This document shows, piece by piece, positions 1 to 64,000 of a stretch of 64,000 nucleotides of DNA; positions within the stretch are counted from its first letter, which is position 1; every line of letters begins with the position of its first letter. Both the position numbers and the translations under genes were made by a program. This DNA comes from a virus. The notes under the pieces are model-generated. The model had not been told where the DNA came from. It did no database searches and saw only the letters and a list, made by a program, of their open reading frames with translations. Where the stretch lies: positions 32,001-96,000 of the IMG/VR virus record IMGVR_UViG_3300011113_000649. One strand, 5' to 3'.

Positions 1-572
1 GCATCAATTAATTTATTTATTAACTCAAATAAAAAATAATTTCTATATTGTGAATCAGATATTATATTTTGTAATATTTTTGCATCAGCGGTTGATAGAT
101 AATAAATATCATCAATATAATTAGGCAAATCAAAACTAATATTATCAATCTGGTTACGATTTATAATACATCCTATATGTTTTTTATTATTTGGGGTTAT
201 TACAATTTGAGTACCTAGACTAGTATCAAATCTATTAAATAATTTTTGATCAAATATAGTATAGCCAAAAACTATTAAGGTATCAGTTGTTAAATAATTT
301 TTAGTCAAGTATATACTGTGTCCGTCGCTAGTAGATTCATAGTCTGTATTATTTATATACGATACATCTTTGTAATTTTTCTTTATAAATGTCTCAATTT
401 TTTTAGATTCAAACCCGCCAACATAAACAACCTCAGCGTTTGGATAATATCTTTTAATAGTATCGTATTGATGTTGAAATATAGTATAATTTTTTTTTAA
501 CTTGATTAATCCGGCACATCCTTTAGACTTCATGCCTTTGTGATATTTATCGCCTAAAATAAGAAAATTCAT
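1..572 (-). CDS. Nucleotidyltransferase-like protein (partial, runs off window)
   Basis: Own translation from ATG at 572: MNFLILGDKYHKGMKSKGCAGLIKL...VYVGGFE...INNTDYE...LIVFGY resembles NTP_transferase N-terminus; start overlaps the stop of 569..1321. Confidence 0.55.
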   Translation of the reverse strand, partial: MNFLILGDKYHKGMKSKGCAGLIKLKKNYTIFQHQYDTIKRYYPNAEVVYVGGFESKKIETFIKKNYKDVSYINNTDYESTSDGHSIYLTKNYLTTDTLIVFGYTIFDQKLFNRFDTSLGTQIVITPNNKKHIGCIINRNQIDNISFDLPNYIDDIYYLSTADAKILQNIISDSQYRNYFLFELINKLID

Positions 573-1321
573 ATAATTATATGTGTAGAATTGTCTTGTA
601 AAATATCTGTTTTTTCTATAAGCAGGGAGTGCCTATAGTTTGGAGCACTAAATAGTATCGCTGATTTGTCGGAGTTTCTTATCGCTATAAATCTATCCAT
701 TTCTTCGTACACAATTGAATTAGCATGATTAACAATATTATTTATATCATTATTAATGGAGGTTGTAGACAAAATAAATCTATATTTTTTGTTCAGATTC
801 ACGACCTCGTGTAAAATATCTTCATATTTTTTGTCGAACAACATAGTTTGGACACGCCATTTACATTTAAGACCAGCGTTTTCTATTATTTCTTTAATCA
901 GATTATATGGTAATTTTTTATCGTCTTGCTGATATCTGATAAAAATAATTTTACTAGGTTTTATGGTTAGGTTATGTAATATTGTAGTTAATTCTTTTAC
1001 ATCGTTGTCTGTAATTTTTTTGAGATCAATCACAAGCAAGTAATGCAAATAGTTGCTTTCTTTGTATTTATTAATTTTTTCTTCTATTGATAGATGATTT
1101 AATTGTTTTTTTTCAAACCAACTATTTTCCCTGTATCCTATACATTTCTTATTATTTATAATATAGAATTCTTTATCATCATCATATGCTTCAAGTATTT
1201 CTATATTTTTTGTCTTATATAAAGAAATGTAATCTAAATGACAATCTATTTGAGTAATATCCTCATATTTTGCAAAAACACAATTTTTACATGTTGTGTG
1301 AATTGGATTTATTGTTGACAT
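569..1321 (-). CDS. Hypothetical protein, N-terminal Cys cluster
   Basis: 250-aa ORF, CKNC...C...C, coupled to neighbours. Confidence 0.6.
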   Translation of the reverse strand: MSTINPIHTTCKNCVFAKYEDITQIDCHLDYISLYKTKNIEILEAYDDDKEFYIINNKKCIGYRENSWFEKKQLNHLSIEEKINKYKESNYLHYLLVIDLKKITDNDVKELTTILHNLTIKPSKIIFIRYQQDDKKLPYNLIKEIIENAGLKCKWRVQTMLFDKKYEDILHEVVNLNKKYRFILSTTSINNDINNIVNHANSIVYEEMDRFIAIRNSDKSAILFSAPNYRHSLLIEKTDILQDNSTHIII

Positions 1322-2955
1322 CTTAGAAAGTCCTCTATTTCTAGTTTTTCTTCATTAAATCTCATGCTTTCGGCAGCCACTTTATTATTTAGATATTGCT
1401 CTAGCGCCTGTACGGCATCTTTAAACAAAAAGGTTTTTATAGTGCCATTTCTAGCAATCAGTTTAGTAGATAGATCTCTGATAATCTGTTGAACATGGGA
1501 AGTATTTATTAAATATGGTTCATTAATAATATTATTGCAAATATATTCCACAAACTCTCTAGGGTTTAAATTTCCAGGAACCGTCATATTTTCGTGTTTG
1601 GTAGTAAATTTTTCTCTTGCATTCCAGGGTACTTTATTTGTAATACTTAATTGATCAAAACATTCATCCCAGGTGTTATATACATTGTCCCATGTGTATA
1701 TGGATAAGCATTTTTCTCTGATCTTTTTAGAATTAGATATTTTTATATCATCAGACATTTCGTTAAAATATTTATATAAAAGATCTGTAGTGAAATCGTT
1801 ATCAGGATACACTCTATCAGCATTGGTTTCTAGTTCTCTAAACATTCTTTTTACCGGAATTTTTATTCCATTTAAATTTTCTACAATTTCTGTCATAGCA
1901 CTATAATCAACCGAAGCTATTTGTATGCCACACGCAGCGGCTTCTACTTGAGGCATACCAAACCCCTCGCATATAGCATATTGAATGAAGATATCAAACA
2001 AATTATATATTTCATTCAGTTCTGTGGTTGATACACTATTTGCAACACTGGCAAAACACGCAGTATTATCTACATTACAATGCTTGCATCTTATTAAGGC
2101 ATTATTAAATTTTGAAGGAAAACATTTGTGACAATTTCTGCATGTGTATGTGAAATATGTTTTATCTAATAACCCAAACTCTAATAATAGACTAGGTAAA
2201 TCCCATCCATTTTCTTCGGGATATGATGTATGTAAATATAGATATGTCTTATTGTATTTATCGGTATTTTTAATTTTATGCAAATAGTTCTTAAAAGTTA
2301 AAAGAATGTCAGGTATTAGTTTGCGCTTTTGATTCCTCATTACCAATCCAACTATATCATAGTCATCTTCAAAATATTTTCTTTTGTGAGCTTTTTTATT
2401 CTCAATCGGATAAAACTCATTAGGATTAATACCAGCATTGGCTATCTTGGGAAATATATTCAGTTTATTTCCACCACCAATTCTTAGTGTTGTTTTTGCC
2501 CACTCAGTATATGGAACAACTACATCCGCGTTTGCAAAAGTATAATACCAGTCAGTTTTTTGGGGGGCAGAATCTACTGTTGGCATTAAGACCCAGTGAA
2601 AGTGTCTACGAAATGGACTGGTTTCTTGATAAGCACTCATCCAGTAGTCTCTTACATCGAAAACTATATCCGGCTTAAAATCGAAGATGGCCCGATTAAA
2701 TCTCCACGACCCAAACTGATGTGCAGGATTACTTCTATATGAGTCAAACCTTTTATCGTCAGGGCCGACAGCATTAGGATAAAATTTCCAAGGAATTGTT
2801 CTGATCTCTGGTCTGCTACAGTCGGCATAACACCCAAGCTCTGCTACTTCATATTTGCCAGAGTTGTGAAGTCTAGTAAGAAGTTCTTTACCATATACCC
2901 CATAACCACTAGCAATAAAACTAGAATCATTAGCAATAAATACTCTTTTTTTCAT
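1309..2955 (-). CDS. GT-B (GT4-like) glycosyltransferase with Zn-ribbon insertion
   Basis: SGYG N-terminal motif, RNQKRK, EGFGMPQVEAAACG (EX7E); CRNC...CKHC insert. Confidence 0.85.
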   Translation of the reverse strand: MKKRVFIANDSSFIASGYGVYGKELLTRLHNSGKYEVAELGCYADCSRPEIRTIPWKFYPNAVGPDDKRFDSYRSNPAHQFGSWRFNRAIFDFKPDIVFDVRDYWMSAYQETSPFRRHFHWVLMPTVDSAPQKTDWYYTFANADVVVPYTEWAKTTLRIGGGNKLNIFPKIANAGINPNEFYPIENKKAHKRKYFEDDYDIVGLVMRNQKRKLIPDILLTFKNYLHKIKNTDKYNKTYLYLHTSYPEENGWDLPSLLLEFGLLDKTYFTYTCRNCHKCFPSKFNNALIRCKHCNVDNTACFASVANSVSTTELNEIYNLFDIFIQYAICEGFGMPQVEAAACGIQIASVDYSAMTEIVENLNGIKIPVKRMFRELETNADRVYPDNDFTTDLLYKYFNEMSDDIKISNSKKIREKCLSIYTWDNVYNTWDECFDQLSITNKVPWNAREKFTTKHENMTVPGNLNPREFVEYICNNIINEPYLINTSHVQQIIRDLSTKLIARNGTIKTFLFKDAVQALEQYLNNKVAAESMRFNEEKLEIEDFLRCQQ

Positions 2956-2970
2956 ATTATAGTTTCCTAG

Positions 2971-3005
2971 ATGATGAGAACCCCTATTTCTAGGGGTCTC
3001 ACCAC
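2971..3005 (-). other. Stable GNRA-capped RNA hairpin after ssb
   Basis: GTGGTGAGA-CCCCTA-GAAA-TAGGGG-T-TCTCATCAT; no U-tract. Confidence 0.6.
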
Positions 3006-3020
3006 CATTAGTTATTTGAA

Positions 3021-3392
3021 TCAGAAAGCCACCGGTTCAGCTTCTTGAGCGGTTTTAGTCCTCTTGGTCTTAACAATCTGACCAAAATTATTAACTCTAA
3101 CCTTGATGGTACTATGCTTTACGCCATCTTTTTCCCAGCTATCATTCCTAAGACTGCCCTCAACCATTACTAAATCACCCTTCTTAAAAGACGACGCAAT
3201 GGCTTCGGCACCACTATCCCATGCTTCGCATTGAATAAAAGATGTTACCTTGTCTTGTGAGCCATTAGCCTTAGTAAACTCACGAGAAGTGGCGACCGTA
3301 AAGTTGACAACAGACGTTTGCTTGTCGCCAATATTGACGGTTCTTAGTTCAGGATCTCGTGCAAGATTACCACGTATCATAACAATATTCAT
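3021..3392 (-). CDS. ssb: Single-stranded DNA-binding protein
   Basis: MNIVMIRGNLARDPELR, KGDLVMVEGSL, C-terminal EPVAF; start placed at ATG 3392 after AGGAG. Confidence 0.95.
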   Translation of the reverse strand: MNIVMIRGNLARDPELRTVNIGDKQTSVVNFTVATSREFTKANGSQDKVTSFIQCEAWDSGAEAIASSFKKGDLVMVEGSLRNDSWEKDGVKHSTIKVRVNNFGQIVKTKRTKTAQEAEPVAF

Positions 3393-3433
3393 ATATAAGC
3401 TCCTTAAAAAATAAAAAGTAACCAACTGACAAT

Positions 3434-3462
3434 ATTATAACGTTCCCGTGGTGTGGCGTCAA
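3434..3462 (-). promoter_or_regulatory. sigma70-type promoter for ssb
   Basis: TTGACG-17 nt-TATAAT. Confidence 0.8.
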
Positions 3463-5078
3463 GTTCGTGCGACGTATGCTTTTTCTACCACAAAACTATC
3501 TTTGGTCCTCGACCTAGTTCCACACACAATAATAACATTTCCTGAGAACAATATAGATTTATATTTTTTATAAACCTCTGGAAAGAATATGACAGAATCC
3601 ACGGACCCTGTACCATCAGACATTGTGACAAAGCTCATTTCCTCGCCAGGAGTTTTTCCATTTTTTGTTTTAATTGCATTTATAAAGTCTATTTCACCAC
3701 CCATTATTAAGTTATTTGTATTAATACCATTCTTAAAATCTCTACAAGTAGTATTGGTCATGCTAATATCATACATATCAACTTTAGAACAAGTGATTGA
3801 ACATCCTAAATTAGAGTCCTCTACATCCGCAATCCACTCTGGATTATCATCCAAAGAATATGGAGGATTTTGTAACATAGTTATTGCATCGCTAATAATT
3901 TTTTTTCTGTTTTTATTACTTTTACCATTTATAAATAAATCATCTAAAGCTGTCTTAAGTGATGTATAGTTTTGAATATTCTCTATAATATATGCTGATT
4001 CTTTTTTTGTCAACATTGATATTATTTCATATTCAAATAACATACAAGTTCTGGTTTTATGTACAAAAGATACCGCACCACTTTCTATTAATGCTTTAGC
4101 TGCAGTTGAATTAATATTAATTAAAATCTTAAATAATATTTCTAACCACGATAATTCTAAAAGAGATTGATTTAATTCTAAAACAATTTTTTGCAGTTTA
4201 GTAAAAACAGAAGAGCCTACTCCCTTAATGTCTGTTAATCCGAAATAAATATCGTTATTTTTTAAAATAAAAAATTCATTCATTATTCTCAGATCTGGAG
4301 TTTTGATATTAACATCCATTTCGTTGGCGTTTTGCACCAAGGCTTTAATCTCTTCATGAGGATCAATTTTATCTTTTGCAAATCTTAGATATGAAGCAAA
4401 AAATACTTTGGGGAAGTGAGCCTTAGCATATGCCGATAAGTAAGCATTAATAGCATAGCTTACACTATGAGACTTATTAAATGAATATCTTTGGCTCTTC
4501 TCAATCCAGCCGAAAATTTGTTCGGCCTCGGACTGATTAACAATTTGTGTTTTTGTTACGCCTTCTAAAAATTTAGTCCTGATTTTTGCCATTTCTTCTG
4601 GTTTTTTCTTACCAATAGCCTTACGCAACATATCGGCTTCTTGTAAATTGAACCCAGCTATGTTCTTAGCAATTTCCATTGCTTGTTCTTGATATATCAT
4701 TTCACCATATGTGGTTTTTAGAATAGGTTCTAAGGCTGGATGAAAATAGTCTAAAGATTCTTCCCCATTCTTTTTATCTATATAATGATTTGTAACGCTT
4801 TTTCCATTACGAATCGCCTCTAGCGTACCCGGCCTTAGAATAGCAATCAGAGCGGACAACTGCTCTATATTTTCTGGTTTAAGTTTTTTAGCTATTGATC
4901 TACCTAGTCTAGATTCTAGCTGAAATATTCCTTTAGTATTACCATCACCAATAAGATTCCAGGTTCTAGAACAATCTAGATTTATTTTTTCTATAGATGG
5001 ATCAAAGCTAATACTCTTACCGTGATCGTCTACCAAATCAAAACAACAACCACAACTATAACTAAATTTTTTACTCAT
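3459..5078 (-). CDS. dnaE: DNA polymerase III alpha, C-terminal half (fingers, HhH, OB)
   Basis: GIFQLES, RPG, YQEQAM, ADMLRKAIGKK, YSFNKSH, IKGVG, OB fold; likely start ATG 5078. Confidence 0.92.
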   Translation of the reverse strand: MSKKFSYSCGCCFDLVDDHGKSISFDPSIEKINLDCSRTWNLIGDGNTKGIFQLESRLGRSIAKKLKPENIEQLSALIAILRPGTLEAIRNGKSVTNHYIDKKNGEESLDYFHPALEPILKTTYGEMIYQEQAMEIAKNIAGFNLQEADMLRKAIGKKKPEEMAKIRTKFLEGVTKTQIVNQSEAEQIFGWIEKSQRYSFNKSHSVSYAINAYLSAYAKAHFPKVFFASYLRFAKDKIDPHEEIKALVQNANEMDVNIKTPDLRIMNEFFILKNNDIYFGLTDIKGVGSSVFTKLQKIVLELNQSLLELSWLEILFKILININSTAAKALIESGAVSFVHKTRTCMLFEYEIISMLTKKESAYIIENIQNYTSLKTALDDLFINGKSNKNRKKIISDAITMLQNPPYSLDDNPEWIADVEDSNLGCSITCSKVDMYDISMTNTTCRDFKNGINTNNLIMGGEIDFINAIKTKNGKTPGEEMSFVTMSDGTGSVDSVIFFPEVYKKYKSILFSGNVIIVCGTRSRTKDSFVVEKAYVART

Positions 5079-5760
5079 TAAACGAATTCTTAAACTTAAC
5101 CTTTGAAGCAATATTTCTATGTAGTTTCATAAACCTGATCATAATTTCTGCGGTATCTTTGACGTCTTTAATAGCGTCATGAGCACCCTTTTTATCTATG
5201 CCAAAATATTCTCGTAAAGAATCCAGAGTATAACTTTTCAAGTCGGGATTGTGCTCAAACCAATAAAAAATTATATTCATTACGTCTATAACATCTCTAG
5301 GATAAAAAATATCAGATGTATTTTCTTTATTAGTATTACCATATTTTTGACTTAATCTATCTATAATTTTAAGATCAAATCTATTAATATTATATCCAGC
5401 AGCTATTGGTGCGCTAAATTGACTCTTCTTGGAAGATCTTGAATGATATTTATCTAGATAATTAATAAACATATTCCAAGACTGTTGCTGCTTGGGGTAG
5501 TTTTTCCATTCATTCAAAACATCGTCTTTAGAACAGCCTTTGACCTTTGAATGAAAATCTAAAATATCTGTAGTATATACATAATCATTATTTTGTTCCA
5601 AAACTTCTGGCTTAAAATTAATATTAAACTCTGAATTCGGTATAATTTCTAGTTTAATTGGATCAATAATTACGGCCGCAATTTGTACAGGACTACAGGC
5701 TTTAGGATCCGAGCCATCGGTTTCAAAATCAAAAACACAAATTTTGTTATAATTAATCAT
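5071..5760 (-). CDS. DEDDh 3'-5' exonuclease (DnaQ-like)
   Basis: DFETDG (ExoI), YNINRFD (ExoII), HDAIKD (ExoIII). Confidence 0.88.
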   Translation of the reverse strand: MINYNKICVFDFETDGSDPKACSPVQIAAVIIDPIKLEIIPNSEFNINFKPEVLEQNNDYVYTTDILDFHSKVKGCSKDDVLNEWKNYPKQQQSWNMFINYLDKYHSRSSKKSQFSAPIAAGYNINRFDLKIIDRLSQKYGNTNKENTSDIFYPRDVIDVMNIIFYWFEHNPDLKSYTLDSLREYFGIDKKGAHDAIKDVKDTAEIMIRFMKLHRNIASKVKFKNSFNE

Positions 5761-5935
5761 TAACTTGTACTACCGTGAGTGGCTTTACTTGAATAGCTTC
5801 TGTAGACTGCGAAGCGTTCACCGCGTTTAAAACTTTGCAGCAACTAATTCTTTTATCTTGAATCTTAATATATTCTGTTCCATTTAAAGTAAATTTATCG
5901 TTTACCTTTAATTCTTTAAATTCAATTTCTTTCAT
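5753..5935 (-). CDS. Small hypothetical protein
   Basis: 60 aa, AGGAG RBS, lies between dnaE-N and exonuclease. Confidence 0.6.
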   Translation of the reverse strand: MKEIEFKELKVNDKFTLNGTEYIKIQDKRISCCKVLNAVNASQSTEAIQVKPLTVVQVND

Positions 5936-5936
5936 A

Positions 5937-7805
5937 CTAGACTCCTTGTTGTAATAAAAATCTAATGGTCATAATTTTATCTAACATCGCAACACCTAAA
6001 ATATCAAACTTAATAATTCCTATGCTTTCTAGATCTTGCATTTCCATGCCAGCAATCAGTTGTTTATTTTTGCTATCGTAAACCATAGGACAAATTTCGT
6101 TTAATGGTTCAGAACTTATAGCGATTCCAGCCGCGTGTTTTGATTGATTTGATTTAGTTCCCTCTAGCCGTATCGCTTGTTCAAATCTTTTTGCTAGTGG
6201 TCCTTGTAGTTCTCCACTTTCATCAATATAGCACCACTCTTTGAGTTTGTCAACATTGTTTTCTAGTGACCAGCGAATGATAGAAGATTCGCCAGTTTCT
6301 TCTTTCATTTCTTGAAGTTCATCGGCTATTTTAGCTTCGTCAGGTATGTTTTTAGTAATTCTATTCATTTCCTCAAAGCTAACATTACCATATACTCTTA
6401 AAACGTCTTTTAGCGCCCCGCGTCCCTTAATGGTATTAAAAGTAATCATTTGAGAAACTTTATCATACCCATACTTATTTTTAATATATTCAATGATAAC
6501 TTCTCTCTTATCTATGGGAACGTCAACATCAATATCTGGCATACTAATATGATCTTCTGAATTACGTCCAGCATTATAAAATCTATCGAACAATAAATTA
6601 TATCTTATTGGATCAATACTAGTAATCCCAATTAAGTAAGAAACCAGACAACCAGCAGCAGAGCCTCGACCGGGTCCAGGTAACCAATTATTTTTTCTTA
6701 CAAAGTTCACTATGTCTTGTACAATTAGAAAATAACTCGACAGTCCAGCACCCTGTAAAACATCTAGTTCATATTTAATTCTATCTAAATATTCTTGTTG
6801 ATTATTTTTATCTATTACTGGATTAATTTTATCTCTCCAGCCTATTCTGCATAGTTCCCTGAGATATTCATCTGGATTCATATTTTTAGGACATTGAAAC
6901 GGTGGCAATTTAGGCTTATTTAGAATATTATAGTGTTCCACCAAATCCGCCACATAATTTGTATTTTCAATTTCTTGTGATGTATGAATTTCTTTCATTT
7001 CCTCTTGAGAAGGAATATGATAATTTTCTGAAGTAAAAAAGCAAGACAACGGCGTTTCTTCGTCATTACTAATTTTTCTACTAATTTCTGGAAATGTTGT
7101 TTTTAGGTTATTGCAAAGCAAAATCCTTTGATCTATTGCGTCCTCTTTTTTACAATAGTGAGCATCTGGAGTGCAAATAACTTTTGTATTAGTTTCTTGA
7201 GCTATTTTTCTGACAGCATTTGTTAAAAGTTCTTGAACTGGTAAATTTTGTTTATCTATCAGTTGAGCCTCTAAAAATACTTTGTCTTGAAAAATTTGCT
7301 TCAAATATTCAATATGTTTTTTACCAGATTCTAACCAGTTCTCTTTTAACTGATATGATTCTAAGATTTGGTCGGATAGAGTAGAGCCTAGATGTCCAGT
7401 AATAGCAATCAAATTTCCGCTATTTATTTTGGCTATAGCTTCTAGATTAAGTCTAGGTTTATGATAATAATGCTCTGGTTTGTTAGATTCAGAAACTATC
7501 TTAATAAGATCAAGCCAACCAGCATGATTTTGTGCAAGAATGATAAAATGAGCTAACGACCTATTATCTTTATCTTGAATGGCTGGGTCTTTTTCGCAAA
7601 TATATAATTCACAACCCAGGATCGGTTTAATACCAGCCTCTTTCATAGCGCTATAGAATTTAACAGATCCGGCAATATTGCCATGATCTGTCAATGCGCA
7701 TGATGATGCCCCTATCTCTTTGCATCTGGCGGCAATTTGTTCTGGTTGACTTAATCCGTCCAATAACGAAAAATGTGAATGTACATGCAGAGGAATATAG
7801 TTCAT
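5937..7805 (-). CDS. dnaE: DNA polymerase III alpha, N-terminal half (PHP, palm, thumb)
   Basis: HVHSHFSLLDG, TDHG, DAHY, GPGRGSAAG, MPDIDVD, KHAAG, KFDILG. Confidence 0.95.
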   Translation of the reverse strand: MNYIPLHVHSHFSLLDGLSQPEQIAARCKEIGASSCALTDHGNIAGSVKFYSAMKEAGIKPILGCELYICEKDPAIQDKDNRSLAHFIILAQNHAGWLDLIKIVSESNKPEHYYHKPRLNLEAIAKINSGNLIAITGHLGSTLSDQILESYQLKENWLESGKKHIEYLKQIFQDKVFLEAQLIDKQNLPVQELLTNAVRKIAQETNTKVICTPDAHYCKKEDAIDQRILLCNNLKTTFPEISRKISNDEETPLSCFFTSENYHIPSQEEMKEIHTSQEIENTNYVADLVEHYNILNKPKLPPFQCPKNMNPDEYLRELCRIGWRDKINPVIDKNNQQEYLDRIKYELDVLQGAGLSSYFLIVQDIVNFVRKNNWLPGPGRGSAAGCLVSYLIGITSIDPIRYNLLFDRFYNAGRNSEDHISMPDIDVDVPIDKREVIIEYIKNKYGYDKVSQMITFNTIKGRGALKDVLRVYGNVSFEEMNRITKNIPDEAKIADELQEMKEETGESSIIRWSLENNVDKLKEWCYIDESGELQGPLAKRFEQAIRLEGTKSNQSKHAAGIAISSEPLNEICPMVYDSKNKQLIAGMEMQDLESIGIIKFDILGVAMLDKIMTIRFLLQQGV

Positions 7806-8833
7806 TCTGTGCTTCCGGGTGCTTTGTATTTACCAACACTATAGCCGTTGACAGTATAGTTGTCAACAACGTTTTTTATGCCGTTTAATTCGATTTCATG
7901 TTTTAGCTGTTCACACATAGTCATACAGCTTCCTTTTGCACAAACCTGATTATCTCTATATTCTATTATAGGTAATATACTATTATGGTTCTCAAACGTA
8001 TTTTTCCCAAAATAGCACAACTTAGTACATTTCCACGTTTTACTAAGCCGAGGATTTTGGCAGCGTTTAATTTCTTCAAATTTTTTACGTATTAAATTTT
8101 CTGTCGATGTTAAATCAGATTTGTCAAAACACATACTAAATGCTCCACCATCATTAATAAAGTTAATAGACATTATAATATGATCATATTCAGGATATAA
8201 TTTACTGAGAGCATAATGATATATTTTTAATTGTGGGTCTTTATATAATTTTTCTAATGTTTTTTGTTGCCCCGTCGCCCAATCTAGTCGCTTACCGGTT
8301 TTCCAATCTATTACTTCTAGTGTAGAATCATTGGCTTTTGTTATTAAGTCAATAGTTCCCTTAATAGCCAGCTTGCCTTCAATCACACCGTCTTTAGTTT
8401 CATACTTATATTCAGCCCAAGGCTTATCTATTACTATATCAAAATGTTGCTCTGGCTGAACCACGAATCTCGACCTAGGATCAAAGATGCCGTTGTGGTC
8501 TGTGAGAGCTTTATGAACCCATAGATGGGTATCTTTTAAGTCTTTTGTTGACCACTCATGGTGTTTAAACTGAGACGTGTAGTAGTCGTATACGCGTTCT
8601 GTAATATGGTCTAAATTATACTCATCAACAAATATATCACCCAAGATATCATCTACATAAGTATTTAGCTTATTTTGCTGACTTAGTTTGATACCGGCTA
8701 AAATTTCTAGAACTTTATGGACTATAGTACCCTTATCAGCCTTTTTATTTGATGGACTTCTATAGCCTAAACTATACTCTAGAAAATATTGCATTTCACA
8801 AAAGGAGTGGGTTCCATAAGAACTACTACGCAA
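7802..8833 (-). CDS. Cas4-like PD-(D/E)XK exonuclease
   Basis: GTIVH, GTIDL, IDWKTG, QLKIY, Cys cluster C...CTKLC. Confidence 0.8.
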   Translation of the reverse strand: MRSSSYGTHSFCEMQYFLEYSLGYRSPSNKKADKGTIVHKVLEILAGIKLSQQNKLNTYVDDILGDIFVDEYNLDHITERVYDYYTSQFKHHEWSTKDLKDTHLWVHKALTDHNGIFDPRSRFVVQPEQHFDIVIDKPWAEYKYETKDGVIEGKLAIKGTIDLITKANDSTLEVIDWKTGKRLDWATGQQKTLEKLYKDPQLKIYHYALSKLYPEYDHIIMSINFINDGGAFSMCFDKSDLTSTENLIRKKFEEIKRCQNPRLSKTWKCTKLCYFGKNTFENHNSILPIIEYRDNQVCAKGSCMTMCEQLKHEIELNGIKNVVDNYTVNGYSVGKYKAPGSTE

Positions 8834-8844
8834 ATATGTGATTA

Positions 8845-9438
8845 TTATGACAGCACCTTTTTCTTTTTTAGAAAATTTAATACCACCTCGTTTTGTTGAG
8901 GAATACTTAGATTCTCGTTGTAAATTACTAAATCAAAATTACTATTTGAATAATGATTAGCGTCTAAAGCAATTTCGCTAGCATGATCAGAATTGTGTGG
9001 ATTTCTAGTCAGTTTTATCACCAAACCTCCAGCATCCCTGATTGCGTCAACTTCATTAGGAAATCTACAATCTGCTATAATAGCTATTTGTGGTTTGTCT
9101 TTTTTAATTTTATTGATTGTGGCACTAGACCAAACATCATTTTTCATTTTTCTAAAAAGATCTGTTCCGACAAATTGCATGACTTCTCTTGCGGTTAGTT
9201 TTGTATTTCTCCACACTATGTCTGTTAATTCATTTTTTTTATTGTCATCACCATAACATTGATCATATGTTAAACCTAAAATATTTATACAAATATCTTT
9301 TTTGAGAGGATCAGCAAAATTATAAATTTTAGCTCCATTATATGGTTCTATAGCGCCATTAAAATATTTCGCCACAAACTCAGAGCATGTGGTTTTTCCA
9401 GACTGTTTTCTACCAGCAAAAGCTATTATATTAGTCAT
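8845..9438 (-). CDS. Deoxynucleoside monophosphate kinase
   Basis: GRKQSGKTT, FADPLK, REVMQFVGTD, DCRFPNE, HASE. Confidence 0.88.
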   Translation of the reverse strand: MTNIIAFAGRKQSGKTTCSEFVAKYFNGAIEPYNGAKIYNFADPLKKDICINILGLTYDQCYGDDNKKNELTDIVWRNTKLTAREVMQFVGTDLFRKMKNDVWSSATINKIKKDKPQIAIIADCRFPNEVDAIRDAGGLVIKLTRNPHNSDHASEIALDANHYSNSNFDLVIYNENLSIPQQNEVVLNFLKKKKVLS

Positions 9439-10598
9439 ATTATCCTCTGAATATACTCTTTAATTTGATCGTTAATTTCTTGTGTACTCATTTCGCCAAC
9501 GTCGTTTTTAGAAATGGTTGGTATAAAAACTCTATATGTATTCTGACACTTATTTTTAATTTGTTCGGCTGCTTTTTTACCTGCTTCATCATTATCTGTT
9601 AAAACTATTAAAGTCATCGCACCAGAAGAGTCTAATAAAATTTTTTGTCTGTCACTAAGCGATGAACCAAAAATAGCTACACTATTGTGAATACCATTTT
9701 CTTCTAGTCTCCACACATTTCCCGGACTCTCAACAATGATTGCTATTCCGGTGTCATATATATGATCTTTAGCAAACCAGAAATTGTAAAGATAGTTTTG
9801 ACTTTTAAAGTCGGCACTATGCTTCCATTTTGGATATCCCCATTTTTTATCATCAGATGGACACAAATTAGATGTGTCGTGATAAGATGAGCACTTTGTA
9901 CATTTTTCAAAAATGCTGCGACCGGTACATCCTACCATATATTCATAATTACTATCATAAATAGGAACAACCACTCTTTGATACATTGGCTTAGACGGGT
10001 TGGCACACAGTCCTACATCATATCTCTGTAGTGTACTATCTTTATAGTTTCTATCTATATAATATTGCGCTGGAATATTTATAGCTTTTATTATTTGATT
10101 TCTAGTAATTCTACTGTCAGACTTTTCTGCTTTAGCGTTTATATAGTTGATAATATTAGTAAAATTATTTTTCTCTTTTTCTGTTTTAGATATTTTGATA
10201 CTACTTAGATCTTTATTTAAAAAAGCTTGAACATACTCTAGGGCTTCATTAAAGGAACAACTAGCATCTCCTGGTTCAGACCAATGATATTTTTGATGAG
10301 ATATGATACCTCTTACAAAACCAATAATTGAAGACTTGAATTCTTGCTCACAATTATGTGTGCGACACTTCCAATTGCCCCTATACCTGTCTCCGTCTGG
10401 ATATATATTGAGCGCCGATGGATTATCTCCACCGTGTATGGGGCAACTCATTGAAATCATCTTGGAATTATTTTTAAACTCTAATCCAAATGTATCTAAT
10501 AGAGTTTCTATATTATCACACAAATCATCGCATAAAACTTTGAGTTTTGATTGATCAATTGAAGGGTATTTCTTCTTCATCATAGTCTGCTTGTTCAT
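9435..10598 (-). CDS. dnaG: DNA primase (Zn finger + Toprim)
   Basis: CPIH...C...C Zn motif, IIVES, TDNDEAG. Confidence 0.85.
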   Translation of the reverse strand: MNKQTMMKKKYPSIDQSKLKVLCDDLCDNIETLLDTFGLEFKNNSKMISMSCPIHGGDNPSALNIYPDGDRYRGNWKCRTHNCEQEFKSSIIGFVRGIISHQKYHWSEPGDASCSFNEALEYVQAFLNKDLSSIKISKTEKEKNNFTNIINYINAKAEKSDSRITRNQIIKAINIPAQYYIDRNYKDSTLQRYDVGLCANPSKPMYQRVVVPIYDSNYEYMVGCTGRSIFEKCTKCSSYHDTSNLCPSDDKKWGYPKWKHSADFKSQNYLYNFWFAKDHIYDTGIAIIVESPGNVWRLEENGIHNSVAIFGSSLSDRQKILLDSSGAMTLIVLTDNDEAGKKAAEQIKNKCQNTYRVFIPTISKNDVGEMSTQEINDQIKEYIQRII

Positions 10599-12021
10599 CT
10601 ACAACAAATCCTTCGTCTTCGTTTTTAGTGTTGTTTAATAATTCTAATCTTGTTTTGCCTTCTGTAATTTTGGCACACCAACCCTTCATATGACAATTAA
10701 TATAATCATTATCATCAAGTCCACCGCCGTGACGGCTCACTAATGGTAGTAGTTTTCTGTTTCCGTTTGTTGGTCCATCTTCAGCTATTTCTTCATCGCT
10801 TTTGCGTTTAAAAATACTAAAATTACTACACAGCCAAATAATTCTATCAGAACCACTAGCAGTATCTGTACTTTCTTTCGTAATACCATCCCGGTTCAAC
10901 TGTATAAATGCAACAATCGGTATTTGATATCTTACAGCAAAATTATGTAAACTGGTCATCATAAACCCTAAGACCTGATACTCTTTTAGATCTTGATTCA
11001 TTCCTTGACTATCCATAAGTTTCAAATAATCATAGAAAATCACACATTGTTTAGCTGTTCCATCGTCATTTAATCCAACTTCTTTTAAGATCCATCTACG
11101 CATAATTGCTAATTGTTCTTCAAATGGCTTGCCGGCGATACTCTTATAGAAGAGTCTAGTAGATTTAAGTTCTTCAGCTGCTTTTAATATTTTAGTTTTA
11201 GTATCAGCAGATTCTGCAAATCTTCCTGTTTCTATAGCATTAATTTCTACTTCTGTCATCATACCAAGAACTCTATTAATATGGTCTACTGTATTCATTT
11301 CTGTATCCATATTTAAAACAGGAATATTATGTTTATGTGCTATATGAAAACCTATATTATCAGACAACAAGGTTTTGCCTGTTTTTGGTCTAGCCGCAAT
11401 AACGTTTACAGTTCCTTTTCTTAATCCTCCGCCGATTGCCTGATCATAAACCGGAAAACCGGTAGGTATTCCTATTTGATCGACTTTGTTTTCTTCAAGA
11501 CTTTTAATGTACTGATCAATATCTTTACCGATACTTATCGGATTATTGTCTGTATCATTTAGCAAAGAAGAAAAATTAAAAACGGCGTCCTCCGCAACAC
11601 CTAATATAGATGCTATCGGCTCATTACCATTAACTTCTAATAGTTTATCTCCAGCCTGTTCAAGCTGTTTTCTTAACAGCCTAGCTATTTCTAACTTGCG
11701 TATTTTAGCAGCAAATTTGCGAACATTTTCTAGACTAACAGGAAAATCTATAATAGCTTTAAGGTGTTGTGCTTCTTCTTTTTTGGTAAAAATATTAGAA
11801 ACACCAATGTCTTGGGCGGCAGAGTATATAGAAGCCACATCAATTGATGGCTTTTGTTCGTTTTCGCACAGGTATTTTAAGCATTGATATATAATGCTAT
11901 TGCTGTCAATAGTAAACGATGACGCTTGAACTATATCTGCAACATCTAAATACGCATCTTCTCCATACCTGCAAATACCCGCCAATACCGCTCTTTCAGA
12001 TGCTGGATCACACAATATCAT
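10555..12021 (-). CDS. dnaB: Replicative DNA helicase
   Basis: SERAVL, GIPTGF, ARPKTGKT, DYLKLM, QLNR. Confidence 0.92.
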   Translation of the reverse strand: MILCDPASERAVLAGICRYGEDAYLDVADIVQASSFTIDSNSIIYQCLKYLCENEQKPSIDVASIYSAAQDIGVSNIFTKKEEAQHLKAIIDFPVSLENVRKFAAKIRKLEIARLLRKQLEQAGDKLLEVNGNEPIASILGVAEDAVFNFSSLLNDTDNNPISIGKDIDQYIKSLEENKVDQIGIPTGFPVYDQAIGGGLRKGTVNVIAARPKTGKTLLSDNIGFHIAHKHNIPVLNMDTEMNTVDHINRVLGMMTEVEINAIETGRFAESADTKTKILKAAEELKSTRLFYKSIAGKPFEEQLAIMRRWILKEVGLNDDGTAKQCVIFYDYLKLMDSQGMNQDLKEYQVLGFMMTSLHNFAVRYQIPIVAFIQLNRDGITKESTDTASGSDRIIWLCSNFSIFKRKSDEEIAEDGPTNGNRKLLPLVSRHGGGLDDNDYINCHMKGWCAKITEGKTRLELLNNTKNEDEGFVVDEQADYDEEEIPFN

Positions 12022-12025
12022 TTTT

Positions 12026-12385
12026 TCACCCTGCTGAAGTTGAACACTTATTGCACTTATATCTTTCTACCGATTCTATCAAAGATGGATTAGTTTGTTC
12101 TTCTTTTCCACATACTCTGCATTTAACCTTCGCTGGTTTGTAATTTCGAGATCTTTGCGTTGGGGGTAGTTTTCTTAGTTTCTTGTCTATCTCAACATCG
12201 TCTTTATGCATACCTGATTCGGACATTGTATCAAACTTATTTTTAGTTTTTTTGGCTTTATTTTTCTTAGTATTGGTATTTTGGGCTGGTTTAGATGATT
12301 GCTCTTCTACAGAGTCGCTATCGTCCGACAACCCTCTTTGCAAAATAGCTATTAGTTGTTTAATATCGTCTTGATCAAGACCCAT
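12026..12385 (-). CDS. Hypothetical Zn-ribbon protein
   Basis: CRVC...CNKC. Confidence 0.6.
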   Translation of the reverse strand: MGLDQDDIKQLIAILQRGLSDDSDSVEEQSSKPAQNTNTKKNKAKKTKNKFDTMSESGMHKDDVEIDKKLRKLPPTQRSRNYKPAKVKCRVCGKEEQTNPSLIESVERYKCNKCSTSAG

Positions 12386-12863
12386 TTTTCACCTTATTTC
12401 TTTGTATTGATAATAAAATATCTGATAAATTTTTGATACCATTGGCTAAATACGAAAGCCTATCTGATCTTTGTTTAGCAAATTTTTTAATATTATTTAA
12501 TGCTTGTGCTCTATCGTTATGTTTGATAGCCTGCCCACTTTTTTCTAGATATCCATACCCTTTATAATTATTGATTTCATCAGAAATAGTTTCCTTAATA
12601 GTCTCATCTGCCCAATTGTATCTAGCCAACTCTCTATTAATAGTGCGTTGAATATGAAATGAAAATTGGCCAAGACGATATGATATTTGAGCACAGTCTT
12701 CCGGATTAAGTTTTTCTAAAGTGTCTCTATTCATTGTCAAGTATTCGTTCAGTTCGCTTTCTTGCAACAGATCATTCTTATATGTCGGTAGACCTACAGA
12801 CTGTTCATATTCATCAAGAATATCATCCCAGTATTTTATCTCTTCCTTGGTAGATTTATGCAT
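12375..12863 (-). CDS. Helical protein, possibly UvsY-like recombination mediator
   Basis: ORF real by coupling; function inferred only from helical character and position near recA. Confidence 0.4.
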   Translation of the reverse strand: MHKSTKEEIKYWDDILDEYEQSVGLPTYKNDLLQESELNEYLTMNRDTLEKLNPEDCAQISYRLGQFSFHIQRTINRELARYNWADETIKETISDEINNYKGYGYLEKSGQAIKHNDRAQALNNIKKFAKQRSDRLSYLANGIKNLSDILLSIQRNKVKNGS

Positions 12864-13263
12864 TGTTTAATTTCTCTTCCCATTGTGATTCATTTTCATA
12901 GTGAGGTAAAACAATATATTTGATGTCGTTTATATCACACCACTCTTCTTTTTCTCTGTCTCTTTTTTGAGATTTTAAGAAGGCCAACATATTATTATGA
13001 TAGAATCCAACAAAGTTATAGTGCTGTTCTCCATGTACTTCTACACATAGCCTTTTAAGAGGTAAATAAAAATCCAAATATAATGTTTCACTGCGTCTAA
13101 GCGGAATCGGCACTTCTTCTAAAATTTGTAAAGTCGGAAAATGATTGGTAATTAATTCTCTGGCTTTTAAATGAAAACTAGAACGATTATTGATTTTACC
13201 ATGTGCCATGTTCCCTGTCAACTGCCAACTATGAGCTATGCCATCTAAATCTTTTACTTGCAT
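12856..13263 (-). CDS. PD-(D/E)XK endonuclease (Vsr/DUF559-like)
   Basis: LDFYLP...VEVHGEQH...RDREK. Confidence 0.75.
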   Translation of the reverse strand: MQVKDLDGIAHSWQLTGNMAHGKINNRSSFHLKARELITNHFPTLQILEEVPIPLRRSETLYLDFYLPLKRLCVEVHGEQHYNFVGFYHNNMLAFLKSQKRDREKEEWCDINDIKYIVLPHYENESQWEEKLNNA

Positions 13264-14270
13264 TTAATTCCCATTGTCTCTTTTAGAGATGACACCAAAC
13301 CTTCATATGCTTTAGCATTTTCTAACAAGAAATTTCTAACTTTTTCTGTGCCTTGAAACTTAGGTTTATCTTCAATAGTAGTCAGAGTATACCACGCTCC
13401 ACCCTTGTGTATCAAACCCATATCTGAAGCTAAGCATATAGCTTCCATATATTTATCGATACCTTGTCCGTATCTTATATAACTAGTAATTTGACCACCA
13501 GGAGGTCCAAGAGCAGAACACGCCACTTGCCACTCAATCTCTTGTCCTATTTGACTACTATCGGCACTTAATACCCAAGGCTTGAAAGTTTTTGCTCGAA
13601 TTTTAATATCTGTTTGATATGCTATCGCCTGACCGCTTTTCTCTTTAAATTCAGCACCATAACCTGTTGGATTACCCATTAAATGAGTAATACCAATTAC
13701 AATGTTTTTATTCACAGGTATAACATTCGCAACTTTACGACAAAATTTAGCTAAAAGTTTTGCACCATCTGCTCTTTGCATTTTATCCATTTCGCTAGTA
13801 ATTTCTGCTTCTGTACATAGCGCAGAATATGAGTCTATTATAACTATAGACCCAGGTATTTCATTAATAATTTTCTCTGCTATTTGGAGATATTCTTCGG
13901 CGTGTAATATCTTACCCTGTTGACTCCCTATGACATGGAATCTAGATAAGTCTAAACCCGGTATTCCTTCTAGGTCTCTTTTTTTGAGTCTGCCTTCTAT
14001 ATTTAGATAGTATACTTCCCTAGGTGTTTTTAAATCACCATTATATTCTGGTCTCTGTGCCGTAGCGGCAAAATCTAAAGAGGTTGTGGTTTTACCACAT
14101 TTGGGTTGTCCTGTAAATACAACAAAACTTCCTTCTGGTATTCCACCATTAAGAACTATATCTAAAGAAGGACTAACGGGTATAATTACTAATTTCTTAT
14201 CAACAACCGCATTGCCACTTAGAATAATATCTTCGCCAAATATTTTAGTTACGTCTTCTTTAACACTCAT
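13254..14270 (-). CDS. recA: RecA/UvsX recombinase
   Basis: LDIVLNGGIPEG, GQPKCGKTT, IIDSYSAL, GAWY. Confidence 0.92.
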   Translation of the reverse strand: MSVKEDVTKIFGEDIILSGNAVVDKKLVIIPVSPSLDIVLNGGIPEGSFVVFTGQPKCGKTTTSLDFAATAQRPEYNGDLKTPREVYYLNIEGRLKKRDLEGIPGLDLSRFHVIGSQQGKILHAEEYLQIAEKIINEIPGSIVIIDSYSALCTEAEITSEMDKMQRADGAKLLAKFCRKVANVIPVNKNIVIGITHLMGNPTGYGAEFKEKSGQAIAYQTDIKIRAKTFKPWVLSADSSQIGQEIEWQVACSALGPPGGQITSYIRYGQGIDKYMEAICLASDMGLIHKGGAWYTLTTIEDKPKFQGTEKVRNFLLENAKAYEGLVSSLKETMGIKCK

Positions 14271-14688
14271 TATCTATATCCTTTAATTTAGAAAATATGT
14301 TCTTGGTATTTTTACTATTGATAGGGCCAAACTTTACGCTTTCCACCCTATTCAAATTGAGAGTTAGATTTGTATTTTCTGCATCTAGTTTTTTCTGTTC
14401 TGTTTCTATCATAGGAACAAGATGTGGTGCTCGCAGAGAATAAATTTTTGCGGCTTTTGGATCTTTTAATGCTCTTACAATAGCAATATCGTTGTACTTT
14501 TTAACTAGTTTATACGCAGACGATATTTGATTTTTATAATAAGATGCCCATTCTTTATTAAGCCAGAACCTATAATGCAAGTCTAGCTTATCTTTTTTCG
14601 CCTTATTCTCACAAATTAGTTCGGTTATATATTGTGCCGCACTAACTTCTTTGTCGTTAGAATATTTCGATATGTATTTTTTAGCCAT
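14260..14688 (-). CDS. Hypothetical protein
   Basis: 142-aa coupled ORF. Confidence 0.6.
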   Translation of the reverse strand: MAKKYISKYSNDKEVSAAQYITELICENKAKKDKLDLHYRFWLNKEWASYYKNQISSAYKLVKKYNDIAIVRALKDPKAAKIYSLRAPHLVPMIETEQKKLDAENTNLTLNLNRVESVKFGPINSKNTKNIFSKLKDIDNEC

Positions 14689-15013
14689 TGGGTCTAAAGA
14701 TAGCGTTTTTGCTTGTTCTAGAAGTTGCTGATCTAAAATTTTTAACTAGTTCGTCATTAAGTTGAGAAGCGCCTTCTGTCATAACGCTAACATTATTAGT
14801 TTTTTTAGCAGCGGTGTGTCTGGTCATTAGGTTTTGACTTTTGCTAATTTTGCGAGGTTTGTCTTGTTTAGGTTCATCGAGTATACCATCCACGATAGCT
14901 TCTGCAATACCTAGTTCTAAAGCGATATCTTTGGATTTAAGCTTTAGTGTGTCATGCAAATATTTTACTGCATATTCAGTTTGTTTGTTTCTGGTTTTAT
15001 TGTTTTTAGTCAT
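14681..15013 (-). CDS. Hypothetical protein, possible HTH
   Basis: LKSKDIALELGIAEAIV. Confidence 0.55.
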   Translation of the reverse strand: MTKNNKTRNKQTEYAVKYLHDTLKLKSKDIALELGIAEAIVDGILDEPKQDKPRKISKSQNLMTRHTAAKKTNNVSVMTEGASQLNDELVKNFRSATSRTSKNAIFRPNG

Positions 15014-15408
15014 TATGCCATCTCTCTTTCTGCATTATTGAGCCATGCTATGTTTTTTGTTGACAAAAAGTTTAAATATAAATCAAAAATTTTAGGGTTT
15101 ACTTCTTTGAATTCAAATTCTTTACGGCCAATTTTAGCTATAAACTTTTGACTTTTACCTTCGCTAAACAAACCCATTGGATTAAAAATTTTGCCATATG
15201 TACCAACTTTAATATATAATTTATGTATACCATTTTTGTTAATAGACTTAGCAACAACATTTTTTGATTCTTCTTTAGCTTGTGGTCTATTATTAGAGTC
15301 TATAAAATCGTGATCTCCTAAAATCGTGAAGTACTGAATATCTGACTCATTAGCTACTTTGGTTTTACTATTTTGATTGGGCGTAAAAATACAATTTTCT
15401 GTTTTCAT
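15013..15408 (-). CDS. Hypothetical protein
   Basis: 131-aa coupled ORF. Confidence 0.6.
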   Translation of the reverse strand: MKTENCIFTPNQNSKTKVANESDIQYFTILGDHDFIDSNNRPQAKEESKNVVAKSINKNGIHKLYIKVGTYGKIFNPMGLFSEGKSQKFIAKIGRKEFEFKEVNPKIFDLYLNFLSTKNIAWLNNAEREMA

Positions 15409-15788
15409 TTTTTTCGGCTCCGTTTATTTTTAATATTATTTGTTCCAGGCCACAATGTTTTTTGTGATTTCTTTAGTCTGCTCATACCAGATGGCAATGG
15501 CTTAGCTTCTTCTTTATTATCTCTATAGTCATTATGTTTTTGATAAAGCTCTATTTTTTGATCTTCGCTCATGCGTTCTGTATTTCTTAAGGCCAAATCC
15601 CCTATAGTTTTTAGTTCGCTATTAGACTTTTTAACAGATGCTGACTGGGTTAATACGTCGTTTACATAAAGTCTATTGGAGCGTTTATTACATTGAGGAC
15701 ATTTAGCGTGAGGATCATAGTCTTTGATATAAAAGAAAAGCTCAAATACTTGATCGCATTTATCGCAGTTATATGTGTAGTTAGGCAT
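15405..15788 (-). CDS. FmdB-type zinc-ribbon protein
   Basis: MPNYTYNCDKC...CPQC. Confidence 0.75.
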   Translation of the reverse strand: MPNYTYNCDKCDQVFELFFYIKDYDPHAKCPQCNKRSNRLYVNDVLTQSASVKKSNSELKTIGDLALRNTERMSEDQKIELYQKHNDYRDNKEEAKPLPSGMSRLKKSQKTLWPGTNNIKNKRSRKK

Positions 15789-16365
15789 AGTATGCTTCTG
15801 GCAAATAAGTTTTCCATTCCTTGGGGATATCTGTTTTTATTTTATGAAGATGGTGGCTAATAGGCAAGTATTTTTGGCTTTTAGTGGGTTTTATAGGAAT
15901 ATTTATTAGCGGCATATTTGCTTGTTTGGGTGTTTTGTTTCCTTTTTTCCTATTACATGGAACACAAGCTGTTACTATATTTGTCCAACAAGTTGGAGAA
16001 GCTTGACTATGTGACCAAACAGATTTTGGAATAACATGATCATACGTCAAATAACCAGCTTCATACTGATTTCCACAATATTGACAGGTATAATTATCTC
16101 TTAAAAAGATATTTTTACGAGAAAATATTAGCGTTTGATTAGTTTGTCTGAAAAATCTTTTAGTCCTAGCCACCGCGGGTATAGGGTATTTTTTATTATT
16201 GACCCCATTAATATGGTCGTTTTTAAAAAAATCAATAATATCAATACCGTATCGAGGATTATCCTCATACTTCATGTGCCAGACAACCGCTTTTTTCCAA
16301 TGAATTATAGATAACGGAGTAAAATCTGCATTAAGCAATAAGCACTTACTATTTTGTTGTCTCAT
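15781..16365 (-). CDS. HNH endonuclease (McrA-like)
   Basis: RDNYTCQYCG...DHVIP...NIVTACVPCNRKK. Confidence 0.9.
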   Translation of the reverse strand: MRQQNSKCLLLNADFTPLSIIHWKKAVVWHMKYEDNPRYGIDIIDFFKNDHINGVNNKKYPIPAVARTKRFFRQTNQTLIFSRKNIFLRDNYTCQYCGNQYEAGYLTYDHVIPKSVWSHSQASPTCWTNIVTACVPCNRKKGNKTPKQANMPLINIPIKPTKSQKYLPISHHLHKIKTDIPKEWKTYLPEAYYA

Positions 16366-17071
16366 TTTCTACAGTTTCTAGTCTAGCTAAAATTTTGCCA
16401 ATAATAGGATTACGAATAATATCAGCATTATTCAATTGAGACACACCGATACCTTCTATGTCTTGTAAGTTAGATATTAATTGTAAAAATCCACCCCTGA
16501 GATATCTTTGCAAATCCGATTGGCTTATATCTCCAGTTAATACCATTTTACTCTCATTGCCAATACGAGTCAATAACATTTTTAATTGATCGTACGAAGC
16601 ATTTTGACACTCATCAGCGACAATAAAACAATTATGAAAGTTACGACCTCTCATCAATCCAAGAGGTACAATTTCTATTTTGTTTTGTGTTTTTAAACTA
16701 ACATATTGACTTATTGGTATAAAGTGTACAATTTCATCTAAAATAGGTAAAAGATATGGGTGAAGTTTTTCTTCTGCTGTTCCAGGCAAAAATCCTAATT
16801 TTTCACCAGATTCTACAACGGGTCTTGTGATAACTATTTTATTAACTTTATTTTCTAGTAAATACTCAATTGCCATACCAACAGCAATATGTGTTTTACC
16901 ACTACCAGCAACACCCTGGCAAAAGGTTATAGTATTTTCTGCAATTGTTCTTACAAATTCATGCTGATTAATAGTTTTTGGTTTAAGTCTATTTTTATAA
17001 GCAAAGCCAGAACTATTTTGTACTAATGAATTTGTAGCATCTATAGTCTTTTTCTTTTTTTGTTTTCTCAA
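16349..17071 (-). CDS. phoH: PhoH-like ATPase
   Basis: GVAGSGKT, LGFLPG, MRGR, DECQN, GDISQSD. Confidence 0.95.
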   Translation of the reverse strand: MRKQKKKKTIDATNSLVQNSSGFAYKNRLKPKTINQHEFVRTIAENTITFCQGVAGSGKTHIAVGMAIEYLLENKVNKIVITRPVVESGEKLGFLPGTAEEKLHPYLLPILDEIVHFIPISQYVSLKTQNKIEIVPLGLMRGRNFHNCFIVADECQNASYDQLKMLLTRIGNESKMVLTGDISQSDLQRYLRGGFLQLISNLQDIEGIGVSQLNNADIIRNPIIGKILARLETVENETTK

Positions 17072-17093
17072 GTTATACCTTTCGAAATATGGG

Positions 17094-19286
17094 TTAAATT
17101 AGACATGCGCCGCCAGCACAACTAACCTCTTCTATTCCGGCAGTATTATCCTCTGTTTCTACTAGTTGTGTATAATCAACCTTTTTAAAACTACTAAAAA
17201 GATCACAATAGAGTTTCCAGTTATAAACATCTTTCATACAATATGTCAAACGTCTTATATCTCCACCAAAATATTTACCAGCAAAGTTTTTCATTTTCGT
17301 GACAAATAAAAGTTTTTCTTTAGGGTCTTGTTCTTTAGCCTGATTCATACTGACATAATCACAAGCAGCCCATAGATTATTATTAAAGGCGTTTAAGCCT
17401 AGCTCTATTAATCCAGAGCACCATAACGCAGCGTCACCATACTCTTTGACTATTTCTCTGCTTGTGTAAACAGTAGTAAAGGGAGCCTGTGGATAGTCTT
17501 TGTCTCCACTTTGGGGGATTAAACTAATACCAGCAAAATATTTACGATTATTATAAATATATTTGGTTACCTCGCCCCACTCGTCTGGCTTAACAGTTAC
17601 AGTATTGCTAACATTATGGCTAAGATATTCTTTTGTGCATAATGACTTATTTTTACCAGAATTCACCCAATTCTTTTGTGTTTCTTTAACTACGGCCAAC
17701 ATATCTACTGCTGGTAATTGATTTTTAAGTTTAGCTCCGTCTGGAACCTCAATAGGAAATTTAATAACCTCGTCAGTATTATTGGCTGACCATGAAGATT
17801 TTTCACAGGCTTGTGGGTTATAATTCTTAAAGTGTTGGAATGGTGCTTCTAAAATATTGGCCTGTACATGCCTTATATATCGCTTAGCATGATGAGGATG
17901 AATACCAGAAGACGTACCAAGCATACTACTACTAGTGCCTTCTGGCTTTAAACAGGTTACTCTAGCGGCTTGATTTATGTCGATTTTATCCGCTATAATT
18001 TTATTTGTTTCGACCGCAATCTTAGCGCCTTGTTTTAAAACCTTTTCGGACAATACCAGATCGTGTTTTTCCATGATACCAGTTAGAGAAACACCTAATA
18101 AAGCTTCTCTTTGGAATATCTTGCAGCTTATTTCGCCTAAGTAATCTAATTTAGTAAAGCCAGCTTGTAATGTTCCAATAATTGCTGCTGCTTTACATCT
18201 TTCATAAAAGTCTTCTTCGTCTGTGACACTAGAGCAATTGATCGTAGAAAGATTACATCCCTGCCATCCACTTTCTCCAGTTGTTTCATCAACGGGCCAC
18301 ATGCCAATTTCTACACATGGATTAAAAATCATTTCTGTAGATTCGCTCCAAATAAATCCTGGTTCTCCAAACTCTTTAACGCTTTCCATCAGCGTTTCAA
18401 ATTCTTCAAGCGTGGTTTCGTTTTTAAGCAATAAGGCCGAGTTGTTACTTCTTGCTCTTTGGGGATTGTCTATATACCAATTACCAGTTTTAGCTTTTGC
18501 CATTTCTTCATCGTTTGCACTAAATAATGCTAAACTAGCAGATCTCCTTACTCCACCACTTAACACAGCGTCACTACTATGCATAACAATATCATAAGCA
18601 TCAATTGGTCTAAGCTTTTTTTGTCCATTAGCAATACAACGATCTAATAGCGTTCTGACTTTTTCTAGTCCTTTGGCCAATGGTTCAAATCCAGGCGCTT
18701 TACCAACACCAGAACTTAGGTCGGATCCTTGTGGCCTAATATTACTATAATCAAATAGTATATGACAATTTTTATATTGTTTAAATTCTTCAACAGGTTT
18801 GCTAAAATATGAACTTAGTAAAACACCCAAAGCATCAGCCCAACCCTCGATACTATCTTCTATAAGATAGACAGTGCCTTGATCTTTAGGCGGATTGTGT
18901 TCAAGTGTTGGTAGTTTAGCAACATGGTGTTTTTGTACGCTAAAACCAGTACCACTGCCACAAAGCAATAGCCAAAAACATTCCTGAAAAAATCTTAATC
19001 TATCACAATAAGAACTTGTGCAGTTGTATATCTTGGCATGTCTTTTTAGAATGGGGTCGCCACCAAACTGTAGCCCTCTTTGACTCCCCAAAATCTTTTT
19101 TTTGTACATAATGTCATATGCCCAATCAATCTCGTCTGAGATATTTTTGTCGGCATACATTGTATGCATCATGTTTTTAACTCTTTCAACGGCCTCTTTC
19201 CATGTCTCTCTTCTTTTTTTATCTTCTAGCCAACGAGCATATTTACTAACAAATGTATAATTTTGCAATTCTTGAAGAGCGGACAT
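17094..19286 (-). CDS. nrdJ: Class II (B12-dependent) ribonucleotide reductase
   Basis: YNC, GGVRRSA, NPCVE, CNL, KPEGT, C-terminal CAGGAC; no small-subunit gene nearby. Confidence 0.9.
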   Translation of the reverse strand: MSALQELQNYTFVSKYARWLEDKKRRETWKEAVERVKNMMHTMYADKNISDEIDWAYDIMYKKKILGSQRGLQFGGDPILKRHAKIYNCTSSYCDRLRFFQECFWLLLCGSGTGFSVQKHHVAKLPTLEHNPPKDQGTVYLIEDSIEGWADALGVLLSSYFSKPVEEFKQYKNCHILFDYSNIRPQGSDLSSGVGKAPGFEPLAKGLEKVRTLLDRCIANGQKKLRPIDAYDIVMHSSDAVLSGGVRRSASLALFSANDEEMAKAKTGNWYIDNPQRARSNNSALLLKNETTLEEFETLMESVKEFGEPGFIWSESTEMIFNPCVEIGMWPVDETTGESGWQGCNLSTINCSSVTDEEDFYERCKAAAIIGTLQAGFTKLDYLGEISCKIFQREALLGVSLTGIMEKHDLVLSEKVLKQGAKIAVETNKIIADKIDINQAARVTCLKPEGTSSSMLGTSSGIHPHHAKRYIRHVQANILEAPFQHFKNYNPQACEKSSWSANNTDEVIKFPIEVPDGAKLKNQLPAVDMLAVVKETQKNWVNSGKNKSLCTKEYLSHNVSNTVTVKPDEWGEVTKYIYNNRKYFAGISLIPQSGDKDYPQAPFTTVYTSREIVKEYGDAALWCSGLIELGLNAFNNNLWAACDYVSMNQAKEQDPKEKLLFVTKMKNFAGKYFGGDIRRLTYCMKDVYNWKLYCDLFSSFKKVDYTQLVETEDNTAGIEEVSCAGGACLI

Positions 19287-19287
19287 A

Positions 19288-19425
19288 CTATCTCCTATTA
19301 ATTAGTGTTAAAAGACCTAATATTACCAATCCTTTAAAAGATTTTTCTATCATTAGAGTATCAGAGGTAATATTGAAATATAAATAAAAAAATAACATTA
19401 TAAAAAAACAAATCTTATACATCAT
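19288..19425 (-). CDS. Small hydrophobic protein (45 aa, not in ORF track)
   Basis: MMYKICFFIMLFFYLYF...GLVILGLLTLINRR; ATGA overlap with the deaminase stop. Confidence 0.45.
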   Translation of the reverse strand: MMYKICFFIMLFFYLYFNITSDTLMIEKSFKGLVILGLLTLINRR

Positions 19426-19892
19426 ATTACACCACACAAATGTTTCAGCCACGAAAGATTTGGTTCTATATATATAATATTAATGCCACTCATTTGTACA
19501 AAAGTTGTAAATCTTTTTTCAGCATCAGCATCAAATAAATGTGTACCATGATCTTTTGTCATGACTATAGTACGAATACCTTCTTGCCACAAAGCCATAA
19601 CACAATCATTACAACATTGTCCTGTAACATACGCGATACCATTTTCTGGTCGTATAATACAATTAGATAATGCATTACGTTCAGCATGAATCATCCAAGA
19701 ATATTTTTCCGGTCGTGTTTTGGGCAATAGACCATCGTCTAAGCCTCGAGCAAATCCATTATATCCTATTCCTAGTATACGGTGATTATTGTCAGTAATC
19801 ACGCACCCATGCTGAGTTTGTAGGTCATGACTACGTTGAGAAACAACTTTAGCCAAGCCTAAAAAATAATCTATCCAGTTTGGTCGTTCCAT
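19422..19892 (-). CDS. dCMP deaminase
   Basis: GYNG, HAERNA, CCNDC. Confidence 0.9.
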   Translation of the reverse strand: MERPNWIDYFLGLAKVVSQRSHDLQTQHGCVITDNNHRILGIGYNGFARGLDDGLLPKTRPEKYSWMIHAERNALSNCIIRPENGIAYVTGQCCNDCVMALWQEGIRTIVMTKDHGTHLFDADAEKRFTTFVQMSGINIIYIEPNLSWLKHLCGVI

Positions 19893-19899
19893 AATAAAT

Positions 19900-19927
19900 A
19901 TTATAGCACGACGAGTCGTTTGGTCAA
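19900..19927 (-). promoter_or_regulatory. sigma70-type promoter, probably leaderless transcript
   Basis: TTGACC-16 nt-TATAAT with TGn extension; ATG follows 7 nt after the -10 box. Confidence 0.7.
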
Positions 19928-20175
19928 GATGTCTTTGTAAGCTTATTATAGAGAATTAGTGTTAAAACGCCGCCAGCAATACCCATAAAAATACCAGATG
20001 GACTTAGGCTGTTATATGTTCCTAAAAGATATAAAACAGCACCACCCATGTATGAGCCAGCAACACCAACCGCTACGGTTTGAAAAAAACCCATACGCTC
20101 TTCACCAGGAACGAGAGATTTCGCAATACTGCCTACGAACAAACCATATACACACCAGACTAATAAATTAAACAT
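19924..20175 (-). CDS. GlsB/YeaQ/YmgE-like membrane protein
   Basis: GLFVGSIAKSLVPG...GVAGSYMGG, three hydrophobic segments. Confidence 0.75.
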   Translation of the reverse strand: MFNLLVWCVYGLFVGSIAKSLVPGEERMGFFQTVAVGVAGSYMGGAVLYLLGTYNSLSPSGIFMGIAGGVLTLILYNKLTKTS

Positions 20176-20557
20176 TTGCAGCCTCCACTAGAGTAATTAC
20201 TTCATCATCCCTGAGGTTTTCTCCTACATCTAAAATAGAACTAAGCAACGAGGTTCCATATTTTTTATACTGATCATTAGACATTTGTTTACGAATAACT
20301 TTTTTAATTCTCAACTTGGTAAACCAACCTCTTTTGATAGAATATGACTTAATTTCATCCCCGTATAAGTTGTATTTGTCTTGTGCTGATGACAGACTGA
20401 GATTTTTATTTTTGTTGCATTCTTGCAGAATTCTTATAAGGGTCAATGTTATACTAATAATCATTAATATCGCCATAACACTGCCAAAGTTTTCTTCTTC
20501 TGGTATGTGTGATTCTTTTCTAATTTTCTCGGCTATGTTTTTTAAATTGTCGTTCAT
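20168..20557 (-). CDS. Hypothetical membrane protein
   Basis: One hydrophobic segment. Confidence 0.6.
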   Translation of the reverse strand: MNDNLKNIAEKIRKESHIPEEENFGSVMAILMIISITLTLIRILQECNKNKNLSLSSAQDKYNLYGDEIKSYSIKRGWFTKLRIKKVIRKQMSNDQYKKYGTSLLSSILDVGENLRDDEVITLVEAANV

Positions 20558-20865
20558 TTTTGATGTACTCTGGTTTTACATTCTGGTTTTAATATTACTG
20601 GTGGATGAATTACCTCAGAATCTTTGGTTTCTGGTTCACAATATCCACAATCAACCATTTTGATGCCGTCTCCGCTTAAATATTTACCAGCACCCTTACA
20701 AACAGGACAGTTTTTTCTAGGATATTTTTTTTCTGTATCTATGTGTTTGCTTTTTATAATAGATCCAGCTAAAGTTACTGCTGCGGTTGTTGTGCCATTA
20801 TAACCATAATCACTATGTGCAATAACAATAGAAGATATTAATATTAAACCAAGAATTTTATTCAT
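20554..20865 (-). CDS. Signal-peptide protein with DnaJ-type Zn finger
   Basis: N-terminal hydrophobic stretch; CPVCKGAG...CGYC. Confidence 0.6.
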   Translation of the reverse strand: MNKILGLILISSIVIAHSDYGYNGTTTAAVTLAGSIIKSKHIDTEKKYPRKNCPVCKGAGKYLSGDGIKMVDCGYCEPETKDSEVIHPPVILKPECKTRVHQK

Positions 20866-21019
20866 CTTGTTTTCTCCATCTTGGACGCCGTTTTTTATCT
20901 GGTTTGGGAAAATCTATTTCTTCTACGCTTTTTGGTGACAAGATTTTTATTAAACTTAATATAAAACTAGAAATAATACTTAATAGTCTATTCAGAACGA
21001 TCTTATCAATTATTTTCAT
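20858..21019 (-). CDS. Small protein (53 aa, not in ORF track)
   Basis: MKIIDKIVLNRLLSIISSFILSLIKIL...RWRKQDE; overlaps both neighbours. Confidence 0.5.
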   Translation of the reverse strand: MKIIDKIVLNRLLSIISSFILSLIKILSPKSVEEIDFPKPDKKRRPRWRKQDE

Positions 21020-21942
21020 AAATAATCCTCAAAACCATAAGAGGGAAGTTTTTGAACAGGAAACCCATCAAAGTTGCTAAACGCATAAGCGCCATTTTGT
21101 TTAAGCATCCCTGCTGCTGTATCTGAATCAATTAAAAACGAACCATCTGGTATTTTACCCCACGCTGGATGACCACCATCATTCCATTTACCCCAACTGT
21201 TTTGAATTAGAAATGCTAGTTCGCCATTAGTATCATCACAAGCTATCCAGGCCATAGCATGGGCCCAACTTCCACTGACTTTTGCGAAACCCTTACTATC
21301 TCTTTTGTTACTAAATCCATAACTAGAACATACGGATAAGCCATATCCATTAGCTAAAGCATCTCTAGCTTCTTCTATAGTCGTAACCAAACTAACAGTT
21401 TTAATTTGATGGTCATTAGCTAAGTCTATAACCTTGTCAGGCAATCCTCTAGCACCCCAACCTGCACCAAGATTTCCATTATATTTAGTAAAGTCAGCAA
21501 CACCCCTATAGTCTTTTCTAACTAGAACCCCACCACTCTGGCTAACGAATGTAGCAGCTCTAGAGCAGCTCATGCCTTGTCCTCCGTGACCACGAGCGCC
21601 ATAAATTCCTTCGGTTGCTCCTCGCGCTACCCAACTCTCTTTGTCTCTATGTACATCAATTTCTACGGCTCTACTCACGTCTAAAGCATTTCGTGTTGCA
21701 TGAGACACACAATCTCCAGTAGTTTGTCTTTCATTATAAGGGTTTTTATCAAACTTTAAAACACTTTTATATGGGATGCTGAGTTTGCCTTTACCACTAT
21801 TTTTTATTTTTTTAGCGCCGTCAGCAAAATATGCATATTTAGAACTCTCCATAAGTTCATCAAACATGTGTTGCTCCCACAAGCAACCCTGAAATCCTTT
21901 TTTATAATTTAGATAAAGATCATTTGGAGAAAATTTAGACAT
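21016..21942 (-). CDS. Papain-like (C1) cysteine peptidase
   Basis: QTTGDC, WAHAM, QNSWG catalytic motifs. Confidence 0.85.
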   Translation of the reverse strand: MSKFSPNDLYLNYKKGFQGCLWEQHMFDELMESSKYAYFADGAKKIKNSGKGKLSIPYKSVLKFDKNPYNERQTTGDCVSHATRNALDVSRAVEIDVHRDKESWVARGATEGIYGARGHGGQGMSCSRAATFVSQSGGVLVRKDYRGVADFTKYNGNLGAGWGARGLPDKVIDLANDHQIKTVSLVTTIEEARDALANGYGLSVCSSYGFSNKRDSKGFAKVSGSWAHAMAWIACDDTNGELAFLIQNSWGKWNDGGHPAWGKIPDGSFLIDSDTAAGMLKQNGAYAFSNFDGFPVQKLPSYGFEDYL

Positions 21943-22457
21943 TATTTGCTACCCTCATAAACGGCCCAGGCCAAAGCTCTAAACGCTTCAACAGCTTTTT
22001 TTCTTAATTCAGCATCTAGTGGGACTATATCATCACCAATTTGACTACCTATAATAACCTGAGAAGCATCAGATAGTCCTGGATATTTATTTTTTATATT
22101 CATTCTCAACATTAAACCACCCAAAGAATTAGCTTGTCTAATTTCTTCTGTTGTTTTCACCACTTCGTTTTCACCATCAAGTTCTATAAGAGTAGCCAAA
22201 TCCATATACAAATCAGATAGTCTTTGAGCATCTTGTGTTTTTTCTTTTAATGAGATATTTTTAAGAATATCAATTATTAATTTACATTTTGCCCTGAGAT
22301 CAGAATTTTCTGGAGGAGTTATAATAACTATATTATCTACAACAACAGGTTTATTAATTGGTAGATTAAAATTAGGTTTAGTAATTCCAATTAGTATTAA
22401 TACAGCGGCTAAAATCCATAAAAAGTTTTTATTCATTGTTTTTCTTTCCACATACAT
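21942..22457 (-). CDS. Membrane-anchored hypothetical protein
   Basis: N-terminal TM. Confidence 0.6.
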   Translation of the reverse strand: MYVERKTMNKNFLWILAAVLILIGITKPNFNLPINKPVVVDNIVIITPPENSDLRAKCKLIIDILKNISLKEKTQDAQRLSDLYMDLATLIELDGENEVVKTTEEIRQANSLGGLMLRMNIKNKYPGLSDASQVIIGSQIGDDIVPLDAELRKKAVEAFRALAWAVYEGSK

Positions 22458-22842
22458 TAGGACTTAAATAAGGAAACATCTCATCAGCAACTTCCACCGC
22501 TTTATTACAGCCACACCTTAATGCTAGGTCTCTCGTTTCTTTCCATGAAACAATGAGCTTAAAAAAAGAATTGTCAGGTTCTTCTTGGCTATTTTCTGCG
22601 ATAGTTGTAGCCAAAACTAACGGAGCATTTGTTGAAACGGTAACGGCTGGGACTACGGGCTTTGTTTCTTTTTTAGTCAAAATTCCTTTCACAGATTCTG
22701 CCAATAGGTTTATAGCGCCCTGAACTGGGCTTAGCTTGTCTTTAAAAAGAACCCATATTACAATGCCTATGCCAGCATAAAGCATCAAATCAGTTGAGCT
22801 TAAGCCTTTGCTAAATTCTTCAAAACTCTGAGTAAAATTCAT
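22429..22842 (-). CDS. Membrane-anchored hypothetical protein
   Basis: LMLYAGIGIVIWVLF TM. Confidence 0.6.
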   Translation of the reverse strand: MNFTQSFEEFSKGLSSTDLMLYAGIGIVIWVLFKDKLSPVQGAINLLAESVKGILTKKETKPVVPAVTVSTNAPLVLATTIAENSQEEPDNSFFKLIVSWKETRDLALRCGCNKAVEVADEMFPYLSPNVCGKKNNE

Positions 22843-22843
22843 A

Positions 22844-23260
22844 TCAAGCCTCTTTATTCATTTTTTTAAGAAAAACACCAGTATTTCTGAAAGTTGTCAC
22901 TAGCGCATCTATTGTTGCGCCAACAAGTATCATCAAAAATGCTTTGACATACTTATGTATAATAGGCTCTAAAACATTAGGAACAACAGGAATATCCACA
23001 ACAACAAACACGCTATCGTAGAACCTATTTAATAAATCCATAGCCAAAGCTTTTTTGTCTGAACTACTAATATCATGTCCTAATTTCTCTATTATTTGTA
23101 TAACACTAGCTGTGGCTAATTGTAAAATCTTCCAAGCTTCACTTATCGCTAATCTTTTTACTTCTGCTAGGCTGTTTTTTACGTTTAGTATTAGTTTGTC
23201 TACTTCTGCTCTTATTAGGTCTTGGCTCAATAGTGGTGTTACTGTTTTGATGTCGCTCAT
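22844..23260 (-). CDS. Hypothetical protein
   Basis: 138 aa, amphipathic helices. Confidence 0.6.
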   Translation of the reverse strand: MSDIKTVTPLLSQDLIRAEVDKLILNVKNSLAEVKRLAISEAWKILQLATASVIQIIEKLGHDISSSDKKALAMDLLNRFYDSVFVVVDIPVVPNVLEPIIHKYVKAFLMILVGATIDALVTTFRNTGVFLKKMNKEA

Positions 23261-23501
23261 CTTCTGTTTCCTTTTCTTTGAACTGTTGTTTGATTTTTGT
23301 TCTACCGTTCACATATTTATATAAAATAATAAGTTGTCCACCTATTAATATACACGATTCTACACCATGAGATATGGTTGTGATAAGTTCTTCTTTTTGG
23401 CCATTATCTGTAATAAGACCAGTTAAATATAGTCCGCTAAATATAAAACTTACTAAAGTAAACCAAAATTCACTAGTTCTATATCCTGGCTTAGGTTTCA
23501 T
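23139..23501 (-). CDS. Holin-like two-TM protein
   Basis: KPGYRTSEFWFTL start, two TMs, basic C-terminal tail. Confidence 0.5.
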   Translation of the reverse strand: MKPKPGYRTSEFWFTLVSFIFSGLYLTGLITDNGQKEELITTISHGVESCILIGGQLIILYKYVNGRTKIKQQFKEKETEDERHQNSNTTIEPRPNKSRSRQTNTKRKKQPSRSKKISDK

Positions 23502-23695
23502 GCAGGGGAGTCTCCTGAATAGTATCTTGTGTCATCAAATCTAGCGTCATATTTATTTTGTATATCTGCGATAGTTGGTTGATTTGATACTGCTGTGTTC
23601 AAAGCGGAATATTCTCCAGTCCACGAACAAGTAACAACGGCTGTCCCGTTTTTTACTACCACACCACTAATTGCTGCCTGAATATCATTTGCCAT
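23498..23695 (-). CDS. Small hypothetical protein
   Basis: 65 aa, GGAG RBS. Confidence 0.6.
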   Translation of the reverse strand: MANDIQAAISGVVVKNGTAVVTCSWTGEYSALNTAVSNQPTIADIQNKYDARFDDTRYYSGDSPA

Positions 23696-23697
23696 AA

Positions 23698-24018
23698 TTA
23701 ACTCCTATCTATTCTTTCTTCTAGAGCTTCTAGTGTTTTGCCTAAAGTAGCAATTTGTATTTTTAGTTCATTCATAACCTCTATAACCTTTTGTAGAGTT
23801 ATAGATAGAGCTGTTTGGGTTTCTTTGTTTATGGCTAATCTTTCCATAATAAATTCACGATCTTTACAATATGGACTCTCGTGCTGAACCATATTACTAA
23901 TCTCTTCTTTAGTAAGAATTTTTCTACCAACTCCAACCCAAAAGCCAACCAAAGTAACAATTATGCCAATACTAGCCGAAGCCACAGACTGCCAAAAATG
24001 TAGCATTGATTCATTCAT
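23698..24018 (-). CDS. TM plus coiled-coil protein
   Basis: N-terminal TM, heptad C-terminus. Confidence 0.6.
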   Translation of the reverse strand: MNESMLHFWQSVASASIGIIVTLVGFWVGVGRKILTKEEISNMVQHESPYCKDREFIMERLAINKETQTALSITLQKVIEVMNELKIQIATLGKTLEALEERIDRS

Positions 24019-24039
24019 TTAAATTATTCCTTTATAAGT

Positions 24040-24074
24040 AAAAAGCCAAAAGATACTAATTGCATCCTTGGCTT
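24040..24074 (-). terminator. Intrinsic terminator
   Basis: AAGCCAAGGATGC-AATTA-GTATCTTTTGGCTT followed by TT. Confidence 0.65.
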
Positions 24075-24104
24075 AATACTAGATTAAATTATATACAAAT
24101 ATAA

Positions 24105-24674
24105 TCAGTTGGTTTTGGCCTTATAATCATCAAGTTTTGGAATTGGACTACCTTGTAGATATACCAATTCGCCAGGAACAGATTTTGTTGGAGCAGCAGC
24201 TTGGTCTGTTGAAGTGGCGGAAGTAGCACCAGTGGAAATATTCCAAAATGCGTCTACAGCACCACTTGGAAAACCAGCTTCCCATTCTCCGCTATATTCA
24301 TTCCACTTATTATTTCTAATAGCCGTTGTTGTTCTACGAGTTCTAACAACTTCTAGTTTATTAATACTTTTTGCGTTTGTGGTATCATTAGCACCACTAC
24401 GTAAAAAGTTATTAGTAACGCCAGCTAAAGATGTTGTGACCTTAGGAGCTGTTGGAGTGGCATTGTTGTAAGCAAAAGTACCGGCAGATAAAGCCTTGTC
24501 AGCATCGGCATTATCAACTACTACGTTTGCATAAACACCGACCTGAGCGGCGGCTGTGGCTTGACTTCTAACAACGTTGGAAGATACGGTGCCATTAGCG
24601 GTCATAACGCCGCCATTATTAACTGTTGATGTTGCTGTTACAGCAGACGAACCATTTTTTTGTACTGTGGCCAT
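24105..24674 (-). CDS. Ala/Thr/Asn-rich protein, possibly structural
   Basis: GGAG RBS, upstream GGTGTATA motif, downstream terminator. Confidence 0.6.
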   Translation of the reverse strand: MATVQKNGSSAVTATSTVNNGGVMTANGTVSSNVVRSQATAAAQVGVYANVVVDNADADKALSAGTFAYNNATPTAPKVTTSLAGVTNNFLRSGANDTTNAKSINKLEVVRTRRTTTAIRNNKWNEYSGEWEAGFPSGAVDAFWNISTGATSATSTDQAAAPTKSVPGELVYLQGSPIPKLDDYKAKTN

Positions 24675-24725
24675 TTGTTACTCCGTATTGAATTGCTAAA
24701 ATCATGAATAACTTTTTATACACCA

Positions 24726-25394
24726 CTATTCTTTTTGTTGAGTTAAATTGAATCTAAGAAAATTTTCTAATGCATGTAACGAGGTTGTTCTAAAGCCAAA
24801 TAGGCCGGATTTTATGATAGTTTCAAAATGCTTATTCTGCCAAAAATTACCAGTGCAAATTATCTTTAGGTCTTTTGAGTTAGTATACAAAAATACAGAC
24901 GCAAGTATATTATCTGCTAAATTATCTATAAAATAGCAGCTAGAAGGAAAAACATATTTTATGCCCATTTCTTCAAAAATTTCACAAGTTTTTTTTAAGC
25001 AAAAATGGTCAAATTTTCTATATTCTAGTATATATCTTACTGTAGCATTATGCGACTTAGAAATATCTACTATATTTTTGATATCATCTCTAATTTTATC
25101 GTATTTTCTATTTGCGGCCAAGACTTGAGGCATGCTAATATCTAGGGTATTAAATCCTGCTTTTAATGCTTGATCGACCGCCGAACATCTGGTTTTAGCA
25201 TCAGACACCCCCAAAGGATAATCTATCAAACAAGAAAAGTCATATCCTTCATTGATAAAAGGCTTAATAAGTTTAAAAAAATAATATGGCAGAGTGATGC
25301 TATTAACTAGATTATTCGATATAATATGTTTTAATAAGTCTCGAGCCTTAGACTCGTTAATATCCGTATCAATAATAGCAAAATCAATATACAT
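24726..25394 (-). CDS. DeoC-like TIM-barrel protein lacking catalytic lysines
   Basis: DYPLG, GFNTLDI, VRYILE, YVFPSS align with DeoC GFPLG, GADEIDMV, LKVIIE, FVKTST. Confidence 0.65.
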   Translation of the reverse strand: MYIDFAIIDTDINESKARDLLKHIISNNLVNSITLPYYFFKLIKPFINEGYDFSCLIDYPLGVSDAKTRCSAVDQALKAGFNTLDISMPQVLAANRKYDKIRDDIKNIVDISKSHNATVRYILEYRKFDHFCLKKTCEIFEEMGIKYVFPSSCYFIDNLADNILASVFLYTNSKDLKIICTGNFWQNKHFETIIKSGLFGFRTTSLHALENFLRFNLTQQKE

Positions 25395-26062
25395 TATATT
25401 TTTTTGATGTAGTTTTTGATGTAGTCTATGTTCGGAAATTTTTTACTACCAAGAATACCATCCGCAAAGCCATAATCAACAGCTTCTTCTGCTGTTAAGA
25501 TCCAATCTCTTTTTGTTGCCAATTGTGTTACGATATGTTTTTTGGTCATCATTTTTTTCCAATTTTTTTCTTTACATATCCTACTAGACATACACCTTTC
25601 AGTAAATATATCTATCATCTTTTCGCTTTCTTTTTCACTCCAATGTATCATGCTCAATGCCGCTTTATGTTCATTATCTACGCTGATAGATCCATAATGG
25701 ATTAAAAAATTTGCATTAGGACTAAGAATTCTTAAATCTGCTGCTTGTAATAAAACTGTACTACTAGATTCTACTTTTGCATATGCTACTATACACACAG
25801 GACTTTTGCTATTTTTAATATTATCATATATGCCGAGACAGTCTTGCCAATCTCCTCCAGGTAAATGCATGTGTACTAGTATTGGATCTAATGAAAGAGT
25901 ATTAAGATATCTCAAATTTTTTTCAAAAGTTATAGCCGATCTGTAGTCTACACCGGCTTCATTCTCTCCATCAAAATAAGAATGTAAGTATATTTCTCTA
26001 TTATCTATGTCTATACTATGATTATGTATGTCGTAAAGAATATTGTTGTTTACAGTTTCCAC
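25394..26062 (-). CDS. clpP: ClpP-family protease subunit
   Basis: PGG, VESSS (Ser), LIHYG (His), RDWILTAEEAVDYGFAD (Asp). Confidence 0.85.
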   Translation of the reverse strand: METVNNNILYDIHNHSIDIDNREIYLHSYFDGENEAGVDYRSAITFEKNLRYLNTLSLDPILVHMHLPGGDWQDCLGIYDNIKNSKSPVCIVAYAKVESSSTVLLQAADLRILSPNANFLIHYGSISVDNEHKAALSMIHWSEKESEKMIDIFTERCMSSRICKEKNWKKMMTKKHIVTQLATKRDWILTAEEAVDYGFADGILGSKKFPNIDYIKNYIKKI

Positions 26063-26066
26063 ATTA

Positions 26067-26558
26067 TCACTTTTTTGTTAAATAATAGACAACATTATCA
26101 GTAATAGATCTCATAATTTCATTATCTACAAAACACTTACCTATACCAATTCTGAATCTATATCTAGTAAACACATCCAACAGTTCAACGCCATCACATT
26201 TTTCTATTATGTTTACTATTGGTTTAGATATGTTGAAATTTGTGTGACCCACCCAAAAATTAAAAATTTTACTAGATGCAGTGTGTTCGTTATAGGGTAT
26301 TAGCCCTAGTGGAGATGATATAACTTTTATTGGCTTACTATTAGCTTTTATCATCTCTTCTTCTAAGATCTCTTGGTCTTCGTCTAGCTCTAAATCATCA
26401 TCATATTTATGCCACTTTAATTCGTCTGAATTTTCTCCAAACGGATCGTTCCATTTTTCCCAAATAATTTTATGGTTTGTCATTATGTTTGATACCATTA
26501 CTAAAGGCTGTTGGTTTAATATATGGTTCGGTTGTGTCTCCATATGATGTATTATCAT
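26067..26558 (-). CDS. Hypothetical protein
   Basis: IIWEKW...FNFWVGHTNF...GVE...TRYRFRIGIGK; true start likely near 26483. Confidence 0.6.
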   Translation of the reverse strand: MIIHHMETQPNHILNQQPLVMVSNIMTNHKIIWEKWNDPFGENSDELKWHKYDDDLELDEDQEILEEEMIKANSKPIKVISSPLGLIPYNEHTASSKIFNFWVGHTNFNISKPIVNIIEKCDGVELLDVFTRYRFRIGIGKCFVDNEIMRSITDNVVYYLTKK

Positions 26559-26859
26559 CTACTAGGTCTTGCCAAGCGACCATTACCTCTTTTACATAAT
26601 GTTTGATTTTTGGATCTTGTTTGGATATGTCTATAAGAATATTTAATAAAGAAGTCATGTACTCACCAGAATTAATACCGAACAACATTTCTGCTAAACT
26701 GTCTATCGACTCGGGATCTGTATCAACAATATAAATTTTTGCATATGATTGGTTTGCTTCTACCCAAAAGGTTACTGTGTTGTGTTTGGGCAAAGATTCT
26801 TCTATATTATTTTTTTTCTTTTGATATTGACATAATTTGTTTAAAATAGATTTGATCAT
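26470..26859 (-). CDS. Hypothetical protein
   Basis: Coupled ORF. Confidence 0.55.
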   Translation of the reverse strand: MIKSILNKLCQYQKKKNNIEESLPKHNTVTFWVEANQSYAKIYIVDTDPESIDSLAEMLFGINSGEYMTSLLNILIDISKQDPKIKHYVKEVMVAWQDLVDDNTSYGDTTEPYIKPTAFSNGIKHNDKP

Positions 26860-27245
26860 TTCAATCTTTGGGTAACCTCAAATAGTATATTGCTATATGG
26901 ATTTGGTTCTTGATAAATAAATTCAAACCAACATGCCCCATTTCCTATGCTATTTGTTTTGCTAGTTATAAAACCATAGATCATATTTAATGTATCTTCA
27001 TTGTCTGAGATATATTTAGTATCTATATTAATAAGTTGAGGCAATAATTCTATATCATTAACATATATGTATTTTTTTAAATAATCAACAAGATATGTCT
27101 CAGTGTTTTTTAAAAAGTCACTATTACATACAAAGTTGGGAAACTGTATTTGATCTTGAGATAAAGACAAGACAAACTGTTTATTGTTTGGAATATCTGT
27201 AGATAAGACAACGCATTGGATATTTACTGTATATTTATTGTGCAT
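26856..27245 (-). CDS. Hypothetical protein
   Basis: Coupled ORF. Confidence 0.55.
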   Translation of the reverse strand: MHNKYTVNIQCVVLSTDIPNNKQFVLSLSQDQIQFPNFVCNSDFLKNTETYLVDYLKKYIYVNDIELLPQLINIDTKYISDNEDTLNMIYGFITSKTNSIGNGACWFEFIYQEPNPYSNILFEVTQRLK

Positions 27246-27891
27246 TTTTTAAACCTCTGATTAAATCTAGGGCTTTATTTAAGCCTTGCCTAACAGCCTC
27301 TCTAGTAATACCGTACTTTTTACCAATTTTTTCAAATGTGTAATTCTCAAAATAGTATAGTCGTATATAATCCTTTTGTCTATCTGAAAGATAGTCTATT
27401 GATAGTATATTATCAATTAATCCAGCTAATGAATCGGATTGTTCTTTTTCTATCAGTTGTTCGTCTGGAGTTTTTGTATTGTGGTCTTTAATTAGTTCAT
27501 AATTAGATAGTTCCATATCTTCGTTTTTAAAGTCTAGAGAATAAACATTTTTTATATTTTTGGGCTTTTGATAAATTTTGCTAACATAAGTTTGGATAGC
27601 CCATAAAGCACATTGATTTCTATATGAATATTTAGTTTTTTTAGTTCCTTGTTTATTTGTATAGTTTTCATCCCATCTCCAATCAGCCATCATAATAGCA
27701 TTAGCCACAGAAGATACTGCATCTTCATCTTTTAGCATCTTTTGAGATAGGCCATTAAATATTGCATTAGCAAATTTAGAAATTGCTTTTTTGGCAAGTA
27801 ACAAGTATACATCCAGGGTATCAAATTCTATTTCTGAATGATTCTTATAGGCGATTTTTTGATTTCCAATTCCGTTGATCTGTAGCAACAT
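27235..27891 (-). CDS. Phage sigma70-family sigma factor
   Basis: Region-4 HTH LSDRQKDYIRLYYFENYTFEKIGKKYGITREAVRQ; region-2-like SYRNQCALWAI. Confidence 0.8.
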   Translation of the reverse strand: MLLQINGIGNQKIAYKNHSEIEFDTLDVYLLLAKKAISKFANAIFNGLSQKMLKDEDAVSSVANAIMMADWRWDENYTNKQGTKKTKYSYRNQCALWAIQTYVSKIYQKPKNIKNVYSLDFKNEDMELSNYELIKDHNTKTPDEQLIEKEQSDSLAGLIDNILSIDYLSDRQKDYIRLYYFENYTFEKIGKKYGITREAVRQGLNKALDLIRGLKNAQ

Positions 27892-27938
27892 TATTTAAGG
27901 TTCCTTGGGTATTTAAATTAATAACATCTTCGATTAAA

Positions 27939-28142
27939 TTACGCGTATATTCTCAGCATCGATCTGGGGTTATCATCGTAGCCTATGATAATATTACCAG
28001 AATCTATTTTATCTATTTGTTTAGATAATATAAAGTCTATAGTTTGAATAAGTCTAATAATCGCCATGTCACCTACACAATAATAATGTAGATGAAGTAA
28101 TCTCTGGACAAGCCAGTGTAAAAAATTTATATCCTCATCCAC
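27939..28142 (-). CDS. Hypothetical protein
   Basis: 67 aa; N-terminus resembles 52517..52828 (W..QRL). Confidence 0.45.
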   Translation of the reverse strand: MDEDINFLHWLVQRLLHLHYYCVGDMAIIRLIQTIDFILSKQIDKIDSGNIIIGYDDNPRSMLRIYA

Positions 28143-28173
28143 AAAACTATTCCTATTTATCCAAATCTTATCT

Positions 28174-28875
28174 TTATTTAGTTAATCTTTGCCACTGTTC
28201 TGTTTGTGGTCTGTCTTTATCTCCAGGTTGTGCTGGGCGATATTTTTTTCCTTCTCGTTCTCTTTTCTTGCGAATATTTTCCCATAATCCTGGTCTAGTA
28301 TTTTGTCCCATTGTTGTTGTAACGCCAGGATATTTTTTGTATTGATATTCATAATGAGGCAAGTCTGATATTTTTACTTTTTTACGTTTTTTTGTTGTGT
28401 CGTTTTCTGGATTCACAACCGATTCTGTTTCTTCATAGTCATCGTCATCTGTCTCGACGAACATGACAAAATCATGGATACTTCTCAAATGATCCTCTGC
28501 AACCGCAATCATACCTTGAAGATGTGGTGCTGTCAAATTTTCTTTTACCATAGGACTATCTAAGTAATCCAGTATATCTTTGGCATGACTCATTATTGCT
28601 CTTAATGAGCCAACACTCATATCATAATAACTTTTTTTGTATTCTGATTCTTCTTCTTTTTCTTCATCTTCTTCTGGCATATCATTAGATAGCAAGCTTA
28701 ATCTATCGTCTTCATATTCATTTTCGGGATATACATCATCTTCTTGTTCATAATCACAACCACAACTATCTGCTTTAGTGGTTTTTAATTCTGTTTTTTC
28801 TTGGGTGTCGTGTGTTTTGTGAGTAGCATTTACTGCGTCTTTAATACCGTTGAGTATATCATTAAATCTGGTCAT
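28174..28875 (-). CDS. Hypothetical protein, acidic N-part, basic C-terminal module
   Basis: GLWENIRKKR...GDKDRP C-terminus. Confidence 0.6.
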   Translation of the reverse strand: MTRFNDILNGIKDAVNATHKTHDTQEKTELKTTKADSCGCDYEQEDDVYPENEYEDDRLSLLSNDMPEEDEEKEEESEYKKSYYDMSVGSLRAIMSHAKDILDYLDSPMVKENLTAPHLQGMIAVAEDHLRSIHDFVMFVETDDDDYEETESVVNPENDTTKKRKKVKISDLPHYEYQYKKYPGVTTTMGQNTRPGLWENIRKKREREGKKYRPAQPGDKDRPQTEQWQRLTK

Positions 28876-28916
28876 TATAGTATTTCCCTAATATGTTTGT
28901 AGTTAATTAAATTATA

Positions 28917-29585
28917 TTACCAAGCTTTACAAGACCAATATCTTGCTTTCCATTTGGGGCCTGGATTGTCACAATTGTGTCTGGCTCTGAAACTTTTGCG
29001 ACGTTCTGGAATGTTTTTTTTAATTTTCATGTTTGGATCACCAAATCTGACTATCACAATGTTGCCACTCTCATTCTTTGTATAAACTGCAAATTTTTTA
29101 GGTCCGCTAGGAGTCCTAAAAGGTTTATTTAAGGTTACTTTACGACCCTGATATTCTGCTGCTTTTGCTTCTCCATCAAATCGAAGATATCTATTATTTT
29201 TTCTATAGTTACCCTTTTTTTCAAAATAAAACAACTCGTTAGTAACCGGATCTAAATATTGATATTTTGCAATTGATGATACGTCTAAAATTTCCGTTTC
29301 TTCACCCATATCCTCATAGTCTATATCATTTGGAACAATGAGATTATTAGCAGACAGTAATTCTGCTTCGGTTTCACAGTTATCACACTCATAGGACATT
29401 GAGAAACCCAGTATATCTAATACATAGTCCAATAATCCAGCTTTGTTCTTTTTGCGTGTCTGTCCCAAACAAATAGCTACTCGTTGTTGAGTATTAGGAT
29501 AGTCTTTTTTCATGGTTTCGTTGCTCATACAACGACCAATGAATTTTTGTCTATCTTCGTTTGGTTTTTTTTCTGGGATTGGCAT
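28917..29585 (-). CDS. Conserved-looking phage protein with RRKSFRARH module
   Basis: VRFGDPNM...RRKSFRARHNC...ARYWSCKAW, a motif I recall from myophage proteins. Confidence 0.65.
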   Translation of the reverse strand: MPIPEKKPNEDRQKFIGRCMSNETMKKDYPNTQQRVAICLGQTRKKNKAGLLDYVLDILGFSMSYECDNCETEAELLSANNLIVPNDIDYEDMGEETEILDVSSIAKYQYLDPVTNELFYFEKKGNYRKNNRYLRFDGEAKAAEYQGRKVTLNKPFRTPSGPKKFAVYTKNESGNIVIVRFGDPNMKIKKNIPERRKSFRARHNCDNPGPKWKARYWSCKAW

Positions 29586-30672
29586 GATAACTATTATTCC
29601 TTGTGATTGTTTGGTCTATAATTGAAGCCGTATTATTCCACGTAAAATGCTTGGCTGTTAATAGGCCATTAGGATTACTACGTACATTATTACTATACAC
29701 AAATCTCATAAGATCTACCGTTTGGTCTAATTGTGGTTGTCCTAATTTAGCCCAGCTGCCTTCTCCATGAAACCATTTTTTATCATTTGCAATTTCTGTT
29801 TCGGTAATATTTACTAAATATGCATTATCTTTAGTACAATATTCTGTATGTGCTGAATAATTAGTAGCTATTATTGGCTTATTTAAAGCCATGCTTTCTA
29901 ATATAGAATTATTCCACCCTTCTGCTCTGGACAGATAAATTCCACAATCCCCATGAAAGATATATTCTGCTAAATGATATTGTGTTGGTAGTCTGCCAAA
30001 TATTTTTATCTTATTAGCAAGTTTAGAATTTTTTGCCATACTGATCCAAAATTGTTCTTCTTCTGGTTTTAAGAACATATTATGTGGTAACAACCATAGT
30101 TCAACGTCATCATTTTCGTCGAACGCGGCATTAAATGCTTGAATTAAAAAATCGTGACCTTTTCTGTGTTCCCATTTACCTATGTGAAAAAACCTGTAAG
30201 TATTTTCTACTTTAATTTTAATTGGTAATTTAAAAATTTCTAAGTCCACAGCTAGCGGTGCAACATACACAGGCTTAGTGATATTATTTTCTTGTAAAAT
30301 TTGTTTGCCCCATTTAGAAGCAACAAAAATTCCATCGCAAGAATTTAGATGAACTTTTTCAATAGGCTTAAGTTTATCTACCTCAAAAAATGGAAATGAG
30401 TAATAGTGTCCACTGCCTATTCTAGAAGCCAAATCAAATTGATGCCAAATTTTAAGACACGGAGCTTTATAGTCAAAATTTTGAGCATTACTGACTACTT
30501 TTTGTAGAAGCCCCTTTTCTGTTTCAGAATTTATTTCTATTTGGTCCCCACCCATAGGGAATAGGCTGACATCTATATTAAGATCAACTAATTTTTTTAA
30601 TATATTCAGAGACGTAATACCATAACCAGTTTTGCCTATGGCACAACTTAGATTTAATTTTTTAGATATCAT
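29551..30672 (-). CDS. GT4-like glycosyltransferase
   Basis: TGYG, GKWEHRKG, SRAEGWNNSILESMA. Confidence 0.88.
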   Translation of the reverse strand: MISKKLNLSCAIGKTGYGITSLNILKKLVDLNIDVSLFPMGGDQIEINSETEKGLLQKVVSNAQNFDYKAPCLKIWHQFDLASRIGSGHYYSFPFFEVDKLKPIEKVHLNSCDGIFVASKWGKQILQENNITKPVYVAPLAVDLEIFKLPIKIKVENTYRFFHIGKWEHRKGHDFLIQAFNAAFDENDDVELWLLPHNMFLKPEEEQFWISMAKNSKLANKIKIFGRLPTQYHLAEYIFHGDCGIYLSRAEGWNNSILESMALNKPIIATNYSAHTEYCTKDNAYLVNITETEIANDKKWFHGEGSWAKLGQPQLDQTVDLMRFVYSNNVRSNPNGLLTAKHFTWNNTASIIDQTITRNNSYHANPRKKTKRR

Positions 30673-31781
30673 TTTTCGTAAACTTTATTGTGTGTGTTAT
30701 TCACTTGTATAAATGTTGTTTTTTTACCAAAATCTTTAATTTTGTTAGCTCCTATATATGTACAGGAGCTTCTTAATCCGCCATAAATATCTTGTATTAC
30801 TTCTTCTGCCATGCCTTTATATGGGACAATAACGCATTTGCCTTCGGCTGTTCTATATTTTGCAACTCCGTTGTGGTGTTTATTCATAGCATCTTTGCTA
30901 CTCATACCATAATATTTTAGTGATACTTTTCTTTTTTTATGGTCTAATCCGCCGGGATCAAACGGTTGCCATCCTCCACTACGCATTGCATATTCGTATT
31001 TCCATTCTCCTTCACATTCGTCGCATCCTGCAAACATACTGCCAAGCATTACAAAATCACTATTACCACCAAAAGCTTTACAAACATCTCCAACTACTTT
31101 GCATCCGCCATCGCTACAAATGTGACCACCAAGACCATGAGCGGCATCTGCACATTCCATTACAGCACTCAGTTGGGGGTATCCGACGCCAGTTTTTAAA
31201 CGGGTGGTACACACACTACCTGACCCTATACCAACCTTGACTATATCAACTTTGCCATGAATAATAAGTTCCTCGACCATTTCTTGAGTTACCACATTTC
31301 CGGCCATAAGAATAATTTCTGGAAATAATTTTCTTATATGTGTGGCTGTTTTTACGAACTGTTCAGTATAACCATTTGCTACATCCAAACATACGTTGGG
31401 AATATAAAATCCACTAGCTTTAATAGTATTTAGTACTATTTCTAGTTTATCTATATCTTTTTTAGACGTACCGGTAGAATAGAATATTAAATTTTTATTA
31501 CTACCATGATCGCAGTAAAAATTGATTAAATCGTCGTGATCATAATGTTTATGTAAACAAGTAATTGCGTTGTGATCGCTTAGAGATTTGGCCATATATA
31601 GAGTACCCACCGTATCCATATTTGCTACCATGATAGGAACACAAGACAATTCTCTGGGGCTATGTACGAATTTAAATGCTCTAATCAAATCCACCTCGGA
31701 CCTACTATTGAGGGTGGACCTTTTTGGTCTGATTAATACATCGTCGAAATCTAACTTTGTTTCATTAATGATTTTTTGCAT
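30669..31781 (-). CDS. guaC: GMP reductase
   Basis: LDFDDVLIRPKRS, ANMDTVG, DVANGY, GIGSGSVCTTR, YYGMSS, YRTAEGK. Confidence 0.92.
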   Translation of the reverse strand: MQKIINETKLDFDDVLIRPKRSTLNSRSEVDLIRAFKFVHSPRELSCVPIMVANMDTVGTLYMAKSLSDHNAITCLHKHYDHDDLINFYCDHGSNKNLIFYSTGTSKKDIDKLEIVLNTIKASGFYIPNVCLDVANGYTEQFVKTATHIRKLFPEIILMAGNVVTQEMVEELIIHGKVDIVKVGIGSGSVCTTRLKTGVGYPQLSAVMECADAAHGLGGHICSDGGCKVVGDVCKAFGGNSDFVMLGSMFAGCDECEGEWKYEYAMRSGGWQPFDPGGLDHKKRKVSLKYYGMSSKDAMNKHHNGVAKYRTAEGKCVIVPYKGMAEEVIQDIYGGLRSSCTYIGANKIKDFGKKTTFIQVNNTHNKVYEK

Positions 31782-31823
31782 TTGTTTTTTTGCCTAAAGA
31801 TAATCTATTAAAATCAAATAAGT

Positions 31824-32357
31824 TTATAAGGTAAAAAATCTCCACCTGTTATAATATTCTATTTCTGCGTCTGTGTGTATATGCTGTAGATAGTTTTTAA
31901 CCTCTAGCCAAGTAGAAAATATCATTTGGTGTGGGATAGTACCAAACAACCAATCTGGAGTTTGACTTTTTCCCTGCTCCATATGAACAATAATTGGTTT
32001 TTTAGATCTATTCGCTAAAAATATTTCTTCGTATGTTCCACACGGATGAATATCAAGATCTAGATTAACTATAATAAAATCGCTTATATCTACTAGTCTA
32101 AGATCAACGGCTCTGATAGTTTTCATCATTGCCGATAATTCATCATAGCGACCCATTTGTTTGAGTTTTGTTTTTATATGATGGGTATCATTATCTTCAA
32201 GACCTATATCTGTTGGTTTGCTAATAGGATTGAAAACTACAATACTTAAATTTTCTAAGAATGGAGTTATAGAATCTCGCCACCCAGTACCACGGTCTGC
32301 AACTCTATCCATAGCGCCAGCCAAATATACTCTTTGATTTGTAAGTCTTTGGTTCAT
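31824..32357 (-). CDS. Nucleoside 2-deoxyribosyltransferase-like protein
   Basis: VYLAGAM...WR...VFNP...DL...D...GTYEE. Confidence 0.75.
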   Translation of the reverse strand: MNQRLTNQRVYLAGAMDRVADRGTGWRDSITPFLENLSIVVFNPISKPTDIGLEDNDTHHIKTKLKQMGRYDELSAMMKTIRAVDLRLVDISDFIIVNLDLDIHPCGTYEEIFLANRSKKPIIVHMEQGKSQTPDWLFGTIPHQMIFSTWLEVKNYLQHIHTDAEIEYYNRWRFFTL

Positions 32358-32366
32358 ATATGGTAT

Positions 32367-32504
32367 TCAATATCTCGTATCAAAAACATAATCAAATAAA
32401 TTATTGGTTCTCGGGAAATGTTTTCTATTTGTTTTTAGTTCTTTAATTCCATTTAAAAGACCGAGAAACATAGAAATAGCAAAAATCCAATATAATGTTG
32501 TCAT
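32367..32504 (-). CDS. Small membrane protein
   Basis: MTTLYWIFAISMFLGLL; ATGA overlap with GT2 stop. Confidence 0.5.
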   Translation of the reverse strand: MTTLYWIFAISMFLGLLNGIKELKTNRKHFPRTNNLFDYVFDTRY

Positions 32505-33244
32505 TTTGTCCTTTGTTCTTGTAGAATTGCTAAATATGGTAATCTGCTTCGCTGTACTTCTGCTAAACATTTTTGTAAATGTTCTGAATTGGTAGAACGC
32601 CCAGTAGGGTTTTCATAATATAAGCCAACTGGATGATTGACCAGTTCTATTGTAGCACCGCCGAACGCACAACGCAACCAGAATTCTCCATCAGCCGCTG
32701 ATATGTAAGACTCATCAAAATATCCAAACCTGTCATGTAAACTTTTTCTCCATAAAGGCATACAGTGTGGCGAATTATTTCTTAATAAATTTTCTAACGA
32801 GTGAGGCAAATAGGGATAGATAACATTATATTCATTATGTTCATATTTTTCATTCGGGACATGCGACACATATGTGATGCCGTACACAACATCAATATCA
32901 GGCTTATTGGCTAGCCTATTGTATAAAATCTCTATGCTGTTAGGCGACTTTCTATCGTCTACATTCCAATTACCAATGATATCAGATGAACAATGTTGAA
33001 TAGCTATATTCCAACACTGATATAATCCAGGATCACTATCTAGTTTAATATATTTTATATTTGAGTATTTATTTAATAGTGGAAGTATGTGTTGTTCCTC
33101 GTTTTCTGGTGAATCACAATTTAATAAAACAAACTCGATATCAGAGAAAATAGTTTGCCGCAACATATCTTCTATGTATCCTTGTATAAATTTTTCACCC
33201 TTGTAAAAAGAACAAAATATTGAGCATTTATAGGCGTTGTTCAT
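32501..33244 (-). CDS. GT2 glycosyltransferase
   Basis: GLYQCWN, NVDD, FDES...ADGEFWLR. Confidence 0.88.
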   Translation of the reverse strand: MNNAYKCSIFCSFYKGEKFIQGYIEDMLRQTIFSDIEFVLLNCDSPENEEQHILPLLNKYSNIKYIKLDSDPGLYQCWNIAIQHCSSDIIGNWNVDDRKSPNSIEILYNRLANKPDIDVVYGITYVSHVPNEKYEHNEYNVIYPYLPHSLENLLRNNSPHCMPLWRKSLHDRFGYFDESYISAADGEFWLRCAFGGATIELVNHPVGLYYENPTGRSTNSEHLQKCLAEVQRSRLPYLAILQEQRTK

Positions 33245-33251
33245 GGTAGTT

Positions 33252-34205
33252 TTACTTTAAATAAATTTGTTTAAATATTGGGATTACTTTTTCTGGAGAA
33301 AATTCTTGATAACAATTCCATTCCGATGAGTTGATTTCTTTTTTATTAAGATTTAATATGATATTATCTATCTCTTTTTTATTGCTGTAATATATACCCT
33401 TATTTCCTAAAACCTGTATATGATTTTTTTCTGGCGAATCTCTATATGTTATTATTGGTTTATTTCTGATGGAAAATTCTCCACATGATAAACCAAATGA
33501 CTCACCAATATATCTAGCATGAAGCATAGCATCGCATGTGTTAATAAACTTTACTTTTTCATTTAAATTTGGTGTTGAATTTAAATATATAATTTTTTCA
33601 TGCTTATAAAATGGCTGAGTATATTGAAATATAAACCATATATCATTTCTTTGTTTTAAGCAGCCGATAATAGATTCTTTTACAAATGGTATATCAAAAG
33701 TTTCCCAGCCTCCATTTCTTCCAAAAACTAAATCACTATTTGGGATATTGAGTTCATTTCTCATATCCTCTCGATAGTCTGGAAGATAAACAATATGTGG
33801 AACATACGGTATAGAAAACCCCGTTATCTCTGACAACCATCTAGACCCCATAGCATAAATATCGCCATGAATCCAATTACGTTCCCAGTGTCCTGATACT
33901 GCGTTTATTAAATTTTTAGATACAGAAGATATAACACCGTCAGGTTTTCCTCCTTTTATCATAAAAAAATAATCACACGTGTTTTGTTTTAAAATATTAT
34001 CAATTTGATTTTTATCTTCATATCCAAAAACAGCGAACTCTTTTTCAAACTTTTTAATAACACTATTATCATTAAAATTATTTTTGAGATCAAACACAAT
34101 AATTGGCTCAACATCAAGATAATACCGAGTCCAATATGCCCAATCATAGATTGCTATAGTAGTCCCTCTTAAGCACAAGGAATTGTCATGGAATGCTATT
34201 TTCAT
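33252..34205 (-). CDS. GT-B glycosyltransferase
   Basis: RGTT, FGRNGG..TFD, CDAMLHAR..GESFGL...E. Confidence 0.8.
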   Translation of the reverse strand: MKIAFHDNSLCLRGTTIAIYDWAYWTRYYLDVEPIIVFDLKNNFNDNSVIKKFEKEFAVFGYEDKNQIDNILKQNTCDYFFMIKGGKPDGVISSVSKNLINAVSGHWERNWIHGDIYAMGSRWLSEITGFSIPYVPHIVYLPDYREDMRNELNIPNSDLVFGRNGGWETFDIPFVKESIIGCLKQRNDIWFIFQYTQPFYKHEKIIYLNSTPNLNEKVKFINTCDAMLHARYIGESFGLSCGEFSIRNKPIITYRDSPEKNHIQVLGNKGIYYSNKKEIDNIILNLNKKEINSSEWNCYQEFSPEKVIPIFKQIYLK

Positions 34206-34273
34206 ATTAATAATAAATATTTTAACATTTTATCATCTAATTTATTTAAAGAATATGTCATATTTTTTTAATA

Positions 34274-34906
34274 TCAAGTATTTAAATTTGCAAACAAAAC
34301 ATTTCCGCCGTCTTTCCATTCTAATTCCTCATAAACTACAGCAAAGCCGTTCTCTTCAAGAAAAATTTTAAAATCTGGATATAATATATTGCCCTCATAA
34401 TTTTCAAGTATAGATACTTCTGTATATAAATATTTAGTAATATTTAAAGAATTTAGCGAGTCTCTTAAAACTATAGGTTCATATCCTTGCATATCTAACC
34501 ACATTAAATTAATTTGATCTATTGTATTACTTTTTACAAAATCATCAAGTCTTATCGTTTTAACCTCAGTTTGCTTTTTAAAGGTTATATCGGGATGATT
34601 TATCAGATGATTTTTTGGTACGAGAAAAGACGATGATCCCCATGTGTCATTAAATCTATCGCTAACATTCATGTTTTTTTTCCCATTTGAATCAGACAGT
34701 GCCAAATTATAAACATTAACATTTTTTCTATTAGAAATTTTATTTTGAGTTTTTTCGAAAAGATCAAATATTGGTTCAAATCCGTATATTTTTCCTTCAG
34801 GAAAATTGTCTGCAAAGAACAAGGTGTCTATACCTTCACAAGTACCAGCCTCTATTATAGTTGCATTTTTTGGTATGTTTTTTAATATCCACTCATGTAT
34901 TCTCAT
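34274..34906 (-). CDS. FkbM-family methyltransferase
   Basis: IIEAG...G, FEP, ALSD, RLDD, WLDMQGYE, YTEV. Confidence 0.88.
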   Translation of the reverse strand: MRIHEWILKNIPKNATIIEAGTCEGIDTLFFADNFPEGKIYGFEPIFDLFEKTQNKISNRKNVNVYNLALSDSNGKKNMNVSDRFNDTWGSSSFLVPKNHLINHPDITFKKQTEVKTIRLDDFVKSNTIDQINLMWLDMQGYEPIVLRDSLNSLNITKYLYTEVSILENYEGNILYPDFKIFLEENGFAVVYEELEWKDGGNVLFANLNT

Positions 34907-35784
34907 ATTAAACTCTTAATTCTATTTGTAAATTTTAAAACTATATGATCAAATAATATTCTAGGATATTGTTCATCATTGAACAACATTTCGTTTCTAA
35001 TTCTATTAAACTCTTCATCGTTTTTATCAATCTCTATTATGAAGTCAATCATTTCATTCAAATTTCTAAAATTTGAAAGATTAATTAAGCATTTGTCATT
35101 AAAATCTACAGATATGTTTTCATCCGACCAATAAATTGGCACACATCCTGCAACTTTGGCGTGTAAAAGTTTTTCGGTATAATATCCAGGAAAAATAGAA
35201 TTTTCAAAACAAATATTGAATCTATATTCTGATATTATATCTAATTTTTTATCTTCGCCATCACCAATATTTTTATATCTATTTCCATATACATTTACTA
35301 ATTTATATTTAGATAGTTCATTTATTATTTCAGATCTATAAGGAGATTGACCATTATATACAATAGAACAAAATTTATTTTTTTGTTTATTATAAAAATC
35401 ATTATTTGTAATTTTTTTAGGATCTATTGTAAATTTTGGATTAGAATAATTTATTTTACCAAACCAGTCTATTTGTAATACCCATAAAGGTACTCTTATT
35501 TTTTTATCGTCCTCATCAAAATCAAAACTAAGACATATATCACAGTTTGACATATAGCTTAATTTATTTAAATATTCTACTCTTCTTAAGTTTTCGCCGG
35601 TATAAAATACCCTTATTTTATCTTTATATTTTTCATTTAAATTACCATAGCAGGAAAAAAATAAAATATCACAATCATTTGGATTAGATATTTTGACACC
35701 ATCTATTACTGATGACATCATGTGTGTAAAAAAATTATTACTGATATCAAAATTATGCCAGAAGTCTAAAAAAGCTATTTTCAT
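34903..35784 (-). CDS. GT10 alpha-1,3-fucosyltransferase-like
   Basis: YTGEN, YRFNICFENS..PGYYTEKL..A...GCVPIYW. Confidence 0.88.
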   Translation of the reverse strand: MKIAFLDFWHNFDISNNFFTHMMSSVIDGVKISNPNDCDILFFSCYGNLNEKYKDKIRVFYTGENLRRVEYLNKLSYMSNCDICLSFDFDEDDKKIRVPLWVLQIDWFGKINYSNPKFTIDPKKITNNDFYNKQKNKFCSIVYNGQSPYRSEIINELSKYKLVNVYGNRYKNIGDGEDKKLDIISEYRFNICFENSIFPGYYTEKLLHAKVAGCVPIYWSDENISVDFNDKCLINLSNFRNLNEMIDFIIEIDKNDEEFNRIRNEMLFNDEQYPRILFDHIVLKFTNRIKSLI

Positions 35785-36419
35785 TTGTCAATTATTTGTT
35801 TTAATCCAGGTTCTATCCATGAGACCTTTAAATTGTTAAGTTGGATAATCTCGTTCATTTTATAGTCAATTGCATTATTGATATTTTCACAACCGCTTAA
35901 CATTTTAATTGAAGCCTCTCTTGATATTATATACGCGTGTGTACATCTTGTTTTGTGATCTTTATGGTATTTTAATAATTTTTCAGAGATATCTGGGGAT
36001 ATAAAATCTAAAAACGTACCAATCATTACTAAATCATAATAACTTTTAGCTAATTCAGCTTCTATATTCTGTATAAGATTTGAAAAATCATTTGGAATTT
36101 CACAATCATCCTCAAGTATTAAAATAAATTCGTTATTAGAGCATACTTGTTTTTTCCAACAATCTATATGTTTTAAAACCAAGCTTATACTTGATTTGTT
36201 TTTTTTATTTGGATTATTAGTATAAGAGTAATTTTTTATTTGAGAAATATATAAGTCATTATGTATATTATAATCAGCATTGTCAATTAATTTTTGATCA
36301 AACGATTCTGGACCAAAGCCATCTACTATTTCGTATTCTATAGATTGTGAATCAAGTGAGTTTGTTATTCTTTTTCTTCTATTAGAAAATTTAGGATGGT
36401 TTAGAACGTATATTTTCAT
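35781..36419 (-). CDS. GT25 glycosyltransferase
   Basis: IYVLN...RR, SLVLKH, LILEDD, THAYIIS, AID. Confidence 0.8.
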   Translation of the reverse strand: MKIYVLNHPKFSNRRKRITNSLDSQSIEYEIVDGFGPESFDQKLIDNADYNIHNDLYISQIKNYSYTNNPNKKNKSSISLVLKHIDCWKKQVCSNNEFILILEDDCEIPNDFSNLIQNIEAELAKSYYDLVMIGTFLDFISPDISEKLLKYHKDHKTRCTHAYIISREASIKMLSGCENINNAIDYKMNEIIQLNNLKVSWIEPGLKQIIDK

Positions 36420-36424
36420 ATTTA

Positions 36425-37294
36425 TTATTTTTGATAAATAAACTCATATCTGTCTTCATCATATACTCTTAAGTCTATTTCCTCAATATTTGAGGATTTA
36501 AAAGTTTCCCAAGAGTTAATCCAAGGAAATTTAAAACAAGGAAAATAAACTTTACCTTGACCCAAAAACGCCGCCCACCAACTAAATGTGCTATTAGCTA
36601 TAATAGTTTTTTTTGAATATTTCACATAAACAAAATCAGCTAAAAATTTATTTACACCCCAATTAGAATTATCTTTAATTTTACAGCCCATACTTTTAAG
36701 AATATCAAGTTTTGAATTATTGGGCTCGTCACAGATAATAGTAGCATTGTTAAAGGACTCTTTGTTTAAAATATTTATATAATATTCCATCTCAATATCC
36801 CAACCTAATTTGACATAGTCTCCGAGTCTAATACTTAAAACCAAATCATCGTCATTAGGTTTATCATAAGAGTCTTCGTTTTCAATGAATAACCATTCTC
36901 TTATAGAATTTTTATTCGAAATGTAATGTTCGTATCTTTGTGAGTAGCCGGAAATAATAATTTGACCATTATGATTATTTATATAATTCATGTCAAAAAT
37001 TTGAGTATTCTCTGGAGTTCTGTAAGGATTATGATAATTTTCTATGCCTTCAGTATTATTATATGTTATTGGAAATCCTGGTATAATAGGAGCTACTAAT
37101 TTATAGTTCTTCTTTTCTGCTATTTGTCTAGCCCAACAATATTGAAATAGTCTATTGCCCAGTCCTTGTTTGCTAACATCATAATATATTGTTTTAAGTT
37201 TTATCATTTTATTTTTTTTTAAAAAATATTTATTAAAATTATTTAAGTCTTTATGATTGGCTAATTTCAGCAATATTACTTTTATAAAAATCAA
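36425..37294 (-). CDS. GT11 alpha-1,2-fucosyltransferase-like
   Basis: GLGNRLFQY, GYSQ, IRLGDY, IANSTFSWWAAFL; true start likely near 37207. Confidence 0.88.
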   Translation of the reverse strand: MIFIKVILLKLANHKDLNNFNKYFLKKNKMIKLKTIYYDVSKQGLGNRLFQYCWARQIAEKKNYKLVAPIIPGFPITYNNTEGIENYHNPYRTPENTQIFDMNYINNHNGQIIISGYSQRYEHYISNKNSIREWLFIENEDSYDKPNDDDLVLSIRLGDYVKLGWDIEMEYYINILNKESFNNATIICDEPNNSKLDILKSMGCKIKDNSNWGVNKFLADFVYVKYSKKTIIANSTFSWWAAFLGQGKVYFPCFKFPWINSWETFKSSNIEEIDLRVYDEDRYEFIYQK

Positions 37295-38186
37295 TAATAT
37301 ATTTTACAATATTTTTGGAAGTATATTGTTTCATAACTTTATTACATCCCTCGATTGCTATTTTTTCTCTTTCTATAGGATTGTCTAGATAGTAAACAAT
37401 TTTCTCAAGAGCCTCCTCTTTTGTATCATAAAATATGATTTCTTTATTTTCAATAAATATTGAATCTAATTTTTTATTTGGAGATAATCTGTTTGTAATA
37501 ACTAATTTTTTACATGCCATACCTTCAAAAATTCTTCTTGATATTTCTCCAAATCTAGCAACTTGTAGAATAATTTTTCCATTTCTAAATAGATCGCCAT
37601 TTTCTATATCTACAAGATTGTTCTTTAAATAAAAAGACTTATCAAGATGGCGTTGTAAGAACGGTATAATTTCACCCCTGTCCCCACACACGGATGTTAC
37701 AACATCGAATGGACTATAATCTGTTAAAGATGGATAAAAAATATTGGTGTCTGCCCAATGAGCCGTAAATATAGAATTATAATCATTGTTTTTATAATAG
37801 TTATGACACTCTATGCCTGGTGTTAAAATAAGATCGGCATGTTTTATTCTTTCTTGATTATATCTTAGCGTTTGTGGTTCATCTCCACAATCGACTATTA
37901 ATTTACTTTCTGGAAAATTTTCTTTTTTGAATAAGTGGTCTGGTCCTAGCCCGCAAGACATCCATAATATTATTTGTGGGACAAAAATTTGATCGTCATA
38001 TAATTTTTTAAGTTCATAAAAACCAAATTCTCTATTGTTTGGTGGCAGAGGGAACGACCTTATATGTTGTACTAATTCACTATATTTGAAAGCATTATAA
38101 ATACTTTTTGGTGTTGACCAATATTTTTCTTCTCCATATTGGAGATAGTCTTCTATAGAATAGTCGTATAATATTGCAATCTTCAT
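37251..38186 (-). CDS. CgeB-like GT-B glycosyltransferase
   Basis: DEPQ, RRIFEGMAC, YYLDNPIEREKIA. Confidence 0.8.
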   Translation of the reverse strand: MKIAILYDYSIEDYLQYGEEKYWSTPKSIYNAFKYSELVQHIRSFPLPPNNREFGFYELKKLYDDQIFVPQIILWMSCGLGPDHLFKKENFPESKLIVDCGDEPQTLRYNQERIKHADLILTPGIECHNYYKNNDYNSIFTAHWADTNIFYPSLTDYSPFDVVTSVCGDRGEIIPFLQRHLDKSFYLKNNLVDIENGDLFRNGKIILQVARFGEISRRIFEGMACKKLVITNRLSPNKKLDSIFIENKEIIFYDTKEEALEKIVYYLDNPIEREKIAIEGCNKVMKQYTSKNIVKYIIDFYKSNIAEISQS

Positions 38187-39091
38187 ATTTTTTTAATTAT
38201 ATTATCATAGGTAGATTGTAGTGTAAAATATTTATGATATAATTTTTTACCGCTAAATACTAATTCGTTATATTTTTTATTATCTATTTTATTTAGAATA
38301 TTTTCTATATTATAGATTTCATTTTCATTAATTAAAACAGAAAAACTATTCCAATCAATCTCGTCACTCCAAGGCAAATAAAAATCATTACTTATGATAA
38401 TCGGCACAACACCAAGTTGCAAAACCTCATAAAGTCTAAAAGAATTTAATCCATAACCTCTTGGACAAAAACCATAGTAACTCTGTTGAGTAATATGTAT
38501 AAAATCATAGAGATTATTTATAGCTATATTAGGATTCCATGACTTATATTTGATGCAATATCCGGATTTGTTAATAAATTGATCGCATAGTTTTTGCCTA
38601 ATAGGATGGGTAATAGATCCTACGAACGATGCTTTATATTTCTTGGACTGAGGCTTTATTAAATCTTTTGGTATAGCAGAACAAACCAGTGGAATAGGAA
38701 TAGTATGCGAATTCCTGACATTACCCCCAGCACTGAATATTAAGCAGCTGTCTGGTAGTTTTTCTCTTGGTGCATCATCGTGTTGACAAACTGTAAAATA
38801 TTGATATTCTGGATTAAGACTATTTAATTTTTCTTGTAGTCCATATGTTTGGCCTTGTATATAAACTGTTGTCCAAGATACAGGGATATAATATCTATTA
38901 GTCGAGGTATCATTAGATAAAAATTGATTATAAAAGTAATCTTCTAGATAATCGCCACTATGGTATGGGGGATATGTTGGATATGTTGGAACTAGTCTAT
39001 ATTCGCTAAATAGACTATTAAGATATTTTTGATAACAGTTCATATTTTTCGCGAACCAACTTAAGTAAAGATATCTTATTTTGAACACCAA
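38183..39091 (-). CDS. GT47 exostosin-like glycosyltransferase
   Basis: SFVGS.THPIR, FCPRGYG..SFRLYE....GVVPIII, LPW..EIDW. Confidence 0.85.
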   Translation of the reverse strand: MVFKIRYLYLSWFAKNMNCYQKYLNSLFSEYRLVPTYPTYPPYHSGDYLEDYFYNQFLSNDTSTNRYYIPVSWTTVYIQGQTYGLQEKLNSLNPEYQYFTVCQHDDAPREKLPDSCLIFSAGGNVRNSHTIPIPLVCSAIPKDLIKPQSKKYKASFVGSITHPIRQKLCDQFINKSGYCIKYKSWNPNIAINNLYDFIHITQQSYYGFCPRGYGLNSFRLYEVLQLGVVPIIISNDFYLPWSDEIDWNSFSVLINENEIYNIENILNKIDNKKYNELVFSGKKLYHKYFTLQSTYDNIIKKI

Positions 39092-39722
39092 CTACCCAGT
39101 TGGCGTGGTGTATTAATATGTCTCTTGGTATATCAAAATCTTGACCATTCCATACAGTTCCTATATTTTGAGCAACTGTGTAGAATCTGTGAGATAAAAA
39201 TTTAGCATTACATGTTTTTATATGATAATTTAATGAAGTTTGATCTTCATCTATGTATAGTTTACTAATTTTGTAGAATAAATCTTTGGTTCTGTTATTG
39301 ACTTTACAAACAAAAAAACCAGAGCAATATGGTAAATATCCAGTATCGTATTGACAGGCTATATCATGATCTAATAATTCTTTGAGAAGATCATCAACTA
39401 TAGAAGAACAAAAAAATTGAACATCGACATCTGAAAAAATAAAAATATCTTTTGGATTTTCATCACATGCTTGTAAAAAAATTTTTGTTTTTCTATAACA
39501 AGTTTGACTCCATCCTCTATCTTTGAAATTTGCCGTATCACATTCTTGAGGAATTAAATGACTATTTAACTCTAAGTCTTGTGGTAGGGTTGGTAAAAAA
39601 AATTGTTGATATAATTGATTATGAGAATCTGAATGTGCAGTATATATTTTCATCAGATAGTATGTACACAGGTTGTGTAATTTGACCAAATATCTTCTAT
39701 AAGTTTTTCTATAAAATTCCAT
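39018..39722 (-). CDS. GT77-like nucleotide-diphospho-sugar transferase
   Basis: FSDVDV, CSGFF, DQTSLN, HHANWVVG...K; true start likely 39653. Confidence 0.8.
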   Translation of the reverse strand: MEFYRKTYRRYLVKLHNLCTYYLMKIYTAHSDSHNQLYQQFFLPTLPQDLELNSHLIPQECDTANFKDRGWSQTCYRKTKIFLQACDENPKDIFIFSDVDVQFFCSSIVDDLLKELLDHDIACQYDTGYLPYCSGFFVCKVNNRTKDLFYKISKLYIDEDQTSLNYHIKTCNAKFLSHRFYTVAQNIGTVWNGQDFDIPRDILIHHANWVVGVQNKISLLKLVREKYELLSKIS

Positions 39723-40168
39723 TCTCCTCCAGCTAAACCACTACCAAATTTAGGACAATGAATTTGTATCTTTTCTTTGTCTAAGTTTTGAGCATAATTC
39801 CTAACTTCTACCATACACTTGACAAGAGCTTCGTAGTTAAGAGGTCTGGGATTGTTTTGACTAATAGTTCTATTTTGAGCTATCATGTTCGCAAAAATTA
39901 ATTCATGCAAATATTCTGGATCTTTCATTACTCTAACGTACTGAACATATCCCAATTTAGTTTTGTTACCAAGTAGTTCAAAATTAGTGGCTACTATAGG
40001 ATAGGATTCTCTAACAGCAGCAGCAAATCCAGCACCAAACAGCCCTATATTATTACACACATGAGGTATTATAATAGTACTGCCTAGATGTTTTGATTGA
40101 ATAATATTTTTAGTCACCTCAAATATATTAGATTTTACTAGTCTTAGTCTTGGCTTGTCTTTAAGCAT
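39653..40168 (-). CDS. Macrodomain protein (Poa1p/DarG-like)
   Basis: HVCN..G.FGAGFA, NMIAQ, PKFGSGLAGGEW. Confidence 0.85.
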   Translation of the reverse strand: MLKDKPRLRLVKSNIFEVTKNIIQSKHLGSTIIIPHVCNNIGLFGAGFAAAVRESYPIVATNFELLGNKTKLGYVQYVRVMKDPEYLHELIFANMIAQNRTISQNNPRPLNYEALVKCMVEVRNYAQNLDKEKIQIHCPKFGSGLAGGEWNFIEKLIEDIWSNYTTCVHTI

Positions 40169-40172
40169 ATTT

Positions 40173-40400
40173 TTACCATCTATTTATAGGACACTTTTGA
40201 TCCGCCCATGCTAATTTATTCATGAATATTTCTTTAGTATTTATATTGCATCCGCATTGTAGGCATTTAGATTCTTGATCATCGAAAAACTCACAAGCAG
40301 CACAGATTCCATATCTTTTTAATATTTGTTTTTTTGAACACTTGGGTGAGCCATGGTAAATATGCCAAAATAATGCTTTAATAAATTTTAGAATTTTCAT
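40173..40400 (-). CDS. Cys-rich small protein
   Basis: R..IC..C...C..CGC...K......CP...W. Confidence 0.7.
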   Translation of the reverse strand: MKILKFIKALFWHIYHGSPKCSKKQILKRYGICAACEFFDDQESKCLQCGCNINTKEIFMNKLAWADQKCPINRW

Positions 40401-40617
40401 TTTTATATTCTTTAATAGGTAAGATATTATTATCTTTGTCTAGTATATAAACTGGGTTAACTTCTATTATAGTATTACTGTCAAGCCATTTAGCATTTCC
40501 GTTCAAAAGACTATAACACAACTTTTTACCATTGGCCTTAAAGTCAGACGTTAATAACCAGTAGCTATTATCTAACTTAAATGTATCACCATTACTGATT
40601 TCCTCTAGATATTTCAA
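40378..40617 (-). CDS. Hypothetical protein
   Basis: Coupled ORF. Confidence 0.55.
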   Translation of the reverse strand: MKYLEEISNGDTFKLDNSYWLLTSDFKANGKKLCYSLLNGNAKWLDSNTIIEVNPVYILDKDNNILPIKEYKNENSKIY

Positions 40618-40808
40618 CTATATTCCTCCCAGTCCTCCCACTTTTCTTCTTCTTGCATTTCCTGAATTCTCTTTTTTATAGTTTGTTTATTTAGTTTTTT
40701 AAATCTTTGTTCTTCATTAAAATCACTAGATAATTTTCTATCTTTTTTTTTGCTATCTATTTTTTCTTTACGAAAAGATTTCCTGTCAAAACTATCAAAG
40801 TCTTTCAT
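40614..40808 (-). CDS. Small charged hypothetical protein
   Basis: Coupled ORF. Confidence 0.55.
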   Translation of the reverse strand: MKDFDSFDRKSFRKEKIDSKKKDRKLSSDFNEEQRFKKLNKQTIKKRIQEMQEEEKWEDWEEYS

Positions 40809-41015
40809 TTTATTTTTTTAGTTTTATGTTCTTCAATCCAAGAGATGAATTTTTGAATTCTAGTATGGCCTGACTGTTCATTATATTTGCTGTTGGGAGA
40901 TCTGTCAATAGCCACTACACAAGAATTTATTCCAGCAAAACGACTATCTATAAAAAAGACCATCATCACTATCTCCACCAGCAATTAAAAACACACATAA
41001 TATAGTCTTGATCAT
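40805..41015 (-). pseudogene. Deleted, frameshifted paralog of the trypsin-like protease
   Basis: MIKTILCV-FLIAGGDSDDGLF / IDSRFAGINSCVVAIDRSPNSKYNEQSGHTRIQKFISWI matches the C-terminus of 58176..58943; extra T in the run at 40952-40957 breaks the frame. Confidence 0.75.
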
Positions 41016-41024
41016 AAAATATCG

Positions 41025-41336
41025 TTATTTATAGGGTTTGTTTTTTATCTTATTTAGGTACAGTTCGCAATCTTCTATGACATATTTATTCCAGCTTTTA
41101 TAGTCCATTAAATGGCCAAATATAAAATGGCAAGGATCATCACACAAAGTAATCAGATTTGACGGATCTAGTTCTCTATCTGGATTGCAATGAACGGGTT
41201 CTATATGATGAACCTCTAATTTTTTATTTCTACCGCAAGCCGCACAAGTTGGCTGATTATTAAGATGTTCTTTTCTAACACTACTCCATTTTGGAGAACG
41301 GTAAGCAAATCTAAGAAATTTTTTGAATCCAAACAT
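41025..41336 (-). CDS. Small HNH endonuclease
   Basis: CAACG...VHHI.P...NLITLC...CH...GH. Confidence 0.85.
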   Translation of the reverse strand: MFGFKKFLRFAYRSPKWSSVRKEHLNNQPTCAACGRNKKLEVHHIEPVHCNPDRELDPSNLITLCDDPCHFIFGHLMDYKSWNKYVIEDCELYLNKIKNKPYK

Positions 41337-41986
41337 TATTGTTGTTCTTTAAACTCATAAAAATACAATTCTTCTTCGCTCTCGCTAATCCATCTACTAC
41401 CAGTATTTTCGCAACTGAATTCTAGACTAAATACTTCCCAATCTGGTTTTTTATCAAATTTTTTAACAATAAAACTACCGCCGTCCATCCAAAGCACCCT
41501 ATTGTTAGGCTGCAAAAAATATTGCCCACCAGACCCCTGAAAAAAATGTCCACACTTATGACCAGCAGACATTTCTCCATAGCCACTTTGATATTGTGGC
41601 CCCAAACACCAATCTATAGTAAATAGATATTTTGCTTTGTGTAGCGTTTTATCCTTAAGAAAGATATTTGCCGCTCTATTTTTAGAGTATTGGTCTATTT
41701 TGATAGAAGCATAATAACTAATACTATCCCACAGCTGAATCCAGTCTAATAAATAGTTTGACCCACCCGATTCTGTTGATCTTAAATAGTGAATTGGAAC
41801 TCTAGCGTGCTGACTACCATATTCGGTCATCACAGAAAATAACGCACATCTTTGTGGAATACTAGTGAAGTTAAAAACCTCTACCGCTATTCTTTCTGAG
41901 TTAACATCTGGAGGTTTATTGTAGAAAAAATTTGTATCTAAGTAGCAAAAAAAAGTAGGAGTATCTATATTTAGATAATTACTCAT
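41336..41986 (-). CDS. Conserved-looking phage hypothetical protein
   Basis: YLN...QLWD...YLFTIDW...HKC.H...QPNNR. Confidence 0.65.
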   Translation of the reverse strand: MSNYLNIDTPTFFCYLDTNFFYNKPPDVNSERIAVEVFNFTSIPQRCALFSVMTEYGSQHARVPIHYLRSTESGGSNYLLDWIQLWDSISYYASIKIDQYSKNRAANIFLKDKTLHKAKYLFTIDWCLGPQYQSGYGEMSAGHKCGHFFQGSGGQYFLQPNNRVLWMDGGSFIVKKFDKKPDWEVFSLEFSCENTGSRWISESEEELYFYEFKEQQ

Positions 41987-42984
41987 AACACTTTAGATGC
42001 TATTAAACACCCTTTAGAAACCGCATGTAGTGGATCTGAGGCGTGAACGACCTCTTTAACTGGTAATGGAAAATTATTTTGAGTCAATTTTTGTGCAAAT
42101 AATTCAATATATCCTTTTGCTTGTGATGTACCACCAGCAATAACAATTTTAAGAGGATTCTTAAATTTAGGAAGAGATTTATGATTAGTTAATGCAAATG
42201 CTAGCTGTTTTGTAGTATAATCAATTAATCTTTCATAATATGCCGACACAGCAGCAAGCACAGGATTCTCGTTCTGTTCACCGATTTTAAAATCGCCGCC
42301 CTCTTTCTCTGCTTGAACAACACTGTCTGTTTCTCCAGTGGCTACAGCACTCATGCGGTCGATCCAATCGCCAGACTTTGTTGTGCTAAAGACTACTGTA
42401 GGTTCGCCATTTAACATGACACACACATTTGTCATACCGGCACCACAACTAATTGCTATACCAGTATAGTCTTCGTTTTCTAATTCAGCATAGCACAAAG
42501 CTTCTGCTTCATTGATTGCTCTAGCATCATAGCCACACTCTGCTAATACTGTTTTAACCACATCTTCGTGATAGCCTACATCAAAATCTTCATCTTCTTG
42601 ATCAACTGGTTGTGCGGGGACACAAAATACTAATTTTTCTTCTGTCTCTGAAGATTGTCCGACTACTTCTTTTAAAATAAACGATAGGATTCTTTTTGCG
42701 TCTTTTTCTTTAGCGGACACAACCCCTCTATACATGGGTCTTTTGGCAGCGTCGTTTCTTTCTACGGCTTTTTCTATGGCATCCTTGCCCAAGATAATAA
42801 AAGATCCATCATTATCTTTAATAAATGTTTTTCCCGACAAGCCTTTTTCTATCATTTTTGTAGCAACTGGCGTTGTGGGCTTTATAATATAAAAAGCATC
42901 TCGAAAATCTTTATATTCTATATTTCCATTTTTTTCTTGCGATAAAACTATAAAACTTGTACCTACATCTAAGCCCTTAGCCAT
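41983..42984 (-). CDS. Actin-fold ATPase, volactin-like
   Basis: GLDVGT (phosphate 1), AINEAEA (connect 1), GAGMTN (phosphate 2), IAGGTS (adenosine), AVSKG (connect 2). Confidence 0.85.
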   Translation of the reverse strand: MAKGLDVGTSFIVLSQEKNGNIEYKDFRDAFYIIKPTTPVATKMIEKGLSGKTFIKDNDGSFIILGKDAIEKAVERNDAAKRPMYRGVVSAKEKDAKRILSFILKEVVGQSSETEEKLVFCVPAQPVDQEDEDFDVGYHEDVVKTVLAECGYDARAINEAEALCYAELENEDYTGIAISCGAGMTNVCVMLNGEPTVVFSTTKSGDWIDRMSAVATGETDSVVQAEKEGGDFKIGEQNENPVLAAVSAYYERLIDYTTKQLAFALTNHKSLPKFKNPLKIVIAGGTSQAKGYIELFAQKLTQNNFPLPVKEVVHASDPLHAVSKGCLIASKVL

Positions 42985-42988
42985 AATT

Positions 42989-43309
42989 TTACCTCTTTAA
43001 ATTTTTGAGTTTATTTACAGAATTAGAAATATTATCTTGTGTTTTTTTAACTTCTCCCAAAGAGTCGTATTTTTTTTCTAATCCTTCTGTTTTAATATCT
43101 GTTACAAACGTCTTATCGTCTATGGAAATAGAATTATTTTCTTTGGTAGTAGAATTTTGTTGTTTAAAAAATGATTTGGGCCGATCTGTAGATACACCAT
43201 TTCGACTAGAAGATAAGCCAAATAAATAGCCTATAATAAAAGTATTGACTATAACAATAGTACCAACAAAAATTATAATAGTGTTTATATCAATCATTGA
43301 TTCAGCCAC
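42989..43309 (-). CDS. N-terminally membrane-anchored protein
   Basis: IIIFVGTIVIVNTFIIGYLFG TM; polar linker; C-terminal amphipathic helix. Confidence 0.65.
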   Translation of the reverse strand: MAESMIDINTIIIFVGTIVIVNTFIIGYLFGLSSSRNGVSTDRPKSFFKQQNSTTKENNSISIDDKTFVTDIKTEGLEKKYDSLGEVKKTQDNISNSVNKLKNLKR

Positions 43310-43671
43310 TCATTATATTTATTTTTAGAATATCCTTTAATTCGAGATTTAGTTTTATCTTGAAAAATAATCCTAGAATCCGGAATAACAGATATGTCAT
43401 ATTTTTTCTTTAGATCTTCATTGTTATTGACGTCTATATAACATATAATATATTTATCAATAGCTGGACTAAGATTAAACGACAAAATATCATCCTTCAA
43501 GAGATTACAAAAACGGCAATCGTCAGTACCAAATATCAATAACATTGGCTTATTCAAAGAGTTAGAAATTCTTTGAGCATCGCCGATATCACGCATAATG
43601 AAAGTTTCATTAGCATAAGACTGTAACGAAAACATAGTTACTATAAACGCAAACAATATTATTTTGAACAT
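43294..43671 (-). CDS. Exported thioredoxin-fold protein
   Basis: Signal peptide; CRFC; VIP. Confidence 0.8.
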   Translation of the reverse strand: MFKIILFAFIVTMFSLQSYANETFIMRDIGDAQRISNSLNKPMLLIFGTDDCRFCNLLKDDILSFNLSPAIDKYIICYIDVNNNEDLKKKYDISVIPDSRIIFQDKTKSRIKGYSKNKYNEWLNQ

Positions 43672-44558
43672 ATTGCACCTATGATTCTACCCTTTTGTGT
43701 ACGATGAACAAAACCTTTTCTAACTAAATAGGGTTCGATACTATTTTCAATAGTTTCGATAGCAATACCAGTTAGAGAACTAATTGATTTCAAGCCCAAT
43801 GGATTACCCTTATTATTTTTTAAAACATCTAAATACATTCTATCATACACATCTAAACCATATTCATCAATACCTTGTAGACTAAAAATGTCGTGGATAG
43901 TTACACTATTACCATTGCACATCTTATAGTTTTTATACCACTGCAATCTTCCATTGAGAATTCTTGGTGTGCCTTTACTTCTTTTGGCAATTTCTAAAAG
44001 ATCTGAATCTGGTATGACTAATCCTAAATTACTAGAATTCAATCCTGCTAGTTTGGCTAGTTCATTATCGGTATAAAACGATAAATGTTCTTTAATCTGA
44101 AAACGATCATAAAATGGTTGGCTTAAACTACCACCGCTGGTTGTGGCCCCAACTAAGGTAAATGCTGGTATTTCTATTTCTTCAGGCTCTTTTTCGAGAA
44201 TAATATTAATTTTGAAATCTTCCATTACTGGATATAAAAACTCTTCAACTAGTTTGGGTAGGCGATGAATTTCATCAATAAAGAATACAGATCTTTTAGT
44301 CATTCTCATTAAGTATGGTAGAACGCTTTTAACACTTCTTAAATTAGCCGCGTTAGCAGTGTACAAATTTACTTCCATTTCTGTGGCTATAGCACCCGCT
44401 ATGGTTGTTTTACCAAGGCCAGGAGGCCCATCAATTAAAACATGGGGTAGGACGCTACCGCTTTTTTTACAGCCGGTCGTAGAGATTTTAAGGCGTTCAA
44501 CCACATCGGATTGTCCAATAATTTTATCAAAGGATGTTGGTCGTTTAATTGTTGACAT
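43659..44558 (-). CDS. ruvB: Holliday junction branch-migration helicase
   Basis: RP..FD.IIGQ, GPPGLGKTT, IDEIHRL, FTLVGATT, SKGTPR, EPYL, RTQKGR. Confidence 0.95.
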   Translation of the reverse strand: MSTIKRPTSFDKIIGQSDVVERLKISTTGCKKSGSVLPHVLIDGPPGLGKTTIAGAIATEMEVNLYTANAANLRSVKSVLPYLMRMTKRSVFFIDEIHRLPKLVEEFLYPVMEDFKINIILEKEPEEIEIPAFTLVGATTSGGSLSQPFYDRFQIKEHLSFYTDNELAKLAGLNSSNLGLVIPDSDLLEIAKRSKGTPRILNGRLQWYKNYKMCNGNSVTIHDIFSLQGIDEYGLDVYDRMYLDVLKNNKGNPLGLKSISSLTGIAIETIENSIEPYLVRKGFVHRTQKGRIIGAICSK

Positions 44559-44973
44559 TTAATTCTCCCAAATTTTGTAATATATATTTAATCAATAATC
44601 CCGCATGTGTTACAGGATGTTTTTCGAAAGCTTTTGTAGTCATTGATAGTGATTCTTGACTAGTAAAACCATATCCACATAAAATCTTAACGCATTGATT
44701 TTGTAGACTACTTGGTATAGTCTGAGTGGCTACTAATGGTTTTGGCGATAAAGTAGGCGTAACTTTGTTATCTGTTATATAGCATATATTCAGCTTGACG
44801 ATCTGTTTTGGTTTAAATATGTTACCGCAGTCACAAACCATTTTAAAGTTTTTTGTTTGTGCTTCTTTCAAAGATATCCAATGATCATAGTTGCACTTTT
44901 TGTCTGGACATCTATATTTCAAATGAACATCCACATCAATCGGTTTTAGGTTTTTCTTTTTCATTTTCGTCAT
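44545..44973 (-). CDS. Zn-finger protein with RuvA domain-III-like C-terminus
   Basis: CPDKKC...H...CDC; QCVKILCGYGFTSQES...LIKYILQNL resembles RuvA C-terminal helices; overlaps ruvB. Confidence 0.55.
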   Translation of the reverse strand: MTKMKKKNLKPIDVDVHLKYRCPDKKCNYDHWISLKEAQTKNFKMVCDCGNIFKPKQIVKLNICYITDNKVTPTLSPKPLVATQTIPSSLQNQCVKILCGYGFTSQESLSMTTKAFEKHPVTHAGLLIKYILQNLGELNVNN

Positions 44974-45361
44974 CTTTTACCCAAAAAACAAAATCATTTG
45001 ACTCATCATCAAATGCCATTTCTACCAATCCCTTTTGAACTAATCCATTTATAATATTACTTACCATTCTATCATTAAGTTTATGGACTATATCAGCAAA
45101 CATATCTTCGTTTAAGACATATCTAATTTTTTTAGTAATTTTATTTCGTTCTTTTTTAATATTCTCTTTGATTATCACTAAAGACTCTTGATGTGATAGC
45201 GTCTTGTCGAATTCTTCTTTTTCGTTATCTTTAACATCATCTATCATTAGATCTAAAACAGATTTATCTTGCCAGACTCCAAAATTATTATATACTATTG
45301 CCCTAGCTTTATCTGTAAATTCTGATAAGTTCGCAACGACAAACCATTGAGATTCTGACAT
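44936..45361 (-). CDS. Hypothetical protein, paralog of 61091..61486
   Basis: GLVEMAFDDESNDFVFWVK vs DLVECAWDDTLNEMVFWQK. Confidence 0.65.
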   Translation of the reverse strand: MSESQWFVVANLSEFTDKARAIVYNNFGVWQDKSVLDLMIDDVKDNEKEEFDKTLSHQESLVIIKENIKKERNKITKKIRYVLNEDMFADIVHKLNDRMVSNIINGLVQKGLVEMAFDDESNDFVFWVKDDENEKEKPKTD

Positions 45362-45370
45362 TTTTCCCCC

Positions 45371-45799
45371 TTAGTTTAAGATATCAAACAATCCTTTGTA
45401 ATAGTTTGGTTGTTGTATAAAGTGTTTAGCGTTTGATTGCAGGTGTAGTTTATACTCTTGATTTATGGGATCAAAAACAAAATATTTGCTTTTCCATATG
45501 GGTATACCACTATAATTGGATCCCAAATACTGGAGTTTTGAGTTGCTCTCAGTATTGGGGTTCCAACTATTCACAGGAAACACATACATAGGAAATCCAG
45601 AGATATTAGTTATTTTATAATCATTATTCTCTGGATTTTTAAGGATATCATTGATCATTTTGGCGATCCATTCTGATAACGGGGCATTATTTATATCAAA
45701 TTTGAAATAGAACTTATATGGATCGTATTGATCATTGTTATCATAATCATAATGATCGTCATCATATCCATCATCTTCGTCATCGTATGGATCATGCAC
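45371..45799 (-). CDS. Hypothetical protein, acidic N-terminus
   Basis: GTG start at 45799 after GAGGAG. Confidence 0.6.
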   Translation of the reverse strand: MHDPYDDEDDGYDDDHYDYDNNDQYDPYKFYFKFDINNAPLSEWIAKMINDILKNPENNDYKITNISGFPMYVFPVNSWNPNTESNSKLQYLGSNYSGIPIWKSKYFVFDPINQEYKLHLQSNAKHFIQQPNYYKGLFDILN

Positions 45800-45817
45800 A
45801 GCAAACTCCTCATTTAA

Positions 45818-45883
45818 AAGGGAATTAGGGAATCGAACCCTAAGACTTAGCACTAACTAGTCCAGTCACCAGACTATTCTCTT
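45818..45883 (-). ncRNA. tRNA-like element (T-arm and acceptor-like stem, no canonical anticodon arm)
   Basis: AAGAGAA-TAGTC TGGT GACTG-GACT AGTTAGTGCTA AGTC-TTAGGG TTCGATT CCCTAA-TTCCCTT. Confidence 0.5.
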
Positions 45884-45891
45884 GACCTTAA

Positions 45892-46755
45892 TCAGCCAGG
45901 ATACGAGTTGTCGTAATCGTCTTCGTCCTCATAATCTTCATTATCATCAAACTGATCCCAGTAATCGTCGCGGATATCATAATCCTCGTCATCCTCATAA
46001 TCAGCATACTCATCTTCTGAAAAGTTTGCCGAATAAAGAGGCTTGAGAAGTTCGCCTTGATACTCTCCAACAACTTCATATTGGCAAGTGCGAAGTTTCT
46101 CACAATTACAGTCGCTAGGAACACTAACTACATCACGAGGATTAATCTTTACGATAACAATATGATCACCAGCTTCTAGACTACCATAACCAGCAACATA
46201 ATTCAATGCACCAGCATGAAGACCATCAGAACAACCTCTGGCACGATCATCATCAACCTTGGCTCTTTGCATCTTGCAAATCTTGCCAACACTATTATCA
46301 AATACTCCACGATACTTGTCCTTAAAATCACTTCTAACAGCCTTATAGGCAAGGAAATGACCATCCTCAGTAATCGGCAGATGCTCATGCTCAAGGAAAT
46401 CATACAGTTCCTTTTGACTCTGCATACTAGGATTCTCCATCAGATTATTGAGAAAATTAACAAGAGGCTGAAAAGGTAGACCCTTGCTCATAAACTCAAG
46501 AATACGCTTGCTGATAGATCCATGAACAACCTCACCCTCATAGGTGACTTGACCATTCTTAATCTCAACAAGACCATCACTAAAAGTAGCCACAGCCTTT
46601 TCAACATCAACAATATCAAGAAGTTCATCTGCGGTCGCTGTTGGCAACGCCTCAATAATCATCTTGTAGTTAATATGATCTGGCAAAACCTGATAGGTTC
46701 TGTTATTAAGAACCAACGTAAGATTACCATCAACCCACATAAAAGGAACGCTCAT
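45892..46755 (-). CDS. rIIB: rIIB-like protein
   Basis: NPS...ELYDFL....LPITEDG.FLAYK.V, VDDD....CS.GLH, VKINPRDVVSVP.D....KLRTC.YEV; start ATG after AGGAG. Confidence 0.85.
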   Translation of the reverse strand: MSVPFMWVDGNLTLVLNNRTYQVLPDHINYKMIIEALPTATADELLDIVDVEKAVATFSDGLVEIKNGQVTYEGEVVHGSISKRILEFMSKGLPFQPLVNFLNNLMENPSMQSQKELYDFLEHEHLPITEDGHFLAYKAVRSDFKDKYRGVFDNSVGKICKMQRAKVDDDRARGCSDGLHAGALNYVAGYGSLEAGDHIVIVKINPRDVVSVPSDCNCEKLRTCQYEVVGEYQGELLKPLYSANFSEDEYADYEDDEDYDIRDDYWDQFDDNEDYEDEDDYDNSYPG

Positions 46756-46781
46756 TTTATTTCTCCTGTTTCCTGTGAAAA

Positions 46782-49427
46782 TCAACCAATAATTTGACCA
46801 AAAGATAACTTCAATTCTTCAACACGACTATCATCCATCTTATTCAGCCAGCGGTCTGACCGATGACCATAATAATGTTCAGTATCAAGTTGATTGAGAG
46901 GATTAGTCTTTCTAAGTTCTCTCAGATTGCCCGTTACCGGATGGATACACATAATATACTTCATCATCGGGTTGTTGTCAACCTCCACTTTGATCGTTTT
47001 TCTGAGATCAGCCATTTTTGGACAATCATACTGACCATTAGATGCGGACTTGAAAATCTTCTGGTATTGTCCAACAACATCATCGTTATAGATTGTCGTT
47101 AGCATACCGTTGATTTGATTGTAGACTACATTAGCATCCTTGATTTTGGCACTATCAAGACCATTCACACCAAAATCATGCAATAACTTTGTCATATGGG
47201 CATAGTAATCATCCTTCTTGAATCTGGCGATATCAAAACTCTCACGATGAATAGTGTCTGCAAAGAACTCCACAATCATTAGACTATTAATGATGTCTAC
47301 AACGTTAGGCTTATTGATAAACTTTTCATATTCCAACCCAAAAACATTTAGGATATGAAAAAGGAATTGTCTATCGACATAACCTTCACGGTAGGAACGC
47401 TCGTTCTTATCATCAAGATTATATTCATTCTTACACTTTTGTACAAGATCGTTAAACTGATAGATATCCTTAAACTTGATATCGTTCAATTTCTTGAGCC
47501 GCTTCTTGAACCAAGTATTAAAATCCACAAGGTTATAGCCGTCTTTCTTTAAACGATCAACGACGCTTTTCTTAATAGCATAAACATTTGTATTGTCAAT
47601 TATCTTGTGCTGAGTAAGAAAGTCTTTGTATCCACACAACTTGTGAATTTCTGGATAAATACTATCAGCAATACCATATCTCACAATAGGAAGATAAATA
47701 ATCTCGTCCTCGTTCTCAAGATCATCCAGTCTCTCCTGACTAAGACTTCTCATATAATGAGCATCGTTATAGTCATAGTTAAGACTCTTGGTATCCTTTG
47801 TGTCTCCCAAAATCAAGAAGATTTCTTGATCACTAACGTTACCCTTGCTGTCCTTGCTGGCACGATTCTTGGGAGTAGTTTTAATAAGATCACGATAATC
47901 AGAGACATTAAGAATATTATGTTCGCCAACGTCCTTGACTAAAGACTTAAAACCACTGCTAACCCTTGTGTGATCATTCGAGTCCACCATAAGATATGCA
48001 AAACAATCGTTAGCATTACAATACTTGGTGATAATCTTCTTTGCTGTTTCTGTAGCACTAATATCACACCAGAAGAATTTCATCTCTCCGTTCTTTTTGC
48101 CGCTACTGTTCCAATAGTTATAACCCTTACCGGTAAGAGTATCGTGATGAATTCTATCAGTAAGATAAACCATGCGACGAGAACGATAACCTGCTGTTCG
48201 ATAATTGAATACATACAGATTTTCTTCCTTATCCAACTTATATTCAATATCTTCTCCAGAGTTAATGCTATGGTCTTTGCCAGATGAGTCTGTCCAAGAA
48301 GCACCAACTCCCCATCCTCCAGCAAGATCATTCATCTGGTAATATGTCTGGATTGCTTCCACCTTGGTTTTAGCAGTAGCGATCTTGTTACTGAAATTCT
48401 TCTTCAACTCTACGAAAATATCTTGTGTCTTTTCACGCAAAGTCTTAACAACAGATTTTGTATACTGCAAACCCTCTCGACTAACATCCATCTCAAGTTC
48501 GCCAATACCAAAATCAAGTTCAAGATAAAGACCTTGATCAATGATTTCTCCAACAAAAGCCTTCCAAGAAGCAATATCTGCCTTATTGAAAGCCCTATTC
48601 CACTTAGCGATATGGTCTGGGGTTTCAGCCTTTTCCTCACCAACAAGGTGAGAAACTTCAACGGGATATGCAATATTGCCCATCAAAGCAACAACGCCAC
48701 TTTGAATACGATAATAACTGCTGGGAAACTTCATATTGTCATTATTGAGTCGGCAAACACGCCAACCTTCGCCATCAATCACAACATTACGCTGACTATA
48801 TTCTTTGGTAAAGTCCCAATAAACACCGCCCTCAATAATTGGCTTCATCTTAAAGTAATGAAAAATCCTGATGGCCTTCTGACTGAACTCTTGGAAATCA
48901 TATTGCTTAACAGCAAAACTAATTTCAAGACCATTAGGCTCATTAGTATCCGTACTATGAATAAGATTTAGAGTAGGAACACCAGCCTCATCAATAGCGG
49001 CAATATAAGTATACTGCATACCATTAAAATAAGAAGTAGTTGTAAAACTCTTGGTATAAGCGAATGGACTCTTAGAACCTAGACCAAGACAACCAACAAA
49101 ATCATTACTGTCATTCTTATTGCTAGCACCATATGTTGTATAAAGATGCTCCATGTCCTTCTGACTAAGACCAGTGCCATAATCACGAACACTAAAATTA
49201 GGATTAGCGGCAGTAGGAAGCGTTACCTTAAAAGAATTCTTATTACCAGCACTGATATGGCTATCATAAGCATTAGTAGCAAGTTCACGAATAACAGCCA
49301 TGACCTTATCGGAGTATAGAGAGTCCGAAAGGATTTTAAACATTTTGCTCGTTTGAGCAATAGTGAACTGATTTGTATTGTTGATACCCGCACTGTGAAC
49401 CTCAACCGTCCGATCCGCAAGTTTCAT
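46782..49427 (-). CDS. rIIA: rIIA-like protein (N-terminal GHKL ATPase)
   Basis: ILSDSLYSDK, IRELATNAYDSH, VRDYGTGL, GLGSKSPFAY, SREGL; adjacent to rIIB. Confidence 0.85.
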   Translation of the reverse strand: MKLADRTVEVHSAGINNTNQFTIAQTSKMFKILSDSLYSDKVMAVIRELATNAYDSHISAGNKNSFKVTLPTAANPNFSVRDYGTGLSQKDMEHLYTTYGASNKNDSNDFVGCLGLGSKSPFAYTKSFTTTSYFNGMQYTYIAAIDEAGVPTLNLIHSTDTNEPNGLEISFAVKQYDFQEFSQKAIRIFHYFKMKPIIEGGVYWDFTKEYSQRNVVIDGEGWRVCRLNNDNMKFPSSYYRIQSGVVALMGNIAYPVEVSHLVGEEKAETPDHIAKWNRAFNKADIASWKAFVGEIIDQGLYLELDFGIGELEMDVSREGLQYTKSVVKTLREKTQDIFVELKKNFSNKIATAKTKVEAIQTYYQMNDLAGGWGVGASWTDSSGKDHSINSGEDIEYKLDKEENLYVFNYRTAGYRSRRMVYLTDRIHHDTLTGKGYNYWNSSGKKNGEMKFFWCDISATETAKKIITKYCNANDCFAYLMVDSNDHTRVSSGFKSLVKDVGEHNILNVSDYRDLIKTTPKNRASKDSKGNVSDQEIFLILGDTKDTKSLNYDYNDAHYMRSLSQERLDDLENEDEIIYLPIVRYGIADSIYPEIHKLCGYKDFLTQHKIIDNTNVYAIKKSVVDRLKKDGYNLVDFNTWFKKRLKKLNDIKFKDIYQFNDLVQKCKNEYNLDDKNERSYREGYVDRQFLFHILNVFGLEYEKFINKPNVVDIINSLMIVEFFADTIHRESFDIARFKKDDYYAHMTKLLHDFGVNGLDSAKIKDANVVYNQINGMLTTIYNDDVVGQYQKIFKSASNGQYDCPKMADLRKTIKVEVDNNPMMKYIMCIHPVTGNLRELRKTNPLNQLDTEHYYGHRSDRWLNKMDDSRVEELKLSFGQIIG

Positions 49428-49459
49428 TGTTTTTCTCCAAGTGTCCTGTGATGAGCCCA

Positions 49460-49487
49460 ATCATACCATACTAGTATCGGTTGTCAA
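49460..49487 (-). promoter_or_regulatory. sigma70-type promoter with CCGATA in spacer
   Basis: TTGACA-ACCGATACTAGTATGG-TATGAT. Confidence 0.75.
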
Positions 49488-49726
49488 GCCTCGCTTATTG
49501 AATTTTTAATGGCTCTCCAGCCAAGATACGCGGTAAGTAATCCTAGCAGTCTTATTGGGGTCACTACAATAGTAGTCCACCATAATCCTAAACAAATCGT
49601 AACAATGGCTAAAATTTGTATTATTGTCTTAGGTAATAAGCCATATTTAGATATTAAAAATATAGTTGGACCAGACAAAAGTACAACTAAGAAAATCAAA
49701 CCAACGATAAGTGCTAAACTAGCCAT
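49484..49726 (-). CDS. Three-TM membrane protein
   Basis: Hydrophobic 80-aa ORF. Confidence 0.6.
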   Translation of the reverse strand: MASLALIVGLIFLVVLLSGPTIFLISKYGLLPKTIIQILAIVTICLGLWWTTIVVTPIRLLGLLTAYLGWRAIKNSISEA

Positions 49727-49732
49727 GCTTGA

Positions 49733-50053
49733 TCAATTATCTTCCTCACTCGACCAGAAATCATCTTCTTTTGGAACCCAAGTTTCGTCTGTATCTGTAT
49801 CATAGTCATTTTCTAGATCTTCATCATCTTCTTCCGTAAGCATGATAGTGAAATTATTTAATATTTCCAACATAGTATCAACTTTAAATACTATATTTTG
49901 AACCTCTTTTTTAATTTCTGATATTTCTTTAGCAATTTTTGTGTTGTATTTCTGCAGTTCTACTATTTCTTTTGAGAATAGTTTGTCATTTTCGTTTAGT
50001 TCTTTACTAGTCTTGTCGATTTGTTTGCTAATCTGATCAAGATCTTTTGACAT
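49733..50053 (-). CDS. Coiled-coil protein with acidic tail
   Basis: Heptad pattern, D/E-rich C-terminus. Confidence 0.6.
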   Translation of the reverse strand: MSKDLDQISKQIDKTSKELNENDKLFSKEIVELQKYNTKIAKEISEIKKEVQNIVFKVDTMLEILNNFTIMLTEEDDEDLENDYDTDTDETWVPKEDDFWSSEEDN

Positions 50054-50385
50054 TATACTCTCCTAAATTGCTTATATACTGATATATCGCCATTTTGGTC
50101 TATTTTTTTATCTTCATACGAAGAGGCGGCTCTTCTATAAAATTCTTGTTTGATATTTTCTAATACACCAGTTATCATTGCTATCTTATTATAATTTAAC
50201 TCTCCGCTAGTCCTCATTATAATATTACTAAATAGATAATTTAAATCTCCAAGCACTTTCATAAATTGAACATCTGACGGGTCTGTTTCGAGACATATTT
50301 TTTCCATAGTACATCTAAAATAGAATCCTATGTCTTGAGCGTATTTATCAAGTGCTGGTCTATTTTGTTCATTAATATAGGGCAT
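50053..50385 (-). CDS. Conserved-looking phage protein
   Basis: MPYI...GDLNY...GVLE..KQEFYRR....YEDKK...NGD. Confidence 0.7.
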   Translation of the reverse strand: MPYINEQNRPALDKYAQDIGFYFRCTMEKICLETDPSDVQFMKVLGDLNYLFSNIIMRTSGELNYNKIAMITGVLENIKQEFYRRAASSYEDKKIDQNGDISVYKQFRRV

Positions 50386-50388
50386 TTA

Positions 50389-50964
50389 TTATTCCTCGCA
50401 TTGACATTGATATTTTAAACAGTAACAGCATTTTGGGCCGGGACAAGAATTTCCCCAAGCATTAGCATTTCCATCAAAACTTTCTTTACCAGTGTCTATA
50501 CAAACAACTTTTTTCTTTTTTCCTCTATTAACCAACCCAACATTATACCAATGACAATCCCAAAATTTTAAGCCGGTTTTAGAATATATTTCATCGACCA
50601 GAAATTGAATATTAGCCATACCAATTCTAGTATTCGCCTTATGGGTGATAGCCAATTCCGTAACATATCCCCAATCACTAGGTTCTGGCTGATAAAGATC
50701 ATTTTCTGGAGCAAATTCTAGTTTAGAAATTGTGCTGTATATTTTTGGTGCAAGATCGAACTCTTCTAATTTTTTGTGATATCTATATGATTCTTGGGCT
50801 TTTTTTTTATTACGAATCTCCTTAAATACCATATCTTTCTTATCTTTGATGGCATAAACCTGACAATATCCACCCTCATCAAACCAATCGCTATAATCTA
50901 TAAGATAATTAGGATTAATCATGTGTTTTGTCAACAATTTTTGATCCCATGATTTCTTGAGCAA
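50389..50964 (-). CDS. Protein-kinase-like fold protein
   Basis: EGGYCQVY (Gly loop), VFKE, DCHWYNVG (catalytic loop), CIDTG. Confidence 0.7.
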   Translation of the reverse strand: MLKKSWDQKLLTKHMINPNYLIDYSDWFDEGGYCQVYAIKDKKDMVFKEIRNKKKAQESYRYHKKLEEFDLAPKIYSTISKLEFAPENDLYQPEPSDWGYVTELAITHKANTRIGMANIQFLVDEIYSKTGLKFWDCHWYNVGLVNRGKKKKVVCIDTGKESFDGNANAWGNSCPGPKCCYCLKYQCQCEE

Positions 50965-51244
50965 TATGAATAGCCTCGTTGAGATCGTTTGCTTCGGCCA
51001 ATTTAATTGGGCCTTTTGGAATATCTATCCAATATGATCCATATACTCCATAAAAAACATTCCCAAGGGTACGGTCGTGCATCAAAAATTCTGTAGCGTC
51101 ATAAAATATATCCAGATGCCATTCACCATTTTCGTCTTGAACCTCTTTTACTGTATCAACAAGAAGAAAAGAAAAATTAGGGTGCTTAAAATCTGGATCG
51201 CTGTAAACAACTCCTCTATAAAATTTATTAGGTAGACTTATCAT
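50915..51244 (-). CDS. Hypothetical protein
   Basis: Coupled ORF. Confidence 0.55.
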   Translation of the reverse strand: MISLPNKFYRGVVYSDPDFKHPNFSFLLVDTVKEVQDENGEWHLDIFYDATEFLMHDRTLGNVFYGVYGSYWIDIPKGPIKLAEANDLNEAIHIAQEIMGSKIVDKTHD

Positions 51245-51590
51245 TATGTTTTTTCCAATCTTCAGTTAAAAATTCTTCTCTGTTGGAGTATAGAGGAACA
51301 ACTTTTGTTTGATTATCATATTGATTATAGTGGAGTCTTAGATCATAGAGATCAAGTCTTTCGTTTAACTTACCAAAAGCAACGGGGTTTTCAAATATTT
51401 GTTTAATATCTTTGTTTTCTTGACGAGTTTTAGCTAAATCTTTTTCACAACTTAGCCATCTTTCAGAATTTTTGCTGTCTTCTTTTAATTGTTGCAACTC
51501 TTGCTTGGCATTATTAACAACAAAACGATCAGCACCATTTGCCCAAGCAAAATCAATAAGGAACTCTATGGGATTTGAGTGTTCATTCAT
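51228..51590 (-). CDS. Hypothetical protein
   Basis: Coupled ORF. Confidence 0.55.
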   Translation of the reverse strand: MNEHSNPIEFLIDFAWANGADRFVVNNAKQELQQLKEDSKNSERWLSCEKDLAKTRQENKDIKQIFENPVAFGKLNERLDLYDLRLHYNQYDNQTKVVPLYSNREEFLTEDWKKHNDKST

Positions 51591-51805
51591 GAAGAAAATC
51601 CTATTTTAAATTTTTCTGGAGCCATAGTCTCTATAGTAGAAGGAGCAAAGTATTCTGTATAATATGACCGACCATTCCACCAGCCACATTTGTAGCTAAC
51701 ATTATTATCGCTAGAAATATTAATTTCGACAATGGTTCCATAAACATCGTCGGTCAACTTAACCTTACTACCAATCTTGTTTAGTTCAATTACATTTTTG
51801 CTCAT
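51587..51805 (-). CDS. Small SH3-like/beta protein
   Basis: KIGSKVKL...G...YKCGWW...KIGF. Confidence 0.55.
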   Translation of the reverse strand: MSKNVIELNKIGSKVKLTDDVYGTIVEINISSDNNVSYKCGWWNGRSYYTEYFAPSTIETMAPEKFKIGFSS

Positions 51806-51845
51806 TATATTTCCTTAAGGCTTGTTTCAATATCTACTAATTAAA

Positions 51846-51918
51846 TAAGAGCGGCGGGATTCGAACCCGCACTTGCGACATTTTAAGTGTCGTGTCTCTG
51901 CCGTTGGACTACGCTCTC
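51846..51918 (-). tRNA. tRNA-Leu(UAA), short variable loop, no encoded CCA
   Basis: GAGAGCG...CGACA CT-TAA-AA TGTCG CAAGT GCGGG TTCGAAT CCCGC CGCTCTT A. Confidence 0.9.
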
Positions 51919-51922
51919 ATAA

Positions 51923-51999
51923 GTAATCGACTATAATAATCATTGGTCGAGGTTGATTATGTTTGGGCCTCGCTCATTATAACTATTGTAGCCGACTAC
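51923..51999 (-). ncRNA. Long stem-loop carrying an anti-RBS sequence
   Basis: 21-bp outer stem (20 paired, 4 G-U, 1 mismatch), inner CGAGG/CCTCG stem; CATAATCAACCTC is complementary to the RBS and ATG of the upstream gene. Confidence 0.7.
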
Positions 52000-52021
52000 A
52001 CTAATTTTAAACTATCGACTC

Positions 52022-52303
52022 TCAGCCGTTAGTATGGGCCTTGAGGCGACGAACAATCTCAGCCATAGCCTCGACGTTATCAACCGTCTTAGTAGGCTTT
52101 GCACGTTCCATAGAAGGCAATTCAATGCCCTTCTTAGCCAGAGCGGCTTTTGTACGAGCAAATCGTGCCATCGTACTAGCAACCTTCTGACCAGTCTTAA
52201 TAGCAATCTCAGCATAAGTCTTGGACGAATAAACTGCCTCAAGAAATTGTTCATCACCGCAACGAACACGCTTCTGCTTCTCAACATTAGTAACTTCAGC
52301 CAT
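52022..52303 (-). CDS. Small basic HTH-like protein
   Basis: GGAGG RBS; TYAEIAIKTGQKVASTMAR. Confidence 0.7.
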   Translation of the reverse strand: MAEVTNVEKQKRVRCGDEQFLEAVYSSKTYAEIAIKTGQKVASTMARFARTKAALAKKGIELPSMERAKPTKTVDNVEAMAEIVRRLKAHTNG

Positions 52304-52381
52304 AATCAACCTCCAAATCTTAACTAACCAACTATCTACGCGAGTCAGTCACGCGACTGATTCTCTCGCTTCGACTCTTGT

Positions 52382-52409
52382 ATTCTATCATGCTTTATCG
52401 ACTTGTCAA
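52382..52409 (-). promoter_or_regulatory. sigma70-type promoter with TCGATA in spacer
   Basis: TTGACA-AGTCGATAAAGCATGA-TAGAAT. Confidence 0.75.
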
Positions 52410-52516
52410 CAGGCCGACTTGATTTTTTTCTTTGTTACTGAAAATATTTTTCCAATTTTTTTCCCAAACCTCATAACTTACTGTCTTTGGCCTCGTTTTG
52501 TCTCCTTTTCCATTAC

Positions 52517-52828
52517 TCATTTGAGTATCTCCGATAAATTTATATCCTCAAAAGTTTTTGTATTTTTATCTATTGTAATCTGAGTAGCGGTATTATTTGT
52601 AATTGATCTCAACTTATTAGAATAATTTACTACTTCTTGTAAGTTTTTAATACAACTAGGCATTGTTTGTAATATAAAATCACCGTAAGTTTTATGTGTA
52701 GAAATTTCTGCTATAATTTTACATATGATATCATCAATGACTAAGATTATTTTTGGATCTTCTCTGTATCTATTGACTAGTCTTTGTGCTATCCATCGAA
52801 TATATTCTAAATCATTTTGATTTAACAT
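52517..52828 (-). CDS. Hypothetical protein
   Basis: 103-aa ORF. Confidence 0.55.
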   Translation of the reverse strand: MLNQNDLEYIRWIAQRLVNRYREDPKIILVIDDIICKIIAEISTHKTYGDFILQTMPSCIKNLQEVVNYSNKLRSITNNTATQITIDKNTKTFEDINLSEILK

Positions 52829-53038
52829 TCTAGTACGAAACTCCAGTATCTACTATCTTCTTTCTTAGTTATTTATAAAGAACGTATCGTTAACCATAAA
52901 TCCTAGTATAAATCCTATTGACAATAATCCTAAAAACTGATCGTGTGACCAAAAACAAGAACCTATAAAACTAGCAGTAGCCCCATATAATATTATCAGT
53001 TTTTGTTTTTCTTGTTTAGTCATGCCGATCCCTTTAAT

Positions 53039-53659
53039 TTATTTATCAGATTTTTTAAGATTATCTATAGCCCATAGTGGTTGCAAATTACTATAATGAA
53101 AACATTTTTTCTGTTCTTCTATTTTTGTTAGATCAAAACTAGCACAAGGCTTTATATGGTCTATATGCCATTTTCCATAGTTATCCCAATTCATACCATC
53201 GACAAAAAGATTCTCTAAATATAGTTTTAGATAGTCCCAAGAACAACCAGTTAAATCATATGATGTGCTATTTTTTGATCCTCGTATTAAAGCCATTCTA
53301 ATACGATTACTAATAATTGTTCTTAATCTAAATTGAATATTCTTTTTTCTTTTAAGTCTGCGTTGTTTATTAATTTTATCTCTGTATTTTTCTCTATATT
53401 TTTTAGCATTTATTGAAATTTTATCTGGATTATTTTTTCCCCACAGTTTTCTATGTTCATTAAGACAATCTCTATTTTTCTCACGATATGCCTTTTGTTG
53501 TTGCTTTATTTTCTTTTTATTCTTTTGCCTTCTAATCTGATTGTATACTTTATGACAAAGTTTACAGTATGGGGATTTTCCATCTTTTGATGCTTTTTGA
53601 CTATGGAAATGATCGATTTTTTGTTTTTTATTGCATTTTATACATTGTTTTATTTTCAT
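53039..53659 (-). CDS. HNH homing endonuclease
   Basis: N-terminal C..C/C..C, basic helix, WHIDHIKP...HYSNLQPLWA.DN.KK. Confidence 0.85.
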   Translation of the reverse strand: MKIKQCIKCNKKQKIDHFHSQKASKDGKSPYCKLCHKVYNQIRRQKNKKKIKQQQKAYREKNRDCLNEHRKLWGKNNPDKISINAKKYREKYRDKINKQRRLKRKKNIQFRLRTIISNRIRMALIRGSKNSTSYDLTGCSWDYLKLYLENLFVDGMNWDNYGKWHIDHIKPCASFDLTKIEEQKKCFHYSNLQPLWAIDNLKKSDK

Positions 53660-53699
53660 TGGTATATATCTTTTCGCTTATTGTATACACCAAATCAAA

Positions 53700-54413
53700 C
53701 TAATTTTCAAAAACGTATGACCAATACCTAGAATCTGTTTTATTTTGCTTGGCATCCCAAAATATGCACCTAGCAATATATGCAGGAACGCCTAGTTTAC
53801 CACAATTAACACTCCAGTGCCTTTCCATCTTTTTATATTGATCAAGACCTTTTTTTGATTGATATGTCAGTGTTTTCATACCATACAATTCCAACATATG
53901 AGTGTCTCCACAAAAAACTCTGCACTCATTAGGGTGACACTGTTCCAAAGCAAACGAAACTTTAGCGGTTCCTAGACCAGAGATATTATTAACAATCTGA
54001 TCTCTTTTCTTTACATGATACTTTTTACTGGTTAGATAAAATTGCTTAGGATCTTGCCAGAATTTATCCTTAAACTGCCAAATAAATTTTGTACGATTAT
54101 TATATAGTCCGCATCCACTATTCTTGATTTTTTCTCTAAGCAGTTCTTTATTGTCGATCCAATCATTGAAATCTTTGATAGCATTGTAGCCATTAACATT
54201 ACTTTTCCATGTTGTATGAACACTCATAAAACTAAACAAATATCGTCGGAAAATATCTTCCACATTTTGAGGACGAACACCCTCCCAGTATTCTTTATAT
54301 GCTACCACCTTATCTCGCGGAAAAGTAGCAAAAAAAGTATCGGCCTCGCTTTTGTCAAGAATAGTATTCTGAATAGGAATTACTGTGTTTTCAACAATCA
54401 TGGTAGTCTCCAA
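53700..54413 (-). CDS. HhH-type DNA glycosylase-like protein
   Basis: RDQIVNNISGLGTAKVSF...GDTHML, similar to OGG/HhH-GPD core. Confidence 0.55.
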   Translation of the reverse strand: METTMIVENTVIPIQNTILDKSEADTFFATFPRDKVVAYKEYWEGVRPQNVEDIFRRYLFSFMSVHTTWKSNVNGYNAIKDFNDWIDNKELLREKIKNSGCGLYNNRTKFIWQFKDKFWQDPKQFYLTSKKYHVKKRDQIVNNISGLGTAKVSFALEQCHPNECRVFCGDTHMLELYGMKTLTYQSKKGLDQYKKMERHWSVNCGKLGVPAYIARCIFWDAKQNKTDSRYWSYVFEN

Positions 54414-54426
54414 TGGGTATGCTACG

Positions 54427-54455
54427 ATTCTACACTAGTGGTATCGGCTTGTCAA
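54427..54455 (-). promoter_or_regulatory. sigma70-type promoter with GCCGATA in spacer
   Basis: TTGACA-AGCCGATACCACTAGTG-TAGAAT. Confidence 0.75.
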
Positions 54456-54529
54456 GACCCGTTTCTTGAGTGTAGGGAATCTAAATTTTTTGGTGTATAC
54501 TAATACTAGTATCTAAATAAGGAGTCCGT

Positions 54530-55168
54530 ATGAAAAAACAATGTAGTGAATGTGGTAAATATAAAATTGCTAATAATAAAAATTTCCATAAAAGCAAACA
54601 TCATAAATATGGACTTCATCCGTACTGTAAGGTATGTCAGAAATCTAAAGACAAAAAAAGATATAAAAAAAACGGCGATAAAATACGCAACAGAGTTAGA
54701 CAAAGAACTAAAGATTATCCAGAAAAATTAAAAGCAGAACGTAGGGCATATTATCGTAAAAATAAAAGTAAATTACTCAAACAATGTAAAGAATACGCTC
54801 AAAGACCAGAGAGAAAAAAAAGAATGAGAGAAATACATCAACATAGAATGGAAAATGATATTTTGTATAAATTAAGATTTGTGTTAAGATCAAGAATAAG
54901 TAAAGCGTTTAAAAGAAAAACTGAAAAAAGTAGAGATATTTTAGGTTGTTCTATTGAAGAAGTTCGTAAACATTTAGAAAACCAATTCACCGAAAAAATG
55001 TCCTGGGATAATCATGGAACTTATTGGGAAATAGACCATATAATACCTCTCGCATCTGCCACAGATCAAAAAACTCTTAGAAAATTATGTCACTATTCCA
55101 ATCTACAGCCTTTGGAGGCTAGTAAAAATAGAATAAAAGGTTCTAGATTAGATTGGACAAATATTTAA
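54530..55168 (+). CDS. HNH homing endonuclease (only convincing plus-strand gene)
   Basis: TAAGGAG RBS; WEIDHIIP...HYSNLQPL; paralog of 53039..53659. Confidence 0.88.
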   Translation: MKKQCSECGKYKIANNKNFHKSKHHKYGLHPYCKVCQKSKDKKRYKKNGDKIRNRVRQRTKDYPEKLKAERRAYYRKNKSKLLKQCKEYAQRPERKKRMREIHQHRMENDILYKLRFVLRSRISKAFKRKTEKSRDILGCSIEEVRKHLENQFTEKMSWDNHGTYWEIDHIIPLASATDQKTLRKLCHYSNLQPLEASKNRIKGSRLDWTNI

Positions 55169-56086
55169 TTAAGTATCTCTTTTTTCTCCATAAAGATATT
55201 TAAAGGTCGGAAAACGAAGACTTAGATTTCCGTCTTGGTTCTTCGTTTCTTCAAAATATTGTACCAAAATTTGCTTACCTAAAATCTTACAAGGATTACA
55301 ATAAAACTCTTGTCGTTGATCAATAGTAAAACCACTACCAACTCTAACAGTATGACCCTTATGCTTGATCATAACGCAACTTAGCATAGTTTCTTCATGC
55401 TCCTTGCCATTTAACACATACCTAAACGGCCCCATTTCTGTGTCTACTACTTCATATTCATCATCAAAAAACTTCTTCACCTTTAGCAAATCTTTGCTTC
55501 GCTTGCCCTTATATGGTTCATCTGCTCGTAGCATAACTCCTTCCCAAAAATTATCTGCTGCTTCTTTAACCCATTCTTGAAAATGTTCATCATTATGAAT
55601 CAACTCTTGCTCCAAGACAGTCAAGCATGGACACTCATTGGGTTGCATAATGGCACACAGATGAGCGTATCGAATAGAATATGGTCGATTGCTTTGTCCT
55701 TTTTTGCTGTAAAATTCATCAATAGTAATTATATCGAAAATCTTAAATGACGGATTAGGAATAGTATGATCCTTCTTGCGAAGTTCTTTCATAACTCCTT
55801 GAAAATCTTCATTACCATCTTCATCTACTAGACAAAGTTCTCCATCAAGAACTACGTTAGAAATACCAAGAGCTTTAATCCCATCCCTAACAATATTAAG
55901 AGTATCAAAAATTTTTCCTGTGCGGGAATAGAAGGTAGTATCGCCATTAGTATCAACAATACCAACACATCTACAATTGTGTTTGAGTATACCATTAGCA
56001 AAAAAATTAGCATTATCTGCAACTTCTAGTTCATATTTATATTTTGATTCAATTTTTTCTATTGACTTAATTTTAACAGTTTGCAT
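55169..56086 (-). CDS. Split-intein C-fragment (37 aa) fused to C-terminal part of ATP-dependent DNA ligase
   Basis: YELEVADNANFFANGILKHN/C; then CRC, YSRTGK, LDGEL, FDI, EGVMLR, KRS..LLKVK, VGSGF, LRFP. Confidence 0.92.
   Translation of the reverse strand: MQTVKIKSIEKIESKYKYELEVADNANFFANGILKHNCRCVGIVDTNGDTTFYSRTGKIFDTLNIVRDGIKALGISNVVLDGELCLVDEDGNEDFQGVMKELRKKDHTIPNPSFKIFDIITIDEFYSKKGQSNRPYSIRYAHLCAIMQPNECPCLTVLEQELIHNDEHFQEWVKEAADNFWEGVMLRADEPYKGKRSKDLLKVKKFFDDEYEVVDTEMGPFRYVLNGKEHEETMLSCVMIKHKGHTVRVGSGFTIDQRQEFYCNPCKILGKQILVQYFEETKNQDGNLSLRFPTFKYLYGEKRDT
55976..56086 (-). mobile_element. Split intein, C-fragment
   Basis: Blocks F/G ending HN, with Cys+1 at 55973-55975. Confidence 0.88.
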
Positions 56087-56961
56087 AATCTAGTCTCAAT
56101 TTTGTTAATATTTTTCTGTATGTCCGATGCCCATAATAGGTATACCTTGTAGCCAAAACTTTTCAAGTGGTTGACGCGAATTTTATCTTTTTTCCAAACA
56201 TCTTTGGCACATAATTCTCCTGCCCATGTTATGATTATATCATTTGGTTTATATTTTCTAGGATTGGCATGAAATGTATCTCCATAAATTTCGATAATAA
56301 TCTTTTTTTGTTCTATAATTATATCTGGTCGAGGATTATATATTTTTTTTAAGGCTTTGTTGTATCTATTAAACTGTATACCATCAATATTTTCACTTAT
56401 ATAGATTATATTGTATTTATCTAATATATTTTCTACTCTTTGGTGTGGTATAGATTTTTTACCATTATTTCTTCTATAGCTTGGCAAATCAACCGGATTT
56501 TCCACTCCATATTTTTTAATAAGTGTTTGTTTAGTTTTTTCTTTAACGCTTTCTAATTGAAAAACATTAGTAATTCCTTTACCATATTTTTGTTCTATGG
56601 TTTTCTGGGTTTGCTTAGATTGAAAATTATTCTTATAACCATAATTTCTTAAATTAGTTTCTATTCTTTTTTGTTTAGTATTCGGATTATTTGCTGCCTC
56701 TTTGAGGGTCTGTGTTTTAATGCCTAGCTCTTTGCATCTAGTAATTATATGCTTAGTTTTAATTTTAGCATTGTTTATCTCTAATTCTAGCTGATAGCAA
56801 GACTTGCCTAACTTAATTATATTATCTTTTAGGTATTTTTTAGTTAAAATTTTATTTCTATAATTAGTTATATATTGAACATAATTTTTACATTTCGCTT
56901 GATGCCCATATAATTGTTGCTTAGTCTTTAATCCGGCCTTATTGCAATATTGACATTTCAT
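56059..56961 (-). CDS. Free-standing Vsr-like (EDxHD-type) homing endonuclease
   Basis: YG...N repeats; RPDI...IIEIYGDTFHAN...KD..R...GYKVYLLW. Confidence 0.8.
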   Translation of the reverse strand: MKCQYCNKAGLKTKQQLYGHQAKCKNYVQYITNYRNKILTKKYLKDNIIKLGKSCYQLELEINNAKIKTKHIITRCKELGIKTQTLKEAANNPNTKQKRIETNLRNYGYKNNFQSKQTQKTIEQKYGKGITNVFQLESVKEKTKQTLIKKYGVENPVDLPSYRRNNGKKSIPHQRVENILDKYNIIYISENIDGIQFNRYNKALKKIYNPRPDIIIEQKKIIIEIYGDTFHANPRKYKPNDIIITWAGELCAKDVWKKDKIRVNHLKSFGYKVYLLWASDIQKNINKIETRLCKLLKLSQ

Positions 56962-57019
56962 TTAAAAATTTCCCTTCTGGTATTTAATACACAGATATCG
57001 AGAAAGTTGGATGGAAATT

Positions 57020-57838
57020 TCAATCAAAAAGAATTTCTTCACTTCCGTCCAGTTCATCTACGCGACGATAACACTTGAGTTTAGGAATATATACTGTGTC
57101 ATTACCAGTAATATTAAGAGTAATGCCATTTTCTAAAGTAATTTTATACCATTGTGTAGGCTTGGTTTCAGAAATATCATGAGCATTACTCATATGATTA
57201 ATAATTGGTTTATACTCAATTTGATTAGTTTTATGATTAAAAGACTTAATATTCCCATTAATCTTATGCTCCACAACATAGCCAATAGGCAATACAACAC
57301 CGGTATCAAACTCTACCAGAGTGTCATAATCTACACAGCCATCAATCTTTCTGCTAACATACCAACCGTCCTCCCAGTCTACAAGTTTAGGTTCATATTT
57401 ATCAGCAAGAGCAACACTGAATTCTGGAATATGATCTTTGATTGCTTTGTTAATAATCTTATCGCCAGCACGGGTTTTCAAATCCTTGTCGATAATACAA
57501 TGGATCAAATCCTCATGGTGCGGATAAGTGTCAACAAAAGAATTAACCGCACCAATAGCGTCGTGACCAGTAATCTTGCGACTCTTTAGATCATCAAGAA
57601 GATCAAAAATATTATCATATCTTATTCCACGAAGATGACTTTTCTTTTTCAAATTATCGCTTGTGACATTATATTGCCACATTGGATGATAAGTATACAG
57701 AAAAATATTCTTAGCAAAAGTTGCTGATGCTGTTTGGTGACAGCAATAGTCTACAATAATACCTTCTTTATCCTTAGTGCTGCTAGTAGCCCTAAGATCA
57801 CGAACCATTCCCCAAACATAATCAAAATCGTGAGTCAT
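57020..57838 (-). CDS. N-terminal part of ATP-dependent DNA ligase fused to split-intein N-fragment (105 aa)
   Basis: IIDKDL, FSVALA, YVSRKIDG then CVDYDTLV (block A) ...ITGND...RVDEL; ATG 57838 after AGGAG. Confidence 0.92.
   Translation of the reverse strand: MTHDFDYVWGMVRDLRATSSTKDKEGIIVDYCCHQTASATFAKNIFLYTYHPMWQYNVTSDNLKKKSHLRGIRYDNIFDLLDDLKSRKITGHDAIGAVNSFVDTYPHHEDLIHCIIDKDLKTRAGDKIINKAIKDHIPEFSVALADKYEPKLVDWEDGWYVSRKIDGCVDYDTLVEFDTGVVLPIGYVVEHKINGNIKSFNHKTNQIEYKPIINHMSNAHDISETKPTQWYKITLENGITLNITGNDTVYIPKLKCYRRVDELDGSEEILFD
57023..57337 (-). mobile_element. Split intein, N-fragment
   Basis: Cys1 directly after ligase KIDG; HINT-like pattern; acidic C-terminus. Confidence 0.85.
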
Positions 57839-57863
57839 CCAAATAGTCTCCTGTGTTTGGTGC

Positions 57864-57892
57864 AGTATAACACACTCCAAAGCGTCTGTCAA
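57864..57892 (-). promoter_or_regulatory. sigma70-type promoter for ligase
   Basis: TTGACA-17 nt-TATACT. Confidence 0.75.
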
Positions 57893-58073
57893 ATATCTAT
57901 TTTGAGCTGTGCTTTTTTAGCTTTTCTTTTAATTTTTTGAGATATTTATCTTGTTCTAATTTTTTAGGATCTTGTTCTTCTTTTTTAAGAATTTTTTTAT
58001 ACAACTTTTTCCAGAAACTCATCTTTATTATCCTTAAGTAAAATAGAGAAAGGTCGTGGGCTACGCTTAGAAT

Positions 58074-58101
58074 ATCATAACTATCTGAATCCTATTGTCA
58101 A
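58074..58101 (-). promoter_or_regulatory. sigma70-type promoter
   Basis: TTGACA-16 nt-TATGAT, upstream of a ~41-aa basic ORF starting at 58022. Confidence 0.55.
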
Positions 58102-58175
58102 TTATCGACAGTCTGGCTCTGATTCTTTAAGACTTCCTGTTTTAGTCTTATGTCTAAGATGATAAAGATTATATA

Positions 58176-58943
58176 TTATTTAACTGATTTATCTAACTTA
58201 GTTTTAGATTCATTTATCCATTCCAAAAAATTATATATTCTAGTATGACCAGATTCTTCTCCATACTTAGACATCGGTGATCTTCCAATCGTCATAATAC
58301 AAGAATTTATTCCAGCTAGTTTTCCATCTATAAATAAACCACCACCACTATCTCCACTACATATCATATACTCTAAAGAAGTATGACTTTTACTTTCGGG
58401 CCAAGAGGGAGAACAAATTAATAAATCTTTATGTATATCATCTACAGTGTTTGAGCCTGCTCTTAATTTATTATCTGATTTACTAATACCAGTATTGAAA
58501 TTTCCTGTTAATCCCCAACCCGCTATTGATGCTAATTTTCCACTTTCTTTGCCTTCTCTATATAAAGGAGGGTAGTTTTTTAAATTAAAATCTTTTTTAG
58601 AATATCCTATGGCGATATCTGCAGTTCCAACTTTTGTTTTAAAATCTTCATGAATAATTATATTATCTAGTAAAAATTTTTCTTCATTAATTTTTATATA
58701 GCAAATTTTGTAACCTTTTACAACATGTGCTGCGGTAAGCACAAAATGTTTTTCTATAACAACACCAGACGCACAAAATACAGTACCATCTTCATATGTA
58801 CCATATACTTGTACTACGCAATAGAATTTAGAGCCAAAATCTAAATACTCTTTATCTGGTATGTTAGGATCTATCGTTCCTGAATAAGATAGTGAAGTCA
58901 ATCCGAATAAAAATAACAAAAGTAATCTTTTAAAGATAAGCAT
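58176..58943 (-). CDS. Exported trypsin-like serine protease
   Basis: Signal peptide; LTAAH, DIA, GDSGG. Confidence 0.92.
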   Translation of the reverse strand: MLIFKRLLLLFLFGLTSLSYSGTIDPNIPDKEYLDFGSKFYCVVQVYGTYEDGTVFCASGVVIEKHFVLTAAHVVKGYKICYIKINEEKFLLDNIIIHEDFKTKVGTADIAIGYSKKDFNLKNYPPLYREGKESGKLASIAGWGLTGNFNTGISKSDNKLRAGSNTVDDIHKDLLICSPSWPESKSHTSLEYMICSGDSGGGLFIDGKLAGINSCIMTIGRSPMSKYGEESGHTRIYNFLEWINESKTKLDKSVK

Positions 58944-58982
58944 AATTAAGCCTCCTTATATGGGTAGCTTAATTATAATACA

Positions 58983-59336
58983 CTATTTTATTAGTTTTCT
59001 GTTTCTAACCAAGATTAGATAATTCAATGCTTTAACTACACCTTCCAAATTATCTCCTAATTTTCCTAACCCCTCATTACATTTACTACACAACCAACCC
59101 CTAAAACTATCGTCACTATGATTATGATCTAAACACCATTTGAAAGGAACTTTTCCACAACATTCGCATACTTCTGGTTTTGATGGAGCCTTTTTATGAA
59201 GTTTACTTCTTATCTTAGAATGTTTTTTGACGCATTTTCTACATCTACTATCTAGATTATCTTTATACATACTGTGCTTAGGAAAACTTTTGAAGTTTTT
59301 TCGTTCGTGACAGTATGCACAAATTTTTCTAGGCAT
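58983..59336 (-). CDS. Endonuclease VII-like protein
   Basis: CECCG...LDHNH....RGWLCSKCNEGLG.LGD. Confidence 0.88.
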   Translation of the reverse strand: MPRKICAYCHERKNFKSFPKHSMYKDNLDSRCRKCVKKHSKIRSKLHKKAPSKPEVCECCGKVPFKWCLDHNHSDDSFRGWLCSKCNEGLGKLGDNLEGVVKALNYLILVRNRKLIK

Positions 59337-59381
59337 CGTTACACTTTATTCTCCTAAAAATTTATTATTTTTATATTTTAA

Positions 59382-59737
59382 TGGAGGCGAGGGAAATCGA
59401 ATCCCTGTCCTATCATATTTCAAATTATATATTCTACAAGTTTATTTTATTCATAAATTAAATAGGATTACAGAACAAACAAGATTAATTCCTATCTTAT
59501 CGACTTCTCTTAACCTGCAACCCGTCGAACATTGTAGGTGCAGAGGGATTTAACGACAGACTTTTGATCCCTACCCTCATTCGGTATCGCAGTCTGTTAC
59601 TGCCCTTTTTTGTCAGGCAGCAAGTGCTAACTGAGTTTCGCCAGTTAAAGCGTTTAATCGACTTTTAAAGTGGCCTGTCGATCAACCACTACTTGCTAAT
59701 ATAATCTTCTTTATGTAGTCGAAACCTTTACGCCCCC
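59382..59737 (-). ncRNA. ssrA: tmRNA, tag (A)GETQLALAA
   Basis: 5' GGGGGCG..TTCGAC; 3' AGGGA-TTCGATT-TCCCT-CGCCTCC-A with G3-U70 pair; tag ORF 59613..59642 after TTAACT. Confidence 0.92.
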
Positions 59738-59949
59738 TAATTTTTAGGAAATGTTTTTTCTGATTCCAATTTTTTAATTTCTTTTGTCAATAAATTATAT
59801 TCATATAAACTCACCCAAGGATTAACTGCGGAGATAAATTCATTTGACTTGTTAAGTCTATAATTAAGAATTATATTATATCCAAAAGAGACTGATAGTA
59901 AACCAATAAGTATTGTGTATATTGGTAAATGTTTTGATCTGTATTGCAT
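59737..59949 (-). CDS. Small membrane protein
   Basis: GAGG RBS; one TM. Confidence 0.55.
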   Translation of the reverse strand: MQYRSKHLPIYTILIGLLSVSFGYNIILNYRLNKSNEFISAVNPWVSLYEYNLLTKEIKKLESEKTFPKN

Positions 59950-59971
59950 AATATGAAAACCTCTGCGTTAA

Positions 59972-60045
59972 TAGGGTGTGTAGGAGTCGAACCTACCTTT
60001 TGAATACCTTATAAGAGTATTTGCAACAACCGGCTGCAACACCCC
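59972..60045 (-). tRNA. tRNA-Ile(UAU), atypical short D-loop
   Basis: GGGGTGT/ACACCCT acceptor; ATACT CT-TAT-AA GGTAT; GTAGG TTCGACT CCTAC. Confidence 0.8.
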
Positions 60046-60053
60046 ATTTTTAT

Positions 60054-60082
60054 ATTATAGCATATTGACTAAACCATGTCAA
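60054..60082 (-). promoter_or_regulatory. sigma70-type promoter for the tRNA-Ile/tmRNA unit
   Basis: TTGACA-17 nt-TATAAT with TGn extension, 8 nt before the tRNA 5' end. Confidence 0.8.
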
Positions 60083-60420
60083 CTCTTGAATCTAAAGTCG
60101 TGAACCTTTAGACCATATTCTGTGGCTAGATCAAACATCATCTGGGTACCAATTCCCCCATTGAATAAAACACATGCGTCTGCATATTCTGCCATTTGTT
60201 TGTTTCGTAGATAGCCTGCTCTTTTGCCATATTTGTTCCAATTTGCTGGAAATATTTTAATAGGAACATCATTCCTCCTGCCCCACAATTCACCACAAGC
60301 ATCCACCCCTCTTGCTGCTCCAGATACAACTTGACTAATTTCTGATCTAAGATTGTCTAATTTAAGGAAATCTTCATCTGTTAGGATATATTCTCTACCG
60401 CCAGCAATAATCGTTTTCAT
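60079..60420 (-). CDS. YspA/SLOG-family protein
   Basis: IIAGGR, VSGAARGVD, ANW...G..AG..RN..M. Confidence 0.85.
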   Translation of the reverse strand: MKTIIAGGREYILTDEDFLKLDNLRSEISQVVSGAARGVDACGELWGRRNDVPIKIFPANWNKYGKRAGYLRNKQMAEYADACVLFNGGIGTQMMFDLATEYGLKVHDFRFKS

Positions 60421-60950
60421 TTTTGAGACTCAACAAAATTTCTGTATGTACCCATTACTATTCCACTAGTTGTACCAACATTGAGAGAACGAACACTTCC
60501 ATAATTAGATATAGTTAGAATAACATTAGCTCTATCTAAAATTAGATTAGATAGTCCTTTACTCTCTTCCCCAAAAATAAATATAGGTTCAAGAGCGTTA
60601 TCGAATTTATAATGAAAAAGGTTAATGGTTTTATCGTCATATTCTGGAATATTATTTTCTATAGCAATAAGAGTTCGTCCAGAACACTGTGCAAGAAAAG
60701 ACTCTTCATCTTTATGATGATAAATTGGCGTGTAGTGATGAGTTCCTACACTACCCCTTTTATCCCACTTTCTTTTGCCTACATAATGCACACTACGAAA
60801 GCCAAAAAAATTTGCATTTCGAATCATTGTGCTAAGATTGAAGTCTCCTCCAATATTGATCATACCAACGCTAGCGGGAATACTATTCTGAGAACAATAT
60901 TTAGCAATATCCGGCACTGTCAAATCTTTAAGATCATCAAGTACGTTCAT
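60417..60950 (-). CDS. SpoU/TrmH-family (SPOUT) RNA methyltransferase
   Basis: NLSTMIRNANFFG, IFGEESKGL, VRSLNV. Confidence 0.88.
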   Translation of the reverse strand: MNVLDDLKDLTVPDIAKYCSQNSIPASVGMINIGGDFNLSTMIRNANFFGFRSVHYVGKRKWDKRGSVGTHHYTPIYHHKDEESFLAQCSGRTLIAIENNIPEYDDKTINLFHYKFDNALEPIFIFGEESKGLSNLILDRANVILTISNYGSVRSLNVGTTSGIVMGTYRNFVESQK

Positions 60951-61134
60951 CTTTGTTCAATTTTCTTTCCAAGCCTTTTAATTCTTGTTCCAACCTAAAT
61001 ATTTTATCATACATTTCAGAACAACGACGACAAAAATCAGAACTAATGTAAGTTCTGGTTTCCCATATTTCTTCTTTAATATTAGATATTCTATTGACTA
61101 TCTTTTCTCTTTCGTTTTCGTTTGGGTTTATCAT
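60937..61134 (-). CDS. Hypothetical protein
   Basis: Coupled ORF with CRRC. Confidence 0.5.
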   Translation of the reverse strand: MINPNENEREKIVNRISNIKEEIWETRTYISSDFCRRCSEMYDKIFRLEQELKGLERKLNKDERT

Positions 61135-61486
61135 TTTTTGGAGTCTCCTTTTGCCAAAAAACCATCTCGTTTAATGTATCGTCCCAAGCACATTCAACCA
61201 AATCTTTTGCTGCGAGTTTAGCCAGGCCGACATTATGAATCCAAGCAGATACTTGTTCAAAAATATTTTGATTAGTTTCTTCATTAAGAAGAGGATATTC
61301 ATGATCATCGAAACCAAGACAGTTATTCTTGACCAGACCAATCATTTGATCTAAACTAATATAAGAATCTAAATCATCGTTTGAACTATTTTCACTAATA
61401 CTGTCTGCTGCTGCTGCTCTCATTTGAGAAACGTAACCATTCAAATCAATGATCGCATATACTTCTTTTTTCATTGTAGTCTCCAA
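61091..61486 (-). CDS. Hypothetical protein, paralog of 44936..45361
   Basis: Shared LVE..(W/F)DD..N..VFW.K motif. Confidence 0.65.
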   Translation of the reverse strand: METTMKKEVYAIIDLNGYVSQMRAAAADSISENSSNDDLDSYISLDQMIGLVKNNCLGFDDHEYPLLNEETNQNIFEQVSAWIHNVGLAKLAAKDLVECAWDDTLNEMVFWQKETPKNDKPKRKRKRKDSQ

Positions 61487-61753
61487 TTATTTGATAAATT
61501 TAGATACACCACCGGACGAATCGCAAGTATCTTTAATACGGTCAATAGTATCTTGAAAAGTCAACTGTCCTCTTGGTAGCCATTTTACATCATTATACAA
61601 GGCTGTCAATATCTGAGGCATCCAGTGTTGGTACGCATCTGAATATTGTTCAGGAAAATATATTTGTAATATCGCATCTACTTTAGTAAGAGATTGCTTT
61701 ATTTCATCTCTAATATTCAATAAATCGTTTATCTTAGATTGCTGATTAGACAT
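61487..61753 (-). CDS. Hypothetical protein
   Basis: 88-aa ORF. Confidence 0.55.
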   Translation of the reverse strand: MSNQQSKINDLLNIRDEIKQSLTKVDAILQIYFPEQYSDAYQHWMPQILTALYNDVKWLPRGQLTFQDTIDRIKDTCDSSGGVSKFIK

Positions 61754-61766
61754 GATAAGGTTGTTG

Positions 61767-62180
61767 CTATGTATTTGTTACAGCGTCTTTCTTTTTAAGT
61801 TTGAAAATCTTGTGTTTGACTTTCCAAACGCCGGTTTCTGGATTTTGGTAGTCTGGTCCCATATAAATATGGGCAAATCCAGTGTTTTTGTCCAAACCCC
61901 AAGCATGAATTCCTTTAGGGTCAACTCGTTCAACAACAAACTTACCCCTATAACCCATAGGAATAAGTTCGCCATCATGCAGAAAATATGGGCCTCCACC
62001 AACCTTGATTTTATCACCCTTTTCAAGTTGCTTCCAATCAAAATCTTTCACAAACTTGAGAGTACGCTTTTCTTTATTGGTAATCTTAAAAGAAAAAACA
62101 TGGTTGCAATTCTTACAAACATAGGCTCGTGGCCCACAAAGATCATTACAATCTGGACAAGTCTTTTTACCTTTTGGCAT
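61767..62180 (-). CDS. Zn-ribbon protein
   Basis: KTCPDC....GPR...CKNC; AGGAG RBS. Confidence 0.65.
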   Translation of the reverse strand: MPKGKKTCPDCNDLCGPRAYVCKNCNHVFSFKITNKEKRTLKFVKDFDWKQLEKGDKIKVGGGPYFLHDGELIPMGYRGKFVVERVDPKGIHAWGLDKNTGFAHIYMGPDYQNPETGVWKVKHKIFKLKKKDAVTNT

Positions 62181-62212
62181 CGTTGTTCTCCTGTGTCAGT
62201 AGTGATAACCTA

Positions 62213-62240
62213 AGTATACAGCACTTATCGGCGTTGTCAA
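62213..62240 (-). promoter_or_regulatory. sigma70-type promoter with GCCGATA in spacer
   Basis: TTGACA-ACGCCGATAAGTGCTG-TATACT. Confidence 0.75.
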
Positions 62241-62250
62241 GCGGTGTTCT

Positions 62251-62709
62251 TTAAGAATTCCTGTGAGTCTCACAAAGAGTGGTGATCCACCCGCCTTTAT
62301 TTGGTTGTCCTTTATTTCCGCAAACCTCACAAATATTATACGAAATTGCTTCTGCCATACTCACTAAACCCTCCACATAATCGTCACCACCACTAAAATA
62401 GATTCTTAATCCACCATACTTTTCTTTTATCTGATCAAACTTTACAGGAAAATATTCTGGTTCTTCACCATCTATTCTTATTCCCATAGAGTCTTGTATC
62501 TCTTGTTTTTGTTTTTCTTTCCATTCTTTTTGCCATCTCTTATTATCCTCATACTGTCGAATCATCCAGCAAAGAGATGCTAATATTTCATACCAGCCAT
62601 TTCCGTGCTCGCACCCCCATGCCATGCAACTAGATTGTATCCCCTTATCTTTATTGCTAAAAAACTGTGGATATTTTTCGTATAATTTATTTTGTAATTC
62701 TAGATCCAT
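62251..62709 (-). CDS. Conserved-looking phage protein (QIKEKxGxLR motif)
   Basis: GW...QIKEKYGGLRIY...CEVCG..G...GW..TLC..H. Confidence 0.7.
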   Translation of the reverse strand: MDLELQNKLYEKYPQFFSNKDKGIQSSCMAWGCEHGNGWYEILASLCWMIRQYEDNKRWQKEWKEKQKQEIQDSMGIRIDGEEPEYFPVKFDQIKEKYGGLRIYFSGGDDYVEGLVSMAEAISYNICEVCGNKGQPNKGGWITTLCETHRNS

Positions 62710-62929
62710 TTTCTTTGTCTCTATCTGAAATGATAGTCAAATTACCCGGAGAGTAATGACAAAAATAACTACTATCAATTTTTCGCTTGATTAGATTATC
62801 TTCTTCAATTTCAGTATAAATATTAATTCTATATCTATTTTCCCATACATTGATTATCTTAGTCATAAAATGATGCTTGGGTTTTTCTACTTGCTTAAAC
62901 AGCAAACTCTCAATTTCAAGATCGTTCAT
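62687..62929 (-). CDS. Hypothetical protein
   Basis: INVWENRYRINIY. Confidence 0.55.
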   Translation of the reverse strand: MNDLEIESLLFKQVEKPKHHFMTKIINVWENRYRINIYTEIEEDNLIKRKIDSSYFCHYSPGNLTIISDRDKENGSRITK

Positions 62930-63126
62930 GAATTATCTCCGCTATCAATTTGAATATAAATTTCTTTTTTGATATCTTGATCATACATTTCTATCAGATC
63001 GGCATGGTATAGCACTCCGTCTTGATTATCATATACTTGAACTGCTGCTTGCCAGTCAAATTTTCCAAAATATTTTAGATTGTTGGCTCGTTGATGAAGA
63101 AAGTTATATAGATCAAGCCAGTTCAT
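62926..63126 (-). CDS. Hypothetical protein
   Basis: AGGAG RBS, 66 aa. Confidence 0.55.
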   Translation of the reverse strand: MNWLDLYNFLHQRANNLKYFGKFDWQAAVQVYDNQDGVLYHADLIEMYDQDIKKEIYIQIDSGDNS

Positions 63127-63179
63127 TTTGAATCTCTCCTTCTTTAATTGGAAGTATCGAATTTTGCGGTTTCATAAAA

Positions 63180-63398
63180 TCATCTAGCACGACGATTTGC
63201 TCTGTCAAGAATACGAATAGTTTCTGTAGCATTACTTGGAACCATAACCAGACTAGGAGCGGTTTTGTGTCCCCAGTCCATGAATCCTATAGCACGATTC
63301 TCTATACTACAGTCTTTGCAAATAATTTTACGACCAGTTTCAACAAGAAACTCATACCTCTCAAAATCCATACAGTTCTGACAGTAAATACAATTCAT
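63180..63398 (-). CDS. DksA/TraR-type C4 zinc-finger-like protein
   Basis: CIYC.....ER...L......CKDC; GGAGG RBS. Confidence 0.55.
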   Translation of the reverse strand: MNCIYCQNCMDFERYEFLVETGRKIICKDCSIENRAIGFMDWGHKTAPSLVMVPSNATETIRILDRANRRAR

Positions 63399-63418
63399 TG
63401 GTATCCTCCGGTAATCGG

Positions 63419-63446
63419 ATTATACCATAACCATCGGCACGGTCAA
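63419..63446 (-). promoter_or_regulatory. sigma70-type promoter with GCCGAT in spacer
   Basis: TTGACC-GTGCCGATGGTTATGG-TATAAT. Confidence 0.75.
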
Positions 63447-63878
63447 GTCTGTTTCTGCAATCAAATTTTCAAAACTATCACAAAAATATCCAGTGTCGGT
63501 GCTATAATAAATATCAGTCAAACCAACAGTATGAAGAAGTTTATCACAGTTTTCACATGGTTTACTGCCTAGAATAAGTCCTTTTCGATTGATACGCATA
63601 ACAACAATTGACCAATTAGGATCAATGGTATTATACCTATCCAAAAGTTTAGAAATAAGATGAGATTCGCTGTGGTAATATGGAAATTCTTTATATTTTG
63701 GAAGATTAAAGTCTTCTCCTATACGATAAGCACCGGTATGAGTTTTAATAGGATTGTTTTGAGTGAAACAAATCATCTTAGTGCCATCAAACGCAGCACT
63801 ATAATGATAGCATCTTACTTCCTTACATGGACTCCAGTTCTGATATGCCTTGCGAATTGTTTTGTTTATTATCTTCAT
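63420..63878 (-). CDS. Zn-dependent deaminase-fold protein
   Basis: HSE...SKPCENC. Confidence 0.75.
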   Translation of the reverse strand: MKIINKTIRKAYQNWSPCKEVRCYHYSAAFDGTKMICFTQNNPIKTHTGAYRIGEDFNLPKYKEFPYYHSESHLISKLLDRYNTIDPNWSIVVMRINRKGLILGSKPCENCDKLLHTVGLTDIYYSTDTGYFCDSFENLIAETDLTVPMVMV

Positions 63879-64000
63879 TTGAATTTATTGATTTTGTATA
63901 CACATCGTCATACATTCCCTCTGGATAATTATCTTTTGATGGTAATGGAGTTAAATTTACCCTTTTGCTTTCTGGGGAATCTGTTAATTTAATACGTTTT

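Follow-up and report, generated by a model that had tools for sequence, protein, structure and literature searches.

A volactin-family actin and a predicted single-pass membrane adaptor encoded side by side in uncultured phages: a probable membrane-tethered cytoskeleton

To our knowledge, phage-built cytoskeletons are represented mainly by a tubulin (PhuZ) and by one DNA-gripping prophage actin (AlpC/AlpA), and the volactin family has so far been studied in one archaeon only. AlpC was described as actin-like well before volactin got its name. Bacterial actins paired with a small adaptor include ParM/ParR of type II plasmid partition and Alp7A/Alp7R; ParR, which is encoded downstream of parM, binds centromere repeats and inserts a short C-terminal helix into the actin groove at the filament end. 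MreB attaches to the membrane either on its own or via RodZ, and MamK functions on magnetosomes. In Haloferax volcanii, VolA-msfGFP assembles into dynamic filaments that contact the membrane at their tips (PMC10869688), and the volactin gene HVO_2015 is adjoined by HVO_2016, which codes for a CdpA-like protein (PMC12126565). In prophage CGP3 of Corynebacterium glutamicum, AlpC is co-transcribed with its upstream adaptor AlpA, is expressed early and is needed for efficient phage DNA replication (PMC4446434), while the PhuZ spindle of nucleus-forming jumbo phages is a dynamic polymer that organises the infected cell (PMC4244570). Our literature search retrieved no paper describing a volactin actin together with a membrane anchor in phages.

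The locus analysed here is carried by IMGVR_UViG_3300011113_000649, a virus contig of 105.5 kb, and the window is the 64,000-nucleotide stretch covering its positions 32,001 to 96,000. Three ORFs, all on the minus strand, were located in the window: an actin-fold ATPase of 333 aa (41983 to 42984), a small putative adaptor (42989 to 43297) and a thioredoxin-like protein (43294 to 43671). They are preceded by a gene for a RuvB-like AAA+ ATPase on the same strand (43659 to 44558; RuvB_N, 154.6 bits; RuvB_C, 72.2 bits), and the actin-adaptor pair lies in a closely packed same-strand run, after the RuvB-like and rIIA/rIIB genes. Phage-type replication genes are present in the record as well. Searches of the whole record gave no match to Terminase_6C or T4 Gp23, and 10 large ORFs in its upstream 32 kb matched no PHROG or Pfam family, so the assignment to a phage is based on the IMG/VR entry, on rIIA/rIIB and on the genes for replication.

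The actin matches the Pfam family Volactin (PF25216) with 210.2 bits (E = 7e-62; gathering cut-off, 35), and the alignment spans residues 1 to 329 of the protein and positions 1 to 320/321 of the model, that is, the full length. The same match was recovered in a six-frame search of the record, and 68 of 68 diverse homologs of the protein match Volactin. The MreB/Mbl family (PF06723) scored 24.6 bits and so stayed short of its cut-off (27), with residues 59 to 209 alone being aligned; a PHROG match was not obtained for the actin. In BLASTP, the phage protein is 34% identical to a Haloferacaceae volactin ortholog over 332 columns (E = 3e-66; the ortholog, from locus L159, is not HVO_2015 itself), and the two proteins share the start MAKGLDVGT. 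Alignment of 68 family members revealed invariant residues in each nucleotide motif, including D6, G8 and T9 (phosphate 1), E159 (connect 1), G181 and G183 (phosphate 2), G284 and G285 with T286 (adenosine) and G325 (connect 2). At one phosphate-2 position, the phage actin (Ser179) and the whole family carry a serine, whereas MreB and actin have an aspartate. Judged by its sequence, the phage protein is a full-length volactin-family actin and not MreB, ParM or FtsA; it shares both Pfam family and nucleotide motifs with Haloferax VolA, which is a cellular protein rather than a phage-encoded one.

The phylogeny agreed with this assignment. In a quick IQ-TREE search that had MreB as its sole outgroup and left out MamK, ParM, AlfA and salactin, 114 volactin-family rows were split from 3 MreB rows with 100% SH-aLRT support and a branch length of 0.97, and the phage clade was separate from the clade of haloarchaea and Archaeoglobaceae. 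Within its neighbourhood, the actin gene shows the highest conservation (median identity, 86% versus 73% for RuvB), with dN/dS values of 0.03 to 0.07 against relatives, indicating that the gene is under very strong purifying selection. The actin occurs on hundreds of uncultured phage contigs with sizes of 4 to 411 kb; scans for related loci that started from single proteins returned one locus for P0127 and none for P0129.

An AlphaFold2 model of the actin was obtained at a pLDDT of 97.2, and its best structural matches in Foldseek were BeeR, MamK and MreB (PDB 8r2n, 5ljv and 1jce/4cze; E of about 1e-14; TM scores, 0.66 to 0.73), at a sequence identity of only 16 to 20%. These nearest solved structures all belong to filament-forming proteins. 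PilM and EutJ also appeared among the matches, as would suit an actin-fold ATPase that does not polymerise but serves as a chaperone, kinase or scaffold, in the manner of PilM, FtsA-type adaptors or EutJ, and sits, in monomeric or dimeric form, at the cytoplasmic side of a membrane protein. The partner of PilM itself is a membrane protein, PilN, whose N-terminal peptide it binds. We consider such a role very unlikely, since PilM and EutJ superimpose far less well (TM of about 0.53; rmsd, 8 to 10 Å), the Pfam assignment to Volactin is firm, and the founding member of that family makes dynamic filaments in vivo (PMC10869688). These results bear out the preliminary description, which had set the protein apart from MreB, ParM and FtsA as a volactin and had recognised all five actin-fold motifs in it; the closest structures are polymerising actins rather than ASKHA enzymes, and the volactin motifs that it quoted proved genuine in the comparison with the Haloferacaceae ortholog.

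The second gene ends 4 nt ahead of the actin start. Its listed start is a GTG at 43309, giving 106 aa; translation probably begins instead at the ATG of 43297, which forms an ATGA overlap with the stop codon of the thioredoxin gene and gives 102 aa, and the GTG appears less likely. AlphaFold2 predicted a transmembrane helix at residues 8 to 37 (43199 to 43288, minus strand; 106-aa numbering; pLDDT of about 95), followed by a linker without order and, at the C terminus, a helix of residues 94 to 105, which is the architecture that had been read from the letters of this gene. The N-terminal segment is hydrophobic throughout the homologs. The conserved, putatively cytoplasmic tail comprises residues 59 to 106 (42992 to 43135, minus strand) and ends in a basic amphipathic helix (...SVNKLKNLKR); across 49 homologs, I63, I72, K100 and L101 are invariant. 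The protein matched no Pfam or PHROG family, including DUF7139, and contains no recognisable DNA-binding domain. Its homologs fall into 641 clusters of a 5.8-billion-protein database, 0 of them annotated, and the ESM Atlas returned unnamed viral clusters only. Longer, N-extended homologs were considered as adaptor-actin fusions; they carry neither the transmembrane helix nor the tail motif, and this identity was rejected.

The adaptor gene lies immediately upstream of the actin gene in 79 of 80 related IMG/VR loci, at an identity of 36 to 70%, and the tail remains conserved although the protein diverges between loci. The pair is therefore co-inherited, as the preliminary description had anticipated for the membrane gene. 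Of the 80 loci, 76 carry the RuvB-like gene upstream of the module. The same description had pointed to an exported thioredoxin next to the actin, and its membership of the system was rejected: the ORF does possess a CxxC motif, a hydrophobic signal-like N terminus and a Thioredoxin_2 match of 31.6 bits, but only 33 of the 80 loci carry the gene, which we regard as an optional neighbour and not as part of the module.

An actin gene with a small partner gene could also indicate DNA segregation of the ParM kind, in which the actin would push or pull phage genomes, such as those kept in a plasmid-like carrier state, and the upstream protein would be a DNA adaptor. Two-gene cassettes of this design are usual for ParM/ParR and for AlpC/AlpA of prophage CGP3 (PMC4446434). 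The adaptor tail is rich in lysine, and in the bacterial relative P0142 the volactin is fused to a segment that weakly matches ParB-HTH (E = 3.5e-4; 21.1 bits, short of the 22.6 required). Against segregation, the adaptor has a confidently predicted N-terminal transmembrane helix and lacks a recognisable DNA-binding domain, no iterated centromere-like repeats were found around the genes between 40500 and 46000, coding acidic repeats excepted, and the annotated ORFs include no integrase or plasmid-maintenance genes. We hence judged this alternative to be highly improbable, and assignment to a ParMRC-type cassette was rejected on the absence of iterated repeats and on a transmembrane partner outside the DNA-binding families.

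Because the conserved volactin lies beside a tiny transmembrane protein with a conserved tail in nearly all related loci, the phage likely builds membrane-tethered filaments of its own. We reasoned that the two proteins probably constitute a two-component, membrane-tethered actin cytoskeleton expressed with replication and recombination genes. In the proposed mechanism, the 333-aa protein would bind ATP and, by analogy with Haloferax VolA, most likely polymerise into dynamic filaments. The adaptor would be a single-pass inner-membrane protein with few residues outside the membrane, and a floppy cytoplasmic linker would lead to the conserved tail of about 48 residues with its basic amphipathic helix. 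This tail is predicted to dock onto the actin, such that filaments spanning the infected cell's cytoplasm could be nucleated, capped or retained at the membrane. When a complex of the actin with adaptor residues 40 to 106 was predicted, scores of 0.68, 0.61 and 0.70 were obtained, and a control in which an unrelated protein replaced the actin reached 0.55, indicating that the complex score is not specific and is no guide to whether the tail binds. The pair would probably be made together with the replication and recombination genes. Judged from gene order and by analogy, the filaments would probably organise the site of phage DNA replication or assembly; the roles suggested in the preliminary description, namely positioning of the replication factory, movement of capsids or reshaping of the host, have the same basis.

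The proposed docking follows the same logic as that of ParR on ParM; at this locus, however, there are no repeats, the partner is encoded upstream and is membrane-embedded, and the actin is of another family. By description, the pair also resembles AlpC/AlpA in being a phage-borne actin with an upstream adaptor, the difference being that AlpA binds phage DNA and the present adaptor is a membrane protein. Like PhuZ, the phage volactin would be a phage-encoded cytoskeletal polymer, polymerisation being a prediction only for the latter; PhuZ differs in its tubulin fold, in having no dedicated membrane anchor gene and in belonging to cultured Pseudomonas phages of the phiKZ group. Haloarchaea offer the closest parallel in gene arrangement, since in the haloarchaeal genomes examined the same-strand gene just upstream of volactin encodes a membrane protein with a transmembrane region, a disordered linker and a small, conserved cytoplasmic tail. 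A φxxLKxLKG-like motif is present both in the tail of the HVO_2016-type partner, where it is of the VAGLKGLKGG type, and in that of the phage adaptor. That partner, however, has four transmembrane helices (DUF7139) and about 300 aa, compared with one helix and about 100 aa for the phage adaptor.

The location at the membrane could alternatively reflect an attack on the host, in which actin and anchor interfere with or replace its envelope-building or division machinery, for example by stopping division or enlarging the cell for a bigger burst, rather than organising the phage. The adaptor is predicted to be bound to the membrane and not to DNA, and rIIA and rIIB, which are membrane-associated in T4, are encoded close by. 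CdpA anchors the division ring, and its paralog HVO_2016 adjoins volactin. VolA determines cell shape in H. volcanii (PMC10869688), and a host take-over would echo its role in the rod-to-disk change. The function of the phage actin cannot be archaeal rod-to-disk morphogenesis as such. This alternative would also need filaments and tail binding, the proteins have no visible host-protein-like interaction domain, and the module accompanies RuvB-like recombination genes in nearly all related loci; we regard it as unlikely, although the present results fit both readings, and favour a tethered cytoskeleton that would organise phage replication or assembly. If filaments form and the tail docks, phages would have a novel means of organising infected cells, the pair (333 aa and about 100 aa) would be a minimal model for the attachment of volactin filaments to membranes, and the tail would provide a candidate motif with which the HVO_2016-VolA interaction could be tested.

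A similar tail motif recurs beside archaeal, bacterial and other-phage volactins. Tails with a basic motif of the φxxLKxLKG type were observed in volactin neighbours of haloarchaea, Archaeoglobaceae, Planctomycetota, one Desulfobacterales genome, the huge phage LR745208 and other phage clades, and a DUF7139 membrane protein precedes volactin in haloarchaea and Archaeoglobaceae (50 to 158 bits). In a neighbour-blind IMG/VR sample, a φxxLKxLKG-like tail was present in 30 of 64 upstream ORFs versus 2.6% of 962 background ORFs, an enrichment that overstates independence, as the motif was defined post hoc and the loci share ancestry. Several phage clades pair volactin with non-membrane partners or with another tail (WxIPDF...FGK); thus, membrane tethering is not universal in the volactin family. 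A more far-reaching reading, which we hold as tentative and rather doubtful, is that φxxLKxLKG is a universal volactin-docking peptide, and that volactin and its tether are an ancient two-part module of haloarchaea, Archaeoglobaceae, Planctomycetota and many large phages, the tether having shrunk in phages to one transmembrane helix to yield a self-contained, membrane-anchored cytoskeleton during infection. Under this reading, an abundant lineage of uncultured phages would possess an actin counterpart of the PhuZ spindle. The phage adaptor is without the DUF7139 domain, and its homology with the CdpA-like proteins is thereby unproven. Alignment of the phage tail with the tail of the haloarchaeal CdpA-like volactin neighbours by hhalign gave an E value of 2.6e-4 at a probability of only 42%. 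When an HMM of the phage tail was run over all ORFs of 82 cellular and huge-phage loci, the haloarchaeal partner reached an E value of 1.5 only, and the one match was the Desulfobacterales partner (E = 2.5e-5), encoded by the gene just downstream of volactin.

The phage actin (333 aa; 41983-42984, minus strand) matched the Pfam Volactin model PF25216 end to end with 210 bits (cut-off 35; E = 7e-62), scored below the cut-off against the MreB Pfam model (24.6 bits) and gave no PHROG match. It shared 34% identity over 332 columns (E = 3e-66) with a Haloferacaceae volactin ortholog from GTDB genomes, and the N-terminus MAKGLDVGT is common to the two proteins. Across 68 diverse homologs, all of which matched Volactin, the nucleotide-binding residues were invariant. 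An AlphaFold2 model (pLDDT 97.2) had the BeeR filament, MamK and MreB as its closest solved structures (E about 1e-14, TM 0.66-0.73), PilM and EutJ fitting far more poorly; by sequence alone, BeeR was the only match in the PDB (E = 0.0018). The Volactin match, archaeal identity, invariant residues and structural neighbours indicated that the preliminary description was right to liken it to haloarchaeal volactin, and that the phage protein belongs among the filament-forming actins. Within the volactin family, polymerisation has been reported only for VolA of Haloferax, which forms dynamic filaments with tips contacting the membrane (PMC10869688).

A 5.8-billion-protein database contained 1,713 clusters matching the actin at E < 1e-5, the best 120 being 86-97% identical, and clustering at 50% gave 939 representatives at E <= 1e-3, 278 of them below 1e-30. 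The close clade comprises at least 284 loci in IMG/VR, and a degenerate DNA pattern from within the gene retrieved 80 further viral loci, on contigs of 4-411 kb, with homologs at 32-82% identity; a homolog was present in 80/81 loci tested, locus L174 counted in. Within the close clade, actin is the best-kept gene, with a median identity of 86%, whereas RuvB reached 73%, the adaptor 46% and thioredoxin 36%, and its dN/dS was 0.03-0.07 with dS saturated.

A quick IQ-TREE analysis, in which branch support came from SH-aLRT and MreB was the sole outgroup, separated the volactin family cleanly from MreB (100%). The phage clade was nested in a 20-row, all-metagenomic clade (99%) that lay apart from haloarchaea and Archaeoglobaceae, from Planctomycetota and Omnitrophota, and from Desulfobacterales and Patescibacteria. 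A tblastn search with the actin matched only LR745208 (485 kb) and LR756511 (595 kb), both uncultured huge phages, in which identity was 33-35%. Their volactins were placed in two other clades, and volactin genes therefore occur in several distinct phage lineages. We found no published description of volactin-family actins in phages in literature searches covering volactin, phage actin-like proteins and phage-genome actin homologs; the closest published systems are VolA/HVO_2016, AlpC/AlpA and PhuZ.

Several homologs showed unusual architectures. Some metagenomic phage-clade volactins, about 700 aa long, are split by an intein that bears a LAGLIDADG endonuclease (matches to Intein_splicing, LAGLIDADG_3 and Hint_2); it is located just before the phosphate-2 motif in P0130 and some 20 residues after it in P0122. 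Among other metagenomic homologs, P0176 fused a volactin domain to Wzz/GNVR and a ParA/MinD-like ATPase, the combination found in polysaccharide co-polymerase tyrosine kinases, and P0142 joined a weak N-terminal ParB-HTH match to a volactin domain. Many bacterial homologs had unexplained N-terminal extensions of 130-580 aa, and an Omnitrophota MAG (L133) encoded tandem actin-fold genes, a volactin (3992-4984) followed by a 482-aa protein with a volactin-like-looking C-terminus (5016-6464).

The adaptor ORF (42989-43297, minus strand) stops 4 nt before the actin start. Homolog comparison and the database gene call placed its own start at the ATG at 43297 (102 aa), which overlaps the thioredoxin stop as ATGA; residues are numbered here from a GTG at 43309 (106 aa). 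A homolog with 36-70% identity lay immediately upstream of actin in 79/80 related loci, the single exception having no ORF at all there, and the expected co-conservation of the TM gene was thus borne out. AlphaFold2 predicted a TM helix (8-37), disorder and a helix (94-105), and in the alignment the hydrophobic N-terminus and linker were variable and the tail was conserved, with I63, I72, K100 and L101 invariant; the anchor-linker-helix layout proposed before is consistent with both. No Pfam or PHROG family was found for the adaptor, and an ESM Atlas search returned unnamed viral clusters only. In two related phages, L066 and L080 (4848-5996), a trypsin-like protease ORF upstream reads straight into the adaptor frame with no intervening stop codon, which reflects either a genuine fusion or loss of the stop.

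A RuvB-like ATPase gene (43659-44558, minus strand) lay upstream of the module in 76/80 related loci. The gene for the exported thioredoxin-like protein (43294-43671, minus strand) and the downstream 216-aa gene were rejected as module parts, being present in 33/80 and 6/80 loci. A 142-aa gene (44545-44973), RuvB, thioredoxin, adaptor, actin and the genes that follow form a run in which no clear promoter or terminator was found. From this uninterrupted run, we infer that actin and adaptor are co-expressed with recombination and replication genes and probably help to organise replication or assembly. The 216-aa gene is followed by a 103-aa HNH-like gene (41025-41336), and a perfect TTGACA-17-TATAAT promoter-like site lies ~430 nt beyond the latter (40908-40880, minus strand).

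Cellular volactins also have neighbouring partners. In haloarchaea and Archaeoglobaceae, the immediately upstream same-strand gene encodes a 250-350-aa membrane protein with DUF7139, and haloarchaeal partners carry VAGLKGLKGG-type motifs ~55 residues before the end. The H. volcanii representative of these upstream proteins is HVO_2016, published as a CdpA-like 4-TM protein beside volactin, and CdpA, composed of a TM domain, a disordered linker and a small C-terminal domain, anchors the division ring (PMC12126565). Planctomycetota neighbours are coiled-coil proteins lacking a TM helix and ending in LAKLKKLKGGG; the neighbour in LR745208 ends in ALKAVRKK. The gene downstream of one Desulfobacterales volactin ends ...LGEVKKT...VERLKAFKK, and an HMM of the phage adaptor tail matched it with E = 2.5e-5 among 8,953 ORFs. 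By hhalign of the adaptor family against the haloarchaeal partners, adaptor residues 58-106 aligned with partner residues 205-247 (numbered as in the 307-aa sequence heading the alignment) at E = 2.6e-4 and a probability of only 42%. In the neighbour-blind IMG/VR sample, L[KRSAT]x[LMAIVF][KRQ][GKRNQ] occurred in the last 30 residues of 30/64 upstream ORFs versus 2.6% of 962 background ORFs, an enrichment that is indicative rather than a clean probability, since the motif was defined after the data were seen and many of the sampled loci are kin. Seven other upstream ORFs had a different tail, WxIPDF...FGK. In a separate, LR756511-like phage clade of volactins (L163, with the partner at 4762-4992, L176, L182, L183, L196, L216, L219, L233, L247 and L252), the small partner encoded upstream is a different one: it is 72-83 aa long, lacks a TM helix and ends in a conserved tail WxIPDF...(K)IxFGK. 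A conserved ORF of some 80-160 aa (mostly about 150), bearing the motif ...FHRFDSCLMSLKKI..., lies downstream in most of these loci.

In the favoured reading, the adaptor tail would dock on the phage actin, following a logic like that of the ParR C-terminal helix on ParM or the PilN peptide on PilM, and the TM helix would keep the adaptor at the inner membrane, yielding membrane-tethered actin filaments. The lack of centromere-like repeats near the actin and adaptor genes argues against a ParMRC-type partition system. In phage phi29, the membrane protein p16.7 and host MreB organise replication, and the proposed membrane-held phage actin would resemble that arrangement. A serious alternative to organising replication or assembly is that the pair reshapes the host or blocks host division.

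The source, an IMG/VR virus record, is 105,553 bp and 76% complete by CheckV estimate, and nearly all genes of the window are on the minus strand. No close cultured relatives were found, a megablast search with 10 kb of sequence giving no match. Recognisable genes encode rIIA and rIIB, the RuvB-like ATPase, a primase, DnaB helicase, a RecA/UvsX-like recombinase, ribonucleotide reductase, many glycosyltransferases and a DnaE-type polymerase in two pieces. Terminase_6C and T4 Gp23 were searched for in the record and not detected. Upstream of the window, ~28 kb of plus-strand genes (positions 1-28134 of the record; L295, L296), including an ORF of ~3,240 aa (L295 9646 to L296 3380), gave no PHROG or Pfam matches for the ten large ORFs tested; these genes probably make up a virion module that has diverged very far. 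Genes for tRNA-Leu(TAA) (51845-51919), tRNA-Ile(TAT) (59971-60046) and a full-length tmRNA (59379-59737, minus strand; Rfam RF00023, 122.5 bits; ARAGORN tag peptide GETQLALAA) are present, and the tmRNA could aid host identification. The DNA polymerase III alpha gene is split into 3459-5111 and 5937-7805 (both minus strand), covering PHROG 405 positions 42-611 and 613-1055, and the 229-aa ORF between them (5071-5760) is possibly a mobile insertion.

Follow-up and report, generated by a model that had tools for sequence, protein, structure and literature searches.

Why should the hairpin that follows a short viral gene carry, in and beside its loop, an exact complement of the RBS and start codon of that same gene? 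The question arises at the gene for a 93-aa protein, P0001, on the minus strand of a 64,000-nucleotide stretch of DNA (hereafter the window, meaning the whole stretch that was analyzed), which is part of a 105.5-kb IMG/VR virus record with approximately 30% G+C. In the direction of transcription, the locus contains the following features.

52382..52409, minus strand: early promoter of the sigma70 type, with -35 TTGACA, a 16-nt spacer and an extended -10 (TG plus TAGAAT); 11 of the 12 hexamer positions and the TG match.
52340..52369, minus strand: 5'-UTR stem-loop with lower stem GCGAG/CTCGC, apical stem CAGTC/GACTG and loop GCGT, supported by covariation.
52301..52314, minus strand: translation initiation region, consisting of the SD GGAGG, a 6-nt spacer and the AUG, near-invariant in relatives.
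52022..52303, minus strand: gene for the 93-aa HTH-like protein P0001, supported by its translation, dN/dS and a predicted model.
51923..51999, minus strand: 3'-UTR hairpin RNA with a 20-bp outer stem, internal loops, a 5-bp inner stem and a 15-nt loop, supported by RNAfold and covariation.
51968..51972, minus strand: CGAGG, the inner stem's 5' strand; this SD look-alike pairs with the anti-SD CCTC, according to RNAfold and the alignment.
51949..51961, minus strand: anti-RBS 13-mer, with 9 nt in the loop and CCTC in the inner stem's 3' strand; its core is kept in hairpin types A and C.
51845..51919, minus strand: tRNA-Leu(UAA) (ARAGORN, Rfam), probably co-transcribed.

The initiation region reads GGAGGTTGATTATG at 52314-52301 on the minus strand, with the ATG at 52303, and the ORF (52303..52022, minus strand; 93 aa) ends with the stop codon at 52024-52022. 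Further along the same strand, CATAATCAACCTC at 51961-51949 is the exact 13-nt reverse complement of 52313-52301, precisely as the original prediction had claimed for the RBS and start codon of this gene. The 10-nt core of the complement has exactly two occurrences in 64 kb, namely the loop copy and the RBS copy; across the window's 207 mechanically listed ORFs, no other complement between a start region and a 3' flank is longer than 10 nt, and the 10-nt cases are AT-only. The 13-nt complement between the RBS and the loop of gene 52303..52022 exceeds chance.

Folded with RNAfold, the hairpin at 51999..51923 has an energy of -28.6 kcal/mol (z = -5.2), and none of 200 shuffles folded as well; the opposite strand folds less well (-23.3 kcal/mol, z = -2.7). 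The outer stem consists of 20 bp and one C.A mismatch and includes four G-U pairs, so that the original prediction, which had described a 21-bp stem with four such pairs, was correct about the G-U pairs and overstated the length. The 5-bp inner stem pairs 51972-51968 with 51952-51948, and the 15-nt loop holds CATAATCAA; both the loop content and the placement of CCTC in the inner stem were found by RNAfold to be as described. The spacing of 4 nt that had been given between the hairpin and the tRNA-Leu also agrees with the tRNA calls, which place the 5' end of tRNA-Leu(UAA) at 51919 (ARAGORN) or 51918 (Rfam), 3-4 nt past the stem.

Comparison with related loci shows that this hairpin is a real, conserved RNA under selection. 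In an alignment of 48 hairpins of related loci (A1), of which 47 are distinct and which come from uncultured lake phages, 94.7% of the cells are paired, and changes on both sides are present in 11 of the 17 outer-stem pairs. The covariation score was reached by no shuffle, and when partners were slid by 1-3 columns, pairing was only 28-54%. Several alignment columns are mostly G-U, which is compatible with the minus strand only. Of the 47 distinct hairpins, 46 share an identical inner stem (GAGG/CCUC), the sole stem without covariation; this invariance fits a stem that has also to match the SD.

With a covariance model of the hairpin, a single copy and no paralogous hairpins were detected in the window and in the 105-kb record. 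The hairpin had no match in Rfam at E up to 1 across 50000-62000, and a search of 51900-52420 at E up to 10 returned only a chance-level snoU61 (snoRNA; E 2.6), far below the gathering score. The 20-bp outer stem with internal loops might suit an RNase III processing hairpin of the T7-early type, for which roughly two turns of dsRNA with internal loops would be expected. Two further identities were considered and rejected: an integron attC-like or MITE-like DNA hairpin, for which the core-site motifs misfit, the locus has its own promoter and the G-U pairs indicate RNA; and a CsrA-type double GGA site, of which the upstream GGA is missing in the window's subclade.

The RBS complement was surveyed in 89 distinct related loci, comprising 59 of type A, 3 of type C, 22 of type B and 5 others, and a complement to the SD region is kept in 62 of the 89 (the 59 of type A and the 3 of type C). 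All 59 type-A hairpins, that of the window included, contain the core TCAACCTC, and approximately half of them retain 11-13 nt reaching the AUG; it is an 8-10-nt core, and not the full 13-nt complement, that is conserved. In A2, a large type-A clade, the complement consists of 8 contiguous nt plus a bulged complement just upstream of the SD. The three type-C hairpins are built on a different scaffold and again carry an anti-SD (AACCTCCAA), which is extended upstream. At the 22 type-B loci, the gene, promoter and hairpin are kept and the apex is different. The original prediction had named loss of the complement beside a retained gene as an outcome that would refute it; 18 of the 22 type-B loci present this outcome, the exceptions being three whose 11-nt complement to spacer and AUG includes wobble pairing (z approximately -2.7) and L104 (z -2.0). 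At the five other, more distant loci (L084, L114, L160, L168 and L174; 48-78% protein identity to the window), the hairpins are plain or of another build and a convincing RBS complement is missing, and at L180 a loop of the old kind stands beside a quite different RBS. When the duplex between start region and hairpin was compared with that formed by shuffled hairpins, the median z was -3.1 for type A, -3.2 for type C and +0.15 for type B. Judged from these sequences, the anti-RBS feature is widespread and not universal.

Covariation between loop and RBS in relatives, which the original prediction had proposed as a check, was not observed. No compensatory change between RBS and loop was found among the related loci, and when the stretch preceding the SD was compared with the 3' strand of cognate and of non-cognate hairpins, the difference was not significant (p = 0.2); because of this result, the clade-specific upstream extensions seen in A2, L069, L099 and L184 are reported as observations only. 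The SD-spacer-AUG segment is almost invariant where a loop complement exists, and classical compensatory change therefore cannot be seen. The loop core and the SD-spacer are fixed despite a median dS of 0.58 at neutral sites. Within the 8-nt loop core of type A, the sole substitutions are from C to U (L058 and L069) and keep a wobble with an RBS G; just 5' of the core, a change from A to G (L045 and L048) retains a wobble with an RBS U.

The rate at which the RBS itself changes points in the same direction. Changes were counted by parsimony on the ORF tree, which recombination may blur. Along type-A branches (total length 3.9), the RBS changed state five times; four of these changes are 3-nt indels next to the AUG that leave a 12-nt complement intact, and one, in L069, is disruptive. 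Along branches without a covering loop (length 4.1), 12 disruptive changes were counted. For the contrast of 1 versus 12 disruptive changes, a binomial estimate gives p of approximately 0.003, calculated from few and not fully independent events. We consider that the rate contrast lends moderate support to a functional link between loop and RBS, and that the comparative pattern as a whole supports purifying selection on the anti-RBS loop in most lineages.

In the window's own mRNA, RNAfold assigns a probability of 0.69 to the duplex between RBS and loop, a value explained by the window's hairpin being the weakest among those of its type; for homologues whose hairpins are stronger, the RNAfold probability of the long-range pairing is approximately 0 under a nested model that cannot represent kissing. 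We also calculated an accessibility-corrected interaction energy, defined as the duplex energy plus the opening costs. Where the complement of a lineage spans 11-13 nt or its loop is of type C, this energy lies between -2.5 and -9.9 kcal/mol; it is approximately 0 in A2 unless the bulged upstream extension is counted, and is 0 or worse in most of type B.

The gene, the hairpin and the tRNA lie in line. A promoter and terminator scan detected neither element between the ORF, the hairpin and the tRNA and one strong promoter upstream, and no antisense promoter was found at the locus beyond chance matches. No intrinsic terminator was called by the scan in the window, where TTAT, not a U-run, lies between the stem and the tRNA. 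In most relatives, a tRNA 5' end, mostly that of tRNA-Leu(UAA), lies within a few nt of the hairpin; these 5' ends differ among loci, and some are unlike tRNA-Leu by eye.

Four relatives are arranged differently and share a stem followed by a U-run, the feature of an intrinsic terminator: in L033, L046 and L177, the tRNA-Leu is found approximately 430-540 nt beyond the U-run, and in L119, ARAGORN calls no tRNA in 1.5 kb of flank. In L033, L046 and L177, the hairpin together with the gained U-run looks like an intrinsic terminator. All four loci retain an 11-13-nt complement, and since the complement is kept where no tRNA adjoins, the hairpin belongs to the gene and not to the tRNA; the proposal that the element couples expression to tRNA maturation has no support. 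As separate observations, the insert in L033, L046 and L177 includes an ATG that apparently opens a small ORF, and in L077 and L099, the sequence after the hairpin starts like the 5' half of a tRNA, with no tRNA called by ARAGORN; the tRNA may be interrupted in these two, for example by an intron.

What, then, might the hairpin do? We regard as roughly an even proposition a reading in two parts, in which the hairpin protects the 3' end of the mRNA and, in most lineages, its loop also acts as a fold-back inhibitor of translation. The structure is established, as is selection on the RNA, the loop core and the RBS; co-transcription, processing and the fold-back effect are inferences. Judging from the layout, a single transcript would run from the promoter through the gene, the hairpin and tRNA-Leu(UAA). 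Cleavage by RNase P at the tRNA 5' end would leave an mRNA that ends 3-4 nt after the 20-bp stem, and the stem at this new 3' end would shield the mRNA from 3' exonucleases; in relatives without a directly adjoining tRNA, the same stem with a U-run would serve as a terminator.

The second part is suggested by conservation and energetics. The C/A-rich loop would offer 9 unpaired nt to the spacer and AUG, where pairing would start; the helix would then spread into CCUC:GAGG, displacing the SD look-alike of the hairpin, and the SD and start codon of its own mRNA would become occluded. By this occlusion, full-length transcripts would be translated less, and would perhaps decay faster, so that an early burst of the HTH-like protein would be limited. 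The shortness of the ORF would let ribosomes that load co-transcriptionally escape, and the net result would be a brief burst of protein. The fold-back inhibitor of the original prediction stands in part: the covarying RNA, the constrained loop, the frozen spacer and the favorable energies argue for it, but the missing compensatory change and the loss of the complement in type B argue against it.

A possible, though somewhat unlikely, alternative is that the hairpin is purely a structural 3'-end element, whether as a block to exonucleases, as an insulator ahead of the tRNA, as an RNase III site or as a terminator, and that its loop is conserved for another reason, such as binding of a protein or nuclease, with the match to the RBS being non-regulatory. 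Such an element would account for the persistence of type-B hairpins without the complement, for the plain hairpins or terminators of the distant homologues L084 and L114, and for the several relatives that use hairpin and U-run as a terminator; it also agrees with the absence of compensatory covariation and with pairing that is not favored in many homologues. However, it leaves unexplained why a conserved loop core should exactly complement a conserved SD-spacer, why the inner stem alone should lack covariation, why the differently built type-C hairpins should again carry an anti-SD, and why the RBS spacer should vary only where it is uncovered by a loop.

We think it improbable that the hairpin acts in trans, as an RNA of approximately 80-100 nt released by RNase P at its 3' end and by an endonuclease after the stop codon, which would serve as an anti-SD sRNA on its own or other mRNAs. 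The stable stem and the exposed C/A-rich loop with its seed-like complement would suit such a molecule, whose 3' end RNase P would set given that the hairpin lies directly before the tRNA, and small RNAs derived from 3' UTRs are a known class (mentioned by PMC3868564). Yet the 10-nt core finds only one exact target within the 64-kb window, the gene's own RBS, the hairpin is single-copy in the 105-kb record according to the covariance model, and we identified neither a 5' processing signal nor, in the window, a U-tail or Hfq-type 3' end.

Still more speculative, and to our minds very doubtful, is a three-way switch among SD, anti-SD and SD look-alike that would be set by tRNA-linked 3'-end formation, RNase P cleavage giving a released or refolded anti-SD sRNA that would shut off expression in cis and in trans. 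If such a switch were real, the transition from early to middle expression would be linked to the phage's own supply of tRNA-Leu(UAA).

Least probable is a DNA inverted repeat that flanks the gene and serves as a site for a recombinase or for a DNA-binding protein, perhaps the HTH-like product itself, because, although a gene for an HTH-like protein is indeed flanked by two inverted copies of the same 13 bp and a shared protein site would also give joint conservation of both copies, the 3' copy lies in a hairpin loop where G-U pairs and covariation indicate RNA-level selection on the minus strand, the tolerated loop changes preserve wobble, the complement slides around the SD in A2 and type C, unlike an operator, and the sites lie in the RBS and 3' UTR, away from the promoter.

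The preferred reading, protection of the mRNA 3' end combined with fold-back inhibition in most lineages, can be set beside a small number of known systems. In Staphylococcus aureus icaR mRNA, the 3'-UTR motif UCCCCUG pairs with the gene's own SD, which blocks initiation and yields a substrate for RNase III (PMC3868564). The phage element would resemble icaR in having an anti-SD motif in the 3' UTR of its own mRNA, in encoding a small DNA-binding regulator and, by analogy, in the proposed effect of blocked initiation with faster decay. It shares no sequence or structure homology with icaR; unlike in icaR, the phage motif forms part of a 77-nt hairpin with an SD look-alike, in which it occupies loop and inner stem, and it reaches over spacer and AUG as well; the phage 3' UTR is short, and a tRNA follows. 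In Bacillus subtilis hbs, a 14-bp pairing between 5' and 3' UTRs partly overlaps and modulates an RNase Y site and stabilizes the mRNA (PMC5737220). Both hbs and the phage locus have a structured 5' UTR and a strong SD, and the phage locus would share with hbs a small, highly expressed gene for a DNA-binding protein and long-range pairing between 5' and 3' UTRs, whereas only the pairing at the phage locus would cover the SD and AUG.

The fold-back inhibition (fbi) element in hok mRNA of plasmid R1, cited in the icaR study (PMC3868564), is a further precedent. The comparison with hok drawn in the original prediction holds only loosely: the phage element is not a member of the hok family, its partner being the start region itself and its product being HTH-like and not a small toxin. 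In hok, fbi pairs with an upstream tac element, 3' trimming activates the mRNA, and the system also includes the antisense RNA Sok and a small membrane toxin; none of these traits (tac/fbi pairing, 3' trimming, Sok or toxin) was seen at the phage locus. For T7 gene 1.2, Saito and Richardson reportedly described in 1981 an RNase III site located 3' of the gene. The sequence of this 3' processing hairpin can pair with the gene's own RBS, in mutants of the site or in RNase III-deficient hosts. Both cases concern an early phage mRNA whose 3' hairpin sequence is able to pair with its own RBS; in T7, however, the effect belongs to mutants or deficient hosts, whereas the complement at the phage locus is a conserved wild-type feature. 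The phage element is not homologous to icaR, hok, hbs or T7 gene 1.2, and its likeness to the last three is looser than that to icaR. To our knowledge, control by pairing between a gene's own 3' UTR and 5' start is represented in bacteria and phages by only a handful of cases such as these.

The related loci form a natural mutant series, with dozens of variants in uncultured large lake phages, some clades of which have shortened, shifted or lost the complement; the fold-back idea is therefore directly testable by reporter swaps. Even if fold-back proved non-functional, the hairpin would still be a well-supported new structured RNA motif absent from Rfam.

The gene itself appears to be an early regulator gene built for a sharp, short burst of expression, as suggested by its consensus promoter, 5' stem-loop and strong SD, by a coding sequence without host-rare codons, and by a 3' hairpin followed by a tRNA needed by later genes. 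The strong promotion that had been claimed agrees with the near-consensus promoter (11 of 12 hexamer positions and the extended -10 TG); relatives conserve both hexamers (-35 and -10) and the CGATAA in between. This CGATAA motif falls within the 16-nt promoter spacer in nearly all relatives, and conservation in the region 52382-52430 of related loci goes beyond the hexamers to an A-rich TTCAAG block upstream of the -35. Between the promoter and SD-spacer-AUG, the predicted 5' UTR is approximately 72 nt. Its stem-loop (52340-52369), which is placed a few nt past the predicted transcription start, has compensatory changes in 5 of 6 apical pairs across 38 relatives and a near-constant GCGT loop, and its lower stem switches on both sides between clades, from GCGAG/CTCGC to CACGG/CCGTG types (by eye). 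This stem-loop may be a 5' stabilizer or a protein site.

With a dN/dS of 0.15 and pairwise dS values with a median of 0.58 and a maximum of 1.5, P0001 is encoded by a real gene whose neutral sites are well diverged. Its relatives number in the hundreds, all on uncultured viral or metagenome contigs, many of them 100-240 kb, and the viral collection contains at least 157 loci besides those on metagenome contigs; against cultured phages, tblastn of the P0001 protein gave no match, and blastn of the locus matched only the tRNA. For homologues of 35-49% identity, DNA loci were not found by single-protein scans of viral contigs, except L084, and two metagenome scans recovered none. In the predicted model of P0001 (pLDDT 79), three helices form a bundle and a fourth helix lies at the C terminus. 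P0001 matches HTH DNA-binding domains weakly, its Pfam and PHROG matches are below threshold only, sequence and fold searches of the PDB gave weak matches only, and the Atlas matches are viral hypothetical proteins only. In view of the weak HTH-domain matches and the predicted model, 'HTH-like' is a reasonable, unproven description of P0001.

The gene at 52022-52303 contains no TTA, ATA or AGA codons and has a GC3 of 0.39, and its local G+C island is due to the lack of these three codons, which is a better explanation than horizontal transfer; we rejected the latter. Among six flanking genes that were checked, five have GC3 values of 0.16-0.30, four of those five with several TTA, ATA or AGA codons, and a more distant ORF of 893 codons (46782-49460) has a GC3 of 0.36. 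Elsewhere in the window, a tmRNA at 59382-59737 (Rfam, 122 bits; tag ending ALAA) and a tRNA-Ile(UAU) at 59971-60046 are encoded on the same strand.

What the first reader, a model, noticed from the sequence alone, without database searches (positions are those of the whole stretch)
55169..57838. DNA ligase fractured at its active site by a natural split intein, with a homing endonuclease between the halves
Seen: the N-gene ends ...YVSRKIDG|CVDYDTLV...(105 aa, acidic tail DELDGSEEILFD). The C-gene starts with a basic 37-aa segment ending ...FFANGILKHN|CRCVG and continues with ligase motifs III-VI. Joining gives KIDG-CR, the motif I KxDGxR carrying the adenylated lysine. A 300-aa Vsr-like endonuclease gene separates the two genes. 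Known: this split intein plus free-standing endonuclease layout (fractured genes) is described for phage gp41 helicase, IMPDH and RNR genes, and such inteins can be fast trans-splicing tools. Inference: active ligase requires protein trans-splicing. I cannot verify whether this ligase-site pair is already catalogued.
Basis: partly seen in the sequence, partly recalled or inferred. Interest (0 to 1): 0.9.

Follow-up and report, generated by a model that had tools for sequence, protein, structure and literature searches.

The report
Phage DNA ligase split by intein
An uncultured phage encodes its DNA ligase as two genes, cut three residues after the catalytic lysine by a mobile cassette (two intein halves around a DNA-cutting enzyme gene) that should stitch the protein back together. 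The layout, and DNA ligase as a host, were already described in 2009, so this is a clean new example rather than a new kind of thing.

Summary
On the minus strand lie LigN-IntN (57020-57838), a 300-aa Vsr-like (EDxHD/DUF559) endonuclease gene (56059-56961) and IntC-LigC (55169-56086).

- **Exteins:** they join without a gap to give motif I, KIDG|CR, and a 435-aa ATP-dependent DNA ligase.
[quoted passage not shown] The best structural match is the N chain of the Npu DnaE split intein. The family profile hits the NrdJ-1 split intein at E=2e-18. IntC matches the C-terminal end of solved mini-inteins.
- **Mobility:** 76 of 80 related viral loci are empty alleles (KIDG|ARC). Four carry the same three-gene cassette, always with Ala changed to Cys at +1.
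- **Selection:** all parts are under purifying selection (dN/dS 0.03-0.4).

The best reading is protein trans-splicing of a 'fractured gene'. It is not new in kind. Dassa et al. 2009 already list a DNA-ligase split-intein locus, and this scan has reported split inteins at the KxDG motif of ligase-like genes in other genomes.

This intein belongs to a large, almost entirely split family (451 clusters) that sits at motif I of DNA and RNA ligases. Its subgroup also has Asp in place of the nearly universal block B histidine.

The parts
57864..57892 (-). Sigma-70-like promoter (TTGACA, 17 nt, TATACT with TG) in front of LigN-IntN
   Evidence: 11 of 12 consensus matches. A TTGACA/TATACT- or TAGAAT-type site and the leader AACACAGGAGA are kept in all five split alleles. 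Function not tested.
57338..57838 (-). N-extein of the DNA ligase (167 aa), ending SRKIDG; K164 is the predicted adenylated lysine of motif I
   Evidence: PHROG 114 positions 98-250, E=2e-24. 82-88% identical to the N-terminal part of hundreds of intact 435-437-aa ligases. Gapless alignment to the PK-3 ligase.
57023..57337 (-). IntN, the N-terminal half of the split intein (105 aa): Cys1, block B reads ITGND instead of TxxH, acidic tail
   Evidence: AF2 pLDDT 93.1. Foldseek top hit is the Npu DnaE split-intein N chain 4qfq_A, TM 0.74/0.77, and all best hits are inteins or related HINT-fold domains. The family profile hits NrdJ-1 intein 8ubs at E=2.2e-18. dN/dS 0.03-0.15.
56962..57019 (-). 58-nt spacer between the LigN-IntN stop and the endonuclease start, with the endonuclease's Shine-Dalgarno sequence and a small hairpin just upstream of it
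   Evidence: 82% mean identity among five alleles, with conserved TCCATC..TTTTCT and GTGTA..ATAC. The predicted fold is not better than shuffles (z=-0.4). Its role is unknown.
56059..56961 (-). Free-standing homing endonuclease gene (300 aa): N-terminal CxxC...HxxxC finger, DUF7487 repeats, C-terminal Vsr-like (EDxHD/DUF559) nuclease domain
   Evidence: Pfam DUF7487 and DUF559 over their cut-offs in 5 of 5 alleles. The profile aligns to E. coli Vsr 1vsr/1cw0 over residues 210-286, with weak E of about 0.6. D213, E224, D228, H231 and D259 are invariant. dN/dS 0.08-0.22. Single copy in the genome record.
55976..56086 (-). IntC, the C-terminal half of the split intein (37 aa), ending GILKHN; its first 28 nt overlap the endonuclease gene
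   Evidence: phmmer hits the extreme C-terminus of the Spl DnaX mini-intein 7cfv (E=1.2e-4) and of gp41-1 6qaz (E=0.02). Pfam Intein_splicing positions 121-155 of 155, E=1.7e-5. Nearly invariant in 18 protein clusters.
55169..55975 (-). C-extein of the DNA ligase (268 aa plus stop), starting CRCVGIVD (+1 Cys): rest of the adenylation domain and the OB domain
   Evidence: Pfam DNA_ligase_A_M positions 38-204 of 204 (E=4e-14) and DNA_ligase_OB_2 (E=3e-9). PHROG 114 positions 250-501, E=5e-52.

Best explanation
This is a 'fractured gene'. The phage's only detectable DNA ligase gene has been invaded, between Gly167 and the next residue of motif I (KxDG|xR), by a mini-intein. That intein has in turn been split by a free-standing Vsr-like (EDxHD) homing endonuclease gene. 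The three genes are probably transcribed together from the promoter-like site upstream of LigN. LigN-IntN (272 aa) and IntC-LigC (305 aa) are made as separate proteins. The acidic IntN and the slightly basic IntC associate and fold into one intein (HINT) domain. Class 1 splicing chemistry (Cys1, terminal Asn37 with the preceding His36, +1 Cys) then excises both halves and joins the exteins into a 435-aa ligase reading KIDGCR. The endonuclease would spread the cassette by cutting alleles that lack it. Shown here: the anatomy, the seamless extein join, the intein fold of IntN, the intein-type C-terminus of IntC, presence or absence among close alleles, and purifying selection on every part. Inferred: association, trans-splicing, endonuclease activity and co-transcription.
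For: (1) The extein halves meet at the same profile position of PHROG 114 and align without a gap to an intact ligase. (2) In 76 of 80 related IMG/VR loci the ligase is uninterrupted and reads KIDG|ARC. In the window and four other loci the same site holds IntN, the endonuclease gene and IntC in the same order. (3) Every filled allele has Cys at +1 where empty alleles have Ala, Val or Ile (GCT to TGT, two base changes). This holds in 5 of 5 loci and 18 of 18 C-half clusters. Cys1 is present in 144 of 144 family representatives, and His-Asn at the IntC end is invariant. These residues are needed for splicing, not merely for association. (4) IntN is an intein-fold domain: AF2 pLDDT 93.1, all best Foldseek hits are inteins or related HINT-fold domains with the Npu DnaE split-intein N chain on top, and the family profile hits NrdJ-1, DnaE, DnaB and DnaX inteins at E=2e-18 to 1e-4. 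(5) IntC matches the C-terminal end of solved mini-inteins. Contiguous mini-inteins of the same family, at the same KLDG|C...HN|CR site (P0186, P0191), link both halves in one chain. (6) With synonymous sites near saturation (dS 1-3), dN/dS is 0.03-0.15 for IntN, 0-0.42 for IntC, 0.08-0.22 for the endonuclease and 0.03-0.27 for the exteins. (7) No other ATP- or NAD-dependent ligase domain was found in the 105-kb record. (8) No intron-like RNA family was found in the region.
Against: Splicing was not observed. Block B reads TGND, so the histidine described as the single most conserved intein residue (PMC6333167) is Asp here. The block F positions that are usually Asp and His are Glu and Ala. 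The -1 residue is Gly, so the steric compensation described for histidine-less inteins does not apply. IntC has only a weak Shine-Dalgarno-like sequence and starts inside the endonuclease ORF. The endonuclease assignment rests on a Pfam match barely over its cut-off and on weak Vsr alignments, and its single-sequence AF2 model was uninformative (pLDDT 45). The genome record is only about 76% complete, so a second ligase cannot be excluded.
Confidence: 0.82

Rival explanations
1. Non-covalent clasp. The intein halves have lost efficient splicing because the block B histidine is Asp, and they only hold LigN and LigC together, so the ligase works as a two-chain enzyme.
For: Block B His is replaced by Asp in all alleles of this clade. 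The block F Asp and His positions are Glu and Ala. Purifying selection on IntN and IntC would also be expected for a clasp. The scan reports such a splicing-dead case in a phage polymerase of another genome (unchecked).
Against: Cys1, the terminal His-Asn and the +1 Cys are invariant. The +1 residue changes from Ala to Cys in every filled allele, which a clasp would not need. A 142-aa intein domain left three residues after the adenylated lysine would sit in the nucleotide pocket. Histidine-less inteins that still splice are documented (Tko CDC21-1 group, cited in PMC6333167). 32 of 144 family representatives carry Asp or Asn at this position, which points to a tolerated variant.
Confidence: 0.1
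2. Selfish cassette in a dispensable gene. The ligase is inactivated by the insertion, the host ligase supplies the function, and the ORFs survive only because the insertion is recent.
For: Some phages tolerate loss of their own ligase (general knowledge, not tested here). The record is incomplete.
Against: Split alleles differ from each other at saturated synonymous sites (dS 1-3) while dN/dS stays at 0.03-0.27 in both exteins and in IntN, so the split state is old and selected. About 20 N-half and 18 C-half protein clusters keep full-length open frames. The promoter and leader are conserved.
Confidence: 0.05
3. RNA-level joining. The interruption is an intron-like element, or the transcripts are trans-spliced, and the intein-like segments are incidental.
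For: None beyond the fact that a gene is interrupted by an endonuclease ORF, which is also typical of group I introns.
Against: No intron family in Rfam matched; there were only two chance-level hits at E of about 0.4-0.6. The flanking segments are in frame with the exteins, fold as an intein-type (HINT) domain and are conserved at the protein level.
Confidence: 0.01

Closest known systems
Fractured genes of Dassa, London, Stoddard, Schueler-Furman and Pietrokovski 2009 (PMC2677866): gp41-1, gp41-8, NrdJ-1, NrdA-2, IMPDH-1, DnaE, terminase and one DNA ligase locus from Lake Gatun
   Same: Same three-gene layout on one strand: host N part with IntN, a short spacer, a free-standing Vsr-like endonuclease gene, then IntC with the host C part. 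Same split point in the intein, at the usual endonuclease insertion region. Phage origin. The host is a DNA replication and repair enzyme, and DNA ligase is named among the hosts. NrdJ-1 is the best solved-structure match of this intein family.
   Different: Their ligase locus was a single incomplete assembly that was not analysed further. It was described as most similar to the phage Felix O1 ligase, with a 5'-3' exonuclease gene downstream. Here the downstream genes are an HNH endonuclease and an Ogg-like glycosylase. I could not compare sequences or insertion sites because the supplement is not held. The spacer here is 58 nt (53-58 in the other alleles) against 27-51 nt in the paper. Block B has Asp instead of His.
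NrdJ-1, gp41-1 and Npu DnaE naturally split inteins (solved structures 8ubs, 6qaz/6riz, 4qfq/4kl5)
   Same: Class 1 layout with Cys1, an IntN of about 100 aa and an IntC of about 36 aa, terminal His-Asn and a +1 nucleophile. IntN is acidic and IntC weakly basic. Same fold: TM 0.69-0.78 to these structures.
   Different: Low sequence identity (17-25% in the structural alignments). Block B is TGND, not TxxH. The block F Asp/His positions are Glu/Ala. The insertion site is motif I of a ligase. No splicing data exist.
I-Bth0305I, prototype of the EDxHD (Vsr-like) homing endonuclease family (Taylor et al. 2011, PMC3239194)
   Same: Multi-domain protein with a C-terminal Vsr-like nuclease domain. 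Invariant residues align with Vsr catalytic Asp51, His69 and Asp97, and there is a Glu at the Vsr Phe62 position.
   Different: I-Bth0305I sits in a group I intron of recA, whereas this one is free-standing inside a split intein. The N-terminal parts differ (Cys/His finger and DUF7487 repeats here). No direct sequence match to the I-Bth0305I structure appeared in the PDB search. Cleavage activity and target are unknown.
Tko CDC21-1 group of inteins that naturally lack the block B histidine (as cited in PMC6333167)
   Same: Natural inteins without the block B histidine that are still maintained in essential genes.
   Different: Those are contiguous archaeal inteins with a bulky Leu at -1 and a compensating residue elsewhere. 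Here the intein is split, -1 is Gly, and the replacement is Asp. It co-varies with Ile just before the block B Thr (32 of 32 against 14 of 111). No compensation mechanism is known.

Membership tests
Class 1 intein / HINT domain (split form) | Cys or Ser as first intein residue, directly after the N-extein | tested here: met
   Cys1 follows KIDG. Cys is present in 144 of 144 family representatives.
Class 1 intein / HINT domain (split form) | Block B TxxH motif | tested here: not met
   The Thr is present (144 of 144), but the His position is Asp in this clade. The family shows H 111, D 18, N 14, Q 1. Natural histidine-less inteins are known (PMC6333167), so this departs from the consensus without ruling out the fold.
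Class 1 intein / HINT domain (split form) | C-terminal His-Asn followed by a Cys, Ser or Thr at +1 | tested here: met
   ...GILKHN|CRC is invariant in 5 loci and 18 clusters. It aligns to the last residues of the DnaX and gp41-1 mini-inteins.
Class 1 intein / HINT domain (split form) | HINT fold | tested here: met
   For IntN: AF2 pLDDT 93.1, and the best Foldseek hits are all inteins or related HINT-fold domains; the profile hits solved inteins at E down to 2e-18. For IntC: sequence evidence only, plus contiguous relatives P0186 and P0191. The IntN+IntC complex could not be folded, because a fused sequence is not accepted by the tool.
Class 1 intein / HINT domain (split form) | Insert absent from homologous host proteins, and exteins join seamlessly | tested here: met
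   76 empty alleles, a gapless join, and PHROG 114 positions 98-250 and 250-501.
Class 1 intein / HINT domain (split form) | Protein (trans-)splicing activity | not testable with these tools
   Needs co-expression and detection of the 435-aa product.
Fractured gene arrangement (Dassa et al. 2009) | Host N part with IntN, a free-standing endonuclease gene, and IntC with the host C part, all on one strand at one locus | tested here: met
   The same layout is found in L002-L005. The spacer is 53-58 nt, slightly longer than the 27-51 nt given in the paper.
EDxHD / Vsr-like homing endonucleases | Vsr-like nuclease domain with the conserved acidic and His catalytic residues | tested here: met
   Pfam DUF559 scores 21.7 bits against a cut-off of 20.6, in 5 of 5 alleles. 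One allele also hits Pfam Vsr. The alignment to Vsr puts D213, E224, H231 and D259 on Vsr D51, F62, H69 and D97, and these residues are invariant. The E-values to the structures are weak (0.4-0.8).
EDxHD / Vsr-like homing endonucleases | Site-specific cleavage of the allele that lacks the element | not testable with these tools
   The target is unknown. The presence/absence pattern is consistent with homing.
EDxHD / Vsr-like homing endonucleases | Vsr-type fold of the C-terminal domain | tested here: inconclusive
   The single-sequence AF2 model has pLDDT 45.
ATP-dependent DNA ligase | Motif I KxDGxR with the adenylated lysine, an adenylation domain and an OB domain | tested here: met
   Motif I is reconstituted only after joining (KIDG|CR). 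Pfam DNA_ligase_A_M and DNA_ligase_OB_2 match the C half. PHROG 114 matches both halves.

The most novel reading that the evidence does not exclude
The window's intein is one member of a very large, almost entirely split intein family that has specialised on motif I (K-x-D/H/N/E-G) of DNA and RNA ligases in environmental phages. I found it described only as a single incomplete locus. About a fifth of the sampled family (32 of 144 aligned representatives), including this one, splices without the block B histidine (Asp or Asn instead) although -1 is Gly. That would imply a way of activating the N-terminal scissile bond that differs from both the canonical route and the known compensated ones.
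Probability: 0.3. Interest if true: 0.6.

Novelty: new member of a known kind. Interest (0 to 1): 0.4.

Why it matters
This is a complete, well-supported example of a split-intein 'fractured gene' in a near-complete phage genome. Empty and filled alleles are available for comparison. The host enzyme had been listed before only from one partial metagenomic locus and was never tested.

There is practical interest. Naturally split inteins from such loci (gp41-1, NrdJ-1, IMPDH-1) became the fastest protein-ligation tools. This one offers a short IntC, Gly at -1, Cys-Arg at +1/+2, and probably orthogonality to the existing set.

There is also mechanistic interest. The clade keeps all nucleophiles but has Asp where nearly all inteins have the block B histidine. 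It could therefore show how the first acyl shift is promoted without that residue.

Finally, the survey suggests that ligase motif I is a major hotspot for split inteins in phages, and this deserves a proper census.

Tried and rejected
- **Phage DNA search:** a distant blastn of the locus against 50,697 phage records found nothing. The phage has no close cultured relative.
- **IntN alone against PDB sequences:** no intein hit. A family profile was needed.
- **Endonuclease fold:** I should have supplied an alignment.
- **The look-up of encoding contigs:** I used IMG/VR loci instead, so N and C halves could be paired for only four other loci.
- **Contiguous-intein allele in this ligase clade:** none was found among longer proteins. 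Contiguous relatives exist only in more distant ligases.
- **Regulatory hairpin upstream of the endonuclease gene, as in Dassa et al.:** the spacer is conserved, but its predicted fold is no better than shuffled sequence, so I make no claim.
- **Intron or RNA explanation:** rejected.
- **Second ligase, second intein or second endonuclease copy in the genome record:** none.
- **Class 3 intein (Trp-Cys-Thr triad):** considered and rejected, because Cys1 is present and conserved.
- **Split DnaE polymerase in the same window:** I looked for a second split intein there. No intein-like ends were seen.
- **Direct comparison with the 2009 Lake Gatun ligase locus:** not possible, because the supplement is not held.
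Full report
**1. What is there**

The window is part of a 105,553-bp linear IMG/VR virus record. It has GC 34% and an estimated completeness of 76%. Other genes in the window include rIIA, ribonucleotide reductase, a DnaB-like helicase, a primase and a DnaE-type polymerase.

Three ORFs lie head to tail on the minus strand:
- 57020-57838, 272 aa
- 56059-56961, 300 aa
- 55169-56086, 305 aa

The ORF list shows the first one starting at a TTG at 57892. That TTG is the -35 hexamer of a TTGACA-17-TATACT promoter-like site.

The first protein is a 167-aa ligase N-terminal part ending SRKIDG, followed by 105 residues beginning CVDYDTLV and ending DELDGSEEILFD. The third protein begins with 37 residues ending GILKHN, followed by CRCVGIVD and 268 residues in all of ligase.

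**2. The two halves are one DNA ligase**

- Pfam finds DNA_ligase_A_M (profile positions 38-204 of 204) and the ligase OB domain in the C protein only.
- PHROG 114 (ATP-dependent DNA ligase) matches the N protein on profile positions 98-250 and the C protein on 250-501.
- The joined exteins (435 aa) align to the 438-aa ligase of Bacillus phage PK-3 at 36% identity. There is no gap at the junction: KIDG|CRCVGIVD against KLDGNRCVAIVD.
- The cut therefore lies inside motif I, KxDG|xR, three residues after the lysine that is adenylated in this enzyme family. That role for the lysine is established knowledge of nucleotidyltransferases.
- The x position after Gly varies among the intact alleles seen here (Ala, Val, Ile; Asn in PK-3), so Cys there should be tolerated. 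That last step is inference.

**3. The extra segments are the two halves of an intein**

IntC:
- It matches the last 32-35 residues of solved mini-inteins, ending exactly at their terminal His-Asn: Spl DnaX 7cfv at E=1.2e-4 and gp41-1 6qaz at E=0.02.
- It matches Pfam Intein_splicing positions 121-155 of 155.

IntN:
- Alone it gave no PDB hit.
- A full HMMER scan of 1.84 billion representative proteins found 451 clusters at E<=1e-3.
- A profile of 141 of these hits the NrdJ-1 split intein (8ubs) at E=2.2e-18, the Npu and Ssp DnaE inteins at 1e-11 to 1e-9, and the DnaB and DnaX inteins.
- With that alignment AlphaFold2 gives pLDDT 93.1 and pTM 0.78 for the window's IntN.
- The best Foldseek match in the PDB is the N chain of the natural Npu DnaE split intein (4qfq_A, TM 0.74/0.77). 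All the best hits are inteins or related HINT-fold domains (hedgehog and bacterial intein-like domains).

Two representatives, P0186 and P0191, carry a contiguous mini-intein of the same family at the same site (KLDG|C...NFFANGILVHN|CR). This ties IntN-like and IntC-like sequences into one domain.

**4. It behaves as a mobile element and is under selection**

*Presence and absence*
- In the large protein collection there are about 20 clusters of split N halves (271-287 aa, 73-98% identical) and 18 clusters of IntC-LigC (17 of them 305 aa).
- These sit among more than a thousand uninterrupted 435-437-aa ligases whose N part is 82-88% identical.
- Of the 80 best IMG/VR loci, 76 are empty and four (L002-L005) have the same three-gene cassette. 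In those four the spacer is 53-55 nt and the endonuclease gene overlaps IntC-LigC by 28-37 nt.
- Empty alleles read GGT|GCT AGA TGT (G|ARC). Filled alleles read ...GG(C/T/G)|TGT...AAT|TGT AG(A/G). Every filled allele has therefore acquired the +1 Cys.

*Selection (Nei-Gojobori estimates among the five alleles)*

| Part | dN/dS |
|---|---|
| IntN | 0.03-0.15 |
| Endonuclease | 0.08-0.22 |
| IntC | 0-0.42 |
| Exteins | 0.03-0.27 |

Synonymous divergence is mostly 1-3, so the split state is old and every part is maintained.

*Other checks*
- All five alleles keep a sigma-70-like promoter and the leader AACACAGGAGA in front of LigN.
- No intron-like RNA family was found.
- No second ATP- or NAD-dependent ligase, no second intein and no second copy of the endonuclease were found in the record.

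**5. The endonuclease**

- Pfam gives DUF7487 and DUF559 over their cut-offs in 5 of 5 alleles. One allele also touches the Vsr model.
- PHROGs gives homing-endonuclease families.
- A profile of the five alleles aligns residues 210-286 to E. coli Vsr (1vsr, 1cw0, 1odg) and to a DUF559 structure (3hrl), but weakly (E 0.4-0.8).
- In that alignment the invariant D213, E224, H231 and D259 fall on Vsr Asp51, Phe62, His69 and Asp97. That is the pattern described for the Vsr-like endonucleases of fractured genes and named the EDxHD family (PMC3239194).
- The N-terminus has an invariant CxxC...HxxxC finger.
- The fold could not be confirmed, and the target is unknown.

**6. How it most likely works**

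LigN-IntN and IntC-LigC are translated separately. The halves associate (IntN net charge -6, IntC +1) and splice by the class 1 route into a 435-aa ligase. The endonuclease propagates the cassette.

The main argument that real splicing is selected, rather than mere association, is the invariance of Cys1, His36-Asn37 and the +1 Cys, together with the Ala-to-Cys change in every filled allele. My confidence is about 0.82.

**7. What is unusual**

Block B reads ITGND. In the family the Thr is invariant, but the 'His' position is H in 111 representatives, D in 18, N in 14 and Q in 1. All 32 Asp or Asn members have Ile just before the Thr, against 14 of 111 His members.

The literature calls this histidine the single most conserved intein residue and says only a very small subset lacks it (PMC6333167). 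The block F positions that are usually Asp and His are Glu and Ala here. With Gly at -1, steric compensation is not available. This keeps a rival reading alive, a non-covalent clasp, at about 0.1.

A second point concerns the wider family. Of the 135 best representatives in which Cys1 could be placed, 131 have IntN at the extreme C-terminus, so they are split. 123 sit directly after K-x-(D/H/N/E)-G. The N-extein parts of the profile match both DNA ligases and the Naegleria RNA ligase, and they end exactly at KLDG. Ligase motif I is thus a major home of split inteins.

**8. Comparison with what is known**

The arrangement is the 'fractured gene' of Dassa et al. 2009. That paper names DNA ligase among its eight host enzymes, from one incomplete Lake Gatun locus. 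I could not compare sequences, because the supplement is not held.

I found no other paper on ligase split inteins in the library. Archaeal DNA ligases with contiguous inteins are mentioned in PMC4760082.

Earlier notes of this scan report the same kind of cassette at the KxDG motif of ligase-like genes in other genomes (unchecked). This agrees with my family survey.

Verdict: real, well supported, a new member of a known kind, with a non-canonical block B worth a bench test.

**9. Limits**

- All activity statements are inferred.
- One observation is unexplained. DNA identity among the four full cassettes peaks at 0.89-0.93 over the 3' part of IntC, downstream of the endonuclease stop, and dS there is only 0.1-0.5.

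Noticed in passing
window 3459-7805, minus strand: The DnaE-type (Pol III alpha, PHP domain) polymerase is also in two ORFs: 5937-7805 matches PHROG 405 positions 42-611, and 3459-5111 matches positions 613-1055. A 60-aa ORF and a DnaQ-like 3'-5' exonuclease gene (5071-5760) lie between them. I saw no intein-like ends at the break.
   Followed up: partly
window 55976-56050 (3' part of IntC): DNA identity among four full cassettes peaks here at 0.89-0.93, and dS is 0.1-0.5 against 1-3 elsewhere. The stretch lies after the endonuclease stop, so ORF overlap does not explain it. Possible causes are a DNA-level constraint, a co-conversion tract or an endonuclease-related site.
   Followed up: partly
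window 53039-53659 (-), 54530-55168 (+), 58983-59336 (-): Three more free-standing endonuclease genes flank the ligase locus: two paralogous HNH / 'endonuclease VII' PHROG 1035 genes, and a Pfam Endonuclease_7 gene. The region is dense in selfish nuclease genes.
   Followed up: no
window 59382-59737 (-): ARAGORN predicts a phage-encoded tmRNA with tag peptide GETQLALAA. Nearby are tRNA-Ile(UAU) at 59971-60046 and tRNA-Leu(UAA) at 51845-51919.
   Followed up: no
protein P0247: This 386-aa protein carries a contiguous intein of this family, followed immediately after its HN|C junction by a second IntN-like segment that runs to the C-terminus. That looks like two adjacent inteins, the second one split.
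   Followed up: no
window 53700-54413 (-): A 237-aa Ogg-HhH (8-oxoguanine glycosylase-like) gene lies downstream of the ligase. It is conserved at the same place in L002 and L005.
   Followed up: no
window 56962-57019 (-): The spacer before the endonuclease gene is 82% conserved among alleles and contains TTTTCTCGATA. This resembles the YCGAT element that other first-stage notes place in this genome's promoters. No clear -35/-10 pair was seen.
   Followed up: partly
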